A stretch of DNA of 18,495 nt. Origin: an uncultured Aquificales bacterium. GTDB lineage: Bacteria; Thermosulfidibacterota; Thermosulfidibacteria; Thermosulfidibacterales; Thermosulfidibacteraceae. Position 1 is the first letter of the stretch. Every line of letters begins with the position of its first letter. The stretch covers positions 1 to 18,495 of the forward strand of contig CAYVOC010000020.1 of NCBI GenBank assembly GCA_964453345.1, given 5' to 3'. This document shows positions 1-18,495 of the stretch, piece after piece. Below the pieces are notes generated by a model. The model saw nothing but the letters and a program-made list of their open reading frames with translations. It made no database searches and was not told where the DNA came from. The translations under genes and the position numbers were made by a program.

Positions 1-1033
1 GCAACCTGCTCTGGGGACGCACCGTACCATCTAAAGGGTTATAGAAGAGCACGTTTTGGTCCACCCAGAAGAACAGGCTATCAAAATCCTCCTCTTTTTC
101 AAAATCGAGCTTCTCCTTTTCCCTGAAGTTTCTTAGAAAGTTCCAGATTTCTTCTCCATCCGGTCTATCCATCAACATCCTCAACCTTATCCACCTAAGT
201 CTTTTTATTTGCCTCTTCAGCATTTCTTCAAGGGCCTCTTTTTCTCCCAAGCCCCTTCTTCTGTCTTCAGAAAGGGAAACCATGTCTCCGAGTTTACCAC
301 CTATGTAGTCCCAAACAAGCATTTTATCCTCGAAACCGAACTCTTCGTATACCCTGAAGGCATTCTCTTTATCCAGATCGTCCACAAGTATATACTTTGC
401 CCGGCCCTCAAGCCGGGCGCTGCTGTAGATATCCTCTATGAACAGACAATCGCTGGTGGCGCAAAGAACATGGCAAAGATGGGTCTCCTTGGTTATTCTC
501 ACTGCAAAATTGAACAGTCTTACAAGAAGAGGCCTCCCTACCGCATTCAATTCATCCTTCAACACCTGTATCTCATCCAGAACCAACACAGGTCTTTTTC
601 CTTTATCAAATAGGCTCTTCATTAATCTTTCTAAGTAGTGAAACAGATCTATCTTCTCGGGATTCTCTCCTCCAATCTGAAGTTTAGCTATCACCTCACC
701 GGGAAGCTCTATGGAAGTGTTTATCTTCCGGGCAACCCTCTCCACATACTCAACCGCTGCAGCCACAACCGGCAGATTCTTTCTAAGCTTGGCCCATAGA
801 CTGTCATCCCCCAGTTCAAAAAACGCCCTTGTGAACTTAGTGTATCCTCCCTCAAATCCCCTGAAATTTATGTAGAAAATTCGATAATCATCGGGCAGAT
901 CCTCAAACACCCTGTTGAGAAGCGCCGTTTTGCCGCTGTTTATGGGTCCATAGACAAAATAGACAAAGTTCGGCTCACCGCTTAAGATTGTCTTCAGCTC
1001 CTCCCTTTCCCTTTCGCGATCATAAAAGGGCAT
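1..1033 (-). CDS. Archaeal-type P-loop ATPase (ATPase_2 / Methanocaldococcus MJ-type), 3' end outside the window
   Basis: Not in the ORF track (no stop in window). Hand translation from ATG 1033: MPFYDREREREELKTILSGEPNFVYFVYGPINSGKTALL (Walker A), KRPVLVLDEIQ (Walker B), LFNFAVRITKETHLCHVLCATSDCLF, and at the edge NVLFYNPLDGTVRPQSRL in the same frame. Segments were checked, not every codon. Start overlaps the iorB end by 14 nt. Confidence 0.88.
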   Translation of the reverse strand, partial: MPFYDREREREELKTILSGEPNFVYFVYGPINSGKTALLNRVFEDLPDDYRIFYINFRGFEGGYTKFTRAFFELGDDSLWAKLRKNLPVVAAAVEYVERVARKINTSIELPGEVIAKLQIGGENPEKIDLFHYLERLMKSLFDKGKRPVLVLDEIQVLKDELNAVGRPLLVRLFNFAVRITKETHLCHVLCATSDCLFIEDIYSSARLEGRAKYILVDDLDKENAFRVYEEFGFEDKMLVWDYIGGKLGDMVSLSEDRRRGLGEKEALEEMLKRQIKRLRWIRLRMLMDRPDGEEIWNFLRNFREKEKLDFEKEEDFDSLFFWVDQNVLFYNPLDGTVRPQSRL

Positions 1034-1595
1034 TCTCCACTCCCAGCATGAAGGACTCTGCGTTGATTCTGTGCAGCTTCTCGGGAAGGGTAAACTCTAT
1101 TGCCCTGATCCACTCCTCCTTAGCCCACGGAAGGTGCCGTGCCAAAGCGCCCAGCATGACGGTGTTGAGGGTGCGGATGTTGCCGGCCTTTTTGGCGAGT
1201 TCCACGGCGTTTATGGGATAGACTTTGAAGTGTTTTGAAAGCATGGATACCGGATCATCCGGGTAGGTTGCCTCGCCGCTCAGGACGGTCATGGGGCTTA
1301 TTCTCTGGGTGTTTACAAGAACCACAGCGCCCGGTTTTAGATACTTTGCGTATCTTAAAGCCTCAAGTTCCTCAAAGGCAAGCATGTAGTCGGCGCATCC
1401 CAAGGGGATAACCGGGGAGTGGACTTTTTGGGCTATTCTCACATGGGAGAAGACGCTTCCTCCCCTCTGGGCCATGCCGTGGATCTCGCTCTTTTTGGCG
1501 TCAAGCCCCTTCATTAGGGCAAGGTTGCCTATTATCTCTGAAGCCACAAGGACCCCCTGCCCTCCAACGCCGCAGATTATTATGTCAATTTTCAT
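1020..1595 (-). CDS. iorB: Indolepyruvate ferredoxin oxidoreductase beta subunit
   Basis: GVGGQG, SEIHGMAQRGGSVFSHVR, LAFEELEALR, NTVMLGAL motifs; adjacent to iorA. Start placed at the second ATG (1595) by GGAGG spacing; 1601 is the alternative. Confidence 0.95.
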   Translation of the reverse strand: MKIDIIICGVGGQGVLVASEIIGNLALMKGLDAKKSEIHGMAQRGGSVFSHVRIAQKVHSPVIPLGCADYMLAFEELEALRYAKYLKPGAVVLVNTQRISPMTVLSGEATYPDDPVSMLSKHFKVYPINAVELAKKAGNIRTLNTVMLGALARHLPWAKEEWIRAIEFTLPEKLHRINAESFMLGVENALL

Positions 1596-3309
1596 TGCCA
1601 TCCTCCCCTATGGCGTCAACGGGGCACACATAGGCGCATATGCCGCATCCGAAGCAGAGTATTTCGTCTATTTTGGCCTTGCCGTTCATGCTGAGGGCCA
1701 TGCAGCCAACCTTCAAGCACGCCCCGCAGGCTATGCACTTTTCCTCATCAACGGTGTATTTTGTGTCGGGTCTTTTGGTTATGAGGGTGCACGGTCTTCT
1801 GGTTATTATCACAGACGGCTCGGGCGCCTCCACCTCCTCCTTTATCACCTTGTAGAGTTCGTCCACTTTATAGGGATCAACAACCCTTATTCTCTTTATG
1901 CCCAGGGTCTTCGCAATCTCCTCCGGCAGGATTCTGGTGGTCTTCTCCCCTTTGGCGTTGAGTCCTGTTCCGGGATGGGGCTGTTTGCCCGTCATGGCGG
2001 TGGTTCCGTTGTCCATTATGATCACCGTCGCAGAGGAGCCGTTGTAGGCTATGTTCATAAGGGAGGTGATTCCACTGTGCATGAAGGTGGAATCGCCTAT
2101 TATGGCAACGGCGTCCTTCATACCGGCCATGTTGGCCCCATGCACCATGGAGACACCGGCACCCATGCAGACGCAGGAGTGTATGCTGGACAAGGGCTTC
2201 AGGGCTCCGAGGGTGTAGCAGCCTATATCACCGAAGACCTTTACCTTGGCCTTTTTGAGGGCAACGAACACCCCTCTGTGGGGGCATCCCGGACACAAGG
2301 TTGGAGGTCTTGCCGGTATATGGTCAAAGGAAACGTATTTGGGCTTGTAGTTTTTGTCCACAGCCGCCTTCACAAGATCGGGGCTGAACTCGCCCTCCTC
2401 AGGGAAGATCTCCTTGCCCACAACCTCTATGCCCCACGCCTTGAGTTGAGTCTCTATTACAGGGTCAAGCTCCTCCACCACATAAAGAACCTCTACCTTT
2501 TCTGCAAAGTCCCTTATGAGGGATTCCGGAAGCGGGTTTATCACACCAAGCTTAAGGACAGAGGCATCGGGAAAGGCCTCTTTCACATACTGATAGCATA
2601 TACCTGAGGTTACAAAGCCAACTCTTTCATCCCTTAGCTCAACCACATTCAGATCCGACTTTTCTGAAAACTCCTTGAGCCTTTTCTCCCTTTCAAGAAC
2701 GAAGGTGTGCCTTCCCTTGGCAAAGGCGGGAAGCATGACCCACTTTGTGGGATCAAGAACGGGTTCTTTTGGGGAAGGCTCCTTTCTTTCTCCCACCTCA
2801 ACGGCGCACTTGGAGTGGGATATCCTTGTGGTCAGCCTTATAACAACGGGGGTGTCAAACTCTTCAGATAGACCGAAGGCGATTTTTGTGAAGTTCAGCG
2901 CTTCTTGCGAGTCGGCGGGTTCAAGGGCCAGAACCCTTGCGGCTTTTATGTAGTTTCTGGTGTCCTGCTCGTTCTGGGAGCTGTAGAGTCCGGGATCGTC
3001 GGCGACCGCCACAACAAGCCCTGCGTTGACGCCGGTGTAGGAGAGGGTCATGAAGGGATCAGCGGCAACGTTCAGCCCCACATGCTTCATGGACGCCATG
3101 GAGCGAACGCCGGCGAAGCAGGCGCCTATGGCGGCCTCCAGAGCCACCTTCTCGTTGGGCGCCCACTCTGCATGGACTTCAGGGTATCGGGTGAGATTCT
3201 GGAGGATCTCGGTCGCCGGGGTCCCGGGGTATGAGGAGGCAAACCTGAGGCCCGCCTCCCAGGCTCCCCTTGCAACCGCCTCGTTGCCGGATAGAAAAAG
3301 TCTTTTCAT
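1585..3309 (-). CDS. iorA: Indolepyruvate ferredoxin oxidoreductase alpha subunit
   Basis: LSGNEAVARGA, YPGTP, NEKVALE, MKHVGLNVAADP, SSQNEQD, CPGCPH, GDIGCY, TPP motif GDSTFMHSG...DN, C-terminal ferredoxin-like motifs CIACGAC and CFGCGICAYVCP. Confidence 0.97.
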   Translation of the reverse strand: MKRLFLSGNEAVARGAWEAGLRFASSYPGTPATEILQNLTRYPEVHAEWAPNEKVALEAAIGACFAGVRSMASMKHVGLNVAADPFMTLSYTGVNAGLVVAVADDPGLYSSQNEQDTRNYIKAARVLALEPADSQEALNFTKIAFGLSEEFDTPVVIRLTTRISHSKCAVEVGERKEPSPKEPVLDPTKWVMLPAFAKGRHTFVLEREKRLKEFSEKSDLNVVELRDERVGFVTSGICYQYVKEAFPDASVLKLGVINPLPESLIRDFAEKVEVLYVVEELDPVIETQLKAWGIEVVGKEIFPEEGEFSPDLVKAAVDKNYKPKYVSFDHIPARPPTLCPGCPHRGVFVALKKAKVKVFGDIGCYTLGALKPLSSIHSCVCMGAGVSMVHGANMAGMKDAVAIIGDSTFMHSGITSLMNIAYNGSSATVIIMDNGTTAMTGKQPHPGTGLNAKGEKTTRILPEEIAKTLGIKRIRVVDPYKVDELYKVIKEEVEAPEPSVIITRRPCTLITKRPDTKYTVDEEKCIACGACLKVGCMALSMNGKAKIDEILCFGCGICAYVCPVDAIGEDGNEN

Positions 3310-3902
3310 CTGACAACCTCCAGGACCTTCTCGGCGTCCCTGGCGAAGGGGGAATCAGGGAACTTGCCCTTGAGGGTCGTCAGCTCTTTTTTAGCCGCAT
3401 CCTTCTGTCCCTTCTCAAGGTAGAGCATGGCAAGCTCAAACCTCACGTAATCCTCAAGGAAGGGGTTGTCCCTGCCGACGTAGGCTTTCAACTTCTCAAG
3501 ATCCTGGGTTGCAACCACAAAGACGGGTTCAAAGTGGGAACCGGAAAGCTTACCCAAAGCCTTTTCTATCAGGACCTTGCCTTCTTTTTTCTTGCCCATA
3601 TGCATCAGCACCCTTCCCCTCATGGCCTCCGCAAGAACCGACTCTTTACCCGCCCCCACCTCCTCGGCCTTTTTGAAGTAGTCAAGGGCGCTCTTCAACT
3701 TTTCCTCATCCTTTTTAACAAGCGCCTCTGAGTAGGCCTGAAGCCCCTTGCTGAAGAAATAGGCCGCCTGCTCTCTCTTTTTCTGCCTGATGTGGGATAC
3801 TATTCCGAAGGCGACCACAAGCACAATAACGGCAGCAATCGCCGCCACAACGGCTGTTCTGTTCTCGTAAAGCCAGTCTGCAAAGGTTCTCTTGTCCTCC
3901 AT
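3306..3902 (-). CDS. Membrane-anchored tetratricopeptide-repeat protein (YfgM-like)
   Basis: DWLYENR followed by one hydrophobic helix and a basic patch, then helical TPR-like repeats ending FELAMLYLEKGQKDAAKKEL...FPDSPFARDA. Stop overlaps the iorA start (ATGA). Confidence 0.75.
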   Translation of the reverse strand: MEDKRTFADWLYENRTAVVAAIAAVIVLVVAFGIVSHIRQKKREQAAYFFSKGLQAYSEALVKKDEEKLKSALDYFKKAEEVGAGKESVLAEAMRGRVLMHMGKKKEGKVLIEKALGKLSGSHFEPVFVVATQDLEKLKAYVGRDNPFLEDYVRFELAMLYLEKGQKDAAKKELTTLKGKFPDSPFARDAEKVLEVVR

Positions 3903-3905
3903 CGG

Positions 3906-4565
3906 TTATCCTCCCAAAAGAAGTTCTTTCGCCCACTTTTTTTGCTCTTCTATTATCTGCATAGCCAGATCCCTATTTATACCTGCCCCCTCAAGAACCT
4001 TCAAAGCCATGTCCATATCCATCAGATCCGATGGGGAGTGGCTGTCCGTGTCAAAGACAAGCTTCGCCCCGAACTCCAAGGCGAGTTTCGCCACATGTCC
4101 GTTGGTGAAGGAGTGCCCCTTTCTTCCGGATATCTCAAGCCTCACGCCCTTTTCAGCGGCCAGCTTCACTTCCTCCGGCGCTATAAGCCCGGGATGGGCC
4201 AATATATCCACCCCCGCCTCAATTGCGGCCCTGTTGGTGCCGGGCGCCACAGGCTCAACAACGGTCTCCCCGTGAACCACAACGATTTTGGCGCCAAGCC
4301 TTCTGGCAAGGGCAACCGCCTCAGGGATAAGCTGTGGTGGCACATGGGTTATCTCTATGCCCGGTATCACCTTTATCCCGAGGTCAAGGGCGTTTATCTT
4401 TTCGGCCGCCTTTATAACGGAAGGAATGATCTGCTCCATGTTGGAAAAGTCCCCGTGATCGGTTATGGCGATGAACTCTATTCCCTTAACCAGGGCCCTT
4501 CTTGCAAGTTCTGAGGGTATAAGTTCACCATCGCTAAAAACCGTGTGCATGTGCAGATCCACCAT
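3906..4565 (-). CDS. PHP-family metal-dependent phosphoesterase (histidinol-phosphate phosphatase domain-containing); substrate unknown
   Basis: DLHMHTVFSDG, AITDH, PGIEITHVPP, VVHGET, ILAHPG, DTDSH metal-ligand motifs; GGGGTGAGG RBS upstream. Confidence 0.9.
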   Translation of the reverse strand: MVDLHMHTVFSDGELIPSELARRALVKGIEFIAITDHGDFSNMEQIIPSVIKAAEKINALDLGIKVIPGIEITHVPPQLIPEAVALARRLGAKIVVVHGETVVEPVAPGTNRAAIEAGVDILAHPGLIAPEEVKLAAEKGVRLEISGRKGHSFTNGHVAKLALEFGAKLVFDTDSHSPSDLMDMDMALKVLEGAGINRDLAMQIIEEQKKWAKELLLGG

Positions 4566-4583
4566 TGCCTCACCCCTTCAAAT

Positions 4584-4603
4584 TTGCTAATGGGATTTAG
4601 CAA
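4584..4603. promoter_or_regulatory. Inverted repeat in the divergent PHP/truB intergenic region, possible operator
   Basis: TTGCTAA-TGGGAT-TTAGCAA (7-6-7) inside a 71-bp divergent spacer. Confidence 0.4.
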
Positions 4604-4636
4604 CATTGCCCCACATTTACAAGCGAAGGGAGCAGG

Positions 4637-5557
4637 ATGGAGGAGATAACAGGGGTTATAGTGGTCAACAAGCATCAGGGCATCACCTCCACCAAGGTGG
4701 TGGAAAAAATCAGAAGGCTTTTGAAGGTCAAGAAGGCGGGGCACTTGGGAACCCTTGACCCCATGGCGACAGGGGTTCTACCCATAGCAGTGGGAAGAGC
4801 GACAAAGCTTGCCGAAATCTTCATGAGTCTTCCCAAGGAATACGTGGGAAAGATAAAATTAGGAGTGCTCACTGACACCTACGACAGAGAAGGCAAGGTC
4901 ATTGAAGAGAAGGAGGTGCCGGAGATCACAGAAGATCAGATAAGGGAAGTATTCAAGAAGTTCACAGGGGAAATCTGGCAGGTGCCCCCGCTGTATTCGG
5001 CCAAAAGATACAAGGGCAAAAGGCTGTATCAGCTTGCAAGGGAAGGAAAAGAAGTTGAGCTTGAGCCCAAGAGGGTCTATATTGACGAGCTGCGACTTAT
5101 AGGTTATGAGCCGCCATACATAAAGTTCTTTGCCCGTGTGGGCAAGGGGGTTTATATAAGAACATTGGCAAAGGACATAGGGGAAGCTCTGGGAACGGTG
5201 GGAACCCTGTGGGATCTGGCAAGGACCTCGGCGGCAGGGTTCACCATGGATCAGGCGGTAAGTCTGGATGAGCTTAAAGAGATGGAGCTTGAAGAAAGAA
5301 GAAAGCTGGTAATTCCTCTGAAGGACTGCTTCCCGGGATTCCCATCTCTGAAGGTCATGGGAAGGCTCAAGTGGTGGATAACCGTGGGAAACCCGGTTGT
5401 GATAACGCCGGAGGAGCTGGGTAAGGACTCCCTGGAAGAGGGGGATTACATAAAGATACTGAACGAGGATGGGGATATGATAGCCCTTGGAAGGGTGAAG
5501 AGATCACCCGAGGGAAGGTGGCTCTGCCATCCCTTCAAGGTGCTTTACACATCGTAA
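4637..5557 (+). CDS. truB: tRNA pseudouridine(55) synthase
   Basis: KKAGHLGTLDPMATGVL (catalytic Asp), QVPPLYSAKRYKGKRLYQLAREG, GVYIRTLAKDIG; C-terminal PUA-like region. Confidence 0.97.
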   Translation: MEEITGVIVVNKHQGITSTKVVEKIRRLLKVKKAGHLGTLDPMATGVLPIAVGRATKLAEIFMSLPKEYVGKIKLGVLTDTYDREGKVIEEKEVPEITEDQIREVFKKFTGEIWQVPPLYSAKRYKGKRLYQLAREGKEVELEPKRVYIDELRLIGYEPPYIKFFARVGKGVYIRTLAKDIGEALGTVGTLWDLARTSAAGFTMDQAVSLDELKEMELEERRKLVIPLKDCFPGFPSLKVMGRLKWWITVGNPVVITPEELGKDSLEEGDYIKILNEDGDMIALGRVKRSPEGRWLCHPFKVLYTS

Positions 5558-5581
5558 AAATTAAGGTCGGAGGTGATAGTA

Positions 5582-5851
5582 GTGAGCATTACAAAGGAAA
5601 GGAAGCAGGAACTAATCAGGCAGTTTCAGAAGCATGAAAACGACACCGGATCCGTTGAGGTTCAGATCGCCCTGCTGACGGAGAGGATAAACCGTCTCAC
5701 CGAGCACTTCGCCAAGCACAAGCATGACACCAACTCCAAAAGGGGCCTTCTGCGCCTCGTTGGAAGAAGGAGAAAGCTTCTCAAGTATCTGGCAAGGACC
5801 AATCCCGAAAGATACAGAGAGGTAATAACAAAACTGGGACTCAGGAAGTAA
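5582..5851 (+). CDS. rpsO: 30S ribosomal protein S15
   Basis: [43 protein letters not shown]. Start moved to GTG 5582 because GGAGGT lies at 5569-5574. Confidence 0.98.
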
Positions 5852-5854
5852 GCC

Positions 5855-8086
5855 ATGGGGGCAAAGACAGTAGAGTGCGAAATTGCGGGTGGCAAAAGGA
5901 TAGTTATAGAGACGGGCAAGGTTGCCAAGCAGGCAAACGGCTCTGTTGTGGTGCGCTGCGGCGGCTCCATGGTGCTGGTCACCGCCTGCTGTTCCGAGGA
6001 GCCCATAGAGGGGCTGGACTTCTTCCCGCTCACCGTTGAATACAGGGAGAGGGCCTATGCGGCGGGCAAGATTCCGGGGGGCTTCATAAAGCGCGAAGGA
6101 AAGCCCATGGACAACGAGATACTCGTCTCCCGTCTCATAGACAGGCCCATAAGACCCCTCTTCCCCGACGGGTTCAGGCATGAGGTTCAGGTGATGGCCT
6201 TGGTGATCTCCGCCGACGAGGAGTATCCCCCGGATGTTCTTGCCATTGTGGGAGCATCCGCCGCCCTGTCCATATCGGACATCCCCTTTGACGGTCCCAT
6301 AGGGGCTGTGAGGGTCGGTCTCATTGACGGAGAGTTCATAGCCAACCCCTCCCAGGAGCAGATGGAAGCATCCCAGCTCAACATCGTGGTGGCGGGAACC
6401 GAGGATGCCATAGTGATGGTTGAGGCAGGTGCGAAGGAGGTCCCCGAGGAAACGATAATAGAAGCCCTGAAGTTTGCCCATGAGGAGATTAAGAAGCTTG
6501 TGGCTATACAGAAGGAGCTGGTGGCCGAGGTTGGCAAGGAGAAGATCGCCTTTGAGCCTCCTCCCCCCACGGAGGAGTATGAGAAGCTCATCGAGGAGAA
6601 CTACCTTGACGAACTGCTTTCCGCCATAAGGGTGCCCGGTAAAAAGGCAAGGGAAAAGGCGCTAAAAGAGCTGAAAAAGCGCATACTTGAGGGGTATCCC
6701 GAGGAGGAGCAGCCCTTAGTGGCTTCCGCCTTTGACAAGGTGGAAAAGAGGCAGATGCGCAAAATGATCCTTGAACAGGGAATAAGGGCGGATGGAAGGG
6801 GCCTGAAGGACATAAGGCCCATAACCTGTGAAGTTGGTGTGCTTCCCGAAGCCCACGGTTCTGCTCTGTTCACCAGGGGAGAAACCCAGGCCTTAGTTGC
6901 CGTTACCCTTGGTATGCCGGGCGAAGACGAGCAGATGCTGGATGAGCTGTTCGGCGAGGGGTCAAAGCCCTTCATGGTCCACTACAACTTCCCCCCCTTC
7001 TCCGTTGGTGAGGTGAGGCCCTTAAGGGGACCCTCCAGAAGGGAGATAGGGCACGGTGCCCTTGCGGAAAGGGCCCTTGCTCCCATGGTTCCCGTAAAGA
7101 GCGAGGAGTTTCCGTATATCGTGAGGGTCGTCTCCGACATCCTTGAGTCCAACGGCTCCTCCAGCATGGCAACGGTGTGCGGTGGTTCCCTCGCCCTGAT
7201 GGACGCAGGGGTTCCCATAAAGAAGCCGGTTGCCGGCATCGCCATGGGCCTCATCATGGACGAGGAAACGGGCAAATACGCCATTCTGTCCGACATACTG
7301 GGCATGGAGGACCACTTGGGAGATATGGACTTCAAGGTGGCGGGAACTGAGGACGGCATAACCGCCCTTCAGATGGACATAAAGATAAGCGGCATCACCT
7401 GGGACATCATGGCAGAAGCCCTGCAGCAGGCGAAGGAGGGAAGGCTCTACATACTTGAGAAGATGAAGGAGACCCTTCCCGCTCCAAGGCCCGAGCTTTC
7501 ACCCAAGGCGCCCAGGATACTGTGCATGCAGATAAAGCCCGACTTCATAAGGGATGTGATAGGACCCGGTGGAAGGACCATAAGGGCCATCATAGACAAG
7601 ACCGGCGCAAGGATCTTCATAGACGAGAACGGGTTGGTGACCGTCTCCGCAGAGAGCGAAGAGGCAGCCAAGGAGGCACTGGAGATAATCTCAAAGATAG
7701 CCCACGAATACCACGTGGGCGAGCTCGTCAAAGGAAAAGTAAAGAGGATTGAGGACTACGGACTCTTTATAGAGGTCGCCCCAGGCAGAGAGGGCCTGCT
7801 GCACATATCCCAGATATCCGACAGAAGGATAAGGGATCTCAGGGAAGAGTTCCACATAGGGGATGAGGTGGAAGCCAAGATCATGGAGATAGACGATCTT
7901 GGCAGGTTCAGGCTCACAAGAAGGGGCCTTGAAGGCGGTCCCAAGGAGGAACCTGAAAGGCCTGCAGCTTCCCCAAGGCGCCCCCACCAGACAGGAAGGC
8001 CTTCAGGGCCGAGGGGACCTCAGAGAAATCAGAAACCCCACCAGAACAGGGGCAGGGATAATAGAGAAAGAAGGGACAGGTTCTGA
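5855..8086 (+). CDS. pnp: Polyribonucleotide nucleotidyltransferase (PNPase)
   Basis: DFFPLTVEY, AAGKIPGGFIKREG, HGSALFTRGETQ, RREIGHGALAERAL, ESNGSSSMATVCG, DHLGDMDFKVAGT; KH (VIGPGG) and S1 (GLLHISQI) domains; follows rpsO. Confidence 0.99.
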   Translation: MGAKTVECEIAGGKRIVIETGKVAKQANGSVVVRCGGSMVLVTACCSEEPIEGLDFFPLTVEYRERAYAAGKIPGGFIKREGKPMDNEILVSRLIDRPIRPLFPDGFRHEVQVMALVISADEEYPPDVLAIVGASAALSISDIPFDGPIGAVRVGLIDGEFIANPSQEQMEASQLNIVVAGTEDAIVMVEAGAKEVPEETIIEALKFAHEEIKKLVAIQKELVAEVGKEKIAFEPPPPTEEYEKLIEENYLDELLSAIRVPGKKAREKALKELKKRILEGYPEEEQPLVASAFDKVEKRQMRKMILEQGIRADGRGLKDIRPITCEVGVLPEAHGSALFTRGETQALVAVTLGMPGEDEQMLDELFGEGSKPFMVHYNFPPFSVGEVRPLRGPSRREIGHGALAERALAPMVPVKSEEFPYIVRVVSDILESNGSSSMATVCGGSLALMDAGVPIKKPVAGIAMGLIMDEETGKYAILSDILGMEDHLGDMDFKVAGTEDGITALQMDIKISGITWDIMAEALQQAKEGRLYILEKMKETLPAPRPELSPKAPRILCMQIKPDFIRDVIGPGGRTIRAIIDKTGARIFIDENGLVTVSAESEEAAKEALEIISKIAHEYHVGELVKGKVKRIEDYGLFIEVAPGREGLLHISQISDRRIRDLREEFHIGDEVEAKIMEIDDLGRFRLTRRGLEGGPKEEPERPAASPRRPHQTGRPSGPRGPQRNQKPHQNRGRDNRERRDRF

Positions 8087-8100
8087 TTAGAACCTGTCCC
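8073..8100. terminator. Probable bidirectional hairpin terminator between convergent pnp and aspartokinase
   Basis: Perfect 12-bp stem GGGACAGGTTCT (8073-8084) / AGAACCTGTCCC (8089-8100), loop GATT; pyrimidine-rich tails on both strands, though without clean poly-U. Confidence 0.7.
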
Positions 8101-8111
8101 CTTTGCTCTCT

Positions 8112-9335
8112 TTACTTCTCCTCTCCCAGACCGAAGGCGTCGTGCAGGGCCCTCACGGCAAGCTCGCAGTATTTATCCTCTATGATGCAGGAGACCTTGA
8201 TTTCGGATGTGCTGATCATGAGAATGTTGATCCCTTCGTTGGCGAGGGTCTCAAACATCTTGGCCGCAACACCCGGATGGGAGCGCATGCCCACACCCAC
8301 TATTGAGACCTTGGCAATGCGCTCATCGGTGGTGTAGCCCTTGGCCCCTATCTCTTTTACCACATCCTCTATCACCTTCACGGCCTTGGGCAGATCGGTC
8401 TCGGCAACGGTGAAGGAGACATCGGTGAGCCCCTCATGGGAAACATTCTGAACAATCACATCAACGTTTATGTTGGCCTCAGCAAGGGGCTTGAAGATGC
8501 TCTTGGCTATACCGGGCCTGTCGGGAACATCTATGACGGTGATTCTGGCCTGGTTCTTGTCGTGGGTCACTGCTGATACAAGCACCTCTTCCATATCCTG
8601 CGTGTAAGGCACAACCATGGTTCCCTCCTCATCAACAAATGATGACCTAACATGTATGGGTATTCCATACTTCATACCTATCTCAACCGAGCGGACCTGG
8701 AGCACCTTGGCCCCGGCGCTCGCCATCTCAAGCATCTCCTCAAAGCAGATTCTGTCAAGCTTTCTGGCGTTGGGGACAATCCTGGGATCGGCGGTGTATA
8801 CCCCCTTCACATCTGTGTATATCTCGCACACATCCGCCTTAAGAGCCGCCGCCAGGGCAACCGCCGTGGTATCCGAGCCTCCCCTGCCCAGGGTTGTGAC
8901 ATCGTGGGAGAGCTCCGACACGCCCTGGAAACCGGCAACAACCGCTATCTCGCCCCTTTTGAGGGCCTCAAGAATGTTGTTCGCCTCGATCCTCTTTATG
9001 CGCGCCTTGGTGTGGGCATCGTCGGTTATGAATCCAGCCTGGCGTCCGGTGAAGGATCTGGCCTTGTAGCCCATGGCCTTCAGCGCTATGGCAAGCAGAG
9101 CCGCAGACACCCTTTCGCCGGAGGAAAGCAGCAGATCCATCTCCCTCTCATCGGGAAGATCAGCAAGCTGCTTGGCAAGGTTGATGAGCCTGTCGGTCTC
9201 CCCCGCCATGGCGGAGACCACCACAACCACATCGTGCCCCTGATCCTTGGTCTTGGCCACCCTTCTTGCAACATTCTTTATCCTATCAATATCGCCAACA
9301 GAGGTTCCTCCAAACTTCTGAACCACCAGCGCCAT
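8112..9335 (-). CDS. lysC: Aspartate kinase (monofunctional, two ACT domains)
   Basis: [53 protein letters not shown] domains ([30 protein letters not shown]). Start at ATG 9335 (MALVVQKF). Confidence 0.97.
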
Positions 9336-9375
9336 CTCAACCCCCAAACGAATGAAATCACAATCCTTAGCCTCC

Positions 9376-9402
9376 CTTATATCAACCCACTCACCCTGTC
9401 AA
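9376..9402 (-). promoter_or_regulatory. Candidate sigma70 promoter of lysC
   Basis: Minus strand TTGACA (9402-9397), 15-nt spacer, TG-A-TATAAG (extended -10-like). The spacer is short. Confidence 0.45.
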
Positions 9403-9410
9403 CCACCCAC

Positions 9411-9433
9411 AGAGGCTGTTTGAAAAGAATCGG
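9411..9433 (+). repeat. Left copy of a degenerate direct repeat flanking vapBC
   Basis: AGAGGCTGTTTGAAAAGAATCGG matches 10202-10223 at 19 of 23 aligned positions. Confidence 0.55.
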
Positions 9434-9461
9434 TGCCTTAGACATCGCAATGGCGGATTCA

Positions 9462-9863
9462 TCAACCCACCCAGTTTTCTACTTTTAGCCCCTCAATCCT
9501 TCTGAACTCTTCTTCGTTGTTTGTAACAAGTATAGCGGATAGAGCCCTTGCATGAGCTGCTATCTGAAGGTCGTAAGCACCTATAACTTCTCCTTTTTTC
9601 TCCAACTCAACCCTTATCAGGGCATATTCTTCCGCTGCCTTATAGTCGAAATCATAGATAGTAAAGCAATCTATAAAGTGCTTGACAGCTTCTAGCAGCC
9701 TGTAGCTGCCCCTTTTGTAAGCCCCGTACAGCAGTTCGGATACCACAATGGAGGATAGAGCTATTTCGTGAAGCTGTTCAGTTTCCTTCAGCTTTTCCTT
9801 AATGCACTCGGGCTGGTTCCTGATGATGTAGCTGCAGATGTTTGTATCCAGCATGTAAAGCAT
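9462..9863 (-). CDS. vapC: VapC PIN-domain toxin
   Basis: YMLDTNICS, SELLYG, IGAYDLQIAAHA, LVTNNEEEF.RI.GL.VENW; downstream of an antitoxin gene; GAGGGG RBS. Confidence 0.96.
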   Translation of the reverse strand: MLYMLDTNICSYIIRNQPECIKEKLKETEQLHEIALSSIVVSELLYGAYKRGSYRLLEAVKHFIDCFTIYDFDYKAAEEYALIRVELEKKGEVIGAYDLQIAAHARALSAILVTNNEEEFRRIEGLKVENWVG

Positions 9864-9894
9864 CGCAACCCCTCGCTGGGAAACGCTGCGGCTG

Positions 9895-10131
9895 TTAAAA
9901 CAGCTCTCTTTTTTGAGGAGCTGGCTGCCCTCTATCCTTCAGAAAGTCCCTGCTTTCTTCTCTAACACTGGCAAGTTCTTCAAAAACCACATCCCACTTC
10001 TTGTCCGATGGGAAGAGCACAATCTTACTCCCTATCTTGGTTATACACAACTCCTTTCCCTCTACCCTGAACTCCTTAGGCAACCTGACAGCAAAAGAAT
10101 TACCACTTTTGAAAATTTTTGTTACTTTCAT
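9895..10131 (-). CDS. vapB: VapB antitoxin (AbrB/MazE/SpoVT-type, VagC-like)
   Basis: TKIFKSGNSFAVRLPKEFR N-terminus and DFL.DR.QP.PQKRELF C-terminus; start placed at ATG 10131. Confidence 0.93.
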   Translation of the reverse strand: MKVTKIFKSGNSFAVRLPKEFRVEGKELCITKIGSKIVLFPSDKKWDVVFEELASVREESRDFLKDRGQPAPQKRELF

Positions 10132-10151
10132 GTTTCTTACCCACAAAGCAA

Positions 10152-10172
10152 GTGTTTACCTTATGTATATAC
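10152..10172 (-). promoter_or_regulatory. Candidate vapBC autoregulatory operator
   Basis: Perfect palindrome GTATATAC (10165-10172) plus imperfect copy GTGTTTAC (10152-10159), just upstream of vapB; AbrB-type antitoxins typically bind palindromes in their own promoter. Confidence 0.5.
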
Positions 10173-10201
10173 CCAGCCACCAGAGAATGCAACAACACAT
10201 T

Positions 10202-10223
10202 AGAAACTGTTCGAAAAAATCGG
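10202..10223 (+). repeat. Right copy of a degenerate direct repeat flanking vapBC
   Basis: AGAAACTGTTCGAAAAAATCGG; see 9411-9433. Confidence 0.55.
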
Positions 10224-10237
10224 CCTCGTCCAGGGCT

Positions 10238-10267
10238 TTGACAAGCACGGGTTTCTCATAATAAAAT
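10238..10267 (+). promoter_or_regulatory. Candidate sigma70 promoter of the hyb operon
   Basis: TTGACA (10238-10243), 18-nt spacer, TAAAAT (10262-10267); GGAGGAG RBS at 10290-10296. Confidence 0.65.
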
Positions 10268-10299
10268 GCTGATAAAGATTAAAGTAAACGGAGGAGCTT

Positions 10300-11400
10300 A
10301 TGAGACACCTTGGCTCCCAGGGCTTGAGCAGGAGGGATTTTCTAAAACTTTGTGTTATTGCCACGGCCACCATGGGGTTACCAGCCTCCATGGTGGAGAA
10401 GGTGGCAGCCGCCGTGCAGGACAAGAAGCGTCCCCCTGTCATTTGGCTTCACTTTCAAGAATGCACGGGCTGCACCGAAGCCCTGTTGAGATCCAGCAAT
10501 CCTGATCTTGCAACGCTGATCCTTGACCTCATATCCATTGATTACCACGAAACCCTGATGGCGGCAGCAGGCCATCAGGCGGAATCCGCCCTTGAGGAAG
10601 CCATCAAAAAGCATGCCGGAAAATTCATCTGCGTGGTTGAGGGATCCATCCCCACAAAGGACGGCGGCGTTTACTGCAAGATAGCGGGAAAAAAGGCGGT
10701 GGACATCATGCAGGAGGTTGGCTCAAAGGCCGCCGCCATCATAGCCATCGGTAACTGCGCTTCCTTCGGAGGGGTTCAGTCGGCGCCGCCAAACCCCACC
10801 GGGGCAAGCGGCGTTATGGATGTTCTAAAGGGCAAACCCATAATAAACGTTCCCGGATGCCCGCCCAACCCCTACAATTTTCTCGCAACAGTGCTCTATG
10901 TTCTCACCTTCAAGAAGCTTCCAAAGCTTGACAAATACAACCGGCCCCTTTTCGCCTACGGAAGGACCATACACGAACACTGCGAAAGAAGGCCCCACTT
11001 TGACGCGGGAAGATTCGCCGAGCAGTTCGGGGATGAGGGCCACAGAAAGGGCTGGTGCCTGTATAAGCTTGGATGCAAGGGGCCCGTAACCTATGCCAAC
11101 TGCTGCACCACAAGGTTCAACGACATGGATGTGTGGCCCATAGGCTGCGGTGCGCCCTGCGCGGGCTGCACCGAAAAGGGCGTCGCCTTCTTCATGCCCC
11201 TCAGGGAAAAGGTTGACATACACCAGATGACACCGCCCGAACAGTATGCCCCCATAAAGCACAAGGGCGGTAAGGTGACAGCCCCTGGTGTTGCGGCAGC
11301 CTCCGCGGCGGTGGGAGCCGCCTTAGGTGCAGCCGCCGTTGCGGCCTACAAACTTCCCGACAAAAGCGAGGTAGAGGATGAAGGGGGAAAGGGTAAATAA
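10300..11400 (+). CDS. hybO: [NiFe]-hydrogenase small subunit (Hyd-2/Hyb type)
   Basis: Tat motif SRRDFLK, VIWLHFQECTGC, DYHETLMAAAG, GCPPNP, IHEHCERR, CLYKLGCKGP, PCAGC, C-terminal hydrophobic anchor. Confidence 0.95.
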   Translation: MRHLGSQGLSRRDFLKLCVIATATMGLPASMVEKVAAAVQDKKRPPVIWLHFQECTGCTEALLRSSNPDLATLILDLISIDYHETLMAAAGHQAESALEEAIKKHAGKFICVVEGSIPTKDGGVYCKIAGKKAVDIMQEVGSKAAAIIAIGNCASFGGVQSAPPNPTGASGVMDVLKGKPIINVPGCPPNPYNFLATVLYVLTFKKLPKLDKYNRPLFAYGRTIHEHCERRPHFDAGRFAEQFGDEGHRKGWCLYKLGCKGPVTYANCCTTRFNDMDVWPIGCGAPCAGCTEKGVAFFMPLREKVDIHQMTPPEQYAPIKHKGGKVTAPGVAAASAAVGAALGAAAVAAYKLPDKSEVEDEGGKGK

Positions 11401-12250
11401 AGGCAGAAGGAACTTTCTCAAGAAGGCGGCCGTGGCCACAGGCGCCCTTGCCGTTCCCTCGGTATCATCAGCCTCCTTTGAAACACCGAAGCCCTCAGAA
11501 GACTGGTATGCAATGCTGTATGACGCCACCAAGTGCATAGGCTGCAAAACCTGCATGGTGGCCTGCAAAAGGGCAAACGGCCTCCCCTACGAAGAAGACG
11601 AGGATGGACTTCACGACGCCCCGGTGGATCTATCGTCCAAAACCGTGAACATCATAAAGCTATACAAGGAGGGGGATAAGTTCTCCTTCATAAAGAGGCA
11701 GTGCATGCACTGCGTGGACCCAACCTGTGTTTCCGTCTGCCCCGTTGGCGCCATGAGGAAGGATCCCAAAACGGGAATCGTTTACTGGGACGGGTCCCGC
11801 TGCATCGGCTGCCGATACTGCATGATGGCATGCCCCTTCAACATCCCAAAGTTCGAGTGGGAAAAGACCTTCCCCAAGGTGGTCAAGTGCTTCTTCTGCA
11901 AGGACACCAACCTTAAAGAGAAGGGGATACCGGCATGCTGCGAGGTCTGTCCCACAGGAGCGGTGATCTTCGGCAAGAGGGGCGAGCTTTTAGAGGAGGC
12001 GAAAAGAAGAATACGCGATAACCCTGGCAGATACATCCCCAAGGTTTACGGGGAAAAGGAGGTCGGAGGAACAGACGTCTTCTACCTTGCGGGCATAGAG
12101 TTTGCAAAGCTGGGGCTGCCGGAATTGATTGAAGAATCACCCGCCGCCTTCACAAGGCTCATACACCACGGCATATACAAGACCGTTGCGCCCCCGGCCT
12201 TCGCCTTCGCCCTTCTGTGGATGATCATAAAAGACCGGGACAGGGAGTAG
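11378..12250 (+). CDS. hybA: Hydrogenase-2 Fe-S electron-transfer subunit
   Basis: Tat motif RRNFLK; CIGCKTCMVAC, CMHCVDPTCVSVCP, CIGCRYCMMACPF, CFFC...PACCEVCP; VYGEKEVGGT; C-terminal hydrophobic segment. Confidence 0.93.
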   Translation: MKGERVNKGRRNFLKKAAVATGALAVPSVSSASFETPKPSEDWYAMLYDATKCIGCKTCMVACKRANGLPYEEDEDGLHDAPVDLSSKTVNIIKLYKEGDKFSFIKRQCMHCVDPTCVSVCPVGAMRKDPKTGIVYWDGSRCIGCRYCMMACPFNIPKFEWEKTFPKVVKCFFCKDTNLKEKGIPACCEVCPTGAVIFGKRGELLEEAKRRIRDNPGRYIPKVYGEKEVGGTDVFYLAGIEFAKLGLPELIEESPAAFTRLIHHGIYKTVAPPAFAFALLWMIIKDRDRE

Positions 12251-12254
12251 CGCC

Positions 12255-13406
12255 ATGCGTGAAAGGGAGGTTTGCTTCAGGCCGGTTGATAAACCTTTGA
12301 TAACAAAGCCCTTTATCTTTTTTCTTGTGATCTTTTTGATAGGAGCCTACTTCATCGCTCTGAGGTTTGTGAAGGGCATAGGGTATGTGAGCAACATGTC
12401 CGATGGGTATCCCTGGGGCATATGGATAGCCTATGATGTGGTGGTGGGAACGGCCCTCGGTTGCGGCGGATACGCCCTTGCACTTCTGATATACGTTATG
12501 GGCAAAAGGCAGTATTATCCCCTGATAAGAGGGGCAATACTTACAAGTGCCCTCGGATACACCCTGGCCGGCGCATCCGTCATCATCGACATAGGTAGAT
12601 ACTGGAATGTGTATCACTTCTTCATCCCGTCCCACTGGAATCTCAACTCTCCCCTTCTGGAGGTTGCCCTGTGTGTTATGACCTACATTCTTGTGCTCTG
12701 GATCGAGTTTTCGCCGGCCATAGGGGAGAAGCTCGGCTGGGACCAGGAAAGATTGGAGAAGATCACCAAGGTGGCGGTTCTTCTGGGAGTGGTTCTTCCC
12801 ACAATGCACCAATCCTCCTTAGGATCTGTTGAACTTGTCTCCATGACCAAACTGCACCCGGCCTGGCACACGGCCTTTCTGCCCCTTCTGTTTCTCATGT
12901 CCTGCATACTGATGGGGTATGCCGTTGTGTGTGCCGAATCACTTCTATCATCCCTGTTTTTCAACAGGCCCTTTGAAATGGAGATACTCGGGGGACTCGC
13001 CAAATACGCAAGGCTCTTTGGGTTCTGGTGGGTGGGACTGAGGATCCTCGTGCTTGTAATAGAGGGCAAGCTTATAAAGGCCCTATCTGCCGGATGGCTG
13101 ACCGGCATGCTCTTCTTGGAGATTCTGCTTTTTCTGCTTCCATCCTTCATGCTCCTCTCAAGGGAGGCCCGATACAGCCCGAGGAAACTCTTTGTCGCAT
13201 CCGTTCTTTACCTTCTCGGAGGGGCCCTTTACAGGTTCAACGCTTATCTTATAGCCTGGTCTCCGGGACCGGGATGGGCCTACTTCCCGTCCTTTGCTGA
13301 AACCATGATAACCTTAGGTATAGTATCCTTGGAGGTTCTGGCATACCTGATCTTTGTTAAGAAGTTTCCCGTGCTTCCGAAAGTTGAAAAAGCCAAGGGG
13401 GTTTAA
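12255..13406 (+). CDS. hybB: Hydrogenase-2 integral membrane subunit (NrfD/PsrC family)
   Basis: GYPWGIWIAYDVV.GTALGCGG, DIGRYWN, S.LLEVALC, LPTMHQSSLG, LHP.W, Y.PS..E; many hydrophobic segments. Confidence 0.94.
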   Translation: MREREVCFRPVDKPLITKPFIFFLVIFLIGAYFIALRFVKGIGYVSNMSDGYPWGIWIAYDVVVGTALGCGGYALALLIYVMGKRQYYPLIRGAILTSALGYTLAGASVIIDIGRYWNVYHFFIPSHWNLNSPLLEVALCVMTYILVLWIEFSPAIGEKLGWDQERLEKITKVAVLLGVVLPTMHQSSLGSVELVSMTKLHPAWHTAFLPLLFLMSCILMGYAVVCAESLLSSLFFNRPFEMEILGGLAKYARLFGFWWVGLRILVLVIEGKLIKALSAGWLTGMLFLEILLFLLPSFMLLSREARYSPRKLFVASVLYLLGGALYRFNAYLIAWSPGPGWAYFPSFAETMITLGIVSLEVLAYLIFVKKFPVLPKVEKAKGV

Positions 13407-13408
13407 CC

Positions 13409-15124
13409 ATGGGAAAGAGGATAGTCTGCGATCCCATAACCAGAATAGAGGGCCATCTCAGAATAGAGGTTGAGGTGGAAAAGGGGCACGTTAAGGATGC
13501 CTGGAGCTCCACCCAGATGTGGAGGGGGATAGAGGTTATCCTGAAGGGCAGGGATCCTGAGGACGCATGGTTCATCACCCAGAGGATCTGCGGTGTATGC
13601 ACCACCGTCCACGCCATTGCGTCCGTAAGGGCGGTGGAGAACGCCCTCGGCATAGAGGTCCCCCTGAACGCACAGCTCATAAGAAACCTTATCGTAATAT
13701 CCCACGCCCTTCACGACCACATAGTCCATTTCTACCACCTTTCGGCCCTTGACTGGGTGGATGTGGTCTCCGCCCTGAAGGCCGATCCCAAGAAGGCGGC
13801 CAAAATTGCCCAAAGCATAAGCGACTGGCCGGAAAACGGTGTGTCAAGGTTCAAGGCAACCCAGGAGAGGCTCAAAAAACTTGTTGAAAGCGGTCAGCTT
13901 GGACCCTTCACCAACGGATACTGGGGACACCCGGCCATGAAGCTGCCGCCCGAGGTGAACCTCATAGCCGTTGACCACTACCTTCAGGCCCTTGAATACC
14001 AGAGATACGCCACCCAGGCCTGCGGACTTCTCGGAGGCAAGAACCCCCACATACAGAATTTGACCATAGGGGGCGTGGCAAACCCCATCAACCTCGACAA
14101 CCAGGCCACCTTAAACATGGAAAAGCTCATGAAATATAAGTTCCTCATGGAGAAGGTGGCGGCCTTCGTGAAGGAGGTGTATCTGAAGGATGTGATAGCC
14201 ATTGCCTCCTTCTACCCCGAATGGCTCTCCTACGGAAAGGGTGTGGACAACTACCTTGCGGTTCCCGATCTTCCCCTTGACACCAAGGGCACAAACTTTG
14301 ACCTTCCGGGCGGCGTGATCTTTGACGGCAAAATAGATGAGGTTCACCCCATCAGCAGGTTCGGGGATCCCTTCTTCAAGGAGAATGTGAGGGAGTGCAT
14401 AGCCCACTCCTGGTATGAGGGAAGCTGGACGAGACACCCCTGGGACGAGGAGACCGTTCCCCACTACACCGATTACGATCCTAAAGGCAAATACTCCTGG
14501 AGCAAGGCGCCCAGGTTCTACCACAGAGAAAAGCACTACCCCATGCAGGTGGGACCCTTAGCTCAGGTGCTTGTGGGCTACGGAAGCGGCCATCCACTGA
14601 TCAAGAGGTATGTGGACGAATCCCTCAAGCTGCTGTCCAGCCTTGCCCATGCGCGTGTCAGCGTGGAGCATCTGAAATCAACTCCGGGAAGGCATCTGGC
14701 AAGGGCCATAAGGGCCGCCGTGATAGCGGAGCTCGCCCTGAAGCACTGGCAGCTGCTTGTTGACAACATAGCCAAGGGAGACGTTGAGATCGCCAACAAG
14801 GACTGGAGGTATCCGGCCGGGTCCATACGGGGAGTCGGTTTCCACGAGGCGCCAAGGGGCGCCCTTTCCCACTGGGTTGTTATAGAAAACGGTAAGATAA
14901 AGAACTACCAGTGCGTGGTCCCCTCAACCTGGAACTCATCCCCAAGGGATGAGATGGGAAGAAGGGGTCCATACGAAGAGTCCTTGGTGGGCAACCCCAT
15001 AGCAGACCCCGAAAGGCCCTTGGAGGTCTTGAGAACAGTCCACTCCTTTGACCCATGCATAGCCTGTGCAGTGCACGTGTTTGACCCTGAATCCAGAAGG
15101 GAGAGCGTGGTTAAGGTGCTTTGA
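13409..15124 (+). CDS. hybC: [NiFe]-hydrogenase large subunit (group 1c-like)
   Basis: DPITRIEGHL, L1 QRICGVCTTVH, EAPRGALSHW, L2 SFDPCIACAVH followed by a 15-residue cleavable tail. Confidence 0.96.
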   Translation: MGKRIVCDPITRIEGHLRIEVEVEKGHVKDAWSSTQMWRGIEVILKGRDPEDAWFITQRICGVCTTVHAIASVRAVENALGIEVPLNAQLIRNLIVISHALHDHIVHFYHLSALDWVDVVSALKADPKKAAKIAQSISDWPENGVSRFKATQERLKKLVESGQLGPFTNGYWGHPAMKLPPEVNLIAVDHYLQALEYQRYATQACGLLGGKNPHIQNLTIGGVANPINLDNQATLNMEKLMKYKFLMEKVAAFVKEVYLKDVIAIASFYPEWLSYGKGVDNYLAVPDLPLDTKGTNFDLPGGVIFDGKIDEVHPISRFGDPFFKENVRECIAHSWYEGSWTRHPWDEETVPHYTDYDPKGKYSWSKAPRFYHREKHYPMQVGPLAQVLVGYGSGHPLIKRYVDESLKLLSSLAHARVSVEHLKSTPGRHLARAIRAAVIAELALKHWQLLVDNIAKGDVEIANKDWRYPAGSIRGVGFHEAPRGALSHWVVIENGKIKNYQCVVPSTWNSSPRDEMGRRGPYEESLVGNPIADPERPLEVLRTVHSFDPCIACAVHVFDPESRRESVVKVL

Positions 15125-15576
15125 AGGCACTCATCGTAGGGCTGGGAAACATACTCTTAGGAGACGACGGCGCAGGAGTATGGGCGAGCAAAAGGCTGAA
15201 AGAGCTTGTCAAAGACAGTGCCGTTGAGATCATAGACGGGGGGACGGCTGTAACCAGCCTCCCCCTTCATATGTATCCCGCCATCATAGCGATTGATGCT
15301 GTAAAGATCTCCGGCAAAAGCCCCGGAGAGATCATCATCCTTACCAAAGAGGATCTGTTGAACACCCCGGATCCCCTACCCCTCTCCGGTCACTCAATAG
15401 ACTTCATACACATGCTGAAAATCCTTGATTTCTCAGGAGAGCTTCCAAACAGAGTGTGGCTTATCGGCATATGCGTAGAAGAAATTTCATCGGGAATGGA
15501 GTTGTCAGACAGGGTTAAATCCGCTGTTGAAAAAGCATGCAAGATTGTTCTTGAGATTTTAAAAAATGAGTTGTAA
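15121..15576 (+). CDS. hybD: Hydrogenase maturation endopeptidase
   Basis: LIVGLGNILLGDDGAG, IIDGGT, IDA, SGH motifs; TTG start overlapping the hybC TGA. Confidence 0.92.
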   Translation: MKALIVGLGNILLGDDGAGVWASKRLKELVKDSAVEIIDGGTAVTSLPLHMYPAIIAIDAVKISGKSPGEIIILTKEDLLNTPDPLPLSGHSIDFIHMLKILDFSGELPNRVWLIGICVEEISSGMELSDRVKSAVEKACKIVLEILKNEL

Positions 15577-15584
15577 TCTATACA

Positions 15585-15599
15585 GGGAAGGTGGGGCGA
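15585..15599 (+). repeat. Left arm of a perfect 15-bp inverted repeat flanking hsp20
   Basis: GGGAAGGTGGGGCGA is the exact reverse complement of 16194-16208. Confidence 0.8.
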
Positions 15600-15618
15600 A
15601 GAGAAAGGGGGTGGGGCT

Positions 15619-16185
15619 ATGCCCATGCGCAAGATCAGACAGGAAAGGGAAAAGTGGCAGGTGGGATGGAAGATGAGGTGGGCCTTCGGAGGACCCGAAA
15701 GGCCCCCTGAGGAGTATTTCGGTGGCAGGGACCCATCCGAGGACTACTTCGGATGGAGGGGACCTGCTCCAGACTACTTCGGATGGAGGGAAAGCTATCC
15801 TCCTCCCAGATACTTCGGATGGCAGGATCCCCTTCGCATACCCTTTGGAGCAAGGCCTCAGTTTCCACCCATCGACCTGTATGAGGAAAACGGCAAGCTG
15901 ATCCTGATTGCGGATATCCCCGGATTTGACAAAAGCGAGATCAAAATCGAGGCCAAGGAAAACGAGATTATAATATCGGGTGAGAGGAAAAAGAAATTGG
16001 CCGAAGCGGTCCCGGAGGAGAACGTCTACAGATTTGAAAGGTATTTTGACTCCTTCAAAAGGGTTATAGAACTTCCATGTTCAATAAATCCGGACACTGT
16101 GAAGGCAAAATACGAAAAGGGGACTGTGACCATCATAATGGAAAAATCCGAGGGCGAAAGGGGCAAGGAAGTTCCCATAGAATAA
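15619..16185 (+). CDS. Small heat-shock protein (Hsp20/alpha-crystallin) with repetitive aromatic N-terminal region
   Basis: [55 protein letters not shown]-terminal VPI (IxI-type) motif. Confidence 0.93.
15712..15822 (+). repeat. Intragenic tandem repeat, four units with 30/30/36-nt spacing
   Basis: GACTACTTCGGATGGAGGG exact at 15742-15760 and 15772-15790; degenerate copies at 15712-15730 and 15811-15822. In frame, encoding YFG(G/W). Confidence 0.9.
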
Positions 16186-16190
16186 AAATC

Positions 16191-16667
16191 CTATCGCCCC
16201 ACCTTCCCCTTCAAAACCTCAAATCCCTCGCTATTCTCAACCGTAAGCTCAAAGCCATACTTCGAGTTATACCTCAGCCTGCCCTTAACCTTAACAATCA
16301 TGCCCGCCATATCCTTCACGGGAAGCCCCTTATTTGCAAGTTTGCTGGCAAGCCCTTCAGGAACCCTAACAGCAACGTTTCCTACAACAAGAACTGTTCC
16401 TTGTCCTGCCTCTTCTACCCTATCAACCCTTCCCTTAACCCAGACCACCTTCCCCACAGCCCTGTTCAATCCATCAACATCGCCAGAATCCAGCACTTCC
16501 ACCACACCAGCAGACTTCTTTGAGGGGAGAAGAGGAAAATAGTTTCCCTTATTCAAACCAAATCTTTCCGCCCCCCACTTGACAAGAAGCAAACAGAAAA
16601 GAAAGGAAAGAACCACAAAAGAGAAGACAATTATTCTCAATCGCCTTATATCCCCGTCCTTTTTCAT
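16191..16667 (-). CDS. Hypothetical membrane-anchored protein with probable OB-fold
   Basis: Basic N-terminus and one hydrophobic helix, then GKVVWVKGRV...GMIVKVKGRL...FELTV beta-strand pattern; GGGAGG RBS and ATGA overlap with the upstream gene. Confidence 0.65.
   Translation of the reverse strand: MKKDGDIRRLRIIVFSFVVLSFLFCLLLVKWGAERFGLNKGNYFPLLPSKKSAGVVEVLDSGDVDGLNRAVGKVVWVKGRVDRVEEAGQGTVLVVGNVAVRVPEGLASKLANKGLPVKDMAGMIVKVKGRLRYNSKYGFELTVENSEGFEVLKGKVGR
16194..16208 (-). repeat. Right arm of the 15-bp inverted repeat flanking hsp20
   Basis: TCGCCCCACCTTCCC, 8 nt after the hsp20 stop and inside the last codons of the opposing gene. Confidence 0.8.
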
Positions 16668-17245
16668 CTGGTGCCTCCCATGTTGAAAAAGAAGTAAATA
16701 ACAGGCACAGAGGCGACACCACAGGTGATGCTCACCGTCCAGATTATACTGCCCCTAATCTCCCCGTCCCTGAGATCTCCCAGCCCTTTCAAGGCGTAAT
16801 ACTTCAGAATGGTGGTCAGCAGAGCAACAACCACAAAGAGCACCACAAAGGAGGAAAAATGTCCCTCCACCAGATTTACAAAATCCTTCCACGGGGACCT
16901 TCCCTCCACATGCATCCCCAGAACAGAACCGAAGCTTATCATGAAGAACTGTATATCAACCTCCTGGAAGATCGGAGAAATCATGGGCAACAGAGAAAAG
17001 CAGATTGATGCAAGGGCAAAAAGAAATCCCCCCACCACGGCAAAGGGTATATTCGCCTTCAGCCCCGGAACAAGCACAAGAAAAAGAACGCAGACGAGAA
17101 GTGAGGCAACAACAGGGTAAAACACAAGGTTTACAACGCCTAAGAACCTTCTGGGGACCGAAAGCCTCGAGATAAATCCAAAGTAGGCATAATGAAAAAG
17201 CACCACTATGGGAGGAGCCACAAAGTAAACCAAAAGATTTTTCAT
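16664..17245 (-). CDS. Hypothetical polytopic membrane protein (about 5-6 TM)
   Basis: 193-aa ORF with several long hydrophobic stretches, filling the space between the satP terminator and the coupled downstream gene; no clear SD. Confidence 0.7.
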   Translation of the reverse strand: MKNLLVYFVAPPIVVLFHYAYFGFISRLSVPRRFLGVVNLVFYPVVASLLVCVLFLVLVPGLKANIPFAVVGGFLFALASICFSLLPMISPIFQEVDIQFFMISFGSVLGMHVEGRSPWKDFVNLVEGHFSSFVVLFVVVALLTTILKYYALKGLGDLRDGEIRGSIIWTVSITCGVASVPVIYFFFNMGGTR

Positions 17246-17261
17246 AGTGTGGGTTTACTAC

Positions 17262-17296
17262 AATAAAAGGGCGGGGAGGGCAAGCCTCCCCACCCT
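17262..17296 (-). terminator. Rho-independent terminator of satP
   Basis: Minus strand AGGGTGGGGAGG-CTTGC-CCTCCCCGCCCT (12-bp stem, one G-U) followed by TTTATT, 6 nt after the satP stop. Confidence 0.85.
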
Positions 17297-17302
17297 CACA
17301 GA

Positions 17303-17881
17303 TTACTGCTTGGGTGCTCCAACCGGCAGGATTTCCCTTCCAAAAGCGGGGTTTATTATCTCAGCAGCCAGAAGATACCAGGCGGTAAAGGCAGTCCATA
17401 TGCCCTCCCAGCCTGCTATGCGTCCTATCATCTTGCTGCCGGTTATGGCGTGTATATCAAGCAGCAGGAAAAGAATAAGCAATGAGACAAAAACAACCAC
17501 CAGAGCCTTTGCCTTGGGGAAGGTTCCTATGGTCATTATGACCGTGAAGATGGTCCAGGCAATCAGGGTCCACATGAGAGCACCGTGGAAGTCCTTGAAG
17601 GCAGGCAAGACCTTGTTGTCCTTAAAGTATATCAATGTCGCCAGAGCAATCCAGAAGGCGCCGTAAGAACCGAATGCACAAAGACCAAAGGTGTTCCCTG
17701 TTCCAAACTCCAGAACGCCCGCTATAAGCTGGGCCAGTCCGCCGTAGAAGAGTCCTAAGGGCAAAGCAGCACCAACATCGGCAAGGATCCCTGCATTGTG
17801 CAGGTTAAGAATAAAAGTGGTAAGGGCAAAACCTCCAAGCCCCAGAGGAGCCGGATTTGCCAAAGGTCTAAACTCTGCCAT
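17303..17881 (-). CDS. satP: Acetate/succinate uptake transporter, GPR1/FUN34/YaaH (SatP) family
   Basis: Signature [51 protein letters not shown]. Confidence 0.94.
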
Positions 17882-18020
17882 TTCCTCACCTCCTACAGTT
17901 TTTTATAACGTAAGTTAAAAAGACATCAAACCCAAGAATTCTCCCATTCACAACCTCACGTGAATCCTTCCCACTTTCCCACCGTCTCACCTCCAATCAA
18001 TAACGCTGTTTTCTCTAAAG

Positions 18021-18050
18021 AGAATATACAAAATCAAAACGCATTGTCAA
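18021..18050 (-). promoter_or_regulatory. Candidate sigma70 promoter of satP
   Basis: Minus strand TTGACA (18050-18045) then TATATT (16-nt spacer) or TATTCT (18-nt spacer). Confidence 0.6.
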
Positions 18051-18263
18051 GACTGTCTAAACAAAAATCAAAAAACGCAAGAACAGGAAGGGTCTGGCGG
18101 GCATCTTTAAAATATACACCTTTAATTACACATACTTATGCGAACAACCCTTTCCTGGCATTTTAATAACAATGTTTTGCAAAATCCTGCCCGTTGCCAC
18201 TGTTCCATGCACGGTAAAAATATTAAGCTATAGGGTAGAAAGACCAAGCCAAAGGAGGGAAGG

Positions 18264-18495
18264 ATGGGGTTGTTTTCCTGGCTCTTTGAACTTCTGTTCG
18301 GCTCCGGGGGAAGGAAAAGACGCAGACATCGCAGCTCCAGCAGAAGCTATTACTACCATGACCGGGATGATGAAGACAGAGAAGAGCTTGAGGAAAGGGA
18401 GGATCGGGAAATCGAAGAGACCGAAGAAGAGCTTGAAGAAGAATTCGAAGAAGAATTCGAGGATGAATGCGATGACGAGGACTTCGACGATGATT
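18264..18495 (+). CDS. Hypothetical low-complexity acidic protein, truncated by the window edge
   Basis: Not in the ORF track. AAGGAGG RBS, ATG 18264, open to the edge: MGLFSWLFELLFGSGGRKRRRHRSSSRSYYYHDRDDEDREELEEREDREIEETEEELEEEFEEEFEDECDDEDFDDD... Confidence 0.75.
   Translation, partial: MGLFSWLFELLFGSGGRKRRRHRSSSRSYYYHDRDDEDREELEEREDREIEETEEELEEEFEEEFEDECDDEDFDDD

Follow-up and report, generated by a model that had tools for sequence, protein, structure and literature searches.

The window (the whole stretch of DNA that we analysed, 18,495 nucleotides) comes from a vent thermophile of an uncultured thermophile phylum with 18 species. Towards its right-hand side lies a gene for a small heat-shock protein, hsp20, whose features and neighbours are collected in Table 1. 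The gene immediately upstream, hybD, is the last of a [NiFe]-hydrogenase operon; its stop codon occupies 15574–15576 and the hsp20 ATG is at 15619, leaving a spacer of 42 nt that contains one arm of an inverted repeat. The hsp20 stop codon is at 16183–16185 and the other arm begins about 8–9 nt later. In the encoded protein, the alpha-crystallin domain (residues 90–187) follows an 89-aa N-terminal extension with YFGG/W repeats, and residues M1, P2 and M3 are invariant among 10 orthologues. Downstream, on the other strand, is a convergent ORF; a PDB sequence search with its 158-aa product gave no match below E 0.19, and the Atlas gave an OB-fold lead only.

Table 1. Features in and around hsp20 (positions are those of the window)
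Feature	Position	Strand	Basis or remark
Hydrogenase maturation protease gene, hybD (HycI/HybD family)	15121..15576	+	PF01750, E 2.4e-20
Candidate sigma-70-like promoter (TTGAGA, 17 nt, TAATCT)	15551..15579	+	Weak, by eye; below scan threshold
5′ arm, GGGAAGGTGGGGCGA	15585..15599	+	Predicted 5′ UTR, 34 to 20 nt before the hsp20 ATG; inverted-repeat search
SD-like GGGGGTG	15607–15613, within element 15607..15617	+	Genome-specific alternative partner of the 3′ arm
hsp20 ORF, 188 aa	15619..16185	+	PF00011, E 7.7e-16
3′ arm, TCGCCCCACCTTCCC	16194..16208	+	About 9–23 nt past the hsp20 stop; inverted-repeat search
Convergent ORF, 158 aa, OB-fold-like (lead only)	16191..16667	−	Last five codons complement the 3′ arm
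Third copy of 3′-arm motif, CCACCTTCCC, 10 nt	16445..16454	+	Inside the opposing gene; inverted-repeat search

The two arms are each 15 nt long, 100% complementary and 594 nt apart, so that both the sequence and the repeat search confirm the perfect 15-bp inverted repeat around hsp20 described in the original prediction. Its statement that the right arm also encodes the end of the opposing gene is likewise correct, as the five codons within the 3′ arm read GKVGR*. The second, partial copy that it placed at 15607–15620 is real: 15610–15620 pairs with 16193–16203 over 11 nt at 91%. Within this stretch, the 8-nt core of the helix, GGTGGGGC, recurs at 15610–15617, overlapping the SD-like stretch of hsp20.

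Such a repeat could be the chance product of G-rich and C-rich flanks. One flank is indeed purine-rich and the other pyrimidine-rich, and a loose count of pairs, with G–U pairs and one interruption allowed, gave at least 15 pairs in 276 of 4,000 random window pairs; this count does not discriminate and was dropped. Against chance, the 15-mer occurs, with up to one mismatch, at only these two sites in the 1,507,602-bp genome. Among 20,000 random pairs of 80-nt windows with the same spacing, none had a perfect complement of at least 15 nt and four had one of at least 12 nt. When all 3,696 ORFs of at least 90 aa in the genome were surveyed, hsp20 alone was bracketed by an upstream/downstream complement of at least 12 nt (15 nt, with the runner-up at 11 nt), and the flanks of 55 other sHSP loci reached a perfect complement of at most 10 nt. 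The restricted-helix energy of the hsp20 flanks was matched by one of 3,000 random window pairs from this genome. RNAduplex with shuffles on the 80-nt flanks gave weak z-scores (+0.7 to −3.8), because very large interior loops are allowed; the perfect-run and restricted-helix statistics were used instead. The original prediction had not excluded chance, but uniqueness, random windows and the ORF survey together make it very unlikely.

We then compared hsp20 loci among relatives. A complementary 5′/3′ pair was found at matching places in 9 of the 12 loci examined, or 9 of 11 distinct lineages, and the helix-bearing loci span three families of the phylum. At all nine the arms lie outside the ORF, on the same strand, and flank the start and stop codons; the 5′ arms of the eight other loci are at −29 to −44. 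As for this genome (G000), a single one of the 3,000 random pairs had a helix energy as good as that of G002 and of four g7-type loci, with five for G013 and 32 each for G003 and G009, although the random windows were drawn from G000 alone and the composition of the other genomes may differ. For the three loci of genus g4 the helix energy was at background level. Two species of this genus retain hsp20 without the helix, which is therefore dispensable.

The arms are not uniform among the relatives. One genus has added a second helix of 7 bp, on both sides, and the g7 helix consists of two stems with a small internal loop between them. In family f2 the arm has an unrelated sequence, CAGGGCGGTCTC, accompanied by its own complement, and the f2 arms do not cross-pair with those of families f1 and f3 (5–8 nt). 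The 3′ arm is kept as nucleotides: the opposing ORF of G002 uses a different frame across it, those of G003 and g5 stop short of the arm, and at six loci where the OB-fold-like gene has no adjacent hsp20 the motif is absent. From these comparisons, the conservation of the 3′ arm is not a coding constraint from the opposing gene. The downstream neighbour of hsp20 is common to two families, whereas the g5 genomes have a different downstream gene, and yet their helix tracks the start and stop of hsp20.

Covariation was counted in an alignment (A4) in which 78.5% of cells pair, compared with 43.5–50.8% when the partner was slid by 1–3 columns. In the same alignment, 11 of the 22 pairs have changed on both sides, a level reached by none of 500 shuffles. 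RNAalifold, unaided, predicts the terminal helix (columns 10–19 with 655–664). In two further alignments, A2 and A3, the arms of some sequences were out of register and these were set aside. The matched changes that are specific to one lineage fall at peripheral positions of the helix. These natural compensatory changes point to selection for pairing, in an alignment whose register and counted structure we chose from the same sequences, with the ends trimmed so that both arms align, and whose nine sequences amount to no more than about five independent lineages. Because the relatives keep complementarity even where the letters have changed, the two ends of the hsp20 mRNA most likely pair with each other. 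The long-range pairing around hsp20 proposed originally is thus strongly supported by conservation and compensatory change, the check on both arms having shown that relatives keep the pairing with matched changes at 9 of 11 distinct loci. With covariation above all 500 shuffles and f2 arms of unrelated sequence, a chance origin, already very unlikely, becomes scarcely credible.

In silico folding, for which the energy parameters are extrapolated at high temperature, placed the helix (10–17 pairs, mostly G–C) in the predicted minimum-energy structure of all nine orthologues, with a pair probability of at least 0.96 from 37 to 90 °C. Folding at several temperatures, as the original prediction had advised, therefore leaves the whole mRNA closed by the helix in each of them. 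The fold z-score was −4.79, and the growth temperature estimated from the proteome is about 76 °C. In a longer context (15400–16400) the probability of the helix was 0.001 at 37 °C and 0.91 at 75 °C. A search of Rfam returned no thermometer or other family match at E values up to 1.

Five loci were scanned for transcription signals, and a search for sequencing runs that contain the locus listed no RNA run. Promoter-like sites just upstream of the 5′ arm were found at two of them; these are sigma-70-like, and the first paired base follows their end by 6 nt in G002 and by 9 nt in G003. Where a site was expected in G013, G015 and this window, the scan gave none; the weak candidate picked out in the window by eye ends 5 nt ahead of the 5′ arm. 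No terminator-like site followed hsp20 on the + strand at any of the five loci, and with at most three T residues after it the 3′ arm was rejected as an intrinsic terminator. The hydrogenase operon lies upstream of hsp20 in this genome only, where the 42-nt spacing suggests that hsp20 may be co-transcribed with hybD; the 5′ arm would then be internal and not terminal. A divergent gene stands upstream instead in G002, in the g5 genomes and in the three g7 genomes that were checked. The genome encodes an RNase E/G homologue, at C13:3514–4323, and RNase III, at C12:12590–12970, and the C-terminal domain of RNase J (PF17770) was not found in it at 99.9% completeness. The 3′ end of 16S rRNA, sought as a guide to whether the arms are SD-like, was not found in the assembly.

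The reading that we prefer, with a probability of about 0.45, is that the sense hsp20 mRNA carries a 5′UTR–3′UTR helix by which its two ends are secured and protected. The two arms would be the halves of one long-range helix that closes the whole ∼570-nt ORF into a loop. Its 5′ strand would begin no more than a few nucleotides from the transcription start and end 14–32 nt before the ATG, and its 3′ strand would begin 7–28 nt past the stop codon. Since the 3′ strand lies beyond the stop, translating ribosomes need not melt the helix. Paired in this way, the message would offer no free single-stranded 5′ end to the 5′-end-dependent RNase E/G homologue, and 3′-to-5′ exonucleases would be halted at the helix; because no intrinsic terminator follows hsp20, the helix would also set the 3′ end of the mRNA. 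The joint effect would be a heat-shock message stabilised at a growth temperature near 75 °C. The analysis shows where the arms lie, that their complementarity is unique and has been conserved through compensatory changes, and how the mRNA is predicted to fold; we infer that the helix acts as RNA on the sense strand, where the transcript begins and ends, and how decay is affected. The same base-paired loop might in addition hand terminating ribosomes back to the same start while protecting both ends. The stop codon and the SD/start would lie at the same end of the helix, 24–60 single-stranded nucleotides apart in total. We hold this hand-over to be improbable; if true, bacteria of a thermophile phylum would have kept a counterpart of eukaryotic mRNA circularisation that needs no protein.

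The same helix could instead be a cleavage site for RNase III that matures hsp20 from longer transcripts, or triggers decay when the protein is unneeded. This reading, which we consider unlikely, draws on the presence of the enzyme in the genome and, at this locus, on the position of hsp20 close behind the hyb operon with no promoter in the scan. Two stems split by a small internal loop, as in g7, are also the shape of RNase III sites in phage and rRNA. Substrates of the enzyme usually extend over about two helical turns, however, and 10–17 pairs may fall short of this. In addition, no precursor needs cutting where the upstream gene is divergent, as it is in most loci; for this reason the helix is not a general device for release from the hyb transcript, and the excision suggested in the original prediction would apply to this genome alone. 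The 5′–3′ pairing of icaR does create an RNase III substrate in the available sections of its description (PMC3868564). Selection for a very stable helix immediately beyond the reach of the ribosome is no less consistent with protection. We find it improbable that the helix works as a translational or thermal switch, whether by exchange of partners, with the 3′ arm moving between the upstream arm and the SD/start, or by melting on heat shock in a way that changes translation. In this genome, where the SD region repeats the helix core, its pairing with the 3′ arm is appreciable: −23.5 kcal/mol at 37 °C, where the main helix reaches −34.9, and −9.0 kcal/mol at 85 °C. Precedents come, as far as the accessible text of these papers goes, from B. 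subtilis, where anti-SD-like sequences hundreds of nucleotides downstream pair with the RBS (PMC12697547), and from sHsp genes as classic thermometer targets (PMC4152365, PMC4477652). In the other eight orthologues, by contrast, the pairing with the SD region is weak or absent (−4.8 to +0.3 kcal/mol at 85 °C) and the g5 arms are not SD-like. The switch between SD and decoy put forward originally thus stands as an appreciable pairing in this genome and fails as a conserved one; being appreciable here only, SD pairing is not the conserved function, and may be a local add-on. The main helix, moreover, wins every fold and is predicted to hold at 90 °C, so that melting in the physiological range was rejected given the ∼76 °C estimated optimum. 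A thermometer of the ROSE, fourU or hsp17 type was also rejected: the helix joins distant segments and lies before the SD, the SD pairing is unconserved, and the Rfam search brought up no such family.

Inverted repeats around a whole gene are a classic signature of events at the level of DNA, and the arms might delimit a segment that inverts or was once mobile, or serve as two opposed regulator sites that loop the gene. Gene conversion or a co-evolving binding protein could also yield concerted change. We judge this reading quite improbable. Neither the neighbours in the window nor the relatives' loci include a recombinase or transposase, orientation with respect to the downstream gene does not vary among the loci, and the motif has two copies only in the genome. 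The contigs of four DNA runs from four studies contained no strand-changing joint and no variant within either arm, although contigs can miss rare forms. The invertible or inserted segment of the original prediction is therefore disfavoured. A transposon-like cassette was rejected for the two-copy motif, the lack of a visible direct repeat outside the arms and the downstream neighbour shared by two families. The peripheral position of the matched lineage changes further argues against a DNA element, as does an internal G–T difference in the G013 helix, which would be a wobble pair in RNA. On the antisense strand the same difference would become an A–C mismatch, and this bears on a further reading, in which the helix forms in antisense or read-through RNA from the convergent operon and not in the hsp20 message. 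A perfect inverted repeat reads identically on the opposite strand, the helix is present in the antisense fold (probability 0.99 at 37 °C, 15121–16300), and the internal loop of g7 is tighter on that strand. At 75 °C, in contrast, the helix is less probable there than in the sense strand (0.40 versus 0.91; 0.88 versus 0.99). The arm is absent where the OB-fold-like gene lacks hsp20, and in g5 the helix follows hsp20 despite the changed downstream gene; we regard an antisense function as decidedly improbable. A count of wobbles (5 G–U cells versus many A–C cells, at the helix edges) does not discriminate between the strands.

Bacterial mRNAs whose 3′ and 5′ UTRs pair with each other represent a rare architecture: the available part of a 2021 review (PMC7821165) names three cases, RNAIII, icaR and hbs, and describes such 3′ UTRs as usually unconserved even in close relatives. 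Our literature search, of limited coverage, found no report of 5′–3′ pairing on a small heat-shock mRNA. The protection that we favour for hsp20 most resembles that of the hbs mRNA of B. subtilis, in which a 14-bp 5′/3′-UTR interaction protects the message, restricts cutting by an endonuclease and influences decay from either end (Braun, Durand and Condon 2017, PMC5737220, in the sections available). Both cases have a fully complementary stretch (14 nt in hbs, 15 nt in hsp20) that joins the 5′ and 3′ UTRs of a short monocistronic mRNA and encloses the ORF without including the SD. The sequences are not homologous. According to the same sections, the 5′ segment of hbs lies inside a long structured leader, whereas the hsp20 arm is predicted at the transcript start; its 3′ segment lies just before a terminator, whereas no terminator-like site follows hsp20; and the nuclease is RNase Y, where this genome encodes a homologue of RNase E/G. 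The hbs 3′ UTR is, in the part of the review available, not conserved among close relatives (PMC7821165), unlike the hsp20 pairing, which is kept across three families. The icaR mRNA of S. aureus (Ruiz de los Mozos et al. 2013, PMC3868564) is similar, in the accessible sections, in its intramolecular UTR pairing of a C-rich 3′ motif with a G-rich 5′ motif and in a duplex that may be an RNase III substrate; it differs in that the pairing covers the SD and blocks initiation, whereas the conserved hsp20 helix is upstream of the SD.

Like the sHsp thermometers (ROSE, fourU and cyanobacterial hsp17), the helix would be a post-transcriptional RNA structure on a small heat-shock gene. Those thermometers are local 5′-UTR hairpins that mask the SD/AUG and open at physiological temperatures, whereas the hsp20 helix spans ∼600 nt, does not mask the SD and is predicted to be closed at 90 °C. 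Other bacterial mRNAs are stabilised by 5′-terminal stem-loops or 3′ stem barriers, as in the ompA leader and REP elements. The proposed effect is alike (no free 5′ end, and a block to 3′ exonucleases), but there it takes two separate local hairpins and here one helix would serve both ends. The RNase III stems around rRNAs also form from complementary sequences that pair over a distance on either side of a gene; they are longer and belong to stable RNAs. Compensatory change has preserved the hsp20 pairing across three families of this uncultured vent phylum, and growth is estimated to take place near 76 °C. If the protective reading is true, a single short helix suffices to shield the two ends of an mRNA, a simple and transferable design for mRNA stabilisation in thermophiles. 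The third copy of the 3′-arm motif, inside the opposing gene, can act as a competitor for the 5′ arm in long read-through transcripts.

A repeat search of the window returned the perfect 15-bp inverted repeat around hsp20 described in the original prediction (repeat I2), with 15-nt arms that are 100% complementary and separated by 594 nt. The 5′ arm lies inside the 42-nt spacer between a hydrogenase protease gene and hsp20, and 8 nt separate the hsp20 stop from the start of the 3′ arm. The partial second copy said to cover the Shine–Dalgarno (SD) sequence and start codon is also present (repeat I14). A convergent 158-aa ORF (16191–16667, minus strand) takes its final five codons, GKVGR, from the complement of the 3′ arm. 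A third, 10-nt copy of the 3′-arm motif occurs inside this opposing gene at 16445–16454; in the fold of a longer transcript it outcompetes the true 3′ arm at 37°C, not at 75°C.

Features of the hsp20 locus in the window, and helices at the hsp20 loci of the window's genome (G000) and its relatives
Feature	Position	Strand	Basis or description
5′ arm GGGAAGGTGGGGCGA	15585–15599	+	Sequence; repeat I2
3′ arm, exact reverse complement of GGGAAGGTGGGGCGA	16194–16208	+	Sequence; repeat I2
hsp20	15619–16185	+	PF00011
HycI/HybD-type hydrogenase protease gene	15121–15576	+	Gene calls and domain search
Helix, G000			15 bp
Helix, G002			15 bp and a terminal G-U
Helix, G003			10 bp
Helix, g7-type (G015, G014, G017, L109)			Common 8-bp core GGTGGGGC/GCCCCACC, 1x2 internal loop, second 7-bp helix TAGAGGC/GCCTCTA
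Helix, G013 (family f2)			CAGGGCGGTCTC with its complement; 12 bp including one U-G
Helix, G009 (family f2)			11 bp, same kind as G013

In our searches the long form of hsp20, with an 89-aa N-terminal extension, was restricted to the small phylum of the window, where 10 of 18 species genomes have it; a few metagenome contigs, including the further distinct lineage L109, carry it as well. Nine of the 12 loci examined have a complementary pair at equivalent places, 29–44 nt upstream of the ATG for the 5′ strand and 9–33 nt downstream of the stop for the 3′ strand. The f2 arms are unrelated in sequence to those of families f1 and f3. At the three g4 loci (a genus represented by G008, G006 and a variant of G006 from a metagenome), complementarity did not exceed background. 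The extension itself (15619–15885 in the window) is basic and aromatic, matches no Pfam family and contains four tandem ∼10-aa units (…YFGG/W…), with DNA repeats of period 30–36 at 15703–15827.

The repeat is far above chance expectation. With up to one mismatch allowed, the 15-mer occurs at only two sites in the 1.5-Mb assembly, namely the two arms. A perfect 15-nt complement was found in none of 20,000 random pairs of 80-nt windows at the same spacing, and one of at least 12 nt in four. In a set of 3,696 ORFs (90 aa or longer), hsp20 alone is bracketed by 12 nt or more (15 nt, compared to at most 11 for the others). By a helix-energy measure that permits one small interruption, with background windows drawn from G000 only, the G000, G002 and four g7-type loci were each equalled by 1 of 3,000 random window pairs, G013 by 5, G003 and G009 by 32 each, and the g4 loci by 2,839–2,921. 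A looser pair count did not discriminate from random windows. At 55 other sHSP loci (paralogues and other phyla), perfect complements were at most 10 nt long, a length reached at one locus; the others had 5–9 nt. We regard a chance complementarity as very improbable.

The nine helix-bearing loci were aligned with each sequence trimmed to bring both arms into register (alignment A4). For 22 named pairs, 78.5% of cells were paired, compared to 43.5–50.8% with the partner slid by 1–3 columns, and 11 of the 22 showed both-sided changes, which was matched by none of 500 shuffles; the register and the counted structure were picked using the sequences under test, whose nine rows represent about five independent lineages. 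One outer position is G-C in G000 and A-U in G002; another is A-U as against G-C in G003. In f2, both partners have been exchanged in four of the eight core pairs. Arms from f1/f3 and f2 cross-pair over only 5–8 nt, whereas cognate arms pair over 8–15 nt. RNAalifold on A4 alone recovered the terminal helix (columns 10–19 with 655–664). Retention of complementarity despite sequence change favours a base-paired structure over a recognition sequence and supports the predicted long-range 5′–3′ pairing around hsp20. RNAalifold also paired the SD region (15606–15613) with 15839–15846 (A4 columns 43–50 with 279–286), the codons of a conserved I/V-P-F-G motif ∼230 nt into the ORF; this was found in all nine orthologues, with some both-sided changes, and could be an ORF-internal anti-SD or a coding-alignment artefact.

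KVGR is the C terminus encoded by the opposing ORF in G000 and the g7-type loci; in G002 this ORF reads the same arm nucleotides in a different frame (…GGAR), and in G003 and f2 it stops short of the arm. The core motif was absent from six loci with the OB-fold-like gene but without an adjacent long hsp20 (G001, G005, G010, G016, G011 and a second copy in G013). The upstream neighbour is the hyb operon in G000, a SurA-like gene in G003, and a divergent gene elsewhere (aspartate kinase in G002, an MFS transporter in g7, serS in f2). Therefore, the arm–SD–ORF–arm arrangement travels as one unit, and comparison of the sequences assigns the 3′ arm to hsp20 and not to the convergent ORF. The convergent string, conserved in f1 and f3 (16191–17881, minus strand), includes the 158-aa protein (OB-fold-like as an Atlas lead, 0.90; no match in Pfam, NCBIfam or PDB), a 193-aa protein without family and a GPR1/FUN34/YaaH (SatP-type) transporter. 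The [NiFe]-hydrogenase operon (10300–15576, plus strand; small subunit, 4Fe-4S protein, NrfD-type membrane subunit, large subunit and HycI-type protease) is directly upstream of hsp20 only in G000.

A role of the repeat in DNA, for example as the ends of an invertible or mobile segment, is very unlikely. Neither the suggested inversion nor mobility found support: neighbouring genes in the window and at the relatives' loci encode no recombinase or transposase domain, every locus has the same orientation, contigs from four DNA runs, each of a different study (contigs can miss rare forms), contained no strand-changing joint, and the motif has only two copies in the G000 genome. That the helix forms in an antisense RNA is about as unlikely. 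Wobble pairs do not discriminate the two strands. The sense strand is favoured on three counts: arm positions follow the hsp20 start and stop also at loci with a different downstream gene, the U-G inside the G013 helix would become an A-C mismatch in the antisense RNA, and the helix probabilities at 75°C in two longer contexts were 0.91 and 0.99 for sense versus 0.40 and 0.88 for antisense.

With RNA ends set 8 nt outside the arms, the helix was in the minimum-energy structure of all nine orthologues, with a pair probability of 0.96–1.00 from 37 to 90°C. In the fold of 15580–16213 it closes the whole molecule (−229 kcal/mol; z −4.79 against 20 shuffles). The arm duplexes have energies between −24 and −35 kcal/mol at 37°C, and between −8.5 and −13.8 kcal/mol at 85°C. 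Given an estimated growth optimum of ∼76°C (by a proteome-composition formula), the helix is predicted, using extrapolated parameters, to stay closed both during growth and under heat shock. Its inner end is 14–32 nt from the ATG and 7–28 nt from the stop, with both arms outside the ORF, so ribosomes need not melt the helix. Scanning placed the end of a sigma-70-like promoter 6 nt ahead of the first paired base in G002 and 9 nt ahead of it in G003; weaker matches, not returned by the scan, were seen by eye at the same distance in G000, G013 and G009. A scan of five loci gave no terminator-like site after hsp20. Among sequencing runs, none of RNA was found to contain the locus. In the G000 genome, searches identified RNase III and a homologue of RNase E/G but no RNase J C-terminal domain.

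From the folding, position, promoters, missing terminator and nuclease set, we infer a stabilising terminal helix. It would hide the 5′ end from 5′-end-dependent decay and block 3′ exonucleases, and such end protection would stabilise the message and define its 3′ end. We hold this reading tentatively, at a probability of roughly 0.45. That the helix is instead an RNase III site is rather unlikely; the proposed excision of hsp20 mRNA from the hyb transcript cannot be its general function because the upstream gene is divergent in most orthologues, and hyb–hsp20 co-transcription may still occur in G000. An SD or thermal switch is improbable. The SD/decoy form, in which the 3′ arm would alternate between the SD and the upstream decoy, is peculiar to G000: only there does the SD region repeat the core, and the remaining eight orthologues show just weak pairing with the SD.

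Pairing of a 3′ UTR with its own 5′ UTR is already known in kind, RNAIII, icaR and hbs being listed in a review (PMC7821165). The proposed end-protecting role would mirror that of the 14-bp 5′/3′-UTR interaction of hbs mRNA, which was shown experimentally (PMC5737220). The hsp20 case has no sequence in common with these three; it concerns a heat-shock gene of an uncultured thermophile phylum, leaves the SD uncovered and is conserved by covariation. No Rfam family matches the locus, and none of the papers found in our literature search describes 5′–3′ UTR pairing in an sHSP mRNA.

Upstream of the 5′ arm, three g7-type loci (L007, L010 and L109) have two direct copies of a CTTGTTAAA-like motif ∼55–95 nt before hsp20, the second copy being imperfect in L109; the motif was not seen in L008. 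Both f2 loci (L011 and L012) have a common palindrome, GTGAAA-N9-TTTCAC, ∼60–110 nt upstream of hsp20, with one half imperfect in L012. It is followed by CCCTTG(A/C)A, and the two are candidates for an operator and a −35 element of an alternative sigma factor.
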